DNA from: Adineta vaga
Taxonomy: Eukaryota; Animalia; Rotifera
Direction of reading: 5' to 3'
Length of the DNA: 64,000 nucleotides
Assembly (NCBI GenBank): GCA_021613535.1
Contig: CP075494.1
Span: forward strand, 6,758,001 to 6,822,000
Notes under the pieces: model-generated
The model's database searches: none
What the model was told of the DNA's origin: nothing
Seen by the model: the letters and a program-made list of their open reading frames with translations, nothing else
Position numbers and translations under genes: made by a program
Shown here: positions 1-64,000 of the stretch, in pieces
Numbering within the stretch: position 1 is the stretch's first letter
Layout: each line of letters begins with the position of its first letter

Positions 1-13
1 TCTTTCTATATAC

Positions 14-108
14 CTTGCTTTTCCAATATCTTCAAGTTCGAAAGATTCTAATGCTTCGACAAATGCATCAACTTCTGTTGAAAGTAAAACAATTTGATCA
101 TCACTCAT
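14..108 (-). CDS. ZMYND10: First coding exon of a ZMYND10/BLU-like dynein assembly factor (gene continues off the window start)
   Basis: ATG at 108 gives MSDDQIVLLSTEVDAFVEALESFELEDIGKA, then a GT donor at 13. Resembles the ZMYND10 N-terminus ([23 protein letters not shown]). Only 31 codons are visible. Confidence 0.6.
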
Positions 109-230
109 CTAGAATATGTATTTATAAGCAGGAACAGAAAAGAAATAACATAAAAATATTTTATGTTTAGCACCGAACATTTTTGCACATGATACAAAGC
201 TAAAAGAGTATAAATGTAAAGATTCTATTT

Positions 231-973
231 TCATATAGATGAAATGGGATTTTGTTTATCATCTTGATTTTTTGTTTCATCAATTTCTTTTGTTTGACGT
301 AGTTCTTTTTCATAGCGAATTAATTGAAGTAAAAAAGATAAATTTGGGGCAGCTATACGACGTCGTTCCAATAAATAATCATATGCTTTATACAATGAAT
401 CATGGTGATATCTATACATATAAATAAAATCAAAAATCTATTGAAATGGAAAATTAACACACTCTCTTACTTCATTAAATATGCGAGAATGATCGATGAT
501 GATCGAGATATACCCATTTGACAATGAACTAAGACTTTTTCATTTTTTTGTTTACAATTATATAAAAATTCATTTGTACGATCGAAATGTTTTTTAATAT
601 CAGCTTGTAAGTCATCATATAGATTTATCCATAGAACATTAAATTTCTCGACAATGATTTGATCTAATGCACAATCACATATATTAATAATATGTTGAAT
701 ACCAAGTTGATTTAATAGACCAATATTTGATGCATGACCTAAATCACCATGATAGAGAAAATTGTCAATTACAACTGAAGGAAAACCAAGAGAACTTCGA
801 CCAATTTCTTTTGTTTGATTTTTTTTAATTCGAAGATCTAACATAGATTTGAGATAAGCTAGTTCTTCATCCGTTGCTTTCGGAGATTTTCGTAGATAAT
901 CTTCCATGAAATTCAGAGCTGAACCTAAGATCCATGTTTGTGATTGTTGACTATTAGGTAAAGTACTTGCCAT
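231..973 (-). CDS. Atypical dual-specificity protein phosphatase (2 coding exons)
   Basis: Catalytic VHCQMGISRS (HCxxGxxRS) and AYLMK, then an ~59-nt intron (470-412), then RRRIAAPNLSFLLQLIRYE, the typical DUSP C-terminal motif. Confidence 0.92.
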
Positions 974-2689
974 TGGTTGAGATTTATTTTTCGACTTGAT
1001 AGAACCCGTTTTGATAATTTTATGTGCTATTACGATCTAAAAAATGAATGTAGATATTTAAATATTCGATAGATTAGACAGATCTCTGGTTTTAGTTTTA
1101 TAATCCATACAATCGTTGTGTACAGAAGATTTAATGTATGTTAATTCTAAGCAAAAAAACAAATATAATCATCAATTATTATCGATATTCTTCTTGACAA
1201 CGACAGAATGAAGTAGAGACGTATATATGTAACGTAGTAATAGAACCAATTAATGAACAGGAATTCTCCAGATGTCATAAGTAGTCGTTCGATGTATATT
1301 TTTACAAACTCATACAGCAATACAGCTACACATAGTTCTTATCAGATATAATATTCGAAAAATGACAATCAAGTTAAAGGAAATGAAATAACATCGATTT
1401 TACCTTCGAACATTCACATAAACCAATAAGAATAATTTATGTGACAGTTTTTCATCAGTCTTTGATTTGATGGCTACAATTTTCCTCTGTCTGGGGGTTT
1501 TTCATTTCAGTTTCTATGTACGTTCCTTATATTTCTTTTGTCTGAGCACATTTCACCGTACAGAGTCAAAGTTTAAAACACGTTCGTAACAAGTGAGTCG
1601 GCTTATGATTTATAATTTTACACAACAAAAAACCACGTTCAACAAACTATTTATTAACAGTTATCTATATTCAAAGTGATGTTGAAGAGTAATCTAGACC
1701 ACAAGACATTTCTTAATTAACTTTGTTCATTTCATGTTTGAAGATATAAACTTCACGAAATTTACAACAGATAGATTGTACACAGTGAAGATCGTTGTGT
1801 ATCAGATATAGAAATTAGAACTATCGATGATTCGTTGTAGTCAAGTATCACATGGCGGGAAACGCTAAGGATTTAACAACAGTTTCATTAGAGTCGTCTT
1901 TCGATCGATTAAAAGTTGTATATAGTGAAGAGAGTATCCATAAGTGTGATGAGCTACCTGCAGCTTCAATTAATGTCACAAACTCCAATTTCTTTATGAA
2001 AGTCAGTTGAAATGCATGACAAGGAAGCAATCAGAAACCAAATTTGATGAGTTTTCATTTATTTTTTGACAGCTTGGCGAGGCAAAAGCATGGAAGTTTA
2101 TACTTAGACGTGTAATAATACATATTTTATCGTTGGAAAAAAGACGTTATATTGAGAAAAATTTTGTAAAGAACTTATTCAGACGAGTGTTCTTTTTCAC
2201 TGAAGAAAATAATATTTTACGTGTTAAAATTTGTAGTTTAACTGAAATATTCTACTGGAAAGTTATTTTAAAATAATAAAACTTTTTATAGCATAGCAAC
2301 ATCAAATAAGGTGAGTTACTATTATTTGAAGTCGTCTTCGATACGGTTTCTCTCCCTCTCGTAGTTAAAACAACCATATTGTCCCTCAGAAGACGTCAAA
2401 GAACTGACATTTATCTCCACTAAGAGTGTCTGCGGAAAAAATTTAAGAATTACAAAAATTACGTACTATTTTTTTAATATTCATCATCGCTCTAAAAGTA
2501 GTCTTGAGTTTCAGCTAAAAACTCTCAAACTTGAATTTCAATGAGATGGATTGAGAAAAAAATTTACATCAGACCAATTAAGCCACTGATTCTATTGGTA
2601 ATTCTTTCTGTTTGAAATCTGATAGTTTCTTGAGTTATCGTCATAGCTAACCAGAAATACAAAGATATTTTATTATTATAGATATAGAT

Positions 2690-4928
2690 ATGTTAAGCGA
2701 CACATTAAATTCTCCTGAATCTCGGCGTCTACTCAAGATTATTGATGATATGAGAGAAATTTTACATCATGAAAAAATTCCACTGCCTCATATTGTTGTA
2801 GTTGGAGATCAATCTGTAAGTATTTTTCAGATTGTTTGGTAAGATAGTTTTTCTTATTGTATATGTTTTTTTCAAGGTTGGAAAGTCGTCGGTTTTGGAA
2901 GCATTGAGTGGAGTACAACTTCCACGAGCACAAAATATTTGTACTCGTTGTCCATTTGAATTGCGAATGAAACATATTCCGTTCAGTCTCGATGAATATG
3001 CTACAATCAGATGCGATGGAGTATCAGAAATTAAAATCAATGATTTTTCAGAAATTGCTAATGCAGTGACAAATTGTACAAATAAACTGGCTGGATTAGA
3101 ACACGGTGTATCTTCATCGCCGATCTATCTGACTGTTTATAAGAACAATATTCAATAAGATTTGACTCTTGTCGATTTACCAGGTAGGATGTTTCATATT
3201 CATCTGGATCCTTGTTTCTCATGTGAACGTATAGGAATTACAAGAAATCCTGTAGGTGGACAAGCCGAAGATATTTATCAACAAATAATCAATCTCATCG
3301 AACACTACATTGAACCGAAAACAGCTGTTGTTCTTCATGTTATTCCTTCTTTGGTTGATTTTACAACTTCGGAATCAATTCAACTTGCTAAAAAATCTGA
3401 TCCCGAATGTAAAATCTTCTTATTTCTTGTTAATTTACACATTCTTGTTCGAACATATGTATTTTTAGGTGAACGACAATTGATTGCTGTTTCAAAAATT
3501 GATAAATTTGATAAAGGTATCGGTGAAAAACTACAAGGTGTAGGTGCAGGTGCTATGGCACTTAAACTCGGATGCGTTGCTGTTCTCAATCGTACACAAG
3601 AAGAAATTGATCAAAATATATCATTTAGTGAAATGCGTTGTCGAGAAAAACAATTTTTTCGTACACAGAAAGCTTTTGAAAATGTTCCTGAACGATATTT
3701 AGGTAGTGATCAATTAGTTCGACAATTAGCTCACATTCAACAGGATCGTATTCGTTCCACACTTCCTGCTATCATGGATGAATTGAAGAAACAAATTAAA
3801 ACAAAGAAAATCGAATTGAAAAATATGCCACCATCGGTTACAACAGAAATTGAATGTTGGACAATTTACAATGATTTAGTTAGAAGATATCGAGATACTA
3901 TATATGCACGAGTGAATGGGATATATGATAATGATCTACAGATGAAAATGTTTGATCTACAGGGCAAACGTTCTGGTACAACAACAACAACAACAGCAAT
4001 TTGGTCGCAATCAAAAGATGAAATGGCTAATGATCATATTGCTTTTCAAATACACAAACAACAGAAACAATGTGGTGAACAATTTCATGAATTATTCTCT
4101 CATTTCTTTACACGAGAATATCGAAAAATGGTTTTAGAACTTCTAGAAGAAAATGCCGGAGTTGCTCTACCAAATTTTCCATCATTTACTATCATTGAAC
4201 GACTTTATCGTGGAGAACAATCGAAATTTGATGGTCCATGTGAAAAATTAATTGAATCTTGTAGTGAATATTGCAAGGAAGTTTTAATTAAACTATTAAA
4301 TCAAGCATTCGCTAATGAAACAAATTATAAAAATAAAATGTTACCAAAGTTAACTGATATTGTCTTACGTGCATTGGATGAAAGTGAAGAAAAGTGCAAT
4401 ATTGATTTGCAAAAGATACTTTGTATGGAACAACGTGTCTTTACTCTCAACCATTACTATATGGATACGGTAAATAAAATCAAGAATGAATTTCAGAAAT
4501 ATAATGAAAATATTAAAACGAGTAAGACATATTTCTATCCATTTAATATTTCATCGATGTAAGAATAATCAATCTTTTCAGATGGAGGAAAACCTACATC
4601 ATCATCAACATTATTCGTCAATGATATAGTCGTCGATGTCAATGGTCTTTCTAATGAACATCAAGCAGCGGTAGATGTTCAAATTGCAATTGCTGCTTAT
4701 TGTCGTGTGGTAGAAAAATGTCTTATTGATCATGTTTCTCAATTATGTTATTACTATTTCATAACTCAATGTGCTCTTGTTCTTGATTCGAAACTTAGTT
4801 CAGCATTTACATCAGCTATGTTATTTGAATGGATGCAAGAGCCATTCAGCCAACAACAAATTCGTGAGAATTTAAAGAGAAGTATTGATGCAATGGAACG
4901 AGCATTGGCTATGGGACAAACTGCATAA
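2690..4928 (+). pseudogene. Mx/DRP4-like dynamin-family GTPase with an in-frame TAA (null allele, young pseudogene or base error)
   Basis: ATG 2690. G1 GDQSVGKS, TRCP, DLPG, SKID, middle domain and GED, no PH domain. Introns ~2816-2876, 3184-3234, 3409-3468, 4522-4581. TAA at 3156-3158 sits in frame between NNIQ and DLTLVDLPG. Confidence 0.85.
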
Positions 4929-5473
4929 GATTATTCAAAAACTTGACTTACTCATAAATACTTAATTCATGTTTTTGAGTTTTTTCTTTTCAATAAAATG
5001 TCATATTTTAATGAGACAGCTGTGTTTACATCGTTGAAAGAAAAACGGCAGTTGGTAATGTTAAGAATTATTTTTGTAATGAAACTCATGTTTTTTGGCA
5101 AGTTTCATTACCTGACGAATGTGAATCAAAACACTTCTAATGTTTCTTTTATTAAAATTATAAGTTAAAACTTATTTTTCTTTCATTTACATATTTCATC
5201 CCAAAGATCTTTTCTATGATTACATCATATATCCACTTAAACGTTTCCTTGTTCTTGTACGCATATCATTAATTTATGTATAAGTGATGAACAATATGTA
5301 TCATTTCTAAGGCGTGTTAATGATGATGGAGGAGAATAATGATATTACATACAATGATAGTAGTGCAATTTTTCTCTTCTTCCAAGTTCAAGGCTTGTCA
5401 AGTGTCTTGAAGGTCCACTTTAGTTTCTTTTTTTTCTTTCAATTGATTTGTCTTGTCATATAAACTAGGCGAT

Positions 5474-5496
5474 AGAAGAAGAAGAAGAAGAAGAAA
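5474..5496 (+). repeat. (GAA)n microsatellite
   Basis: About 7 tandem GAA units. Confidence 0.8.
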
Positions 5497-6408
5497 AAAA
5501 TTGTAGAAGAAAAAGAAATGCATACATTAATGTTCTCATATAGAAGTAAATCATTTTCTTTTTTTTTTATTATTTCACATAAATGTTATTTCTCTTGCAC
5601 TTACAATCACATATATAATATAGGTAATAAAAAATCATTCATAGATGGCCTTTTTTCTCAATGGAATTAGGAGTAAACCTACCAGATAACCTTTTGTCTT
5701 TTTTCAAATGTCCAATTATTCTGATAGTCATGAGATTATTGGAAAAAAGCGATTTTTGAATGAACCACCGCATTCAATTGATATATTTTCTTACTGAGAG
5801 TTCGTGTCGTTTGAAATTAATAACATTAAGAATTTCTAAAGATCTAGAAGTGAATTAATCATCAACGTGTAATTCCCATAACACTTGCAAATTAAATTAT
5901 ATTTATATCTCAGGTTGAGTATCTTGTTCTCAGAATCGAGGTTGAATATTAAAGGAGGGCACGAACAAATAACATTTATTTTTTTCATTTATTTCTTCTT
6001 TTTCAGATGTAAAATGTACAATATATATCTACATACATAGCAAAAAGAAAGAACGAAGTATAGTGTGCAAATTGGTGCAAATTTCATTCGTCTTCGTCAA
6101 ATGATCATAATTGCAAATCAGATAAGGTTTCATTTGACAATGGCAATTGATATATATATATATATATTCATTTTAAATAATAACAAGTCATAAATAATAA
6201 GACATCACGTAGAATGAATTTGTTTTTTTTTCCTGATTGATTGTGATCAAGGTTTAGAAATGATATCGACATATATAAGAAATCGCTATCTTGTCTCATA
6301 TGGGAACACTTGGTATTGCTATTAGGTCAAAATCGAGATGTTTTCTTTTCTTCATCTGTCTTTTCTAGATAGAAACATATCATTGATATAGATATGTATA
6401 TAGGCAAA

Positions 6409-7458
6409 ATGGACGACGAGGAATTAATCATGACGATCAGTTTATCATATCTGATTGTCAATCTCCTTCTTCATATGATATTTTTTACTACTATTCTATT
6501 CGATTCGAAATGGAACTTTCTCAAACATTGGTTGAAACAATCAAAAGAAAAGACGATGAATACAAGTTAGTTCTTGCTCTTCTAATTCATACATATGTTA
6601 ACTGATATTCTAGATGAAATATCATCAAATATTGATGAACATTCTTCATGTTCTTCATTAACATCAGAAGATAGTCTTGAAAGCAAACAAATTTTAACTC
6701 ATACAATACGTTCATTTAGTCTTCTACTATGTACATGTTTATTTCTAACAAATTGGTTATGTTTAGGTTTGATTTATTTCTTTCCTAAACTTTATCCAGA
6801 TTTCATTAGAACATCAACAAAATTTTGTACATTACAAAGTTTTTTTCTTCATATTTTCACACTTTTTCATTTACATTTAACGATTGGTTTACGTCTATTT
6901 TGGCATTTTTGTTTTACATTTGAAAACTATTGGCAAACGATAACTTATCGACGAATTTTATATCTACTTCTATTTGTTTTTATATGTTTATGTTTATTTA
7001 CTCTACCAAGTATGAGTAATGAATGGGCATCGATTATTTTTGATAAAATTTTACAAATTTGTCTTGTGAATTATACATTTAATTATTCGTACACATTTTT
7101 TGTATTAACACTTACGTGTTTAATCCCATTTATTATCTTAATCATCTCACATCGACGTCATATGAAAGAAATTAATCATCGACTAACGAAAAATCTATTG
7201 ATTATGGATGATCCAAATCTTCGACATGAAAAAACACGTTTTCAATATTCATCTTATGCCATTCTGATTTGGTCATTTTTCATTATGTTATTAACAATAT
7301 CTCTTCATATTCCCCTAGCAAATATACAAATTCGAACCATTGTTTTTTATACACAATTAATTACATTTCTTATTGATCCGATTCTTTATATATTTGTTTT
7401 TCGTTCATTATCTATAATTAGTTTATTACGACCGATCAATGGAGCTTATTTTGTATAA
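6409..7458 (+). CDS. Divergent rhodopsin-like 7TM receptor
   Basis: Exon 1 6409-6565 (hydrophobic TM1) splices in phase over a 48-nt intron to 6614-7458. Several TM helices, Cys at the top of TM3 (KFCTLQ), extracellular loop Cys (ICLV) and DPILY (NPxxY-like) in the last helix. Confidence 0.7.
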
Positions 7459-7528
7459 AAAAATTAAGAAGAAATTTTGCTTGATTAAAAAATTTTTTAT
7501 AATAAATAATCATATGTCTGTGTTCTAT

Positions 7529-8632
7529 TTAATAAATAAATGGTATCATACGAAATTTGGATATTTGACAATAACGATTCCATGTTTTATCACCATATTT
7601 CTTTCGACAACGTTGATCATCTCGACTAGCTCGTTGAGATAAAAGAATTAACAATGAAAATGGTAATATATATGGTACAAATGATGTTGTACCGGCACAT
7701 AATGCAATCGATAAATAGAGAAGAATTTCACCGGTATAATTTAAATGACGACCAATACCCCAAAAGCCAGATATGAGAAGTCTTCCTTCGAGAAGTTCCG
7801 CTTTTTTCCCCCAAATCTTCACTCCTGAACCATATTTTCGTACATCAAATTTTTGCCAATTAGATTCTCGAAATATATAATGACCAACGAAATGAAGAAC
7901 TAATGTACACGCTACCCATACTATTGATAATGGTTGATGATGATTGTTGGCAACAAACCATCCTGCTATACTATAAAGAAATGGAACATAAATCATATCA
8001 CCCCAAACAAGCATAAAACCAAAATGATCTTCAATGATATCAAATGTCCATAACATGAAATCTTCACGAATGTAATGTGTTAAAAGATAAAGATACCAAA
8101 ATATTTGATAACAAATCATACCGGGTGTTAATCCACCATAATAAGTTATTTGAGCTTCAGCTAAACTTATATTAATTAATGCTAATCCTAGAAGACTTGG
8201 TTGATAGAAGAAAACTTTTAGATCAACTCCAAATAGCATCGGATCTTTTTCTCGACCATGCCAATAATCAATTGGACGATTGGCATTAGGTGCAGCTTGA
8301 ACAGCTTCTGATCGTTTGAGTAGATAGAGACTAAATAGAATTGCGAAGATATTGATGACAATAAAGAATGATATATAATTTTCGATGATGAATAATAAGG
8401 AAAGTTTCTGTGTATAGTAACCAATAGGAATTAAAACTGTTAATATCAAATATATGAGAAGACCAGTCAATTGATATGTTTTCTTTGGACTTTTTGCTTC
8501 GATACTTGGAAGAAATCTTGATGCAAGAAAAAGACAAACGATATAACTGAGAAAATAACCAGATACTTTGATAATTCCATCAATAGACGGTGCTTCAACA
8601 TGATTCCAGACTGATTTCGTTTCTACAGACAT
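7529..8632 (-). CDS. ERG4/ERG24-family sterol reductase (delta-14 type), intronless
   Basis: Family motifs DIIEDHFGFMLVWGD, LLISGFWGIGRHLNYTGE, RASRDDQRCRKKYG and C-terminal MIPFIY. Single 367-aa ORF. Confidence 0.93.
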   Translation of the reverse strand: MSVETKSVWNHVEAPSIDGIIKVSGYFLSYIVCLFLASRFLPSIEAKSPKKTYQLTGLLIYLILTVLIPIGYYTQKLSLLFIIENYISFFIVINIFAILFSLYLLKRSEAVQAAPNANRPIDYWHGREKDPMLFGVDLKVFFYQPSLLGLALINISLAEAQITYYGGLTPGMICYQIFWYLYLLTHYIREDFMLWTFDIIEDHFGFMLVWGDMIYVPFLYSIAGWFVANNHHQPLSIVWVACTLVLHFVGHYIFRESNWQKFDVRKYGSGVKIWGKKAELLEGRLLISGFWGIGRHLNYTGEILLYLSIALCAGTTSFVPYILPFSLLILLSQRASRDDQRCRKKYGDKTWNRYCQISKFRMIPFIY

Positions 8633-8753
8633 CTTTCTTTCTTTTTTTTCTTTCTATTATCTAAAAGATAAAATCACTACAAACTCAATATACAATCAAA
8701 CAAAGAGATATAGAGACAAAAAACAAATGAATGATATGTTCGATGAAGAGAAT

Positions 8754-10049
8754 TTATTTTTTCATTCTACTGAGTTTTTTTACAGTTGCCATGCTTATTC
8801 GTGGTTTTCGAGCATGTTTTTGTACTGATTCTATTGGATTAGTTGATAATGCTCCAGATTTGGTTCTTTCACTTTCATTTCGAGCATTTATAGTATTTAA
8901 ACGTTCAAGAAATTCATGAGATAATTCAGTAGTTAACGGTGGATGAATACTTTCTCGATAGGAACGTGATCGTAAGATTTGTAATTGATCGAACATTTTC
9001 GGAACATTCTCACGCCAAGATGTTGTTGATGCTGAATGAAAAGCATCAGTTGTACAATCAAATGTTGATGTTGATTGAAATATTTCACTAGTACTTGAAA
9101 AGATTGATGGAGCGAAATCTGCACGATTTTTTGCTTGTTTAACAAGTGTTTGATCCAGATGTTGATTACGTTTAAATAACATTGTACGCGATTCAGGTGG
9201 ATCAATTAATTTTGCAGATGCACAACGATCAATTTTATGTTTCAATTCAGATGTACTTTCACGACGTTGACGTACATTTGTTGAACTTGATATGAAATAC
9301 GGAAGAGATATGACTGATCCATCGGAATATGAAGACGATGTCAATGGTCGGATACGATCCGAAATTGACAAACTTCGATGAATAGTTTTTGGTTTTATGG
9401 ATATTTTCGATAAATTTGCACGTTCTTGTAATGTCATTTCATTTCGTAAAAGATTTTGACAAGGTTTAAAATCGAATTGACATGCGATATCATAAGCAGT
9501 TAGACCAGCATGATTTTTAATGGTTAAATCAACTGAATAACGTCTCATTGCATTGAGAACTGCTTGAACAATATTTGTATGTCCTGTTGAACATGCATAA
9601 TGTAAACATGTATTGCCATGAATATCAATTGAATGATTAAAATCGAAATCAATTGAATTAAGATAGAGATGAATAAGAATAGATCGTTGGGTTATGATGG
9701 CATAATGTAACGCATTAAGTCCACGATGATCTTGATCAGCAATTTGAGCACCCTTCTCAAGTAAGGTCATAGCTGTTGTTTTTGCCCAACAGTCATCATC
9801 GATAAAACAGCAATAGATTAGACCAGTTCGACCTTCACAATCGCGTTCTCGTACATCACCTATACCTGATTCAAGTAAATAACGAATCAAACAAAAGTAA
9901 CCTTTTCCAAGGCAATAAAGAAGAGAACGTTGAGCCGGACCACGTTCTAATTTCGTTCTACTTGATGATGTAAGATCACCACTAGATGTTGGTCTCGAAC
10001 GAAGTGAATAAGTTTTAGATATGGATACGAAAGGATAGATTTCATCCAT
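8754..10049 (-). CDS. Ankyrin-repeat protein with long Ser-rich tail (ANKRD34/63-like architecture)
   Basis: Repeats GRTGLIYCC, GLNALHYA, GNTCLHYAC, GLTAYDIA. Single 431-aa ORF. Confidence 0.85.
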   Translation of the reverse strand: MDEIYPFVSISKTYSLRSRPTSSGDLTSSSRTKLERGPAQRSLLYCLGKGYFCLIRYLLESGIGDVRERDCEGRTGLIYCCFIDDDCWAKTTAMTLLEKGAQIADQDHRGLNALHYAIITQRSILIHLYLNSIDFDFNHSIDIHGNTCLHYACSTGHTNIVQAVLNAMRRYSVDLTIKNHAGLTAYDIACQFDFKPCQNLLRNEMTLQERANLSKISIKPKTIHRSLSISDRIRPLTSSSYSDGSVISLPYFISSSTNVRQRRESTSELKHKIDRCASAKLIDPPESRTMLFKRNQHLDQTLVKQAKNRADFAPSIFSSTSEIFQSTSTFDCTTDAFHSASTTSWRENVPKMFDQLQILRSRSYRESIHPPLTTELSHEFLERLNTINARNESERTKSGALSTNPIESVQKHARKPRISMATVKKLSRMKK

Positions 10050-10510
10050 AATTTAAAAAAGAAAAAGGTAGAAGAAAAAAAGGCAAACAGGCTATGTTGA
10101 TGTTTCTCACCTTCTAATTCACTTAAACTCTCTACTTTTGACTATGAAATTAATAGGAGAAAATTGAAAAGAGAATGAGTGAGAGAGAGGGAGAGAAAAG
10201 AAATCAGGAGGGGGTGACAATAAGTGTTTGTTTCATTGAGTGTTGACTGCTGTTTCTAACAAATAAGGGATGAAAATGAAAAAAAAGGAGAAATTGTTCA
10301 AGATGGTAATGGAAATATTGATGAGAGAGAATGAAGAAAATGATATTTGGAGCTTTTTTTAATTTATGGTTTTATTTTATGTTTTCTTCATAGTTTTCCT
10401 ATGAAATCGAAACAAAAAAAAACAACAAAAACGATGATTCTATTACAGATGGTTATGAATTGTTGATTTTTTTTTGTTTTTACTTTTCTTTTGTTTCATT
10501 GATATTTTTC

Positions 10511-11956
10511 TTAGAATTTCAATTTGTGTGGTAAAACACCGTTCCAAAGTTGAAAACGGCTCTTAAGATATTGACGAAGAAGTCGTCGGTCAGCATGTGC
10601 TTTGATAGCACTGAGAACCGCGGCATCAGTAGTGCGTTGAGCTTGACGGCGTTCTTCACTAAGTTGTGTTTTCTAGAAACAAAAAGGAAAATATTCGCTA
10701 TTGTTCTTACAAAATTCAACAAAAACCTGCAGGGTACCAGCAATCGTACTGAATATTATTCATTTGTAAGAGGGTGAAAGTTCAAAAAAGCCTTTTTTTG
10801 CATTGATTGAAAGTCGATTTATAGTATTTTAGAGATAAACTCAGTTTTTACAAATAGTATCGACATCTAACAGTCGAATCAATAGATAATTCGTTAGCGC
10901 AAAAACTTTGGAAATTCATATCGATAGAGAAATGAATTATTTCTGTTTTTCGGTAAAAGGAAAAGATTTTTACCTCTTTCTTTGAATCGAAGATATCTTT
11001 TTCGGCATTTTTCTTAGTTGGACGAACACGTTTGAAGAATTTATCATCCAAATTATCGAATTTAGCTGCTGATAAATCGAGTTTAGTGCTTGTTCCGATA
11101 ACATAGATTTGATTGACACGACGTAATGGTACACCATTTAGTTTATGTGGACCTAAATAAGTTTCAAATGAAAAAAAACAAATTCCTTATCATAATCAGA
11201 TATTTACCAGTAACCAATAAGAGTCCAGATGATAAATGTTTAACAACTACAGCGCGCTAGAAAGCAAATACATTTACATTCTAGAAGAAATGATAAATAA
11301 TTTCTTACTTTTCCGGCATGTTTACCAGCGACAAGAATAACAACACTACCGGGTGCAAGTGTTGATCGAAAATGACGTGGATGATCACTAAATTTCTTAC
11401 GTTTAGCAGAAAATTTCTTTGGTCGTTCTTCTGTTGGATAATAACGAGGCTAGAATAAGTCGAGAGAAAAAGACAAGCAAGCAATCATTAATTGAAAAGA
11501 GACAGAACTTTTTTAGTAACATACAAATCGTTTTGCTCGTACAAGACGTTCTTTGCCATTACGTTCACCACCAATGGTTTTCTTGGTCAATGCTGGTTTG
11601 CGTTGTTTCTTTTGAATGCTACCAGCAGTTTTCTTGGTCTTATCTCCTTGTAATTTAGCTTGATCACCTTTCCATTTATTGATACGATATAATGCACGTC
11701 GATGAAACATTCGACCACGTGAAAAACGCATAAGACCACTAGCATTCAATTCACGATTTGAATGTGCATTAATGGTTTTCTTTCCATTTGCAGTTGTCTT
11801 AGGTTTTTTGACTTTGGAACTAACACCGCGTGTTGAAAGTGAAAGTTGTTGTGTTGGTTTTTTTACAGTAGTAGTTGTAGTTTTAACGACTGTAGTTGTC
11901 GTTTTTGTTGTTGTTTTACCACCTGATGTTGCAGTCTTAGCCGATGGCGTCGACAT
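10511..11956 (-). CDS. RPL6: 60S ribosomal protein L6 (eL6), 5 coding exons
   Basis: [97 protein letters not shown], and C-terminal PHKLKF*. Confidence 0.97.
10699..10885 (-). ncRNA. Candidate box H/ACA snoRNA in the last RPL6 intron
   Basis: Sense to RPL6. Hairpin 1 (AUUGAUU/AAUCAAU and GUCGAU/AUCGAC), A-rich hinge fitting ANANNA, hairpin 2 (UCUUACAAA/UUUGUAAGA, AUUCAGUA/UGUUGAAU) followed directly by ACA. The intron is ~300 nt versus 50-75 nt for the other coding introns. Confidence 0.65.
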
Positions 11957-13770
11957 GATTGAGTTCAAATTCTCTGAAAAAAACTAAAAGATTTCAAGTT
12001 TGATTTTCTAGACGATTTAATTTCAATCAACAAATGAAAGAAAAAAGAAAACAACTAAATATGAATCTGATGATGTTTACATACATACATTTAGGAAGGT
12101 AAAATAATCCTCCAATCAAATGTGGATGTTATTCGAACATGTATCTCAATATAAAAATTAATTCTAAGATTTATTTTTGAAAATTTTCAATGAATTTCTC
12201 TATTTCAATGAATTATTTTATACGATTTATTTCGTAAATAAAATCAACTTGGTTATGATTGGTTGTTAAGTACATATGATGACTCATCAATTTCAATCAA
12301 TCAATCAATCATTTTGTTCCTTTCCTTCGCATTATCAAAATTTTCACGTCGAATCGAATGAAAAAAGAAAATTGAAATAAAAATCTCAAACAAGGACAAA
12401 CATATTGAAATTGAAATCCTATATTCATATCATCATATTGAAAAAGATTCTCATTCATGTGATTGTTATTTTAGAATGAATGGTTATATATGTGACAAGT
12501 AGATGAGTGATGCTCTTCAGTAAGCTGTTGATTATGGCAAAAATTCTATTCATAGATCCGAAAAAGAAAATGTATTGTGCGCAATTCTATCATCACTTTT
12601 CAGACGTGTATTTCTTGTTGATTTCTTTATATAACGACCTAGAAAAACATTGTTTTAGATGGATAAGAAAAAAAAGTTTGCTTATCTAAATTAGGACGAG
12701 TTATCATTCTTGATTTCTTCCTTTTCCTTTTTCTTGACAGATGTATTATTTCTAAACGAAGTTCAGATTATTTATTTGTTTGTTTGTTTGTTTGTCTATC
12801 TATTATACAATTCAATGCTTCTTGATCAAGTTAAGTAAACAGTTTGATTAGCTACATAATGTATTATACTCTTGATGTTGTTAATGTCGAAAACAAATTT
12901 CTTGCGAAAGTTTTCTTCATCTTGATTTGTACGACTCAAGAGAATATCTCTCTAATAGTTTCAATGGCCTTGCTATGTTAGATAGAAGTAGAAGACAGAT
13001 CGTGTGCATCTAACTTATACTTCGAGGCCATGAATGACGTCAGCAACAGTAGTAGGAGTCATATTTGTGGAAATCTTTTTTTCTTCTTCTTCTTCTTGCC
13101 GTTCGATAATACCATCGTCGCCTAATAATCATTACGGATATATGCGTGAGATCAACATGACATGTCGATTAAAGTAAGACTAAGACAAGTAGAATTTCGA
13201 GGAGATACTATCAGCTAAACACAGCATGATATATAATCATACTAGAGTGTATATGTGCATGTATAACTGCTTTTATTCAGATGCAAATCTAAGAGAAAAG
13301 AGGTGATCGTAGTAGGACGGCAACAAACGACTTGTGTTGTCCATAATTGCTGTACGCACAGAGGAACACTACTGTGCCATTTGTTCGTTTCTCATTTTGT
13401 AAGCGGACTCTCTCTGATAACGCGAATACAAGTAGTCGTTACGAGACAATGACGAGTTGTCGGGTTATATGCATCGAAGTAAGGAGAGATAGAGAAAGAG
13501 AGCACAATTCCTTCTCCTTCCTTCCAACTTGTTACTCTTCTTTCCTCTTTTGCATCAATAATAGTTGTTCGCATACTGTACGAAGCTTTTTTTGTTTCGG
13601 GATGTAAGTATTCAATAGAGAAACGTGAGAAAAAGAACATAACGATCCAATTGATTACTCGTTTTCTTTTTTGTTTTGCTTTTTTGTTTGTTCGATATCG
13701 CCGATATTCTATATTTATCTTTCAAGATTCTTTAATTAATACCAAATTTTTATCTATAAACAATAACAAG

Positions 13771-16700
13771 ATGGTACTTAAATTACCAGCACTTGAATTT
13801 ACCGAAGCACTTACAGATTCACCGGAATTTCGCGAAAAATTACGTCAACATGAGAATGAACTTGAGAATACATCGAATGCGATAAAAACTTTAATAAAAA
13901 AACTAAATGAAGTTATGGTGGCAAATAAAAGTAGGTTTTGACTTTTTTATTATTTCTCCATAAATCACAAGGAAACCTTTTCATAGCTCTATCAAAAGCA
14001 TCCAGAAGTGTTGCTGAAACATTGAAAAGTTTTAAATTTTTTGTTGTTGGTAGCAAACAAACAGAAGAAGAACGTGATATAGGTTTGTTATCCATCATAA
14101 AAATCTCGTTAAACTTTATAAATTTGTCTTTCGTCTTTTTTTTTCTTCCATATTAGAATCATCACTTTCATACATGGGTGAAGTATTACATCGGATCGAA
14201 GAAGCACGAGAAGCACTTGTATGTCTTGATCAATAAAAATTCTTTGATATAAATTTTCTTATTTTCTTTTTCGCTTACAAATAGAATGTTTCATCGGAAA
14301 CATATTTGAAAAAATTAGATGAATTTCGTAAGACAACAATTGGAAAGGCAAAAGTTAGTTTATAAAATTGAATCCATTGCTATTGATCGAATGTTTTCGA
14401 TTTTTTAGAATAAAAAAAAAGAATTTGATAAAACCACTCAACGTTATTGTGCAATGATTGAAAATAATGTTAAAATTCCTACCAAACGATCTGATCTATT
14501 TCAAGAAGTAAATAATTCTTTGTTAATTATTTATTTATTCAATTGATATTCATTTCTAGGCAGATGCAAATCTTCAAATGCAAACAAAAAAATTCCGTGA
14601 AGAAACACTTGAATATGTTTTCTTATTACAACAAGTACAAGAAAGAAAGAAATTTGATTTTGTTGAAACAGTAAATCATCTATTTGATGTGATTGATGTC
14701 AATTGTATGAAGCTTCTTTTTTTCTTAGCTTTTGGCATTGATGCTCAATTTTTTGTCATTTTATCATGCTGGTAATGAAAAATGGTTTCAAGTTTTTGAA
14801 GAATTTATGACTTCTCTTTCTCTTTTGTTAAGGACAAGAAATTTATAAAGAATTCGATTATTTTATTCGATTTTTACATCATCGTGTTTTGAAAGTAATG
14901 ATAAAAATTAAATTTTCTATGTTTAAACAATGAACATTTTAGTGTCGTGAAAATTTCGATTGTTTTCAACGTGAAGGTGAAGAACTTAAATGGAAAATGT
15001 TAATGGTTCGATATCAACATTAATAAATTTATTAGACTTTTCTTCTTTCGAAATCTTTAGAAGCCAGAAGAACATTTATTAAAAAATCAAGAATTTGATC
15101 GTGAAGGTTATTTATTTCTCATTGAACGAAGTATGTCGAAATAGAAAAAAAAGCCAATAAATAGATTTCAACGTGTTTGTTTTGTCTTTAGATAAACTTA
15201 TTGGTACAACAGCAACAACGAAACATTATTGTCAATATCGAAAAGATATTGGTCTACTTCGAATGATTAGTTTTACACAGACAAGTAGTAAACAGGTATG
15301 TTCGATCTTGAGAAGAAGAGAAAAAAACCTCGAAATGTCTAATCGCTTTTAGACTAAGTATCTGTACAAATGATAAATCTTACTGAGTTATCAAATGCCC
15401 TAGAGATCGCTCGAATGTATGACCTTCTGCTGTCGAGTTATCGATCTTCTTCTTCTTCATTTTAGTCTTGAGGGTATACACGACGTTTGAGAGATCTAAA
15501 TGATTCGAAATTTATTCATTGAACTATACAGAAAGTTGTTTACTTGTAATTCTAGTTAATTCCATATGATATATTTGTTCGTCATTGTCTCGTACATCCA
15601 GCTGATGAAAAATTAGATAAACGTTTTATGTTTGATTTACATGCAATTGAAAAAGGCGGATCATCGGATAAAATGATCGCGTTTACATTTCAAGCGACGA
15701 CTGAAGAAGATTTTGAAGGATGGGTATCGATTTGTGGTGGACTAATAAATGTTTCTAAACCTCAATTATCATCAAAAACTGAATTACAAAGTAAACTAAA
15801 ATCGAATAGACAAATCAATATGAGTGTGTGTTTTTCTCTCTTGAATAGATGAGTTGGATGATTCGGGTATTGATTTTGTTAAAAAATGTATTCAAGTTAT
15901 TGAACGACGTGGTCTGGATGAACAAGGTCTTTATCGTATTGTTGGCATGCAATCAAAAGTGAATTCTGTTGTTGCTGGTCATTTTGGTAATTTTCTTTCA
16001 ATAGACAAATTTTTAAGAAACTCTTTACCTACTCTATTTTAGAAGCTCATAAAACAGTGGCACAACGATTAGCAACACCTGTAGAAGAAGATATGGAATT
16101 AAAAACAATTTGTTCTGCACTTAAACTTTATTTGCGAACATTAACAGAACCAGTTTTTACATTTAAACTTCATAATCGATTCACTGATGCTGCAAGTAAG
16201 AGAAATATCTTTGATTTTTTGTCTATTATAAATCTTTTTTCTTCTTCTTCTAGTGATCGATGATAAAGCTGATCGTATACGAACACTTCATAGTCTATTA
16301 AAAGAGTTACCAAAACAAAACTATGATCTATTACATACTCTAATGACACATTTGCATAAGTATATAATCTAATCGTTTAGTTCTCTCAGTTGATTATTGT
16401 TTTTGTAGTGTTTCGGAACATAAAGACAAAAATTTGATGACACCAGTTAATTTAGGTGTTTGTTTTGGTCCATCACTACTTCGACCAGAATTTGAAACTG
16501 TTTCATCTATTTATGATATTAAATTTCGTAATGCTATTGTCGAATTACTTATTGAACATTATGATAAAATGTTTCAAGCAACTCTCGAACAACAAGATAT
16601 TGATGATATGGTTGGTTCAAGCGAAAATGAGCAATCTGCTGTTGTGAATTTAAGTAGTTCATTATCATCATTAGCTGTAATTATCAACTCTTTTTTCTTT

Positions 16701-17617
16701 CATAAGTATATAATTCCATTCCATTGATTCTTGTTTAGTCAATAACAAGACGTGCACCACCTCCAACAAGTGAAATGATTGAAACAACTGCTGATGCAAG
16801 AAGACGTGGTCTATACAATCCAGATTATTATATAGCGGAAACGAATAAACATCTTATTCCACCGACGTCTGAAGAAAATACAAGGAAGGAATGTAAATAA
16901 AAAAACAATTAATTGATTTGTTTTGAACTGTTTTGTTCTTGTAGCCAGTTCAAGTAGTAGTTTGGAATCTTTGAGTAATATCTCATCAGGAAACACTCAA
17001 TCATTACATAGTAAGATTTTGAAGAAACGAATGCTTTATTTCTATGTATTCAATCAGGTTCCAACCCATTCAGTGGAATCGGTAGTCATTTACGCTCAAT
17101 TTCTTCATTTTCTTTTACAAAACAATTATCATTACCTGAAAGTCAAAGTCGCCTATCAACGAGTCTATCCGCATCATCAAATATTGAACCTATAAGTCCT
17201 TCAACTTCTTCAATACGATCAACTCCAGTAACACATATAACATCGAAATTGTTTGTATATCATTGATTATTTGCTTGAAAATCGTTGACGATTTGTCTTT
17301 TGTTTATCTGTAGACAAGTACGTGCGATAACATTGTATCCATGTCTAGCTGATAATGATTCAGAATTGTCATTTAATGCAAATGAAATTGTTACTGATAG
17401 TAAGTTGTTGAAAATATATGTGAATTTATTTCCTATCAATTATGATTTTACTTTAGTTCGAACATCTCGTGAACCTGGATGGGTAGGTTTTGTTTTGTTT
17501 TGTTATTGAAAATATTTTTAAACCAAAACTTTGTTATTCATTTAGCTAATTGGTACAATCAATGGTAAAACGGGTTTAATACCTGAAAATTACATTAGTT
17601 ATACTAGTGGTGTATGA
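13771..17617 (+). CDS. GRAF/oligophrenin-family RhoGAP (BAR-PH-RhoGAP-SH3; ARHGAP26/10/42-like), multi-exon
   Basis: MVLKLPALEFTEALTDSPEFRE, LQQVQERKKFDFVE, PH domain, GLDEQGLYRIVG, NLMTPVNLGVCFGPSLLRP, SH3 LYPCLADNDSELSF...EPGWLIGTINGKTGLIPENYI. Confidence 0.95.
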
Positions 17618-18352
17618 AAAAACATCAACTGATGTTGTTTTCTTGTTGTGATAGTATTTTTACATCTCTGACTCATCGATATTGTCATTTGACTCTAATC
17701 GATTCTCATCATCATCATACTTGACTAATCTCGTTTGAATGAAAAAAAAACTATTTATTTTGTTTTGAGTGAATAAAACTTAATCATATTTTATTTTCTT
17801 TTGTATATTGATTTATTAATTATTCAATATATGGTGTGCGTGACGTTTTCTTTTATTCTCGATGATGCTCTTTTTATTTTTTCTTAATATTAAAAAAAAA
17901 CAAATTTAATATTTTATCTAATCATATTTGTTCCCTTCTACAAACAAATATTTTCCAATTTCGTTCGGTGTTAAATGATCGATGATAATTATTTCCTTGG
18001 TTTTTATTAATTAAATACGCAATGAATATTTCACTTTTCTTTTTTCAAGGTCTTATTATTCGTGATCAAAATTTATCCTTCGATCAGCAAGTTGACACCT
18101 AAAAATTATTCATACAATGTTCGAATAATTATGATAAACAAATTCGAGAAATGAAATGCGAAGACCTACTGGTGAAAAGAGAGAAAACATGCCGTGCTTA
18201 TCTCACCTGTAATCAATCAATTAGTTAAACTGAAAAATATTCGTCATTCGAACGATGATAAATATGAATTTTTCGAAAAAATATTCAAAAAAAGCAAAAA
18301 TAGAAGCAGTACAAATGAGCAACAAAAGAAAATTTTTTTCTTTCTCTTTTTC

Positions 18353-19316
18353 TTAGCTACGGTTACCGCTTACGAAGGGATGATTGTAAATTTCCTCGGC
18401 AGTCGGTCGACGACGTGGATTGGAACGTAAACAACGTTTTAATATATCACGTAATTGTTTATCAGGATGTTGAGGTATTGTTATATCTCGACGTAATTTA
18501 CCTAAGAAGTTCAATTTAGCTTCGTTACTACGTAGAGATTGTAATGGACGATAACCAAATGCCATTTCAAAAAGAATCACACCGAGTGCCCAAATATCAG
18601 CTTTATAACCACATTTTGACTTGGAACTTAGACCAACACGAGAATTGACCATTTCTGGAGAGACATAATCTAGTTTTTCGAAGAAAAAAGAGAGAAAGAG
18701 AGAGAAGATTTTGAACCTTTACAAACTATGTTATCAATAAATTAAATCTACCTGGTGTTCCGGCAGCTGTTTTCAAACGACTAGTAGCATTTGGTGGCAA
18801 GCGAAAACTAATACCCATATCAATTAATCTCAAGACTGATCCGTCACGGCCAATTTGAATAAAATTTTCTGGTTTGACATCTCCATGTACAATACCAAGT
18901 TGATGCATGTAGTAAATCGATTCGACCATTTGTGCCCAAAACCGATGTACAAGTGTTCCAGATATTGGTTTACCGCTAAGAACATGTTCAATAAGTGTAT
19001 CACGTAATGTTTCACCACGTTCCATTACAATAATACCTTGACGATCATTGTGATCATGATTTAAAACTCGAATTACATAGGGATTCAATGGTTGTAAATA
19101 TAAGAGCATTTGAAGTTCTTTCCAATAAGATTGCCGTCGTGATTCAGTATCTGCTTTAACTGAATATGATCCATGAAGAAAATTAATAATCTTTATAGCT
19201 ACCGGTCGGCCAGTACGAAGATCACGACCACCATATACAAGACTATGAAGACCATGACCAATTTGATCTTCCATCCGATAAGGAGTACCACGAACGGATA
19301 TACGTCGACCTGCCAT
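18353..19316 (-). CDS. Small Mps1/TTK-like protein kinase (kinase domain only, 2 exons)
   Basis: VAIK, IVMERGE, VHGDVKPENF, LIDMGIS, GTP|DYVSPE, ADIWALGVILFEM. One intron ~18750-18671. Confidence 0.85.
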
Positions 19317-20087
19317 TAAGTAAAACTAGTTCTTTGAAATTCCTATTTGCTTGTTATGTTGATACAAAACATGGCTATTAATGTAGACGTATACACGTTT
19401 AGAGCAAGTGAGTGTAGGAAAAAGAAAATGTATATGAAACCTTCAGGTCGCAAGGTTGCTTATACATCAACGAATGTAAAGGAAGGTTGAAAAAATGAGA
19501 CGTTGTCAGAATGAGCGCAACTATCCATATCATTCCTTAACGTTTCGTTTTTTTTTCACTGATTTTTCTCTCATTCTCTCGTTTTTTTTCATCCTGTCAC
19601 ATCAATCAAGCATATCAAGGTTAATTTAATATTCTTTTTAACATCATTTTCTCTTTTGTTTAGGATAAATTTGCAAATCATTATTTGAAAATTAAACAAA
19701 ATAATACTGAAATTATTCAAATTACCGAATGATTGTCTTTTAGTTTTCAAGGCTATTTTATTATTCGATATATCATATTATTTATCATAACACATCGATT
19801 TTTCATAGACATATTCAAGTTCATATTTATATCTAATAGACATCGATATATATCTTTCGTAAATGCGACTATGATGTAAATGGGATGGTTTTTAAGAATC
19901 AAATCATAAATATATTTTTTATATAATCGATTGATCGAGGTCAGTTGATTAGGCATTAAACCACTATAATTAGTAGTAACTCGATAAACTACTTCATTTA
20001 TTTATTTCTTCTTCTTTTTCTTCAATCCATAGAAAAACGACAAGACAATCTTTTGGAAAATATATATACACAATCAATAAAGAGTAG

Positions 20088-21084
20088 TTAACTCATCATA
20101 TCGCCACGTTTGGGTTTATCATTGACTAGAGAAACAAAGAGATATTCAAAGGATTATATAAGATTTTATCTACCTTTCGATAAATCACAGTATTCACCAT
20201 AGATATCTTCAGGACACATACATTGACCTGTTATTGGATGACAAACACCGAGTCCACAAGGTTTACAGATATTTTTACAATTAAGACCCCAACGATCTGG
20301 TGGACACATTGAATATGAAAATGATGACTCGTCAATTCTTTTTGTACTCGATAGAGTTGTTGGTTGCGTTAATATCCTCAGAAGAGTCGGAGATATAGTT
20401 GATGTATTCCTCATATCATAGTGATTATTCACAGTTGTAGTAATAACAACCGGACGAAGTAATTTATATAAAAGAAATATTCCAATACCAATAATAAATA
20501 ATAGAAGAAATGATATTAAACCTGCATATAATGCTAATCGTTTATTTTCAAGATAGAATAGTATTGGTGAAGTACTACTATGAGGTGATGATGTTGATGA
20601 ACAATATTTTTCGTCATCATCATTTAATTTTTCATCCTTGATATCATCAACCAGACTTCTATTACCTTGAGGCAAGTTGATTAAACTTTGTTTTACATTA
20701 TACTAAAACAAAAAACAAATAGAAAAGAAAAAGAAAAACATATATATGTATACACACACGCTATTCATGTTTTTTTTGTCATATCACGACTAGACTTACA
20801 CTTTCAAAACATTCAATTGGATTATCATATGTATGTGAATACGTATTATCATAATGTTCATTACTATTAATACAAGATGATGATGTAGCTGATCCAACAT
20901 CTCCAGCTAGTTTTGTTTCGTATAGGAGAAAATCACATACATTAACAGATGGCATTGGCAATGATCTTAATGATGGACGAAAGAATTGATTTGTTGTTGA
21001 AGAATACATTGTACGAACATAAGTTCGATTGTTATAAGTTGTGTGATGATGATGATCAGATGTGGTCATTTTATATGTAGTCAT
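20088..21084 (-). CDS. Single-pass membrane protein with C-terminal EGF-like repeats (3 exons)
   Basis: No signal peptide, internal TM (LALYAGLISFLLLFIIGIGIFLLY), Thr/Ser stalk, CPPDRWGLNC...CHPITGQCMCPEDIYGEYC. Last exon 20125-20088. Confidence 0.75.
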
Positions 21085-23887
21085 GAAAGTGTGTTACGAG
21101 AACATGAAGAAAATATCTTAAAGCTGTAAAAAATAAAGTAACTTCTGACTTTAAGACGATCTTGTCTTCTTTCAAATGAGTTGTATGATGTAGTTTTTTC
21201 GTAAATGTCAGAGAAACAAAATTGTATACGTGATGACGCCGCCTACTGAAGGCAAAAAGAGAGAGAGAGAGAAGAGAATCACATTTTTTCTCGCTCTCTC
21301 TCTCTCTCCCTTTCTGTCGGTCTCTTCTTCGTTCCTATTACATATGCAATTCAAAAGCAATTCGTTATTTGTTGATTTGTTGATGGAAAGAAAACAACAT
21401 CTTAGAAGAAGGTCTATGCTTCTATTTTGTCTCGATTTGCGAAATTGAATGAATACTTGACTTAACTGAAACCTAGAATGCTCACTTTAAAATTGTCAAG
21501 TGTTAATAAAGAATTGCGCGGATATATATATATATTGAAGTGAAACCTTATGATATCGAAAGTAAAGAAGGCGGGACTAAGATTTATAGGTATACAAAAG
21601 GTAGAAGTCGGATTAAAAATTTTCTCCTCTATATAAGGCTTCGAATGAAAGATTTATTCAAGGAGAAATTGTAACATAAAATACATAAACTAATCGATAG
21701 CTGCATTTTGTTAATTTGAAATATATTGTCATTTTGCACGCGTTCAATATACGAGTATAGATTACATATCGATAGCAATAATAATGTTAACGACGCGACT
21801 AAGAGTTCAAATTTTTCTTTTATTTGACAATACTTAATGATAACGAAAAAAAACCGAATCATTTTCTTTCCTCATAGACTTCCTCCTTCTAAATATCAAC
21901 ATGAAAGGAAAAGAGAGAACATGATGTCTTCTGTAAAAAGAAAACTTCTAGTATATACACACATACCTTGAACTTGTATACAACTGTATATGTGTGTGTG
22001 TATATGTGCAGAATAGCTTTATATCGACTTGTCATTTGTGTACATATATATTTTTTTAAATATGCTTATGAGTTACATTGTAAACCTTTTCACAAATGAG
22101 CTTTTTCTTTCTCCTCCTTCTCTTTAACGACAATAACATAAATAAATGTCCAATCTCCCACTCAATCATACATACTGTAATGATAATCTAAAATTAAACG
22201 TGAACAAACGCCTTCAACTGTATATGTATATATACATCATATATATATACACATCCAGATACTCTTTTCTTCGAACGCATATGCTCATATATCGTGATAT
22301 GTTGATACTATACAATATAGTAACATGGTTCGATGAAATAAGTATAAGACTAAAAGAAAAGAAAGGAGAAAGCCATTTACACTTGCTATTCATATAAATA
22401 AACAATCGAAGTTAATTATTTCAACGTTTACATAGGAAACAGTTATGGTTAAATAATATACAAGATGTAATTATATTTCATCATCTTTTTGTGATTTAGT
22501 CATTGATAAGAGAAGAAAAACACATCGAAGATGGAACTTTTCTTTAGAGATATTCTAGTTTATTCATTGAGAGGATTCAATGTTATTGTATTTGTCTGTA
22601 TGGTTTCGTATGTGGTCATACTGTCTACTTCATTAAATAAATAATCAGATAAGCAAAATTGCGACATTTTGCTTGTTATTGTATTTGAAAGTCAATAAAG
22701 TTCTATTCACTGTATTATTGTCTAATGTACATATACAATTGTTTACTTTTTCCTTCATTGATAATGAATGACATAATCCTTGAACTTTCGTATAATATCA
22801 ATTAGAAGTGAGATAATTGAATCTGAGTGTAGCATGAGAATAAAACGAAAAGAATCGAATATGGATGAATTAGCAAAATTTATTGTATCGTTATCAATCC
22901 GACCTTTTGATATTTTTTTAAAACGAAACTTTCACTATCATGTGTAAAAAATCACGTATCTATCTCACACTAATTCCGAGATATTAGACAGATTATGTTG
23001 AAAAAAATCGATTTTGATTACTATCTATAAGAAGATAATTTTATAGAAGCATGTCTGTTATTCTTACATGTAATATTACAACTGACAGATTGTATACATC
23101 GAATATAAAATGGATTGATTCTTTCGTGACATGCCGTGTAAAAGTCAATGTCTCTAGATTTAACTGGGATCGACTTTGATGTAGAACAGCATGTCGAAAA
23201 ATGATCGGAAAGATGTTAAAGTCATTCGATAAGAAATAAGAATGATGTGAGTTTTTGTTTCGTATATGTATTATGAATTGAATTTCAAATATAAAGTTAT
23301 GATATCAAATGTCATACGGGATTACATGGCCTTATATCTATATTCAAAATTGATTCATAATATATTGGTTGACTTTTATCTTTCAGAAGTTAATAAACAG
23401 CATGGAAATTAGTGCGATATTATGTCCTAAAGGTTAACAAAATTCTTCGAAAAAGAATTCATTATTACAGATTAAACTATGTAAAATATACTTTTCTATA
23501 TTAAATAGAATATTCTTCGAATAGTTTGAAGTTTTACACATTATGTTGGTTGCAATGTAATAGATAGATTGATTTTCAATCCTACACCACTGTGTATTAT
23601 CGTATTGTTCGGTTAGATGTCGTATGTGATCGATAAGAAATCATAAGAATTGAATTAATCGCTACATTCAATGTCAATAACAAGTAAAACTCTAGCGACA
23701 ATTGTTCAATTAGTCCAACGATATTTGAAAGAGAAAAAAAAATCATCATCGAGTCGAGCGAGATATATATATATTATTATTATTCTCACCTTAGTCGTTC
23801 TGATTGTTGACCTTAACTATTCAATTGGAAAGAAAGAACATTAATCGTATTAATTCGTATTGTTGAACGTTTTTAGATAAAGATTCA

Positions 23888-25213
23888 ATGAAACGAACAG
23901 GAATTGCGTATTTTTTCGCTTTAACTGGAGGACTTTTTGGTATACATCATCTTTATTTACGACGTACCCAACAAGCTTTATTATGGTTTACAACATTTGG
24001 TGGGTTTGGTATTGGACTTCTCTATGAATTATTATTTTCAATAAGAAAATATGTTCAAGAAGCCAACAATGATAATTCATTTCATGATTTTTATCAAAAA
24101 AAAATGCGAGAACAAAAATCACCAGCCTTTGAATTAACAAGATTCGGTGGTAAGTAGTAAATAATAAGTAATAAACAAAATTTTACCTATTGTGTTCTTC
24201 AAGGACAATTTATCGTCGCGATGTTCTATGGTTTTATAACCTACTATGCCTTCCCAGATACTTGGGTTGAAAAAACGTTTCTATCTTTATTTGTAGCATT
24301 TTGTTCAGCAGTTGCCATTGCTTTTGGTAAAGATATTTGATGATAAAAAAAGATTTCATTTCATCCGAATTTTCCTTCAGGTACACAACTTGTAGGCACA
24401 CTTGGACCTCGAAAATGTTCATTTGTTTGGCCATTATTAGGTGCTTTACTTGGAATACCTTTCCTATTGACTCATGGCGTGAAATCACCATCATTTAATA
24501 TTGCAGCTTTCTTTTCCTGTTGGATATTTGAATGGAAAGTTGATTGGGATCCTGAATATCTCTCGGATAAATCGAAAACCAAACCAAAAGCAAGACGTCA
24601 TGTTGTGAAACGTTGTTTAATACTTGGCTGTGGTGCTATTCTTTTTGGATTATTAGTCTCATCAGCAATTTATCAAAATTTGCAAGTAGATCTTCATGGT
24701 GAACGTGTTAAAATTAAAGATGTTATCGCAGATTTCTTTAAATCACAAGAATTTATTCAACTTTATCAACAATTATCCCGTGTTATGAAAGAATTGTATG
24801 CGTTTTATTTGCAATTTGGTTTTAAAGGTATATGGACACAAATTTGGGCAGAATTAAGTTCTGAAAGTGATAAACAAGCGTATCAAGTAAATCTCCTTGA
24901 CTAATCGATGTAAAACGATATCTGATATCGATTATTTCTCTTTTAGACACTGAATCTTAAATCAGATGCTTCACAGAAAGACATTGAACTTCAATGTCGA
25001 ACATTATCACGTAAATGGCATCCAGATCGATATCGCGTATGATAGAAAAGAAAATAATCTTTTTCTCATACGATGAAAATATTTCTTTAGGATCCGGAAG
25101 CAAAACAAAAAGCCGAAACAACTTTTATGAATATTCAACAAGCATGTAATCGTTTATCTGCTGAACGTAAACGTCGACAGACAATCAATACACAAAAACG
25201 TGAAAATCCATAA
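23888..25213 (+). CDS. DNAJC22: DnaJ homolog subfamily C member 22 (wurst-like): TM2 domain, TM helices, C-terminal J domain
   Basis: GGLFGIHHLYL TM2 motif, TFGGFGIG, and C-terminal LSRKWHPD...FMNIQQAC. Confidence 0.9.
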
Positions 25214-25436
25214 ATCATTCCAATTTTCTCTTCAGAGACAGATCTTTGTTTTGTTTTCTTTCTTTTTAATCAATCTCGCGTGGTCTTTCAGGACAGTAAT
25301 CCATGTTTTTTTTATTATTGGTGATGGATAGTTTTTATTTTATTGCTAATTTGAGATAATAATCATAATCAATTTCTGATTGTTTTGAATTTTTAGAAAT
25401 CTTCTTAATGTCTTGATTAGATACAATATATTTTGA

Positions 25437-28400
25437 ATGTCCGTCACAATCGATTCTGTTAAATTTTATATCAATCAATTTATTCAAAATTTTGATTATG
25501 TCGATGCCATCTTTCTTGCGGAACGTCTTTATGCTGAAGGTAAAATATTGCGAAAATTTTCATAGAAAGAAAAATACTTGATATTTTTTAGTAAAAAATG
25601 ATGAATCAACTTATCTATTAGCTCGAACTTATTATCTCAGTGGTGATATCAATAAATCCTATTGGTTATTACGGAATTCATCGGTTGAACATGTACCTAC
25701 TGCTAAACTTCTTTTAGCAAAATGTTGTTTTGATATCGATAAGTAAGTCACAATTCGATGAAAGACTGAACTTTTTCATTGGATATTTTTAAGACTTCAT
25801 GAGGCAGAATCGGTGTTACTTGGAAATTGCTCGTCAGTTAATACGCTTGCATTAGATGAGTTTGTTATTGATCATGGTGATCAAGCAACATTTGCATTAC
25901 AATTATTAGCTAAAGTTTGCGAGTAAGTTTCAGCAGAAAAATGAATTATTAATATTTGTTGATGAATTATGTAGAAAATCAGATCGTCATCAAAAAGCAA
26001 GTGAATGTTATCGAAAATCATTAAAACTCAATCCATTTCTCTGGTCATCATTCGAAGCTCTCTGTCGATTAGGTATTCGACATTCTTGATGATGAAGTAG
26101 TTTCTAAGAATTGATTTTCTAGGTGAACGTGTTGATACAAGTATATTCTGTTCATCGACTATCAAATCTAATCGATCTGTGTCAGAATCTCCAATATGTG
26201 TTACTCCGTATACAGAATCTATAAAAGATATTCAAAGTGAAAATCAAACAATAGAAAATGTTTGTTTCAATTCCGAGAGAAAACAAATCATTCGAAATCT
26301 TTTTCATTTCAGTCGATAAATACAAGTACAAATCTTCCTATGAAAGAACGATCTCAATCACGTTTATTTCAAGCACCTACAACTATTATGAAATTAACTG
26401 ATTCTATACTCAATGTTGATTCAGCCAATATCTCAGCGAATATCACATCAACGCCAATCGCTTTACTTTCGGAACAATTACAAGATGGTGATAAATTTAC
26501 TCCGCCAACTATCAAACCACCTGATTATATTCCCACATTACGTAATCCACCTTTAGCACCTAAACGACAAAATACACGAATGTTGTACGTATTGATAATA
26601 TAAATTCAAACAAAGAATTTGAAAAATTGTTCTTCCTCCTTGTTTTGTAGACAACAATATGGATGTGACGATACAAGTACACCTGTATCGACGACGACAC
26701 TTTTACATAAACATGAAATTGCTTCGACATCAATTAGCGAAGCAAAGAAAACAGCGAGCACAAGAAAAGTAGATCTTGTTCGTTTTTAAAATAAACTCAA
26801 TGTTTAATATCTATTCTCTTACTATTTTAGGAAAACAAATCGATTCGTGCTCCAACTAAACGTACAACGCGCATAACAAAACCACGGGCACCTTGTGCAG
26901 ATATGAGTATAACTCCCATATCATCATTGGAATCTCCAAACAAAATGACAACACGATCTCAAGTTCGATCAAACAATAGCAGTTTAAATTCTTCGATGGA
27001 GACAGAAATCAGTAACAAACGTGAGAGACAAAAGAAAAGTCAATCAAGTTCACGTACATCTGGTTTGTTGATTAATACTTTTCGCTTATCATTTCTACTG
27101 ATTTTTGTTCTTTCTTTCTATTAAGAATTGGTTGAAAATATCATCAATGTATTTAAATTACTCGGCCAAGGTCTTCAACATTTATCACAATTTGAATGTC
27201 GACAAGCGATTGAATTATTCGAATCCATTTCATTAAAACATCTTGATACACCTTGGACATTATTACGTTTAGCTAATTGTTATTATCATTTACATGATTA
27301 TCAAAAGTCAGTCCTGATTTATCGAGAATTACGTACAAAATTTCCATATCATATTGATGGATTAGAATATTATAGTACTGTTCTATGGCATCTCAAAGAT
27401 GATATTGCTCTAGCAACATTAGCACATGAATTAACTGAAACGGATCGGAAACATCCAGCTGTAAGTATATCTCTCATATAATTTAAGATATGCTGAATGA
27501 AATTAACTAAATGTTGTGTTTTGTTAGAGTTGGTGTGCGTCTGGAAATTGTTTAAGTTTGAATCATGAATACGATAAAGCAATTCAAGCATTTAAACGTG
27601 CTATTCAATTAGCACCAGAATCGGATTATGCATATACATTATTAGGAAATGAATATTCTCTTATTGATGAACTTGAACGAGCAATGGCATGTTTTCGAAA
27701 AGCTATTCAATTAAATTCACGTAGTTATAAAGCTTGGTAAGTTACTTGTTACCGGAGAAACGAAATCTATTATTTAACTTTGGAAATAGGAATGGTGTAG
27801 CGATGGTCTATTTAAAGCAAGAAAAATTTCAATCAGCTACATTTCATTTCACAAAAGCAACAAGTATCTATCGTACAAATCCAGATCTCATCTGTCATTT
27901 AGCAGTGGTAAGAAATTTCGTATTTAATTTATATCTTCATGCAAAGCACTTATCTTTTAGGCTCAACATAAATGTAATCAGTCTACTGATGCATTAGCAT
28001 TGTTGAATGATGCATTGAAAATTGATTCGAAAAATGCTCTATGTAAATTTCATAAGTGAGTTAATTATTTTGAAAACGAATGAATATTTGGAATATAATT
28101 CGATGATTTAGAGCTGGGCTTTTATTACATCTCGAACGTTATCATGAAGCATTAGCAGAACTCGAAGAATTACGACAAATTGCACCTAAAGAATCACTTG
28201 TCTTTTATCTACTTAGTAAAGTATGATCCAATCAATACTCGCATAGAAAAGAAAAATATTTTCTATTTAAAGGTTCATCGACATTTGAAAAACTTCCATT
28301 ATTCATATATGTATATGTCATGGAGTATGGATCTTGATCCTAAAGGTAATTGATTTTTGTTGTATTAGAAAATTTTGACATAAATTTCTCTTTGAAAGGT

Positions 28401-28574
28401 GCTAATAATCAATTGAAAGAAAATGCCGATAAACTCTATTCCAAAGATGAAGATCTTTTACTTGGTATGGAAGATATTGCTTCGTCTGTCACTGACGATG
28501 ATAATAGTCAAATGCAATCTCAAAGTTCACTACAAGATATTCAGCCGATGGATTCTAGTGAAGAAATTCTTTAG
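25437..28574 (+). CDS. CDC27: Anaphase-promoting complex subunit 3 (TPR protein), multi-exon
   Basis: DAIFLAERLYAE, LKLNPFLWSSFEALC, long disordered loop, GLEYYSTVLWHL, YAYTLLGNE, SWSMDLDPKGANNQLKE. Confidence 0.96.
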
Positions 28575-29026
28575 AAAACGCCACATATATCTTGCCTTTC
28601 TTGTGCATGTACACAGATCAATACCTCACGAGTTCATGTTATGTAAATATCTGTCATATCAAAGAGCCAATGATATTTCTCAGGTGTATGTTTATCTCTA
28701 TCATTTTTTTTTCTTCTTCATTTACTTTATTCATTCTATAGTGTATCGAGATGAATTCTCTATCGAATAAAATATCTAATCAATTAGACTTTTTCTTTTT
28801 TCCTTCCTTCCTTGTCTTTTTATTTATCAAAAAAAAACAACAAATGTATAATCTGTTATTCTAAACAATAGCAAACGAATCTTTAACAGATGACCAATGT
28901 GTGTGTGTGTGCGCGTGTTTTTTCTTCTTCTCTTCCATTATCAAATGAATAACAAAAATAAAAAAAGTATATATTGCATGTAAAATTAAGGATTAGTCTT
29001 ATTTTGATACGAAATATCAAATTAGA

Positions 29027-30445
29027 ATGTTTCGAATCATCCTTATTCTTTGTGCAAGTAAGAGAAACTACTGAAGATTTATTGATAGGATTTTTTTTCA
29101 ATATTTAGTTTTCAGCTGTATTGATTGTGTAACTGTTCGATTTAATTTGAAACAATTACCAAGATTCTATACACCCTTGAATGATAGGATCTTTTTAGCA
29201 GGTTCATTCAATCAATGGATACCGAATGATCAACGATATGAATTCAATAGTGTTACAAAAGCGTTGACAATTGATGTTCTACAAGGATCAACGATTGAAT
29301 TTAAAATAACAAGAGGAAGTTGGTCAACAGCAGAAACTTGGGCAGATGGAACAGCAAGAGCGAATAGAAAGCTAACAGTAGTATGTGTGAATTTCTATAT
29401 TTTGTTTTTTTTCGAGCAAACAGAAGAGAAAAAAAATCGAATTCATTGTTTTACTTAACGACATATTGGAATGTCGACTATAGGTTATTCTGATTTGCAA
29501 TATTTGAAGATTTTCTATAATCACTTTTCAAATATAGCTTAATGGAACCTATTTTGATATTAAATTACCATCGGAATGGTTTTGTCTTTCTTTTATCTCT
29601 TTAATCTTTAGTCAAACAATCCTCAATCGATCGACTTATCAATTGAACAATGGACGGATACAGCTGGTCGTGTTCATACTGCTACAAATCAAGTTTATAT
29701 TTTAGATTCGAATTTTTCCATGTGGAACCATCTTCCACGTACTCGTCGTATTTGGATATATCTCCCTCGAAGTTATTCAACTGATCTCAATCGACGTTAT
29801 CCAGTTGTTTATGCTCATGATGCTCAAAACTTATTCGATGCTAGTACTTCATTTTCTGGTGAATGGGGTATTGATGAAAGTTTAGATAATCTTTCACAAG
29901 AAATGATTGTCGTCGGTATTGATAATGGTGGTTCTGAACGTTTAAATGAGTTAACACCATTTCCAAATGCAAACTATGGTGGTGGTCAAGCAAATTTATA
30001 TTTAGATTTTATTGTTGATAAACTTCGTCCATATATCAATAGTCATTTTCGAACGAAATCTGAACGTGAAAATACTGCTATTCTAGGTAGTTCATTGGGT
30101 GGTTTATGTAGTTTTTATGCAGCTATTCGAAACGAAAATATCTTTGGATTAATTGGTATATTTAGTCCATCATTTTGGTTTTCGAATGATATTTATACAT
30201 ATGCCGCAAAACATACTTTTCAAAATTCTCCACCGCGGCTTTATTTCGTTGGTGGTCAACCAGAAAGTTCAACCATGATTAGTGATATGCAACGAATGAT
30301 TAATGTTTTACAAAATACAACCGTAGAATATAAACAAAATGCAAATAAATTAAAACTTATTGTTGCTGCTGATGGGCAACATCAAGAATGGTTTTGGCGA
30401 CGAGAATTTCCCAATGCTATTAAATGGCTATTTCCATTGTTCTAA
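29027..30445 (+). CDS. Secreted alpha/beta-hydrolase (putative esterase family) with N-terminal CBM20/CBM48-like domain; bacterial type
   Basis: Exons 29027-29057, 29109-29380, 29612-30445. Signal peptide MFRIILILCAIFSCIDC, IFLAGSFNQW...IEFKITRGSW, RRIWIYLP, YPVVYAHDAQNLFD, IVVGIDNG, nucleophile GSSLGG, His in GQHQEWFW. Confidence 0.93.
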
Positions 30446-31326
30446 ATTGTTATTTCAAAAATAAATTAACATCATACTATTCTCATTTCTTCTCTGCAAA
30501 AATCAAAGAATGTACTTGTCTTTAGAATAATATATGTCATGTAAAAACAAGAAACTAATCATTCGATTCAAATAGATTAAGAAAAAAAAGACATACGAAG
30601 TATTGTATTGTATGCAAATATACGTTGACTTGTTTGAAGCTAGTATATTCATCTATGTTGCATACCTTGTACTTTCTATCATAGAACTAGTTCGAACAAA
30701 CAATAATTTCTATTTATCTTGATATATTTTGTCCTTGCTTAAAAGTAAACGATTACTCATTTCGATAGAAACTGAGTATAACTAACATCAAACGATTTGT
30801 GTAAGTAATTAAAATAAATTGTAAACATAAGTGTATACGTATATCAGATTTTGTGGATGACGATCTAAGGAAGTGCACTATAGCTACATCTCTAACATTT
30901 TTTGGAACTGTCTGTGATTCTATTGCTTATTATCATCCTATGAATTATCAGCTATACTCATAAATTCCGTTTTTAATGAGTTTTCGTTTGATATAACAGT
31001 CACTTGATTATATTTTTGGATTTTAGCTGTAATCTTCAGGAAAAATATTTGAAAACTCTCGAAAACCACATCACCTTGGAAGTGTTAAGTTCAGGTTGAT
31101 GTTGTTTTCGTATGTAAAGTTGAAAAATCCGAATCATCTTCATTCGATTACTAAAATTAGAAAGGAGAATGCTATAAAGTAAATACTACACATCTCTATA
31201 GTGCTGGGAATCTTTTCTGTCGATCTGATTCACTCGCGACCTCTAGATACTTTTCTGATTCGATTGGTTTCTTTTTTTAAACTAATCAATCATCTAAAAA
31301 GTAATTTATTTATTTTTTGTTGTCTC

Positions 31327-31350
31327 GTTGTTGTTGTTGTTGTTGTTGTT
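31327..31350 (+). repeat. (GTT)n microsatellite
   Basis: About 8 tandem GTT units. Confidence 0.8.
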
Positions 31351-32798
31351 TTCTGATCTATGAACTGCGCTCTGTAATTAATCAGCTGGAGCATCATCTG
31401 ATAAATGATGACTAGATATATATCCTTTCTTTCTTTCTATTGTCTTGTTGTAAGTATATAAATATCGGCAAGTTTTCAGAGCAAATCTGCCGCTTCTATT
31501 TATTCTTCACTTCTTCCAAGATATAATCTCGTTTTTAATTATGTGATAACATGTTATTACCTCGTCGGAAATGCGTTCAAATCATCTTATAGATTTTCTT
31601 TTATGCGTAGACAATTAGTAAATCATTTTTAAAAGTAATATCTATTCAATAACATTGCTTACATCATATGCACTTCATAAATTAGATATAGTTATAAAAC
31701 GACACGATATTTTATTTGAGAACATCTTGAGAAAACTGACGCACATCATTCGACCTTTGAATTTTTCAAGGCTATTTTGTTATATGTCGTTCAAATCTTG
31801 ACGAGTGAGTTATGCAATTAGGACATATAAAAAGACATAAACGAGAAGAAATTGTCATTTGTATTTTATAGACACGCGACCGAAAAACCAACAACAGTAA
31901 GTTATCACTAATTGTTTTATTAAAAACTGATAGAAAACATATAATGCGTGCTCAAAAAGCAATATTTACTAACAAGTAAATCTAGATAGATCTTTCTCTC
32001 TAACTATAGGTTTACTTTGATCAAAATAAAAAAAACGCTTGAAGAAAGAATATATGTAAGTATATTTGTTATAGAAATGATTTATTTATTCATTTATTTT
32101 TATCAAGTACTAATGTTTTCTTAGTAATATGAAGAAAAATGCATACATGCATGCATGCATGTTTTTTTCTCCTTCAATATAATAATGAATTATTAATTAG
32201 CAATTGTTACTTACGCGTTCTCATCTTTTTTTTATGATGAAGAAAAGAAATGACAGAATTATTTTTATCGTAAGAAGAAAAAGAAAAGAAACTTTGTCGA
32301 GATGCTAAAACACTCATCACACGTCTTTTGGATATTTGAGTAGACAAAAGGAAGGAAGTCGCCGTAACTAAAACTTCATCGATAGCTCGACTTACAAGTT
32401 TGTACGTCATTCACTGTTTGTTTTCTTTTTCTTCATTCAATAAATACTAACAAGATATTTATGGAATTTACCTTGAAAATTTCTATCAACAATAGAATCA
32501 TATGCTTTTTTTCTCCTCCGATTTACGTCGACACATTTTCTCAGTAATGAAATTAAACCGATAAAAAATGCGCACGAGAGAGAGAGAAAACTCTATGATT
32601 CTAATATATAATGTTTGATCTGTTGTTCCTGTCAATTTTATCTTCTGGCAGCTGTTATATGATACTTTTTTCTCATTCTAGATACATATACAAATGATAG
32701 TTTGTCTCGTATGGTAAAAATAGATTTGAATTCATTTCATTTGAGTTTTTCATTTGTTTTTCTTTCAGATGATCAAACTATAGTGAGTGTTGTTTTGG

Positions 32799-35700
32799 AT
32801 GGCTATGGTTCTTCAAGTGAATCGTGTAACAAGCAGCAATAGCAGCACGGTTCCCATGGAGTCTTTTAATCAGCTGCATGAATCAAACAATCAAGAAGAT
32901 AGTTTTCATCGAAAAATTTCTGATAAAATCGACGAAGCAAAACAATCTCAAAATGTTGAAAAATGTCAACAAATACTTGATGATTTTTTAAAAATGCTCA
33001 AACATTTGACAACAGACGTAAATAATTATAATTTAGCATTTCGTGAAACACGCCCGTCATTCTATATGCAAGTAAGTACATTTACATATGTTTACTAAGA
33101 AATAGAACATACATTAAAAAGAAAAGTAGATCAGGTCATTGAATTCGTTGATAGTGCAAATACCTTTGATGATTTATATGTCGATAAAAAAAATGAATTT
33201 GTTTTGTCGTTTAGGAATTTCAACGTTTAACTGATCGTATTGAAACGTTAACAAAAGCACGAGATACCTTAATGGAATATCTTCATGAACTTCAAGATCA
33301 AACAGTTGAAACAACGTTCCCTTATTCAGCATCATTTAATGATGTATCTACAATGAATAGTCATTTTCAACAACAATTACAATATTCTCCCACAATATCT
33401 CATTCTCCTCGTTCATCTCCATCAGAAAAAGCTCATCATCAACATACATCATCCATTTCTTCAATACAATCGAATACAAAAGATAATTTTCATAACGAAT
33501 ATTCGGTGATAAATGATCATCATTCTGTTCAACGACCACGTAGTCCAACAATGACACCAAGTAATTTCATACGTGTTCATTTTCCAAACAAACATACTAC
33601 TGCTGTAAGCGTATCTATTTTCGAACTAATTTTAATCCAATTGATTTTCTTTATTTAGCTTGCTCCACGTACTGATGAAACACTTGAAACAGCACTTCAA
33701 TTACGTGCTTCAAGACATTCAGTTACTAATATACGTGCTTATACACCAGTTTATATGATATCAAGGTATTTAATTAGATATTTCTTTTTGTCAAAATGAA
33801 CGTAAATGTTTTGCTTTGTAGACAACCATGCCCTTGGGATATAACTCTTGATCGTTTACAAGAAACAGAAATTGAACTGGAAGAAAAACCTAAACTAGAC
33901 CATTCATTCGTAAGTATCATTTTGTGTCTTGTTTTATTGAATTAATAGATGTCAAATTTACATTATTTCTTTTTTGGGAAATCTCTTTTGTTTCGTATAG
34001 ATACGAAAAAGATTTTTCACTTTAACTTATTGTGACATTTGTCATAAAATCCTGTTACAAGGACTACGATGTCTTGTATGTGGTTCTCGTATACATACAC
34101 GATGTATACATAAATCACAGATCTGTACGATCGTTCGAAGAGATTTCTATCGGTATTTTATTTGTTGTCTGCTTTTAAATATTCATCTATGTGTAAAAGC
34201 TTTGTGTCTATATCTGTATCTATGTCAATCTAGGAAAATCTTCCAACACCTCGTTTTCGCGCATTTATGGGTGTACGTTGTGTTGTCTGTCATCATCGTA
34301 TTCGCGAAACTTATAAACGTTGTGTTTCATGTGGTAATAGTTATCATAATCAGTGTTGTGGAAAAGCACCTGTCTGTTCACATCCGATTCTTCAGTATGA
34401 TGTTCATTAGACAAAATCTTGATGATGTTTTCTATTGATCTCTTTCGTAGACATATCAAACATCTTGGTCCCGAACGTTTTAATATCGATCGAACAAATG
34501 TTCAAACACGAAATAAAGAACAATCACGTAGTTTACCACGAATTCCATTATCAGTATGAGAATGAATTTCATGCTAATGAAAGATATCATTTCATGAGTT
34601 TTTCTTTGTTTTTATTTCTAGAGACCAAGTATTACAACAAATCAAGGAGTCGGTATGTACTATGCGTTTTAATCTTTTTCATATTTTTCGTACTTCTTCT
34701 CTGTCCATATTCCATATTTGACCGTCTCTGCAGATGCGACTGCATATGCGGCGTATGTAGATCAGAAAATTCTTTTTTTTTGCTTCATTTTGACAGAAAA
34801 AAAAGAAACAAACACATTAGATTTCTAATGGTGTCTATTTGTTTTTCCTTTTCACATGCTTTCATCCCTTTTCCCTCTACAATAAATTCATTTATACCTT
34901 GACAGGTCCACAAAAGGACATTTGTCACGATTCACATGACAATACATACCCAACAGCAACAACAAATACTGGCACTTATCCAACTTCTATTCTACCGACG
35001 ATAAATATATCGTCATCACTATCATCGAATACACTTTTTCAACCGTCTGTAACACTTCTTTCATCATCATTACCATCAGCAGTATCACCTATACATCACA
35101 TTCCTCAGTTATCACTGAGTAAGATTTCAAGAGATGATTTAATTAAATACACTGATATACTTCATTGATCACCTTCTTTATGATTTTCTTCATGTTCTTC
35201 TTCTTCTTCTTCTTCTCCTTTTTCTTTTATTGATTATCACATATAACTTAATCCCTTGAACGACATCTTAAAATCGAATTCGTTTTTTAATTCTAGTAAT
35301 TAATGGTTCGACTGTAATCAGTCCAGAAAGTCTTCGACCTAGTATGATTAAACCAAATAGTGATGCTCTTATCGACGCGAAAAAAGCCTCACCTGTAAGC
35401 ACGTCATCTTCGTAGAAAAATGAAAAAATGATTGGATTCTCTTGTAGAAATATGTTAGCGAATGGCAAATTCGACCAGAAGATTTGCTCGATCATGGACG
35501 AATGGTCGGCAGAGGTACTTATGGAACTGTATATAAAGCACAAGTGAGATTACATGGTAAGAATCAATAATGAAAAATTAGATGATTATATTTATGATTT
35601 TCTATTCTTCTCTTGATAATTAGGTTATGTGGCTTTGAAAGAATTGAATTTTATTTCACCAACACCAAGTCAATTTCAAGCATTTCGTAATGAAGTTTTC

Positions 35701-36863
35701 GCATTGAAGTATGTAGTTCTATTCCATCCAATTTTACTGTGAATTAAAATTTGTATATTATTTAGAAAAATTACCCATCAAAATACCTTGAATTTCTATG
35801 GATATATTGTTTCACCTCGTTTTGCTATCGTTACACAATGGTGTGATGTAAGAATAAGAAATTTCATTGTTTGATTTTAATCGAATAAATAAATTCATTT
35901 TAAAGGGTTCAACATTATATAAACATATTCATATTCTTGATCGTCATTGGAAAATCAACCAACTAATTGATATTGCTCGACAAACCTGTCAGGGAATGTC
36001 GTAAGTATATTTTATATGATGAACGAAACAAATTTGTTTGATTTTATTCATAGATATTTACATGATCGAGGTATTATTCATCGAGATCTTAAATCAAGTA
36101 ACGTCTTTCTCGATATGTGTGCTGAACCTGATGATGTTGGTGTTTGTTGGCGTGTTCGAATTGGTGATTTCGGTTTAGCAGCCGTTAAAACTGTTTTAGC
36201 TGAAGGTGTTAATCAACAATTTCAACCTACAGGTTCCGTTCTATGGATGGTAAATTTCTTCGAATTGAAAGAACTTTCTTCATTGAAATGAATTGTTTTT
36301 TAGGCACCCGAAGTTATCCAACAAAAGGATCCAAACTGTTATTCAACTAGTTCTGATGTATATGCGTATGGTTGTGTTCTATTTGAAATGTTTAGTGGAA
36401 AATTACCTCATGCTCCAATCAATAATAAAGAACAGGTTGATTACTAAAGGAAAGAATTATAGAATAAATATATTGTTTTCTTTCTTAGATAATGTGGCTT
36501 GTGGGAAAAGGTAGACTAAAAATAAAAGTTGATCAATGTCGTGATGATACACCTGAAGCAATAACTGATTTAATTCGTCAATGTACAGAATTTGATCGTG
36601 AACAACGACCAGATTTTGCACCTGAAGTTTGTATTTCATTGACAAGTTTCTTCATAAATTAATCAATTTGTTTTCTTTCTCTCACTTAGATTGATGATGT
36701 ACTATCAAAATTTGAATTCATATTTCCACGTTTACAACGTTCGCAATCAGAGCCGTGTTTAATTCGTAATCCTCAAGATGATTTACTTGGTTTATCCATC
36801 AATTTTGGAGTACCAAAAACTCCCGTATCCGTTCATCGACGTTTTAATGCTGAAGTTTCATGA
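32799..36863 (+). CDS. RAF: Raf kinase (B-Raf-like N-terminal coiled region, RBD, C1, kinase), multi-exon
   Basis: [16 protein letters not shown]1 domain, [74 protein letters not shown], and C-terminal 14-3-3 site RSQSEP. Confidence 0.95.
34001..34152 (+). other. Raf C1 exon variant A (phase 0 to phase 2)
   Basis: AG|[42 protein letters not shown]...|GT, 152 nt. Confidence 0.9.
34234..34394 (+). other. Raf C1 exon variant B (phase 0 to phase 2)
   Basis: AG|[48 protein letters not shown]...|GT, 161 nt. Confidence 0.8.
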
Positions 36864-37423
36864 CAAATTCATTCGATAGAAATTCTTCTGCATCTATATA
36901 TATACATACGTACATTCCTCTACGATTTATTTCAACATAACAAACTTTTTATTTGATTTGATTTTGTTTTTGTAAATTAGTCCCGTTTCTTTATTGTCTA
37001 TCTTTTCTCGATGAAACTAAGCGAAACAATAAAAATCTTGATTTATTATTTCGCAGTATATTTGTAAGACAGTGAATGAATCTTTTCTTGTATGTCTATA
37101 TTGTTCTCTTCTCTCATCGATTAAATGCTGTGTACATTTTATTTATAGACAAGAAAATATATTGTCTTGAGATTTGATCCATTTTAAATCATAATGGAAA
37201 ACGAATAGAAACAAGAATTTAATAATGTTCTTATTTCGTCATATGAATTAAACAAAAGAAAAATTCGACTCAATCGACTGTACGTTTTCGGACGTGATGC
37301 CTTGGACTGATTTTTGATCCGGCAATCTTGCAGACGAAGTTCGCTACAGTCGGCAATTGCTAAACTATCCGTCGATCTATTCTACCGTAAATCTGACACT
37401 AAAAGAGACATGATTGTGTTTTC

Positions 37424-37439
37424 TAGCGCCATCTATTGT
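37424..37439 (-). promoter_or_regulatory. CTCF-like motif
   Basis: Minus strand ACAATAGATGGCGCTA, close to the CCACYAGRKGGCGCTA consensus, in the Raf-SKP1 intergenic region. Confidence 0.4.
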
Positions 37440-37974
37440 GGAAAAATAACATCTCATTCTTTCGTATTAATGAAATTCTCAATTGAGAAGCAAGTTAAAG
37501 TATTTATAAAACTATACTTTTAATTTTTCGTTAGTATTTCTTGCAAATAAATATTTTATCTTTGAATTTTTTGCAACTACTTACATTGTTATTGACAGAA
37601 AAAAGGAAGAAAGAGTTATCGTATGTGAAAACATCATCCATCATTCGTTCGTTCGTCTGTCTTATATGGCCATCGTATATGCTTTGTTTCGAGCATGCGC
37701 TCACTAATATAAATACACATAATTTCTTTCATCATTTCTACTTATTTTGACTCATAGCCGTTTTGTTAGTATTACCTTCTAAGGCTTCTTCTTATCGTCT
37801 GTTATTTCATCGACAAGGTGTAAGTATGTCCATGATGTTTTTTTCTACATTGTCGACGGTTTTTTTCTCTTAACCTTCTTTTTTTTCTGTTTCGATAAAA
37901 AAAGGAAAGAACAGATTTATATAAAACTTACATGTCTGATGTTTTTCTATTATTCTTCTAGATCATATAAAAAT

Positions 37975-38836
37975 ATGGCAACAACTACTGAAGCAGGTGC
38001 ATCAAATAACTCAGGCAATACTGCTGAGACTACCCCATCAAAAATAATAAAGATTAAATCAAACGATGATCAAATATTTGAAATTGATCAAGGTGTAGTT
38101 GAACAATCATCAACAATTAAAACTTTATCGGACTGTTAGTAAACATTAATTTGCTATATGAAAAACAAAAAAAATTATTTTCTTATTTTGTTTTTCTAGT
38201 AATGGATGTTGGTGAGGTTCCTATTCCTTTACCCAATGTCAAAGCATCCATTCTTGGCCCAGTGAGTACTTCCTTCTAAGCTGTTCTTTTCGAATATCAA
38301 TCGTATTTTAGATTGTTGAGTTTTGTAATCATCATAAAAACGATCAAAAACCAGAACCAATCGATGAAGATGATGATGATGATCCGAATAAAGATATCTA
38401 CGAACCAAAACGGTACATATTTCTTTTGATTAAGGAAAAACAATTATCCAAGGTTATTTTTCAGTTCCGATGATATCACCGAATGGGATCAAAATTTCAT
38501 TAAACAATTTACTGTAAATGAAGGCACTCTTTTCGACATCATTATGGTACGTTCTAAAATGAATCCTGTTTCAAAATGATAATTTGCTTTTTTTTTCAGG
38601 CAGCAAATTATTTAGGCATTAAGACCTTACTTGCTGTTGGTTGCAAAACAATTGCTAATATGGTTCGTGGTAAATCATCAACTGAAGTTCGAGAAATGTT
38701 CAATATTTCTTATGATCCACCCGGTGAAGGTATCAATGCTCCTAATGCTATTGAAGGACAAGCAGGAACAGTACCAACAGCACAAGATGCTAGTGCAACT
38801 GGTCCTTCACCACAACCAGATCCTATGAATCAATAG
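37975..38836 (+). CDS. SKP1: S-phase kinase-associated protein 1 homolog (5 coding exons)
   Basis: [74 protein letters not shown]. Confidence 0.95.
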
Positions 38837-39218
38837 ATTAATGAAATAAAAGACTTAACAGAGACATTTTCTTTTTTCTCCTCGATATATATTTGCGTGT
38901 GTCTATGCTTAATTATTTTTCTTTTTTTTATGTAAACGATTGTTATATTTCGTATTTTCTTAGAAAAAACAAGAAGAACGAAAATATATATTTTATGTTT
39001 GTATATTTCGTCAGATAAATCATTGTCCTTTGTCGATATGTAAGAACTGTAACAGATTTTGAAACAGATTAGAATTTCTCTATATCGTTTTTTGCTTATT
39101 ATCATATTTATAAAAATTATCTGCAAATAAACAAACATGATTTGTCTTGTGTAAAAAAACCCTAATAATTATATTCTTTTAGATTAAGTATTAATTTAAA
39201 TTAATATCTTTAAATAGA

Positions 39219-39966
39219 ATGACGACGACAGCGGCAAGAACAAAAGAGAATGGTTGTGATTTTTCTCTATTTAAAACACCACTTCGTAATCCATTACGAA
39301 CACCAAGTAAGTAACGAACAATAAATCAATATTAACATGACTCATTTGTTTGTTGTGATGAAATATATTGAAACTAGAAATGATGATAAAATCAATTTTC
39401 CCTTTTTCTTTTCGTTTTTAGTACGTAATGGTATGTTATCATCTGCAACATTGAATGATTTAGCTTCATATTCAAATACCAATAAACATTTAAAATTTGT
39501 TAATACAACAAGTATGAATGATTTACAAATGTGTTCAGAATCGGCAACAACACCAATTCGTTTTAATAAAAGCAAAGTTAATACACCAATGTCAATTCAA
39601 CGTCGTCGTGCTCTAGGTTTGGTCAATCATAATAGTAATCATATATCTCGTGTTATATCAAGTGATGATTTTTCTCGAATGAATACATTTAAAGAAATGA
39701 ATATTAAACAAGAAGAATCAACGACAGAAATCCCATCTTCACATTCTGAAGATGATCTTCCACATATGAGCCATTCATATGAAGATACATTCGATGATCT
39801 TATACCAACTGATGAACGTATTGAACGTATGATTATGAATCAAACAAATGGTATTAATATGTTTTCTTATTATGGTGGTTTAGAAAATACAATTCGTTGT
39901 CAATCACCTGTTTGTAATCGTGTTGATGTACCAACTTTACTCGATATAATCGATATTCTTAATTAG
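39219..39966 (+). CDS. Candidate securin (KEN box + D-box disordered protein), 2 exons
   Basis: Exon 39219-39306 joins 39422-39966 in phase 1. KEN at residues 9-11, RRALGLVN D-box, several TP/SP sites, acidic C-terminal half. Confidence 0.6.
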
Positions 39967-40216
39967 ATATGTCTACTATAAATCGTTTTTTTTGTTCATG
40001 TTTACTCAGGGTTTTCTTTCTTTCTTCTCTCTCATTCTCTCATTTATTTTCTCAATTTCGGATAAACAAAATATGTTATGTACAGGTTTTTTTTACTTGG
40101 TTTGTGTATATGTGTCTTCGCTTCAACTTGTTTCTATATATGTGTTTGTGTAGATGTCTTGAAAAGAGAAAAAGAACGAAAACAAAAGGGAATAAATCAT
40201 ATTAATTATCCTTAGA

Positions 40217-41159
40217 TTATTGTTTTGAACGAAGAGTGAACGATATTCGTTTTGAAATAAGACAAGGCTTTAGTTCATTAGTTGTTGAATGAAATGAATT
40301 AGTCCATCGATCAGATGTATAGGATGATGTTCGAGGAGTATTTGAAATATCTGAAAATGTTTGAAATGTTCGACTACGTTGCAATGGATGAAATGGTTCG
40401 TCATTTTTCTTGTTGAATAAAGTTGTTAGAAAAATAGATGAAGATGGTTGTTGTTGATTCGTTAGAGAAAAAAGAGGTAATTGTGGTTGAAAATTTGAAT
40501 AGGATGATTTGATAGATGTTGAACAATGTGCAAGAAGTTTTATATTGGAATTTATTTGATGACTTGCTGAAGGTGCTCGTGAAACATAGGTTGGTGTTTT
40601 CTCATCAAGGAGAGCTGGTAATCGAATTTGACTGGACTTATCTAAAAAGACAAATATTGGTACATTATACGATTAAAAGATATTTTTATTTAAGTATACG
40701 AGTTGTTGAACTGTGATGATCTTTTCTTAGTGAAGAATATTTTTGTACAAATGAACTGATTGGTTTTAAATGGGTAGATTTTGTATCAGTAGTGAGATTA
40801 TTTGTTGAAGTTGATCTTTCTATTATTTTGAAAGTATGAGTTTGTTCATTATAATGTGTTGATATTGTTGGATGAACTGATTCGGAAGATATCTTATCAA
40901 GAGGTTTTGATACAATACTTGGTTGTACAACAGGAACGATAGTTTCAAAAGTATTCATGTGGCGATTTTCATTTGTAAGATATACTTCAGGATTTTTGTC
41001 CACAAATCTTATTTCTGATGTTGCTGTTTGATGGATATTTTCATCGCCATTATTGAGATGAACATTAGGCAACCAAATCTTTAAGGATAATCTTCGTTTC
41101 ATAGTATCATTACATGACCATATTTTTTCATCATACGGTTCATTCAATGAAGTTTCCAT
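40217..41159 (-). CDS. Uncharacterised Ser/Thr-rich protein (2 exons)
   Basis: 41159-40700 splices in phase over a 58-nt GT-AG intron to an open 40641-40217 exon. No recognisable domain. Confidence 0.65.
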
Positions 41160-42846
41160 TGATGTTTTTCAATGTAAATACGACTAGTTTTCATAAACTA
41201 ACGGAAATTAAATGAAGGATCTGATTAGAACAATTTAGAAGTTTAACACACTCAGAAAGTAAAGCATTCCGAATCATACAGTATAACCAAGCACATACTA
41301 TACAACGAGAAAAGTTTAATAATGATTGATTTTTGACCATTAGTGATTAACTGAATCTATAAATATATATTTTTTTAAACTTCCATTGAAGAAAATTGCG
41401 ATGTAAATAAAATATATGAAGCTCTTTTTTGCTTCTATTATATTCACCTGTCATTCAAATATTCAAATAAACCTTCTGTTGTCAATTGAAGAAATCAACA
41501 TAGAGAAATTCTATATGATATTTTTCACCCGAGGCATGTAAATAAAGTTGTTGTACTTTTCATGTCTCTTAATTATTATTCATTTGAAATATTTTCGATA
41601 GTATATGTCAATACAAGACATAGAACTTGTTTATTTTATGCTTATATTCAAAAATAGACTTTTATTTCTATTCGATACGAAACTTCAAGTAGTTTTTAAT
41701 ATAAAAATTTAAACAAAAAATGAAATTGAATTGCTCATTTGAATGACATATTACTTTGGATATATTTAACAACAAAAATCTTGTCAAATTTATATTTGAG
41801 TGTAAAAACGACGATTTTTATACACAAATTGACAATTTTTTTTCTTAAGAATTTTTATTTATTAGTTAAGTAATGTTCACCGGAAATATTCTGCTAAGTG
41901 TTATTGTCAAAAACAAAGACATATGCATATTTCTTATTTGCTAATAAGACAATGTTATATTTTCATTGGTTAGCTTTCTTTTTCTTCAGTCCGGTTTCGC
42001 TTGCTTGAGCAAATGCAACGAGTAGAAAGAAAAAAAAAATTAGAATCCATTCGTTGTGCAGCAAGATATGGTGTCTTAGTACCCAAACTATAAATATGAT
42101 TCATATCACTCGCTAGTACAATCTGAAATGATATAGAAACGATTCAGGTGAGTTAAAAATGAATGTTCTTTTTAAATTCGATGAGTAGAAACCTATGTGA
42201 CACTTAATAATCATGCAGAACCTTATGAATCACATACGACATATGCTTAGGTACGCTTTCAAGCAACACAATTGACGAATAGAAGATTGTTAAAAAGAAA
42301 AAAAGCATCGCAAAATAGAAAAGAAAAAAATGTATTATTGGTTCGTGAATGATGGTATAAATAATACATTAGTGGCAAAGAAAATGTATATATTAGGTTC
42401 TGTATTGCTTCAATAGTACATGCAGAAAAAGAACTTTAACAATAATTTTTTTCTCCTATTTCTATAGTTTCAATGCAATGTCCCTTTTACAAATTTGTCA
42501 TGAAAACATCAGAACGAGTGACGAAAAAAACAAGTTGTTCTTCAAAAATAGCTATTGAGAATAAACAGAATAAAAAAATCATACGATACCTTGGTGAGAG
42601 AAAATTAATAGGTACGTCTATTCAATTTTACATTGATTTAGGATAGAGTTGTTTTAGTAAAGAAATTTCATATTTTACTTTTTCTAACAGATTATTCTTG
42701 AATTACTAAATATATATTTAAATAATCAAAGAATGTTTTATAAGGATTTTCTCTGTACGAATCATAGGCATAAAAACACGAGATTTGTGTTATTATGCGA
42801 TGTAAATTGAAATAAACACTCAATAATTTACATCATATGCCTTCAG

Positions 42847-45007
42847 ATGGAATCATTTACTTATCAACTTGTCTTTTTCTTAATAATCTATATTAAATAT
42901 GGACATACTTATCCAACTGGAGCACCTGCTGGTGTCTGTTCAACAATGACACCTAGTCATGGAGATTCTATATCCACACAACAATGTTCGACAAAGTATG
43001 GTATTCAAGCGGATAAAACTCAATATTATACAAATGAAACCGTTCGTAGTAAGTGCATCATATTCTAGAAACTTTCCGTTGTAATCTCGTTTTGTTTAGT
43101 AATCATAAATGGTACAACAAGTAGTGATACTTTTCGAGGAATCTTATTACTGGCGAAAACACAAACTGGCAATCAAATTATCGGAACTTGGAGAATCGTT
43201 AGTTCAACAATTCAGACACTTGCTTGTGACAATGTCGCAAATTCTGGTATAACTCATAATTCTCGATCTGATAAAACATCAATAGAAGCTATTTGGACTC
43301 CACCAGCAACTATCACTGAGACAACTACATTGATTAGGTAAGCAGATTTTATCGATATTTTCTTGGAAAATTATGCATGCAACAACTGTTTCAGAGCAAC
43401 AATTGTTACTACAAAAGAAGTTTTCTTTGTCAATTGTTTCAGTGTAACATTAACTGCGAGACAAGTATGATTTCGGATTGCTTTATTCTTCTAAAAAATG
43501 ACATGATTTCAATTTTTCTTAGGCCAATCAATCTACAAATGCGACAACTGTAAGTATAGATTTTTTTGTAATTCTTAACATCGAAGTCAACTTATACGTT
43601 TCACAGGTAGCTGCTAATACTACAACTGCTGCTACTACAACTGCTGCTCCGTCAACTACTAGCGTTGGAGTTAATATTAGTTGGACATATGCAACGGGTG
43701 TAACTGCTGTTAAAATGCAAGTCACTAATTTAAACCCATCACAATATTGTGCTTTAGGTCTTTCACTTGATCAAGAAATGGTAAAGGAGATAAATAAATT
43801 GAGTTCTGTTCAATAAAATACTTCGATTTTACATAGGGCGAAGATCATGTATTTGTTTGTAAATACTTACCAACAAATACTGTTGTAATGGAACGTCGTA
43901 TCAATCCATCAGGTAGTTCTCCACCAGTTCTAGCAAGTACAATAACTAATCCAGGTGGCGTATTTAATATAACAACGCAAAAAGTCGAAAATGGTGTCAT
44001 TTTTTGTGAATTTACACTTTCGGGTTTTGGAAATGCCAAACGTCGACGACGTGCAATCTCTTCACTTTCTCAAACAACATCTTATTATCCATTAATAGCC
44101 ATTGGAAACTTAGATAGTTCAGGTAAGATTAATTTATAAAGTTCAATGAAAGAATGTTTCTATATAAATATTCGTAGCTGATCTTACTTATCACACATCC
44201 CGCATACCACTTTCACCCACTGTTCAATTGAATCAAGCAGCAATAATTACTTATAATGCTGATGGAAGTGATGCACCAAAAATTGGCTTAATGAAAGCAC
44301 ATGGAATTATTATGATATTTACTTGGATATTATTTGTTTCAACCGGTGTTCTCATTGCTCGATATTTCAAACCGGTATGGCCCGGAAGAAAAATATGCGG
44401 CAAAGCCGTATGGTTTTCTATTCATCGTGCTTTGATGACTAGTGTAGCAATTTTAACAATCATTGCATTTATTCTTATACTTGTTTTTGAAAAGGGCAAA
44501 TGGATATCTCGAGATGAGACACGTGAATTTGCTCATTCAATTGTTGGTATACTTGTTATTTGTTTCGCAATTATTCAGCCAATCATGGCATTATTTCGTT
44601 GTGCACCTGATGGAGAATATCGTTATATTTTTAATTATGTTCATGCTGCTGTTGGTTCGGCAGCTTTAGTTCTTTCGGTTGTAGCTATATTCATTGCTAT
44701 GTTTTTTACATCATTTAATTTCACTGTCAATAAAGAATGGGTGATTATATTAGTTTGGGCATGTTGGTTACCGGTGATATTTTTCGCATTTCAATTTATT
44801 GAACTTTATTTCAAAAGACAAGAATCAGTTGGAAAAAAAACAGATTCATATGATTTAAGTTATGGAAATGGAATAGCACGAGACAATCCAACAGAAGTCG
44901 AACCTAATCCAACAAAAGATCGTATTAAGATTATTGTTCTTCTTGTTCATATTCTAGTGGCTTTTGTATTATCATTAGCATTAGCTATTGTCATTGGTAA
45001 AACATAA
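42847..45007 (+). CDS. FRRS1: Ferric-chelate reductase 1-like (reeler + DOMON + cytochrome b561)
   Basis: Signal peptide, YPTGAP..C..MTPSH, FRGILL, GITHNS, DOMON ALGLSLDQEMGED, b561 KAHGIIMIFTW, WFSIHR, HSIVG, FNYVH. Confidence 0.92.
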
Positions 45008-46086
45008 AAATAACAATTAATGATATACATATGTTAGTGGAAAGAACGCATTCATATTTATTTACAAATTCTTCTTTTTCGTGAATCATGTATCTTATTT
45101 TAAAACTAAAATAAAAATAATAAACTGCATGAATTCTTTGATAATTACGTGCAATGTTAAAAAGAAAATTACAAACAATATATGAATGATATATACTTTC
45201 GAATTGAAAAGTTTGTTTCCGTTACGGAAATAGTTATTAAATTTAATATTTACTATATGAATGAATATGAATAGTAATCGTTCTGGAAAACTGACATATG
45301 TAGTATAAAAACGTCAAGAACACAAAAATCAAACATTAGTGATGGACTCAAAAGGTTTCTTTATCGATTCAAGTTATTCATAATTAATTAAAAGAAATCA
45401 AAGGTTCATTGAGTTAATTCAATCTATTTTTCTATTAATAGTCATCAACATTGAGTTTAAATAAAACCATTATATTTTTTTTTTTTCTATCGTTTCACTT
45501 TTCTTTTTTAATATTGAAAGAGACTTTTTCTTCGATCTTTATTTATCCTCGGGGAATATGTTCAAGTTCACATTTTGTATCTAGTTACAAATATAAAATA
45601 TATGATGTTGCTGAGCAACATTTCTCTTTTTTTCTTTTTGTAGTTTCCTTGCTATGTCTGTTGTCACAATCAGTTTTAACACCGTCGTTACTCTCGTTTG
45701 ACAGGAAGAAAGAAGGTAATGATCTTTTTTCTTTTATTTATGGTTGCACATCAGAAAAGATTTCGATTGAAAGTTAAATTGTCGTGAGACGAGAAAAAAA
45801 ATCGAGAGAATCGACGTTACTCTCTTCCCTTCATTGCTTAGTAACGAAAAATACCGACATGAAGAATAACAAAATTGAAAAATTAATAGAGGACGATGCT
45901 TAGTAACCACCTATATTTCAAACGATGCTTTCGTTGAATAGCAACCAATTGCAGTCCCCACAACATTTCTACCAACATTGGTAGTATTCTCGACTTTTTT
46001 TTTTATAAAATCATTTTCATTATAAAAGTATTAAACATAAACGGTTTCTTTCAGATAGAACGATATCGTTGTTGAAAGTATAATCA

Positions 46087-48048
46087 ATGTCTACATCTGC
46101 TAATCGGGGACACAATGGATATGGTAATTCATTCCTTGAAAAATATCGAACCGATGGAAATTCACGAGGCGGGTAAGATACTATTATGATAAGAAAGGTG
46201 AAGCAGAGTAGATGCTGATAACATATCGGATTTACACGCACTATCGTATATCTAAACTTTTCAAGGAAAACCAGTGTACATCAATTTTTTTGTGATGTTC
46301 AAATTTAGTAGAAAAGTTTCTATCGTAGTTTTCTTTTCAATTTCTATAGTAGATCGACTTATGATCCAAAGTAAGTCGTAGCATCGCTCATAATCTATTT
46401 GGAAAATTGCTTCTCAGCAAAGTCATTAAATTTTCTCAAAATCTTTAATTTAGTTGTAGTCAATGTAATACATCTAATAGGTGAAACTCGACGAAAAGGC
46501 TGTAGACAAAATCTCGCTTGCTCTTAGAATATTTACTTCGATAGATTTCTTTCTCTTCTTCATGAAATTCTTGAATCGAAAGAATAAAAAAAATCATATT
46601 GATGTTGTTTATTTAGTTCCAATAGCCAACAACGTTCCAATTATGTTTCAACATCGCAACAATGGCAAAGTGGCAATGGTAATGTTGATACAACAACATT
46701 ACGTGCTACAGGAAATGTAATTCATGACGAACGTTTTGGTAATGAAATTCTTGCTCGTGCTGGTCCAAGTCATCAATATCAACGTCCGGAATATCGTACT
46801 CATGAAGGTAGATAATAATATCACATTTCAATCTGTTTCATTTTCAACGAATTTTTTATTTAGTTATTGCACCTGATACTCGTTTGGAAAACTTACATAT
46901 TCAATCTGATAATGATCCAATTCGTGTTGTTAAACCAACAGATCAAAATATTCATTATAAACAACAGGTCAATGTACGCTTTTTGGAACCACCACCAGGT
47001 CCAGAACCAGCACCAATTATCATCAAGGTAAATATCTTCATTCATTCAATCGATTACTCTCATAGAGAACTATTTAGGAACGTCAAGCACCAGCTCCACC
47101 ACTTCAAGCACCATTAGTCATCCGACAACGTCCCCCAACTCCACCAACACCAACACCACTCATCATCCGTAAGAATATATATAAATATATATTCAGAATC
47201 TGAAAAATAACACTCTTTCTTAATCTATTTACTATTAGGTGAACGTCCACCAACACCACCCGTTCAACAACAACCACAAATCATTGAAAAAATTTTACCC
47301 GCACCACCAGCTCCACCTCGTCAGGTTATCGTTGAACGTCTTCCACCTGCACCACCAAAACCTCGTCAAGTAATCTATGAAAAATGGTTACCTTACCAAG
47401 AAACCAAAGAACGACCTGTCATTGTCGAACGAGCACCACCTGCAGAAATGTATGTAAAACATTTGATGCACTTATACCAATATGAATTAATTCTATTCTA
47501 GAATTCGAGCACCAAAAAATTTAATTATTGAATACGAACAACCAAGAGCTCATCATGAACAAGTTATCATTGATGAGGGTGTTTTCCGTGCCGATCCTAA
47601 TTCGCACAATGCAACAAGTACTATTGGGTAAGGAAAATACCAGACATCGTATTTCTCGAAAATCTTTATTTTGATTCTCTTTCAGTGAAGTGCGTATTGT
47701 TGATAAAATCACCGATTTACCCGTGAACTATTCTAAATATTTAAACAACCGTCGTCCTCAAACAGGTCAACAACGAGCATCATCATCATATGGAAATACC
47801 TATGAACAACAGCAACAAGAACCTCAACAACAGTTTAGTCAAACTGAACCGGCACAACAGTATCGTACAACAACTTACAATTATCCAGGTAAATTTTCTT
47901 TTCTATCTATTTATCAACATGAATATGTACAAATATGAATTCTATAGGTGCCTATACAACAACATATCGTTCATCATATACAAATCAAAGTGGTAATCGA
48001 GGTGGTAATAATGGAAGCCAATCAGCAGCTTATTCAAAATATGTTTAA
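46087..48048 (+). CDS. Proline-rich protein with VIVER/IIEK-type repeats, multi-exon
   Basis: In-phase exons from ATG 46087, including an 18/21-nt microexon ending 46370. VRFLEPPPGPEPAPIIIKERQ, PLVIRQRPPTPP, PPRQVIVERLPPAPPKPRQVIYEKWLPY, PKNLIIEYEQP. Confidence 0.85.
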
Positions 48049-48346
48049 AAGACTATTAGTAAACATATTTTCATAGACAAAAGAAAAAAACATTAGAATA
48101 TCCTTTCCATTCGTAATTTTGTTGTATTTATATTCAACAAAAGTAACAATGGATGTGAATGAATTATTTTTTGTCACGTTCTTTTTTCTTCTCTTTTGAA
48201 AATCTTTTGCTTCTTCTCTTGATTCATTTTCAATATAACATTTTTCAACTTAACTTTTATTTTAAATAATAATACAAATGAAAACATCTTCTTCAATGTT
48301 GTTTGCATTCAGGACAGTAAATGTTGATTACATTGTCATCATGCTC

Positions 48347-48850
48347 TTATGCCATGACCGCATTTTTTATACTTCGGTTCAGTTTGCTTGATATGGTAGC
48401 AAAGATTAAAACTAGAATTACTGTTGGTCTTTGAGTACTTTCTTCATTTTGTGCTTTTAAACCATTCGTGTTAGTTGGTTGGCATGAATCAACTTCTGCT
48501 CGAATTATTTTTTCCAAATCAGTGGTTTGTATGTTTACTAACGGTAATTTAACAGTTGAATAATCAAAGGTATCTTTCGTAGCATGATATAAACGTACAG
48601 CTCCTTTAAGATTATATGATACATTGTGTACATCTTGTTCATTCAATGGATGTCGACAGATCGAACCTTTATAAAAACAAAATACAAGAATATTTCACTG
48701 TGAAAACTGATTTCTTACATTCAAGTAAAGGATTGCGACTATATGTATGATCAATACATGTTGAATGTCCACAAACGAATGTTGTTGGACGATGTATTAA
48801 TGAATAATCTTCATAAGACAAATTGCACAACGACTCCAATCGTCAGTCAT
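48347..48850 (-). pseudogene. Frameshifted RING-finger gene
   Basis: MTDDWSRCAIC in one frame; YEDYSLIHRPTTFVCGHSTCIDH...LLE|CSICRHPL continues in another frame after ~48816. One short intron near 48719-48667. Confidence 0.7.
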
Positions 48851-49493
48851 AGCAAACACTACGATGAATCTATGTATTTATATGAAAAGCTAATACGAAA
48901 GGTAGTATCTTTCAATCAGCGAGATACTATTTGCTCTATGACAGTTTTGAATTAGTCATGATATTAAACAGATTATTTTCGCCGTTATAAAACTCATTCA
49001 TTCGTACATTTCTTGATTATAATAATGTACTTAAAGTTCTATCATAACGTACACTAATCACGTACATTCCTATTTTTCCTCCTAGCATCATTGACGATCC
49101 TCGATTATCTATGAAATAAAACAAAAGGAATCTCATCCCTTGAAAAAAAGCATGTACAATGTTTAGGCACATATCTTACTAATAATGACATCTGCTGAAA
49201 GTCGAAGTAATTCAAGGAACTGATTGGTATTATTCATATATCGAATCGTTATAGATGTCAAATTTTTTTATCAAACAGAACAAAATCTTTTTGATATTAA
49301 CTTAATTCTTAACAAATGATCATAATTTTGTACTCAAATCCAACTAAAGGACAAAAACAACATATGTTTATCTTATTCTTTGCAGTTAAAAGGTTGTACT
49401 TTGCTCTTTTAGATATTCTAATAAATACTTGACATACTTACATAGACATGTATATATGTCAAATCTTTTTCGACGCGATTATTTTAGATTATC

Positions 49494-51666
49494 ATGAGTG
49501 AAAAGAATAGCTTGAATTATCTTTTTGTGAAACGTATTGCCCATCTTCTTCATATATTTCTGCCACTTTCTCGTCTTTCATTGAACGATCATAATTATAG
49601 AGAACGACTTTATACACATCCATTGATACTTATTTTCTTTATATTATGCAATGCAATTGGTTTACAATTTGTCATTTATTATGTTGGTTTACTTCCATCC
49701 GAATTTTATGTTCAATTGAGTAAATCACCTGAACAACGAGATTTTCCAGTTTTTCATAGATTAGTTATTCGAGCATTTGGTTTTGTTATATTGAATGCAT
49801 TTCTTAAATCTTTATCAACATTTTTATCATCAATACTTTATGTTAAATGGCGAATGAGACTTGTACTTTATTTACATTCATTCTATTTTACTAAACAACG
49901 TTATTATCATTTATTGAATACAACTCAACAAAATCGAAATGATAATGATCAAGCAGCAATCGTCTATGAAAATTATACAATTCAAACGTAAGACAACATA
50001 ATAATCAGTTATGTTTTCAATCTATTTCGTGTTTTTGTTCTAGTACCGATATTGATAATAATGATAGAGAATCGATTAGTGATAGAGCTCTGGATAGTCC
50101 ACGATCATTGTTAACAACGAAATCATCGATTGATAATCCTGATCAACGTATAACACAAGATGTTGACGTATTATGTCGAGCATTATCTAATATTATACCT
50201 CTTCTTCTCATATCACCATTTACGATTGGTTATTATACATATCGTACTTGGCAAATAACTGGTTACTATGGTCCATTAGCAATTGTGGTTTATTTTGTTA
50301 TTTGGACTGGAATTAATAAAGTTTTTATTTCCGCTGTATCTCGAACGATCTTTCGTCAAAATACATTCGAAGGTACATTTCGTTTTCTTCATACACAAGT
50401 TCGAACATATAATGAATCAATTGCATTTTATAATGGTGGATCATTTGAACTTAAACGATTTAATAATTATTTTCTTCAAATTCTTACACCAATTCTTTAT
50501 CGTCGAAATATTCAAGAATTTCTTCTTAGTTTATCTACAAATTTATTCGATTATATTGGAAGTATCTTAAGTTATCTTCTATTAGCATTAGCTATATTTG
50601 TATTTCATTTCTATGATAATTTATCACCTACTGATTTAGTTAAAACAATTAGTCAAACATCTTTTATTACAATGTATTTAATCTATTGTTTTAGTCAATT
50701 AAATGATTTAACTGATAAAGTAACACTTATTGCAGCAAATACACATCGTGTTCAAACATTTGTTGAATTTATGAAAAATATTGATATTACATGGGCAGAA
50801 AAACAAATCAATCAAAATAATCAACAGAATGAAATTCTTACGATTAAAGATCTTTCGTATTCAATTCCAAATAATCATAAACATATTCTTATGAAAAATC
50901 TCAACTTAACATTATATCAAGGACAATGTTTATTAATAACAGGTATCCATTGAAATCTATCATACAGTTTCGAAGACTTGTAGTCATTTTCGAGAATGTT
51001 CTATAATTGAATATTTAAACGAATATGTATCCTATTTTGTATAAACTCTAGAAATTTCATTGAACTATTTGAAGTAATTATTGTTGTGATATTTTAGGTG
51101 ATAGTGGTGTTGGTAAAACATCTCTCTTTCGTATTCTTCATTCAATATGGCCTGTGAATATTCATGGATCTTTTTCTTATAATTCTGGTCATGCTTTTCT
51201 ACTTCCACAACGTCCATATTTTACAAATCAATCGCTACATGATGAACTTGCTTATCCGAATGTTCAAAATCTTCCAACAATAACACGTCAGACACAAATT
51301 GAACAACTTCTTAGCGAATGGAATCTTCTACATATTCTTGATAGTGTAGAATCCAGTGTCTTTGTTTGTCCAAAATATCCTTGGCAAGATATCTTATCAC
51401 CTGGTGAATTACAACGTCTATCATTTTTACGATTAATTCTTCGTCTTTCATTTGATTCTTCCAATCTTAATCTTGTTTTTCTCGATGAAATTACTTCATC
51501 ACTTGATGTACATATGGAAATGAAAATGTATAATTATTTAATTGAACGTCATTTGACTTTAATCAGTATTGGTCATCGAGAAAGTCTTCGACAATATCAT
51601 CAAATTGAACTGAAACTATCGAAAAATGGCAAATATCTAGTTGAAAAGCTTTCACTGATAAATTAA
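49494..51666 (+). CDS. ABCD4: ABC transporter subfamily D member 4-like half transporter (3 exons)
   Basis: DNPDQRITQDVD, EAA-like EGTFRFLH...ESIAFY, Walker A GDSGVGKT, LPQRPYFT, signature LSPGELQRLSF (ABCD4 type), LDEITS, SIGHR. Confidence 0.9.
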
Positions 51667-51998
51667 ATTGTTTTTCTTCTATCTATTTGAGAATAAAACA
51701 ATTGATTTGAATAAAAATTTTCTTTTTTCTTCGTCTTCATTCTCTCTTACGGTTGGTGCGCAGAGAACAAATTGTATGAAACAATCTAGTCAGTATGAAC
51801 GATAGGTATTTTTTTCTTCCAATGAAGAAATAATGTGTTTGTCACCTTTGCTCTTGTCTCAGTTGCCACGTCCTCATTTTTTTCTTCCTCTTACCTTTAA
51901 TACGAGAAAAGAGAACAACTATACGGTTTGTACATTCATTCAAAACGAAAAAGAAAACGATCATTTTTTAATACAAGGATATATATGATTTTTTTTAG

Positions 51999-54614
51999 AT
52001 GAGTTCCGAACAAGCTGATATGGAAAATATCATTCCGAATAAAACGTCAATCTCATTGAATGAAGAACAAATTCTCGAATTAAACAATCGATTAAAAACA
52101 GAATTTATGGCAGATTGTTTTTCTTATATGCACATTGATGATGATGTCGATGCACGTCAACATATTCATTCTGTTTGGAATCGATATTTAGAATGTGTTG
52201 GAAACGCTGCAATGGTATTTATGAACACATCATTTTCCTTTTGAATAAAATCAATTCTTTGATTTTTAGTTAGCAGCTTTCTTCGATACACTTCCATATC
52301 ATATCAAAATATCTGTTCTACCAAAATATCAAAATGAAATCGTTCAATGGTGTGAACAACTCTTTCATATACATAGTCAAACAATACTTTACTCGACATA
52401 TTATTTGGAAGCATTTCAACGAATCATTCGTTATGCCTTAAAGAATGATCAATACAAAAAAGCGATTATTTATATTCCAATAGATTTTAACCGAGATTGG
52501 AAAATTGATCTAACGTCATCCATTTCGAATATTAGATTTGAACATATTCCAAATAAAAATTCATGTGATGATATGATTGATATACAAAAATTAGAAGAAT
52601 TGATTAAACGAGATGCTAAGGATGCTTTATCTTATCCGTGTATGGTCATTGCAAATGCAGGTTTGGTGTTTATTAAATTCGATAGAAAAATAGATATTTG
52701 TGTTTTTGTTTTAGGTTCAACATTGTTAGGCCGCTGTGATGATTTAAATAAGATTAAACAACTTTGCGAACAATATGATATATGGGTTCATGCTATTGGT
52801 GATCTATTAGGATCATTAACTTTATTATCATCAGTAGAAAATAATGTAAATATAAGTTGTGATAGTTTAACAATGGATTTAAAGAAATTATTTGGTATAC
52901 AAAATCTTCCTTGTGCGACATTTTTGCTTCGTTCAGTAAATGATACCAAGGAAAATGACGAGACAAATGAAACGCATAAATCTCATCCACTCGATCAATC
53001 TATCTTACAGAGTTCCTCGATTAGTTTTTTAAGTGTCTGGTCACTTAGTCAACGTTGTTCAAATGAAAAGATTCTTCATCATATGAAACAATCATTTGAA
53101 ATGGCATATTTCTTATTAACACGTTTGAAACAAATCAAACATATACGAATACTTAATGATGACCGTGAACAAGAAAACAATACATATCAACGCATTTGTT
53201 CTGGAAATGCCTCGGATGAAATCTTACCAACATCGGTCGTTATTTTTCGTTTCGAATATCATGATGAAGTAAGCATTTCGTTTTTCTAAAAGAAATAATA
53301 TTCAATCATTTATATATGACGAATGTCAATATAGCTCAATGAGTGTTTATCACGACTAAATATCGTTCCGGAGTACGGTGAAAATGACCTTGAAAAAGCG
53401 TATCGTTCTATTTTATGCCCGTGCGAGATTAGTAGTCTGAATATTGAAGGTTAATTTTCATTCATTCTTTGCTATTCCGAAACGACATCTTTTGTGTAAT
53501 AAACAATAGATTTACTCAATCAGAAGTATTTTTCACGAGTAAATATTATTTCCTATGGTCTATAGAAAGCTTCCTATTATCGACTCGAAAGAGAAAATAA
53601 TGAAGAAATATTCTGTTTACTTTTAGCGTGAAAAACCTGATAATCTTATTGATTATCTCGACCTCATAAATCTTTGGTTATTTGATAAACTTTCTCAACA
53701 ACATTCGAAAATCAATTTAGCATTTGTGCAAAATATTCATCTTCAAAGTTCAAATTCATCTAATCAAACTTCTTTAAATGCACTTAGTTTTGCTCCATTA
53801 GAACATCCAATTGATAATATCGATCAGAATGATATGCAAGCATTGCTTGATAATATTCAACAATTTTCTAATATTCTTCTTTCAACTGTAATTGCACGGA
53901 TTGATTTACCTACTAGTATTACAAAGTATGAAAATCTTGTGCCAATTGTAGTACCAAATTGGGCAGGTATTGGTGCTGTTCGATATATACCAAGTACAAT
54001 CGATCGATTGGATATCAATGAAACATCTGCTTATGAAATAAATCGAATTCAATCGGAATTAGCACGACAATTACAAACAAATGATTCTGCATTTTCATTA
54101 GGTGGCGGATCAGATGAACATGATTCGATGCTCTATTTACGTTTGGGTATGATTAGAAAACGCGACGATCTGGACATTTTATTACAGAAAATTTCTCATG
54201 CTGGTAAAGAAACAGAAACATCATTGAAATATATCGAGGATATGGCAGATAAAATCAAAATGGGCATCGAAAAAGCTCAAAAAGATTTAGAAAATGAAAA
54301 CTTACAACTACTTGCTCAAGATGGTCTTCTAAGACAATTACCATTAGTTTCAAGTAAGATTTTCTCTATTCAATGAACATCAATTATCATCTCTTCTTCT
54401 CGTAGATATTATGTCTTGGTGGAGTCCAGCACCATCCGCATCACCATTAGCAACAAAAGGTCGATCATTTGACTTAAATTCTGGTCAAGTTGAATCCACT
54501 GAAGATACATATCTATATCGAATGCAAATCAAAAAACAAACTCTTGCTGCACAAACACATGCTGATACTTCTACAACATCGAACAATTCGTCCGAACCAA
54601 CTACAAATCATTAA
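51999..54614 (+). CDS. PDXDC1: Pyridoxal-dependent decarboxylase domain-containing protein 1
   Basis: PCMVIANAGSTLLGRCD, LCEQYDIWVH, WAGIGAVRYIP, GLLRQLPLV, WWSP, KGRSFDLNSGQVESTE. Confidence 0.88.
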
Positions 54615-56895
54615 AATCTCTTTATCTTTTTTGTTTGTCATATTGCATATTCAATTTTAGAGAAAAAAAACCCTGAATGTTATCTTTTAATTTGATTGAA
54701 ATTCGGATTTTTAATATTTGAAAAAAAAAGACAAAGCAAATCAAATAATTGAATACGTTCATCTCTCGAAACGTTGAAGTCTTTTCATTAAAGATATTAT
54801 CAACAGGACATCATTTGAATATAGAATTACATTAGTTCGGAGATGCAAAATTATATCGGATAAGATTATTCTTGTTCTATTTACAAGAACGTATATATTC
54901 AACATCGGAATGTTATTAAAACCATCGGAAATAACTTGCATTTCAATGTCAATAGTCCGAGAAGTTATATGAAACAACTTAGTCACTGTTTTTCTTTTTT
55001 TTTTATCTATAATTTAAAATGATTGTCTTGTCTAACTGAAACTAACCAGACATGTCTTTCTATTCTGACAATTCGACGATTTCCGAACGATAAAAAAATT
55101 AGTTCGGAAAAGAAAAGAAATATGATCATCTTTATTGAAGGTCGTTGTTTCTTTTAAAAAATTTCTGCTCTATTAGAAAATAATTCAGCACGTTAATCAA
55201 CTAAAGTTATTTGTGATCTTCTCGACAAATTCTTTGAGTAGAAAGATAGTCGATTACATACTTCCTAACATTCATTCGAATGGAGATAATCATATGTTAA
55301 TCGTCCACTCATACTATGTTTGATGTTTCTAGTCCCCAAGGGATTTACTGGTAAATTACAACTCAACTGAATGATTAACATGGCAATGAGAAAAGAAAAT
55401 CTTTCTTGTAACTCTATAGTTTCATGATGGAATAATTGTCATTGAAAGAGAAGAAAATGAGTTGTCTTAAGTAATCTTTTTATCATTTCAATTGGAACAA
55501 TCAGAACTTTTTTTTTCTTCTTCATACTATCAATCTGTTGAAACGACTATTGATTTCCGTTTAGTTCAGTAGACATGAGCAAAGAAAAACGGAACAAACG
55601 ATTGACTTCGATCGTGAAGATATGATGCGGCAACAAAGAGAGAAAAGAAAATCGAGAGAGAAAAGCTTTTTCCTGTTCACACTTTGTCTGAGAAATGAAA
55701 TTATATTACATATATTCGATGGAACCATGTTGTAATTTCATTGATAATTTATATAACATTCTTTATTAGAATTATGATCAAAAATCGTTTGCATCTGTTG
55801 CATATTTTTCAGAATGATTTTTTTCGTTTTACATTTTCTGTCATATTCAACTTGTATTAGTGTCATCAAATTGTCGTTTTTCGTTTTGCTTGATATTATC
55901 AATATGATTAATTTTCTTTTTTTCAAAAGAAACAATACATCAATTTTTTTTTCGATCATTTATTATATTCCGCATAATGAAATCTGTTATGTTTCTATTC
56001 AATTTGCTTTCTTATCTGTTCTTCTTTTTGTTTAAAGGAGATATCTTATTCTTCTACTAATAGTAGTATTAATATTGCCTTTCGAGAAGAAAGAAATCGT
56101 ATTTTCTTTTTAAATATTATTTCAATAGGTTTTTTGTTTGTTATACGTTTGTGAATAGGAAAAATTTCCCTTGTGTGATTGATTACATGGAGATTAAGAG
56201 ACGAAATTAAATGGTGAATATAATCTCTCATGTATTCATTTATTGTTAAGATGATGAATAAGATAGTAGAAAAGAAATATTCAATGAATGTTTTGTGCGA
56301 ATAATTAATAATAAGTAGAAGAATATAAATTCATTGATGCGAGAACAAAAAAAAGAAAGACAAGTTATACTTTGATGACACTGAAGATGTATATATTTAG
56401 ATAAGAGAGACAGATCATCGCCATTCGCCTATTATCATTAACAGGGTTGATAGTAAAAGACGTCGAAGAAGAAAAGAGAAAGGAGAAGAAGGAAGAAGTT
56501 TATTTCTTTTTTACTATATGGATCGCAACACATATGAAGAGAAAAGCCAAGACGAGAATAAGGAGCGAAAGAGAAAACCGAGAGAATAGAAATGTGGAAA
56601 TGAACAAAAAAGATGAAAATAAAAAATAACAAATCTACCAACATAGTATATGTTATATCGTTGCGGCTCGTCTCTACTCTTTTTCTCTTTCCTCTGATCT
56701 CCCTTATTTTTCTCTCATTTTCCCTCTCTCTCCCTCTCTCTTCACATCTGTTTGCTTTACAACTCTTTACACGGTATACATAAACATAAATTCTTTCAAA
56801 TACTCATTAGATGGACAAATATTATCAATGACATGGATGAATGATCTATCTCCAGGCTGACGAACAGTCAGTCATTATCTTTGTCGTAATGTGCC

Positions 56896-59800
56896 ATGCG
56901 TTTCATACGGTTACTTCTTACTTTAATACTTTGGATTCACAATGAGCTCATCTGTTTAACATCACATGCTACAACAACAACGACCGAAATCATGACTGAT
57001 TTGGAAGACGGTCATCCGAATCATCAACTTTGGAAAAAAATGATTGATCCAGGACGTTCTTTATCATCCGATCGGTATGTTAAGGTTTTGATCTCATTTT
57101 TAGAGATTCTCATTAGCCTAAGGCATTCCAGCTTAGTTAAACTAATTGGAATAAAGTAAAAGAACACGGAGAAGCAAGTCTTACAAGAACGATAATTTCA
57201 TGGTGAAATGTACTAGAAACTTGTGACAAGTAACACATTCGAAAATCGAATGAAAGAATAATAGCAACACTTTTCTATTCTTATTTTAATATCATCAATC
57301 TTATTAATATCGAAACCTAACACGAGATCGACTTCTCTCTATCTAATTATATGGCAGACATACTGCATAGTATGACTTCGATTGCTTGCCAGAATAAGCT
57401 GAAGTGTTAGCTAGGATGTCAAACTAAAGTAATAATAATAATAATAATCGAAGAAAGTGAGAAAAAACCTTCCTTTGATAGGATTGTTGGCTGACGCATG
57501 CTATACATGCAATCAGGATATTCAACACCGTTGAACACACATACGCTATCTAGTCGTTTTCTTTTAAACTAATCCTTAATAAGAGAGTAAAAGATATTTG
57601 AACATGAAATCTAATAGCGTCAATCCATCCTTCCTCATTAGACAAACTAGCAATTAGATTTAACCAGTGAGCTTTATTCATTTAGTACACATGCAATTGT
57701 AACTGAATCACTATCATCATCATCATCATCATTATTTCTACTTTTTCTTCTTTTTTACAAGGAGAAAAAAAGTATCTAGCCACAAGACTTACAGCTCATT
57801 GCAATCATATTAGAATTTTGTTCAATGTGTGCATAAGAGCGTTATTAGTCTACACTGATCCCTTCTTCCTGTTCCCGTTTGTCTTTCTTTCACTGATGAT
57901 CTATCAACAAAAGAGACTTTTTTGTTTAAATCTTCTCATACTGTTTCTATTCATAATGCAATGAAATACATAAGATATTCGAAAATATCCTTGACATCAA
58001 TCTATTTCATCCTTTTAATATTGAATCAATTATAATTCTTCAACATGTCTATATACATATTCTTATGCTAATCAAAGTACTAAAAAAAATAAGAAAGAAA
58101 GGAAGAGAAATCTATATGAAATATGAAGTGCCAAGAGGGTATAAACAAAAAGCTTCAACATCCGGTTGATGATTACACGAGCATCGACAATAAATATAAA
58201 TTGGATTATTGAACAAAGTCTGAATATGTAATAGAAATTGCAGAGAATTTTATTCAGTTTTCAAAATGATTCTGTTTAATTAACTGTATTACGATCATTA
58301 TCAACAGTAACATGGAATTTTATAGAAACAAACATGATAGTAGAAATCGAAAATTGTGAAACTCATTATCTTTTTTTTTTCTAATCATCGTGAAAGCATA
58401 GGCGTATAAAATAGATTTGCCTTGAGGGAGTAGGAAAATCATATAGAAGATGTTGTTTATGAATCTCTCAATCTCTTCCATAGGCGATTATTACATTCAT
58501 TTATGTTCTCTCTCGTCGACGTCATCATTTTCCCATTTATTAAAGAGCCCAAACGTTGAGTCGAAAGTTTTCTGTTTTCTCTCTAGTTCATTTTTCTTGT
58601 TTAAACATAAGAAAAAATGAAGCAAGAGAAAATGCTGATCTCAATCTCTGTTAAGACGACAAAGAAAATGAACATTGTATGTAAGCGTCGAGAATGACGT
58701 GTTCGTTTATTATCGTTTCTTGCTTGTTTGTTAAACATTGAAGAATATGTGGATAGAAATTGATTTTGAGCTTGATACTCAAATATAATACTAAGAAGAA
58801 AGTTACAAAAGAGAAAGAAAACGAGAGAAAAACGATCTAAGAAGAAAGAAAAACTAAGGAAGAGAGCAAAAACAATGCTCTGGTCGACACGCACGTCTAA
58901 AAATCCTTTTTTTTTTGTATTAAGGATGTGATACTAAAAGAAAGAAACATGCTACGGTGACTGAGAATAGAGAAATGAAAGGGAGAGAGGGGGGGAGAGA
59001 AGAAGAAGGAGACAGAGGAAAGGAGGGTGGAAAGAGAGAAATATAGAAGAAATAATGTTGTTAGCTGTAGTGCTGCAACAGTAATGAATAGTTGTAGAAT
59101 GTCTTAACATAAGCTTGTGAGTGGCAATGTTAATCAGCAACAAGAATGATTCTTCGCAATATTCTATTTCTACTTGTCTTGATCACTTATCTATTATATG
59201 GTCCCGTAGACTGTCAAGAGTTATGGGCAAGCAAGAATAATGATGAAACAATGGAAAGGTGGGTTTAATGTTTTTTTATTTTTTATAATTTTTTCAACAA
59301 TAGTACTATGTGAAATTAATGTTAATGATAAGCTCGAGAGAATAGTACATAAAACGGAAATTTTGAGAAAGTCAAAAAGAAAAATTGTTTCAAGGAAAAA
59401 ATTATGTTTTAATGGATTCCGAGTGTATGTCAGAGTAACATTGGAAAAGCAGTTAATTAACCACTTTCCGAACGCTTTCAAATTTATCAATATGTATCTG
59501 ATGGGCGTTTTTTTCCGTCGAGATTGTATGTATATAGACGATTCATCGCTCGTGATCAAGAGAAAGTAACCCGATCCACATATAAAACAACACCTTGCCG
59601 GAGGGCTTTTCCTTACTATTGTCTATTTTTGCTTTATACTGTTTTTTTGTATATCAATATAATTAAGAAATAGTATGAAAGCAAAATGATTTGCCGAAAA
59701 GAAAAGATTAAATAACTTTATAGTTTTTGTCTACAGAGATAAAAACATTGATCATCTATTGATAAGTGGAACTATTAAACAGCAATGAAGAAGAAGAAGA

Positions 59801-62800
59801 AGAAAAAGCATTGTGGACACAGATAGAGTTAATATTAGTTGTTTGCATGAACATACTTCATAAATAATAAAAGAATTTATCGAAAGATTGACAAAGATGT
59901 GGGTGGTATTGAGATTTATTACTCTGATAGTTTTTATCAATGAGCAGATTAGTTAGTGTCAGGAGACAAAGCTGCTCATAGTCAACTTCCTCATGACTAT
60001 GTCAATTTTATTTGAAAAACGCCTGTTTAATTTTCTATAAAGTATTCTTTTTCTTCTGTCATGTCTACATTTAATTAACAAGACACTAGTCAATATTCGA
60101 TTAAAAAAGAACTTGGTTCGATAGGAAATGTATAAGTATGCGAAGCACCGAATGATGCCTGTTCATTGACCTTGAGTTGAATCGGAAATGTAGTGTATAA
60201 GATAGATTGATTGAGTAGAACAGAAATGTTTTATTCAAAGGAACTAGTAAGACATTTCTTTACATGTCAAATCGAGAGTTAATTTGTTGTTCAATTACTT
60301 TTTTTTTAATATTTCATCAAAAAAAGAGAACCCTAGACAAATCTTCTACTATTAGCATCCTCGTTCGACGACAAGTGTAAGACATCGTTTCTTCGTCGGC
60401 TGCTCCTTCTTTTCCGCTTCTCTCTCTCTCTCCTTTTTATTTCACCACTTGTCGGTTGTATGTGCCCATCATTACTCTTGGCACCAGCTTGCTTGGCGAT
60501 GCCCTAGTCATCGTCTTTTTTCTCGAAGATTCCATATTGATGTATCAGACAAGCAGTGAAAAAAAGCCTTAATGTTTCTCTGATAGAAATATGCATTTAT
60601 ATAAAACAAAACGTCAGAAACATCTAGAAAAATAGATTAAATTTCATATCCATACGTTTGTCAAACATTTATTTATACTTCTTCTATCGAAATGTCATCG
60701 GTATTAGCATTAACATATCAACAACATCAGTGACGAACCCAAAGGAGGGATTATGGGGATCGATCCCCCCCTCGCCAAGATTATATTACCTGGAGGAGAG
60801 TGGGGGGGGGGGGGTACAGGCTACTTTTTTGCGAGCGGAAAAAATCTCGTTTTCTCCATGACGGTCCTCCCTCCAAAAAAATTTCTGGTTGCGACACTGA
60901 ACAACATTGGACATCATCTATGTGTCAGACAAGACGACGTTTCTGTTGTTCTTTCATTATTGGTTAAGCATCGATACATTTGCCAGTTATTTACTTTATT
61001 TCTTCCCTTGATTGGGTTTATACATTGTTATTGTGATGTATATAGAATATTCCTTTACATACATAAGGACTTTTCGTACATGATACATATGTTTTCCTTT
61101 GGTTCTTGAGTTTCTCCTGTGCATACATATATATATATATAGGTACGTTTATATATACGTGATTGTATCTATACCTTGGTTCTCTCTTTCTCGTTCTCTA
61201 TCTTCATCTATTTCGGTTCATTCCTTATAAAGAACTCTCCATATATTTACTAAAATATATTCGTTCATTCTACGGAATCTGACGACGTGACAGTTATCAA
61301 AAAAAGATCCAACAGCAACTGTCTATCCTTTATTCTGAATTAAATCATGCATTTCTATATTAATGTGCACTGTTTAATAACACTTTTCACGCTTGTTTCT
61401 AGTACAAATTATTTACGGCATGATGCAACTATAAATACTGTCGAAGAATTTCTTGATACATTGATCAATTCAAGTCGATATGATAGACGTATTCGACCAT
61501 TCTTTGATCAACATAGTAAGTCGTTTTTTCCTTATTATGATCACAATTATTTATCTTTATCACTTATAGAAGCATGTAATGTGACAATGACGATTCATAT
61601 TAATACAATTTCAGCGATTAATGAAGTTAATATGGTAAGGTTGACATAATGACATTTGGATGTCAATGATTTTCTCGGTGAATTATTTCTAGGACTATAA
61701 TACAGATTTAATTTTTCGCCAATCATGGTATGATCCAAGGTTAAATTATACGGGAACAGATTGGGCAACAAAATCACCACAAATTACATTGCATTATTCA
61801 CTTATTGATCGTATTTGGGTACCAGATTCGTTCTTTAGGAATGCAAAAGAAGGTAAACGGAGTGATATAACCGTACCCAATCGATTAATTCGTATTCATC
61901 GTGATGGAAAAGTCCTCTACAGTCAAAGGTTTGTTCATATGTTTTGAATTTCTGTCTTAGATCCATTATTTTATAATTGTAGACTTTTACTTAAACTTGA
62001 TTGTCAAATGAAATTACAAAAATTCCCACTGGATAACCAAACATGTGTAGTTAATATTGGCAGTTGTATGTATCTGATATCGATGATATATATATAACCA
62101 CGAAAACATTCTTTGTTTATTTCCAGATGGTTTCGCTACAAATGATTTGGCATTCTTTTGGGATGAAGCTCAAAATGTCAGTGCTATCCGAGTTAATGAA
62201 GATCTTGAAATGCCTGATTTTGTCTTAAGTAATCACGAAGCAAGATACTGTAATCGAACAACAGCAACAGGTTTGATTCTATTTCATTGTTTGTAAATTC
62301 GATTTACAAAGAAAAAAACTTTCTTCATTTGAGTACACTTTTAATTATATGCTGCAATCTTATATACATATATATGTATTTTCTTTTGTAATAAGTTTTC
62401 TTTTCTCCTCGACTGACTCGTAGGAAAATTTGCTTGTATCGAAGTACATCTCGCTTTACAACGCAACATCAATTTATATTTACAACAGCTTTATTTACCA
62501 TCAACATTAATTGTTGCTCTATCATTTATCGCATTTTGGATCGACTATAAATCTCATCCTGCACGAACATTATTGAGTCTACTCAGCATTGTTACTGTAA
62601 CAACAAAGGCTGAAGGTACAAGAAAAACTTCTCTTTCTTATTGTTTTTTTATCTCTCTCTCTCTCTCATTCTCTTTACTCTAACCTTTATCTTGAGTAAA
62701 AAAAGCTCATACACACACGCGCGCGCGCATATTCTGCTTGCACTATCCGTTTGTTTGTTTGTTCGTTGGTTGATTGATTTTTTTTTCTTTTGAGAATCAC

Positions 62801-63867
62801 CACACGAAAGTTCCATGCACTTTTTAAAAAAATTTGACTAATATTTCATATGAGTTAGCAGCAAAGTATACACAAATGAAGAAAGTTTTTCAATTATATT
62901 CGTTTATTTATTTAAACGATCGATATTCTAGGCAGTTTTACATGCCTTCTTGTTGTTCTTCATTTGAAACGTTTATTTGGTTATTATCTTGGTGAGTTTA
63001 GTAAATATGAATTATTTTCTTTTTTTAATATTATATGAGAATGCATCTGAGAAAGTTAAATTTCTATAGTTCAAGTTTATATTCCATCAATGCTTATTGT
63101 GATTCTTTCTTTTGTTTCATTTTGGATCGATCATAAGTCGGTAAGGTCGCCACTAAAGTCGAATAGCACACTTGTATTTCTAATCACTATATTCAGGTTC
63201 CAGCTAGAATATCAGTCGGTCTTTTAACTGTACTTACAGTTACTACTCAAAGCTCAGGTAACTAAATTAATCATTAAAAAAAACCATACAAGTGAATACT
63301 CATCATAATAATAAATCATTTCCATCCATATACACTTATTCACACCATGCTCACTGCTTCCTTTCTTCTTCTGTTCATCGAATGCTTTATTGCTTATTTT
63401 CATAGGGTCTTAGTCAGGAAGACATTTTTCAACTTTTTTTTATAAATATTAAAACATCTTTCTGGCTAACGACCTTGCTTAATGCTTTCACCCTTATCCA
63501 AAACTAAAATGAATATCAATTCGATTCGATTCTAATAGAAGTTTTTTAATCGTTATTTAGGTATACGATCACAATTGCCGCGTGTATCATATATAAAAGC
63601 CATTGATGTTTGGATGTCAGCATGTCTTGTTTTTGTTTTTGCTGGTCTACTTGAATATGCACTTGTTAATGTTATTGCTCGAAAAGGCGAATTAAGACAA
63701 CAAGTTCGTTTTTCAAAAGAAGTAAGTTTAAATATATTTGTATTTTGTTATATTATTGTTATCTCTTTAATGAAGTCTCGTTATATGAATGATAATCTAT
63801 TAATATATATTCATCTGTCTATTTCGACAATATATTGTAGAAAAAAAATCCAGACAGACCACCCAAA
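56896..63867 (+). CDS. Cys-loop ligand-gated chloride channel subunit (GluCl/glycine-receptor-like), 3' end off window
   Basis: Signal-peptide exon 56896-57074 splices in phase 2 to 61403. [17 protein letters not shown], Cys-loop [15 protein letters not shown], loop C [13 protein letters not shown], PAR before M2, [14 protein letters not shown]...EYALVN. Confidence 0.95.
60728..60899. mobile_element. Non-autonomous hAT-type MITE in channel intron 1
   Basis: 172-bp GC-rich island. Imperfect TIRs CAGTGACGAACCCA / TGGTTGCGACACTG. Perfect 8-bp target-site duplication AACAACAT at 60720-60727 and 60900-60907. Confidence 0.88.
62424..62615 (+). other. Channel M1-M2 module A (single 192-nt exon, phase 1-1)
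   Basis: (G)[63 protein letters not shown](G), flanked by TAG and GT. Confidence 0.88.
62932..63257 (+). other. Channel M1-M2 module B (three exons 62932-62991, 63070-63140, 63197-63257; 192 nt in total, phase 1-1)
   Basis: (G)[63 protein letters not shown](G). Confidence 0.92.
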
Positions 63868-64000
63868 GTAACTCTGATACAAAAACTACAGAATGGCTCA
63901 TCTTTTGCTGCTGAGAGAGTAAATCAATTATATTTTTATTTTCATACGTAGTAGTTAATAGAATCTTTTCCCTAAAGCTTCTTCTTATATTTTTCTCACA

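Follow-up and report, generated by a model that had tools for sequence, protein, structure and literature searches.

Raf Cysteine-Rich Domains and Mutually Exclusive Exons

The cysteine-rich domain (CRD) of the Raf kinases is the hinge of Raf regulation, as it is involved in the autoinhibited state, in membrane binding and in the contact with Ras, and RASopathy mutations map to it. The known isoforms of BRAF and RAF1 involve cassette exons in the linker and not in the CRD. Among the examples of mutually exclusive tandem duplicates are the exon pairs of ion channels and tropomyosin. Pairs that were formed by tandem exon duplication have also been described for ATE1 (exons 7a/7b) and OGDH (exons 4a/4b) (PMC7797038, PMC7969005). 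The roles of the different segments of the CRD in Raf have been described, and its hydrophobic loop inserts into the membrane and, in the autoinhibited state of Raf, touches 14-3-3 as well as the kinase domain (PMC8301913). Our searches of the literature returned no description of a Raf gene with interchangeable or mutually exclusive CRD exons, and a search on mutually exclusive exons in rotifers returned nothing relevant.

We describe here a Raf gene from the bdelloid rotifer Adineta vaga in which a tandem pair of homologous exons, referred to as A and B, encodes the CRD and is spliced in a mutually exclusive manner. The gene is located in a stretch of 64,000 nucleotides (contig CP075494.1, positions 6,758,001 to 6,822,000 of the forward strand), which we refer to as the window, and the coordinates given below are those of the window. 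The features of this gene that are discussed in this work are as follows.

32799..36863, + strand: Raf-family kinase gene I4U23_024048; protein of 821 aa (A) or 824 aa (B); 17 coding exons when B is used
33822..33909, + strand: constitutive exon, end of the Ras-binding domain; ends in ...KLDHSF in phase 0; joints 33763/5>33820/2, 33909>34001 and 33909>34234
34001..34152, + strand: alternative exon A; 152 nt (3n+2); canonical Raf CRD; minor form
34153..34233, + strand: A-B intron; 81 nt; two GCTTT motifs (34171-34175 and 34199-34203)
34234..34394, + strand: alternative exon B; 161 nt (3n+2); diverged CRD with all zinc ligands kept; major form
34451..34553, + strand: constitutive exon downstream of the pair; both A and B lead into it in phase 2
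34906..35118, + strand: in-frame cassette exon in the Ser/Thr-rich linker; 213 nt; alternatively skipped

Identification of the Gene as a Raf Orthologue

The exons of this gene were searched individually and the full-length comparisons are those of proteins from public databases; exons were joined only locally, viz. for the threading of the public protein P0026, for locating stop codons, and for a kinase pseudo-protein of the locus L010 that was used in the phylogenetic tree. The protein P0026 maps exactly onto the GT..AG exons of the window. The closest solved structures to the gene product are those of BRAF and RAF1 (E about 1e-91; BRAF 3e-91), with the RAF1 alignment from the PDB search spanning residues 202 to 814. 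The C-terminal part is a Ser/Thr kinase domain of the Raf type, for which Raf proteins are the nearest relatives and which scores 162 bits with the Pfam Pkinase profile. It is followed, in the last exon, by the predicted 14-3-3 site RSQSEP, which corresponds to the RSxSxP motif that is also present in the A. ricciae orthologues.

The N-terminal region contains the Raf-like Ras-binding domain (RBD), which has a ubiquitin fold. The Pfam profile for this domain (PF02196) is covered over positions 2-69 of 69 with a score of 21.6 bits, slightly below the cut-off of 25.7, and an AlphaFold model of the RBD-CRD region in its A form reached a pLDDT of about 80 within the RBD. In Foldseek searches, this model matched the RBD-CRD chains of BRAF and RAF1 (E 3e-7) and the BRAF RBD (3NY5) was matched at an rmsd of 1.8 Å over 73 residues. 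The CRD follows directly after the RBD, as in other Rafs, with exon A scoring 36.2 bits against C1_1 and matching the BRAF CRD with an E value of 6e-10, and with exon B at the same position. Pfam also matches C1 in the gene product. In the phylogenetic tree, only a long branch divides this gene from the arthropod Rafs. The gene is thus the Adineta vaga Raf orthologue, and the public model I4U23_024048 represents its B form.

Arrangement of the CRD Exons

The translation of the upstream constitutive exon (33823-33909; QPCPW...KLDHSF) ends with the His that provides the first zinc ligand of the CRD, and this residue is common to both forms, whereas the remaining seven ligands are supplied by either A or B. 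Counted from the His of DHSF, the spacing is H-x12-C-x2-C-x9-C-x2-C-x4-H-x2-C-x6-C in exon A and H-x17-C-x2-C-x10-C-x2-C-x4-H-x2-C-x6-C in exon B. The dinucleotide AG precedes positions 34001, 34234, and 34451, and GT succeeds positions 33909, 34152, and 34394. The proposal in the first-pass annotation that two exons with full C1 ligand spacings and the same phases are present at this place is thus confirmed by translation, by the letters of the splice sites and by the exon lengths; the end of the downstream exon is, however, at 34553 and not at 34556. The ligand and phase pattern of the two exons is far above chance and the same pattern recurs in other bdelloids, at more than 15 distinct loci.

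Mutually Exclusive Splicing of A and B

The RNA evidence consists of assembled contigs from four studies (runs X1, X5, X12, and X13) and not of raw reads, so that the abundances are rough. In these contigs, each of the two exons is joined to both constitutive neighbors by GT..AG joints, viz. 33909>34001 and 34152>34451 for A, and 33909>34234 and 34394>34451 for B, and all four of the junctions that had been predicted from the sequence are therefore accounted for. The two B joints were present in all four runs, in each of which B was commoner than A, and the run X5, which includes a contig of 1,511 nt in the B form across six exons, shows this form only. No A-to-B joint (34152>34234) and no joint skipping both exons was listed among the contigs, although contigs cannot prove that an mRNA with A and B is absent. 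One contig of low depth (34124-34263) is made up of unspliced A-intron-B; in the stretch that was examined, the A-B intron is the sole intron with contig coverage.

As both A and B are of length 3n+2, inclusion of the two exons, or of neither, leads to a premature stop, and this earlier claim is supported by a scan for stop codons. An mRNA with A alone encodes 821 aa and one with B alone 824 aa, whereas translation would stop at 35002 with both exons and at 34481 with neither, in both cases more than 1 kb before the last junction. The mRNAs of the latter two kinds are presumably removed by nonsense-mediated decay (NMD). The combined A+B frame is open for about 130 codons in the window, and dual coding of this frame was considered. 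However, it is interrupted by stops in exon B in 7 of the 18 distinct loci, and its openness is thus a by-product and not a conserved feature.

Corresponding pairs of forms are observed in other bdelloids. In one of them, an independent transcript with A (L031) and one with B (L032) share 97% identity in the parts that flank the swap, and in the public sets both forms have been modeled on the same contigs in Rotaria sordida (P0053 and P0038) and R. socialis (P0056 and P0046), with most public gene models carrying B. The two forms are hence already present in automated public annotations, where they have gone unremarked. On the basis of the orthology, the four joints, the lack of an A>B joint among the contigs and the reading frame, the suggestion of a Raf gene whose two CRD exons are mutually exclusive has been borne out. 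The first-pass annotation had not anticipated that the diverged exon B predominates over the canonical exon A, that a related lineage possesses B only, or that both forms occur in annotations.

A second splicing event was observed in the linker, where contigs that end the preceding segment at 34652/34654 continue either to 34906.. or to 35297... Skipping of the cassette exon 34906..35118 keeps the frame open, and the same segment distinguishes P0013 from P0015 in A. ricciae and P0027 from P0029 in R. sordida. As far as could be seen, this skipping is independent of the choice between A and B.

Control of the Choice between A and B

The A-B intron carries a conserved pentanucleotide, whose enrichment is newly reported here. 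In 20 distinct A-B introns the density of GCTTT is 1.96 per 100 nt, compared with 0.07 in the upstream introns, 0.00 in the downstream introns, and 0.16 in the other introns of the gene. This enrichment, which is about 20-fold, is seen in every locus, and the observed count was reached in none of 2000 shuffles. The last copy of GCUUU precedes the B acceptor by 26-44 nt. The choice between A and B is probably set by this element. If regulation is of the Muscleblind type, to which the resemblance of the motif points, a factor bound to the A-B intron would favor A and disfavor B. About two thirds of the GCUUU copies are of the strict YGCY form, about a third are RGCUU, and many introns have a single strict YGCY; the element could also simply belong to the branch-site region of B. 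A splicing motif in common with a neighboring gene was considered as well, but the GCTTT pair at 62453/62488 lies inside a coding exon of a channel gene and not in an intron.

A different account, which we consider unlikely, is that exclusivity is enforced mainly by an A-B intron too short for splicing (a steric effect) or by competing RNA stems, and not by the reading frame and NMD. This intron is indeed short in most loci (72-109 nt); it is longer, however, in Didymodactylos (248 nt) and L011 (163 nt), and even its usual length exceeds that of the ordinary introns of this gene (50-70 nt), hence size alone cannot forbid splicing from A to B. In regard to stems, copies of GCTT and AAGC could pair as a stem of 4-6 bp in about half of the A-B introns, but covariation is not seen for this small stem, which several loci (L002, L004, L006, and L014) lack. 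Exon A of the window is also flanked by a perfect inverted repeat of 10 nt (33978-33987 with 34138-34147); neither this repeat nor one between the acceptors (33991/34438) is visibly conserved in L003.

Relationship of Exon B to the Raf CRD

The C1 domain (Pfam PF00130) is characterized by the ligand pattern H-x12-C-x2-C-x(9-14)-C-x2-C-x4-H-x2-C-x(6-7)-C together with a profile score over the threshold. Exon A shows both of these (36.2 bits, cut-off 26.5), and it matches the CRDs of BRAF and RAF1 with E values of about 1e-9, being near-identical to the BRAF CRD motif. In exon B all of the ligands are invariant in 16-17 sequences, whereas 16-17 residues, and not 12, separate the first two of them, and the score is 17.6 bits against the same cut-off.

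These deviations could indicate that B encodes a small zinc finger of another kind, which binds a new partner, and that the B protein has lost the function of the CRD, being perhaps constitutively less inhibited or Ras-independent. As a single sequence, exon B has no significant match in the PDB (best E 0.07), its hydrophobic loop is gone, and AlphaFold gave no confident fold for it (mean pLDDT of 42.8 for RBD-CRD(B) with 16 bdelloid sequences); the CRD part of the A-form model, with a pLDDT of about 55, is likewise too low for the two CRDs to be compared. However, the eight ligand positions and the inner spacings of B agree with C1, it occupies exactly the exon position and phase of A, and its Atlas features lead, although as a lead only, to C1_1 clusters. 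For a profile of 16 B exons the top match is the RAF1 CRD (E 6e-4). We thus regard this reading of B as decidedly improbable.

In direct comparisons, exons A and B are 33% identical over 43 aa by tblastn (E about 1e-5, in a small database) and hhalign aligned them with 93% probability, a value that is slightly raised by five shared upstream residues. Together with their equal position and phase, these results establish the homology that is expected of a tandem duplication. The pair would have arisen by tandem exon duplication, with B diverging afterwards. As B is sub-threshold for C1_1 and its 3D model is of low confidence, its fold and zinc binding are predictions from the ligand pattern and the profile similarity. 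An origin of exon B from KSR was also considered, but the B profile favors the RAF1 CRD over the KSR1 C1 domain (1KBE; E 0.89). A search of the genome for the KSR SAM domain (PF13543) gave no match, from which the absence of KSR cannot be concluded.

In B, a change affects the loop that corresponds to 157-KFLLNGFR-164 of RAF1, where the charged sequence HRIRExYKR (in a more general form, HRIRExxKR) is found in place of the hydrophobic KxLLxGxR. From the alignment, B appears to have five additional residues after the His and to retain RFxxF, the basic/hydrophobic strand at the N-terminus, as well as the zinc scaffold and the C-terminal K-A-P-x-C, the last of which would align with the Ras-facing stretch F172-T182 of RAF1.

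Conservation and Age of the Exon Pair

The A-B pair, with its phases and splice sites, is retained in the A. vaga ohnologue, other Adineta species, Rotaria-like loci, Didymodactylos, and about 12 metagenome loci, in which the exons are of 152/161 or 155/158 nt and bounded by conserved AG/GT sites. Conservation of exon B in other rotifers, on which the first-pass annotation had made its case depend, is thus observed in further bdelloid loci, and the joint into 34234, whose absence it had named as the other refuting outcome, is present in the RNA contigs. Word-indexed protein searches for Rafs from non-bdelloid rotifers (monogononts and others) returned none, their matches being limited to bdelloids and distant arthropod-like Rafs. 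The pair is no younger than the ancestor that the sampled bdelloids have in common and, because both ohnologues retain it, it is older than the bdelloid genome duplication.

Both exons are under purifying selection, with a median dN/dS of 0.21 for A (16 sequences) and 0.47 for B (17 sequences); the value for B (about 0.5) is not below that of the neighboring linker exon, and the upstream constitutive exon 33822..33909 has a dN/dS of 0.06 relative to the ohnologue. One lineage (L010/L012/L013), which in the tree (with L010 as its kinase pseudo-protein) is the sister to all sampled bdelloid Rafs, contains B only, and a single intron of 141 nt is found at the place where exon A is expected. To judge from the exons of this lineage, B can serve as the sole CRD. 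A third, B-only Raf-like paralogue in A. vaga was excluded, B-type exons being confined to the two ohnologues. That B is the sole functional CRD exon of bdelloids, with A a leftover that is spliced in as noise, is very improbable, for although B predominates in all four runs and in most public gene models, and is the only form in X5 and in the lineage without A, conservation is higher for exon A than for B (median dN/dS as above; 68-94% amino acid identity of A across loci). The open reading frame, splice sites and phase of A are undamaged wherever a genomic locus covers this part of the gene, in both ohnologues and in Didymodactylos as elsewhere. Exon A has also hardly departed from the BRAF CRD motif, and A-form transcripts are present in A. 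vaga as well as in environmental bdelloids.

Proposed Function and Significance

We consider it highly likely, taking the explanation as a whole, that this Raf orthologue has mutually exclusive tandem CRD exons of which B has diverged and has a changed loop, with the choice between them being set by the GCUUU element. As B replaces the loop that contacts the membrane, 14-3-3 and the kinase domain, the switch between A and B most likely alters membrane engagement and/or autoinhibition and not the kinase activity itself. The earlier proposal of a retuned autoinhibition or membrane/GTPase specificity fits the positions at which A and B differ (PMC8301913). A more specific and tentative scenario, which may be correct but which we are inclined to doubt, is that B is a neofunctionalized CRD without the hydrophobic loop but with the Ras-facing edge kept, that the B mode, with altered membrane engagement or autoinhibition, is the default, and that a switch to A, the ancestral canonical CRD, would take place in particular tissues or states by means of the conserved intronic GCUUU and a Muscleblind-like factor bound to it. 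If this is true, the switch would constitute a natural splice-level experiment on the purpose of the Raf CRD.

A single gene has kept two versions of the Raf CRD module together from a time before the divergence of the sampled bdelloid lineages, and the two proteoforms and the B-only lineage provide a natural comparison for separating the roles of the CRD. The gene also offers a clear example in which the control of mutually exclusive splicing can be studied in a little-studied group of animals, and in regard to annotation, the A-B pair explains why the Raf models of several public gene sets for rotifers are chimeric or truncated.

Comparison with Known Systems

The bdelloid gene shares with the canonical Rafs (human BRAF/RAF1, Drosophila Raf, and C. 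elegans LIN-45) the succession of RBD, CRD, Ser/Thr-rich linker, kinase and RSxSEP 14-3-3 site, but it differs from them in that its default CRD is diverged and lacks a hydrophobic loop of the 157-164 type. The C1 domain (CA3) of KSR is comparable in being an atypical C1 that belongs to a Raf-related protein and behaves unlike the Raf CRD, and its C-terminal ...C-x-K-E-A-P-A-C resembles the C-x-x-K-A-P-V-C of B. However, the B profile is far closer to the RAF1 CRD than to KSR1 (E 6e-4 vs. 0.89), and B is located inside a Raf gene beside A.

In regard to splicing, UGCUUU is similar to Muscleblind YGCY clusters, as it fits the UGCU/YGCY preference in a pyrimidine-rich context; this likeness is one of motif resemblance alone, with a third of the rotifer copies being RGCUU. 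With exon pairs of the ATE1/OGDH type, A and B have in common that they are adjacent homologous exons of similar length and equal phase, of which one is used per mRNA, with the frame being broken otherwise, and that they have long been conserved. In contrast to those pairs, the unit that is swapped in the rotifer gene comprises most of a two-zinc finger, the first ligand staying in the constitutive exon, its two copies differ to an unusual degree (33% identity over 43 aa), and its intron is distinguished by a conserved GCUUU cluster in place of demonstrated conserved competing stems or distant branch points.

Identity of the Raf gene and structure of the exon pair

The window (G000:C5:6758001-6822000) belongs to a genome of 100.8 Mb that consists of six contigs with about 30% G+C. 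Threading of the public protein P0026 (824 aa), which fits 17 GT..AG exons of the window exactly, places the gene I4U23_024048 of the public Adineta vaga annotation at 32799-36863 on the forward strand. This gene is a Raf orthologue based upon several lines of evidence: among solved structures, BRAF is matched by the whole protein (E ~3e-91) and the match with RAF1 reaches from the Ras-binding domain (RBD) to where the kinase domain ends; the kinase domain is recognized by Pfam, whose RBD profile is covered in full (21.6 bits vs a cut-off of 25.7); an AlphaFold model of the RBD plus the cysteine-rich domain (CRD) in the A form, with pLDDT ~80 in the RBD, lands on the RBD-CRD structures of BRAF and RAF1; and the C-terminus carries RSQSEP, a Raf-type 14-3-3 motif. 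A Skp1 gene is located 3' of Raf both in the window (~37976-38500) and in the metagenome contig L003 (6459-7238), so that this order is kept, and a PF00756 esterase gene found upstream of Raf in the bdelloid contigs L004-L009 has a counterpart in the window at 29027-30445.

Exons of the CRD region
33822-33909, + strand: upstream shared exon, ending in KLDHSF, phase 0
34001-34152, + strand: exon A, 152 nt (3n+2), AG before and GT after
34234-34394, + strand: exon B, 161 nt (3n+2), AG before and GT after
34451-34553, + strand: next exon, phase fitting both A and B

The positions, phases and ligand patterns of exons A and B, which the first-pass annotation had read from the sequence, proved right to the base when examined by translation, splice sites and coordinates. 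Counted from the His of DHSF, the spacing is H-x12-C-x2-C-x9-C-x2-C-x4-H-x2-C-x6-C in exon A and H-x17-C-x2-C-x10-C-x2-C-x4-H-x2-C-x6-C in exon B. According to the coordinates, the common upstream exon supplies the first zinc ligand, and thus a swap between A and B exchanges every loop and the other seven of the eight ligands. A local script gave proteins of 821 aa with A alone and 824 aa with B alone; inclusion of both exons leads to a stop at 35002 and of neither to a stop at 34481, in agreement with the earlier claim that either event breaks the frame. As the last exon junction is >1 kb downstream of either stop, mRNAs with A and B together, or with both skipped, would be expected to be targets of nonsense-mediated decay. 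Exons were joined locally for these frame checks and for one tree; similarity searches used single exons, and public database proteins served for full-length comparisons.

Splicing of exons A and B

RNA contigs from four runs (X1, X5, X12, and X13), derived from four different studies, were placed on positions 33200-34700 (1,501 nt). All four junctions that use of either exon would create, as proposed in the first-pass annotation, are present in these contigs and all are GT..AG, showing that the four runs contain spliced RNA.

Junctions of exons A and B in RNA contigs
33909>34001 (into A): X1, X13; in X12 a loose end CATTCATTC ahead of 34001
33909>34234 (into B): X1, X5, X12, X13 (4/4 runs)
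34152>34451 (out of A): X1, X12, X13
34394>34451 (out of B): X1, X5, X12, X13 (4/4 runs)

No joint of A to B (34152>34234) and none bypassing both exons was found among the assembled contigs of the four runs, and one X5 contig of 1,511 nt follows the B form through six exons. The isoform-specific word depths of the contigs, a crude measure of abundance, were 25.4 for B and 5.7 for A in X1, 99.5 and 18.3 in X12, and 36.5 and 14.3 in X13, and on this crude basis exon B looks to be about 3–5 times commoner than exon A. Exon B is also the one chosen in most public gene models. A contig of low depth (4–6) covering 34124-34263 represents unspliced A-intron-B RNA; this species is a product of intron retention or else a slow intermediate. 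Among the introns of 33200-34700, that between A and B alone has contig coverage (depth ~2.5–5.6 in three runs), the coverage of the neighbouring introns being zero, which points to a removal that is slow or incomplete for this intron in particular.

The same contigs pass from 34652 either to 34906 or to 35297, based upon which an in-frame cassette exon of 213 nt (34906-35118) in the Ser/Thr-rich linker of Raf is alternatively skipped; pairs of public gene models differing by this segment are seen in A. ricciae (821 vs 753 aa) and R. sordida (811 vs 738 aa). The RNA differs from the assembly at 33879 (G>C) and 34117 (A>G), both synonymous and at partial depth, and in run X1 only at 34273 (G>A, Val to Ile in exon B); these differences most likely represent allelic or strain variation rather than editing.

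Conservation of the exon pair in bdelloid rotifers

When 1.84 billion representatives were searched with a profile of B, the only B-type sequences found were in rotifer-like proteins and fragments. The expectation that exon B would be conserved in other rotifers was borne out by proteins and genomic loci of Adineta, Rotaria, and Didymodactylos, the named public proteins with B coming from A. vaga, A. ricciae, A. steineri, five Rotaria species, and Didymodactylos carnosus. Both forms are annotated on the same contigs in Rotaria sordida (P0053 and P0038) and R. socialis (P0056 and P0046). Five other public models (P0025, P0033, P0042, P0044, and P0050) fuse A, whole or cut, to B by means of invented splice sites or read-through, which is probably an artefact of gene predictors faced with two alternative exons.

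On contig 2, the A. vaga ohnologue (L002; public model I4U23_009818) contains A and B with open frames and with its AG/GT splice sites kept and its introns diverged. The order A then B was observed wherever the region was covered, viz. in Didymodactylos (L014), in large environmental assemblies (L004-L009) and in 16 metagenome contigs (L015-L030). The exons fall into two length classes, one per ohnologue type (152/161 nt and 155/158 nt), all of which are 3n+2 and retain AG and GT. Two intronless JGI contigs, L031 (724-aa ORF, A form) and L032 (468-aa ORF, B form), are 97% identical on either side and differ exactly by the swap, and they constitute independent transcript evidence from another bdelloid and the other ohnologue type. 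Due to the presence of both exons in the ohnologue, in Didymodactylos and in other bdelloid loci, the A-B pair is older than the bdelloid genome duplication and the Didymodactylos split. By pairwise Nei-Gojobori estimates, the median dN/dS across 16 distinct sequences of A is 0.21 and that across 17 sequences of B is 0.47, the values between the window and its ohnologue being 0.20 and 0.51, respectively. All zinc ligands are invariant among the compared A and B exons.

Metagenome contigs of a rotifer-like organism with ~37% G+C (L010, positions 1554-1936; L012; L013) share the exon structure of the bdelloid Raf genes, but in them a B-type exon follows the RBD exon after a single 141-nt intron, in which no trace of exon A was found. 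In the kinase tree this lineage groups with the bdelloid Rafs (support 100/100), where it is sister to, and not within, the clade (96/91) that all sampled bdelloids form, Didymodactylos included. It is either an unsampled deep rotifer lineage in which A was lost or a diverged copy. In either case a Raf gene with a B-type CRD alone exists, which argues against exon B being a mere decoy.

Exon A as a canonical and exon B as a probable, diverged cysteine-rich domain

Judged by its sequence, exon A encodes a CRD of the typical Raf kind (E 6e-10 with the BRAF CRD; 36.2 bits on C1_1). Exon B is strongly diverged: as a single sequence, its best PDB match has an E value of 0.07, the RAF1 CRD is at 0.13, and the C1_1 score of 17.6 bits is under threshold. 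With 16 B exons of bdelloids combined into a profile, the RAF1 CRD (1FAQ) comes first among solved structures (E 6e-4) and the KSR1 C1 domain lower (E 0.89); hhalign of the B with the A profile gives 93% probability, and tblastn of A vs B 33% identity over 43 residues. Based upon these similarities, the preferred reading of exon B is that of a copy made by an old tandem duplication of the CRD exon.

The Ras-CRD interface involves F172-T182 together with H139, F141, R143, and F163, and when Raf is autoinhibited, the membrane-inserting residues of its CRD also make contact with 14-3-3 and the kinase domain (PMC8301913). The K144A/L160A double mutant abolishes signalling, and the RASopathy sites T241 and Q257 of BRAF (T145 and N161 of CRaf) fall in two segments of the CRD (PMC8301913). 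Exon A retains both segments (RKRFFTLTY and KILLQGLR). In the HMM alignment, RF of exon B falls on R143-K144 of RAF1, HRIRExYK on Q156-F163, and YHNxCxxKAPV on F172-T182. Exon B has five additional residues (ENLPT) following the His; its first segment is still basic/hydrophobic, its second loop is charged in place of hydrophobic, with the I-R of this loop nearly invariant across B exons, and it retains K-A-P-x-C, aligned with K179-V180-P181 of RAF1. The replacement of A by B would most likely alter membrane insertion and/or autoinhibitory contacts, with the Ras-facing edge kept. The AlphaFold model of the B form (mean pLDDT 42.8) is too low for use.

Possible control of the choice between A and B

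The pentamer GCTTT is present in 1–4 copies in each of the 20 distinct A-B introns (window 34153-34233; L002-L030), an enrichment of ~20-fold, and the observed count was reached in 0 of 2000 shuffles.

GCTTT copies per 100 nt
The 20 distinct A-B introns: 1.96
Introns upstream of exon A: 0.07
Introns downstream of exon B: 0.00
Remaining introns of the Raf gene: 0.16
Whole window: 0.09

We regard the conserved element as real and as a candidate for splicing control or for an unusual branch-site context. Its last copy is 26–44 nt upstream of the B acceptor in 19/20 introns, and it could be nothing more than a part of the branch-site region of B. The identity of any factor binding it is speculative: UGCUUU of the A-B intron fits the YGCY preference of Muscleblind, but one-third of the copies are RGCUU, which is against this fit. 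According to the rule that motifs of YGCY type activate an exon when downstream and repress it when upstream (PMC2853123), a factor that binds within the A-B intron would promote the use of A at the expense of B. Steric exclusion by a short A-B intron is unlikely as a general rule, since this intron is 72–109 nt in most loci and longer still in L011 (163 nt) and Didymodactylos (248 nt), as against 50–70 nt for the ordinary introns of the Raf gene. Inverted repeats found in the window around A and B showed no visible conservation in L003. The intron following B begins with GTATGTGTTGT (first 11 nt), a match well past the normal donor consensus, in L002, L003, L006, L015-L017, and L022-L024, i.e., in both ohnologue types and most loci; that of the window starts differently, with GTATGATGTTC at 34395.

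Comparison with known exon pairs

No paper on an exon pair that swaps the Raf CRD was found in our literature searches, although automated annotations contain both Raf forms without comment. The A/B exon pair is real, well conserved and biologically pointed, with a putative functional meaning. Mutually exclusive exon pairs that originate from tandem exon duplication are of a well-known kind; what is new here is the exchange of the CRD of Raf by such a pair.

Follow-up and report, generated by a model that had tools for sequence, protein, structure and literature searches.

Organisation of the locus

The window analysed here, a 64,000-nucleotide stretch of DNA from the rotifer Adineta vaga, carries a gene for a Cys-loop anion channel in which the segment running from the end of loop C through strand β10, M1 and M2 is encoded twice between a shared exon ending in loop C (exon C) and the exon for M3. 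One version, module A, is a single exon, and the other, module B, is a block of three exons (B1, B2 and B3). The exons are arranged as follows.

61403..62065, + strand: four shared extracellular-domain exons (61403-61515, 61570-61634, 61693-61928 and 61983-62065) with loop G Asn, loop D Arg, loop A Arg and loop E Ser; spliced joints
62127..62270, + strand: exon C, shared, from loop B Tyr to loop C with the first loop C Cys; ends in phase 1, AG|GT
62424..62615, + strand: module A, one exon of 192 nt, from the loop C aromatic through β10 and M1 to M2; C-A and A-M3 joints, conservation
within 62424..62615, + strand: module A pore, derived, with 2′ L, 9′ V, 14′ K and 16′ E
62932..62991, + strand: module B exon 1 (B1), 60 nt; C-B1 and B1-B2 joints
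63070..63140, + strand: module B exon 2 (B2), 71 nt, M1; spliced joints
63197..63257, + strand: module B exon 3 (B3), 61 nt, canonical M2 with 2′ S and 9′ L; spliced joints
63561..63721, + strand: M3 exon, shared, M2-M3 loop and M3; spliced joints

Each module totals 192 nt (60+71+61 in B), both start and finish in phase 1, and the introns around them are all GT..AG. The coordinates, phases and splice sites given in the original prediction proved correct in every case when the window sequence was re-read. Its statement that the two modules are open, align without gaps and each retain the second Cys of loop C together with the PAR motif also holds, with 33 of 63 whole codons specifying identical residues and 109 of 192 nucleotides matching, and its M2 residues for A and B agree with prime numbering checked against zebrafish GlyR. 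The two pores have 6′ L in common, and a GlyR-like Glu in β10 is retained in A and lost from B.

Splicing of the two modules

Eight of the 24 listed sequencing runs were examined, one of them from DNA (X1) and seven RNA-like runs from five studies. The latter comprise five A. vaga runs from three studies (X10, X11, X12, X13 and X14), whose status as RNA is a guess or is judged from their joints and from long introns left empty, together with two metatranscriptomes (X16 and X19). The evidence from these runs consists of assembled contigs, from which rare forms drop out and whose depth is only a rough measure of abundance.

The C-A joint was present in six of the seven RNA-like runs (with variant letters in X19), the A-M3 joint also in six, the C-B1 joint in five, and the B1-B2 and B2-B3 joints in all seven. 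In four of the runs the B1-B2 joint differs by four letters, a variant that most likely derives from a second gene copy; the window's own form occurs in X12, X16 and X19. A true B3-M3 joint was found in one run (X16), and M3-like loose ends in the other six. Contig depth in X12, as a rough guide, was 50.9 at C-A, 36.3 at A-M3 and 86.3 at B1-B2. An odd joint in X16 from 63136 to 63559 (GT..TT, side 27) was discounted as a probable misalignment from another organism. At the level of contigs, none of the seven runs contained an A-B1 joint, which would mark inclusion of both modules, or a C-M3 joint, which would mark the skipping of both, and the DNA run X1 contained none of these spliced joints.

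Annotated and assembled sequences give a similar picture. A locus recovered as spliced cDNA from another species (L003) has C joined to A with the following intron retained, and in the Adineta steineri annotation products with A alone and with B alone come from a single contig. The A. vaga protein I4U23_024058 (P0034) corresponds to the window exons, including read-through of their intron, and its annotation has B but no A; the annotation of a second copy in A. vaga (P0032) has A but no B.

The original prediction held that A and B are alternatives selected by splicing and named four junctions (62270-62424, 62615-63561, 62270-62932 and 63257-63561), all of which occur in RNA-like contigs that lack A-B1. 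The modules are homologous alternatives that are each seen spliced in, as is characteristic of mutually exclusive tandem duplicated exons, and their mutually exclusive use is very likely. The feature is real, expressed and conserved. The further claim that a single binding domain is paired with two pores stands with regard to alternative splicing, which the joints support, but the domain is not wholly shared, as the loop C aromatic and strand β10 lie inside the swapped exon.

Conservation and evolution of the modules

Exon A alone, used as a query, returned 32 matches among 88 candidates at 77-100% identity, and every named match belongs to Adineta, Rotaria or Didymodactylos, three bdelloid genera. 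A metagenome scan identified nine loci out of 234 candidate stretches (one, L001, being a duplicate of L008), and A, B1-B3 and M3 lie in the order of the window on four distinct single metagenome contigs (L002, L006, L008 and L009, with A partial in L009). A scan of prokaryote genomes gave no locus among 81 candidates. Contigs of the DNA run tile 62195-63760, which together with the four metagenome contigs excludes chance or a faulty assembly as the origin of the layout, and the same run shows the second A. vaga gene copy at equal depth, also with A and B parts.

The dN/dS ratio is 0.15 for A (eight loci) and 0.05 for B (five loci), and 0.11 and 0.05, respectively, when both are taken from the same four loci. 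Values of 0.11-0.15 imply that A is under purifying selection; together with the presence of A in three bdelloid genera, they uphold the conservation on which the original prediction depended. Across those four loci dS amounts to 0.20 for A and 0.21 for B as opposed to 0.50 for exon C and 0.34 for M3, and silent sites are therefore constrained in both modules.

The two pores have had different histories. Leucine at 2′ is found in all 32 A modules and in none of 80 non-bdelloid M2 segments, and valine at 9′ is found in 31 of the 32 A modules, as against leucine in 78 of the 80. The 14′ K (26/32) and 16′ E (25/32) are not universal among A modules. The M2 of B is identical in all 25 matched bdelloid copies and the same as that of the Brachionus orthologue model P0050. 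In a tree built from 62 columns, the A, B and monogonont modules were grouped weakly (83/89), with a stem of 1.15 changes per column for A versus 0.14 for B. These comparisons indicate that B retains the old pore and that A altered fast and then froze. Outside bdelloids the sequence searches, whose scope excluded monogonont DNA, found no A-like module, and in a search of 50% representatives A-type modules appeared only as near-identical copies among the 150 of 2357 matches listed.

Binding site and identity of the channel

The family assignment is based on precomputed Pfam hits and PDB searches, in which the best-matching structures were glycine receptors (E 1e-95) and the C. elegans GluCl 3RHW (E 7e-85); the A-type isoform also matched PDB entries (E 8e-93). 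The extracellular domain, the TM helices and the PAR motif before M2 that typify a Cys-loop anion channel are all present. The binding site comprises a loop A Arg, loop G Asn, loop D Arg, loop E Ser, loop B Tyr, and loop C Thr and Phe, with the loop A Arg and loop G Asn separated by 65 residues in avr-14-type reference numbering.

A loop A Arg combined with a loop G Asn is described as the lophotrochozoan solution to glutamate binding (PMC4338433). SmGluCl-2 and the Aplysia GluCls share with the rotifer gene the loop A Arg and absence of a loop G Arg, and also have in common with it an Arg in loop D, a Ser in loop E and the aromatic box (PMC4338433). The rotifer channel has the loop A Arg, no loop G Arg and the AAA motif of this type. 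Since its residues fit the published signature, the channel is likely to be glutamate-gated.

In a tree of 38 extracellular domains, with no characterised sequence among them, the gene falls in a rotifer-acanthocephalan clade (support 98/95), the deeper forks are without support, and no supported union with the flatworm loop A Arg clade was recovered. Orthology with avr-14 was considered and rejected: the rotifer gene has loop G Asn and M3 Ser (versus loop G Arg and M3 Gly), shares its M3 between isoforms and belongs to a separate clade.

Predicted consequences of two pores

The pore positions 2′, 6′ and 9′ govern gating, desensitisation and block by picrotoxin and fipronil. Module B, judged by its residues, keeps the ancestral pore and likely forms ordinary channels. 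With its bulky 2′ Leu and smaller 9′ Val, A would most plausibly co-assemble with B and alter gating, desensitisation, conductance and sensitivity to pore blockers, in the manner of UNC-49C with UNC-49B; argued by analogy, a role for A as a heteromeric modulator has about an even chance of being right. In these terms B may be an α-like and A a β-like subunit.

A possible but clearly less probable alternative accepts the splicing as proposed and has A act otherwise than as a modulator of heteromers, either as a channel made of A subunits alone, in other cells, or as a non-conducting dampener. Module A retains PAR, the pre-M1 Arg and the M1 Pro, and its joints carry substantial contig depth, by the rough measure given for X12 above. 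There is also a precedent for a silent partner, as AVR-14A is reported to give no homomeric current (PMC8841521). Five 2′ Leu side chains, however, would be expected to crowd the inner pore of a homomer, and UNC-49C, the closest functional precedent, is described as acting only in heteromers (PMC8841521). Heteromeric modulation remains the preferred role for A.

Intronic elements and predicted RNA pairing

Inclusion of both modules would keep the reading frame, the A-B1 intron is 316 nt long, and all of the sites are GT-AG. Nonsense-mediated decay, steric clash between splice sites and U12 incompatibility would therefore fail to explain the exclusion. The three introns flanking the modules, at 121-316 nt, are long for this gene, most of whose other introns measure about 45-85 nt, and they contain words common to all loci, whereas three constitutive control introns share words of at most 5 nt. 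Within and near the long introns, the following elements, which the original prediction did not include, are predicted to pair.

62314..62355, + strand: upstream selector in the C-A intron, with 18 nt exactly complementary to the docker core (62314-62331) and a 6-bp helix (62350-62355); predicted pairing
62850..62891, + strand: central docker in the A-B1 intron (core 62873-62890), with a 17-nt core common to all loci; predicted pairing
62956-62966, + strand: alternative docker partner inside B1; predicted pairing
63361..63404, + strand: downstream selector within the B3-M3 intron, with a 16-bp perfect core in L008 but weak in the window; predicted pairing
63406..63474, + strand: conserved hairpin in the B3-M3 intron with UGCU repeats on its flanks and one G-C to A-U change in L008; predicted fold

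An exact complement of the docker core occurs on the + strand of the 64-kb window only at 62314. The docker, which was chosen by eye prior to testing, forms a predicted duplex with the C-A intron of -34 to -41 kcal/mol, and in each of seven loci none of 100 dinucleotide shuffles was as good. The same stem was recovered unprompted by RNAalifold, and it would leave the C donor about 43 nt and the B1 acceptor about 40 nt from the stem. Downstream, the duplex between docker and B3-M3 intron outperforms shuffles in four of five loci (at most 2 of 100 as good), L009 being the exception (24 of 100). The partner inside B1 is strongest in the window and L009 (-13.1 kcal/mol) and is lost in L002 and L007.

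Folds of the whole pre-mRNA at 25 °C pair the docker core upstream with a probability of 1.0 in all four unspliced loci. When the C-A intron is omitted, the docker instead pairs with the B3-M3 intron (probability at least 0.98 in L008, L002 and L006) or with B1 (0.81 in the window and 0.71 in L009). The introns contain conserved complementary elements that are predicted to compete for one site, with a strong partner upstream and weaker ones downstream. Masking of the B1 acceptor is unsupported, as its predicted pairing in the window is 0.67 versus 0.66 in the two states.

A model for the choice between A and B

These elements suggest a mechanism for exclusion. The gene, likely glutamate-gated, would insert by splicing either the single exon of A or the three exons of B between an extracellular domain and an M3-M4 region common to both products, with the choice likely set by the one intronic docker pairing upstream or downstream. 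If the docker pairs first with the upstream selector, A would be looped out, the 661-nt intron between C and B1 would be cut to about 85 unpaired nucleotides, and B would be used. If C-A splicing occurs first, the selector would be lost with the lariat and the docker freed, whereupon it could pair with the B3-M3 intron and loop out all three B exons, or pair with B1 and close a stem over the B1 acceptor; in either case A would join M3. The folding predictions suggest, in other words, a race in which early formation of the stem yields B and early C-A splicing yields A.

The reading as a whole, that splicing includes A or B under the likely control of the docker and yields two subunits with predicted different pores, is assigned a probability of about 0.7, and a central docker as the modelled basis of exclusion seems probable to a like degree. 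A fuller version, in which a single central docker acts as a kinetic toggle that resets once the upstream intron has been removed and that chooses between one exon and a three-exon block, in which the 2′ Leu / 9′ Val second pore is unseen in sampled relatives, and in which tunable heteromeric glutamate-gated channels arise from one gene, is more tentative, at slightly under an even chance.

Exclusion could instead be set mainly by RNA-binding proteins, for example of the Muscleblind type acting on UGCU clusters, together with splice-site strength; the upstream stem would then only favour skipping of A, and the downstream pairing would be incidental. Muscleblind binds YGCY, and the B3-M3 intron is rich in UGCU in all five loci (5-8 per 246-303 nt, versus 0.35 per 100 nt window-wide). 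The downstream partner of the docker varies between loci, and covariation was not found for the upstream pairing, whose signal did not exceed that of shuffles (234 of 500); 15 of its 21 core pairs are invariant and one pair is changed on both sides. Against control by proteins, the docker's best site in the B3-M3 intron is homologous in all five loci, with an 8-nt core common to all of them, and in two loci, possibly close kin, the weakest of the intronic partners coincides with the strongest of the partners in B1. We consider control mainly by proteins unlikely, and a choice set by docker pairing is preferred.

Joint inclusion of A and B, giving a subunit with two M1-M2 hairpins, is highly improbable. 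Thirteen gene models (P0001-P0013) carry A and B in tandem, and such a product would have an intact frame and a possible topology; against it, the A-B1 joint is absent from all seven RNA-like runs, in which joints skipping A or B are present, and A-only and B-only products are annotated on one contig in A. steineri. Many rotifer database proteins with tandem A and B are likely mis-joined. The long branch of A and its lack of B's introns might suggest a duplicate in decay or two paralogues wrongly joined during assembly; both readings are refuted by the same layout on independent contigs and in both A. vaga gene copies, by splicing on both sides of A and by its dN/dS.

Comparison with other systems

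The original prediction's coupling of one binding domain to alternative pores is real at this locus but not new to the family, as avr-14 (PMC3144221) and unc-49 (PMC8841521) are described as doing the same with whole C-termini. The principle is already established by these genes and by exon 8 of nAChR α6. The rotifer locus departs from them in its internal β10-M1-M2 cassette in an anion channel, the alternation of one exon with three, the unusual 2′ Leu / 9′ Val pore and the candidate RNA switch.

The nematode GluCl gene avr-14 (gbr-2, GluClα3A/B) provides a close comparison. AVR-14A and B are reported to have a common N-terminal binding domain and divergent channel parts (PMC3144221), and the gene models P0052 and P0054 start afresh where the rotifer modules do, before the second loop C Cys. 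Unlike the rotifer gene, which swaps an internal β10-M1-M2 segment and shares M3-M4, avr-14 swaps the whole C-terminus (M1-M4); its two M2 segments are nearly alike in P0052 and P0054, whereas those of the rotifer differ at 2′, 9′ and 16′; and it has a loop G Arg rather than a loop A Arg and falls in a separate clade.

In C. elegans unc-49, one N-terminus is spliced to three tandem C-terminal copies (UNC-49A/B/C), one isoform forming homomers and another acting as a modulator; UNC-49C modulates UNC-49B and, as reported, raises the picrotoxin IC50 from 0.9 to 166 µM (PMC8841521). A C. brenneri model (P0136) has three repeats that begin at loop C. The unc-49 channels differ from the rotifer channel in being GABA-gated and in having their alternatives in terminal arrays, not in an internal cassette. 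Exons 8a, 8b and 8c of insect nAChR α6 are internal alternative exons that alter M2 residues (PMC2064938), but they belong to a cation channel and exchange one exon for another, whereas the rotifer gene sets one exon against a three-exon block and includes M1 and the end of loop C in the swapped segment.

Competing RNA pairings resembling those proposed for the docker are found in human ATE1, in which element R3 is reportedly located between the exons. There, R1 and R4 are described as competing for R3 and so enforcing exclusion (PMC7797038); ATE1, however, works by hiding 3′ splice sites. In Drosophila srp, each of two pairings, one upstream and one downstream, loops out a single exon (PMC4691838, PMC6071210), and two separate element pairs are involved, unlike the one central element predicted here to loop out one exon or three.

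Searches of a mostly open-access literature found no pore swap in the lophotrochozoan GluCls (SmGluCl-2 and Aplysia) and no prior description of the rotifer gene. The literature found on mutually exclusive exons and TM2 in GluCls names only GLRA2, GluClα and avr-14, and that on mutually exclusive splicing in bdelloids looks unrelated by title and abstract start.

With the same extracellular domain and M3-M4 joined to two β10-M1-M2 modules, the two isoforms form a natural chimera pair that offers a clean test of the roles of 2′, 9′, 14′ and 16′ in the gating and block of a pentameric anion channel. The compact 1.3-kb region is a minigene-sized system in which to study the exclusion of one exon against a three-exon block. 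Taken with avr-14, unc-49 and nAChR α6, the locus illustrates that Cys-loop genes have duplicated pore exons repeatedly, and in three of these cases the duplication starts at one and the same loop C junction. A few putative tandem M1-M2 repeats are also seen in gene models of other animals among the matches listed, and the theme of tandem pore repeats may recur there.

Alternative exons outside the pore modules

Variation in the channel gene extends to both sides of modules A and B.

Features of the channel gene (window positions, forward strand)
57045-57075, upstream exon 1; loose ends in RNA contigs match 57045-57074
59050-59258, upstream exon 2; RNA splice junction from 59258 to the 61403 acceptor
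61347-61402, possible third N-terminus; in-frame ATG at 61347, predicted from sequence
62708-62744, second conserved element of the A-B1 intron; a GC-repeat, then a short word rich in pyrimidines
62992-63002, invariant 11-nt extension of the B1 donor
63347-63356, conserved word in the B3-M3 intron; predicted pairing with the B1 donor extension
63842-63919, cassette exon in the M3-M4 loop; RNA junctions and loose ends

The acceptor at 61403 is served by at least two alternative upstream exons with support in RNA-like contigs, and the putative third N-terminus would be hydrophobic, resembling database models P0024 and P0012. Downstream, the cassette exon is included in transcripts of three RNA-like runs (X11, X13 and X14; junction 63721 to 63841), and loose ends at 63723 reveal its skipping in X10 and X12. 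Ser occupies the position in M3 (63600-63620) where ecdysozoan GluCls have Gly, a replacement expected to leave both the A and B isoforms with low ivermectin sensitivity.

Conserved intronic elements

The A-B1 intron element is partly common to all six full introns compared, and no clear pairing partner was found for it. The B1 donor extension is unchanged in five of five loci; its predicted pairing with the B3-M3 intron word is disrupted in L008, a metagenome locus.

Database gene models

Public rotifer models of the gene (P0001-P0014, P0031, P0044-P0047) place A and B in tandem, mix their parts or skip both, and none of the junctions that they imply was seen in the RNA contigs. Elsewhere, Cys-loop models P0139 (ENA), P0144 (Hyalella azteca) and P0161 (Logan) carry two diverged, closely spaced pre-M1-M1(-M2) copies; these repeats are possibly independent tandem pore-exon duplications.
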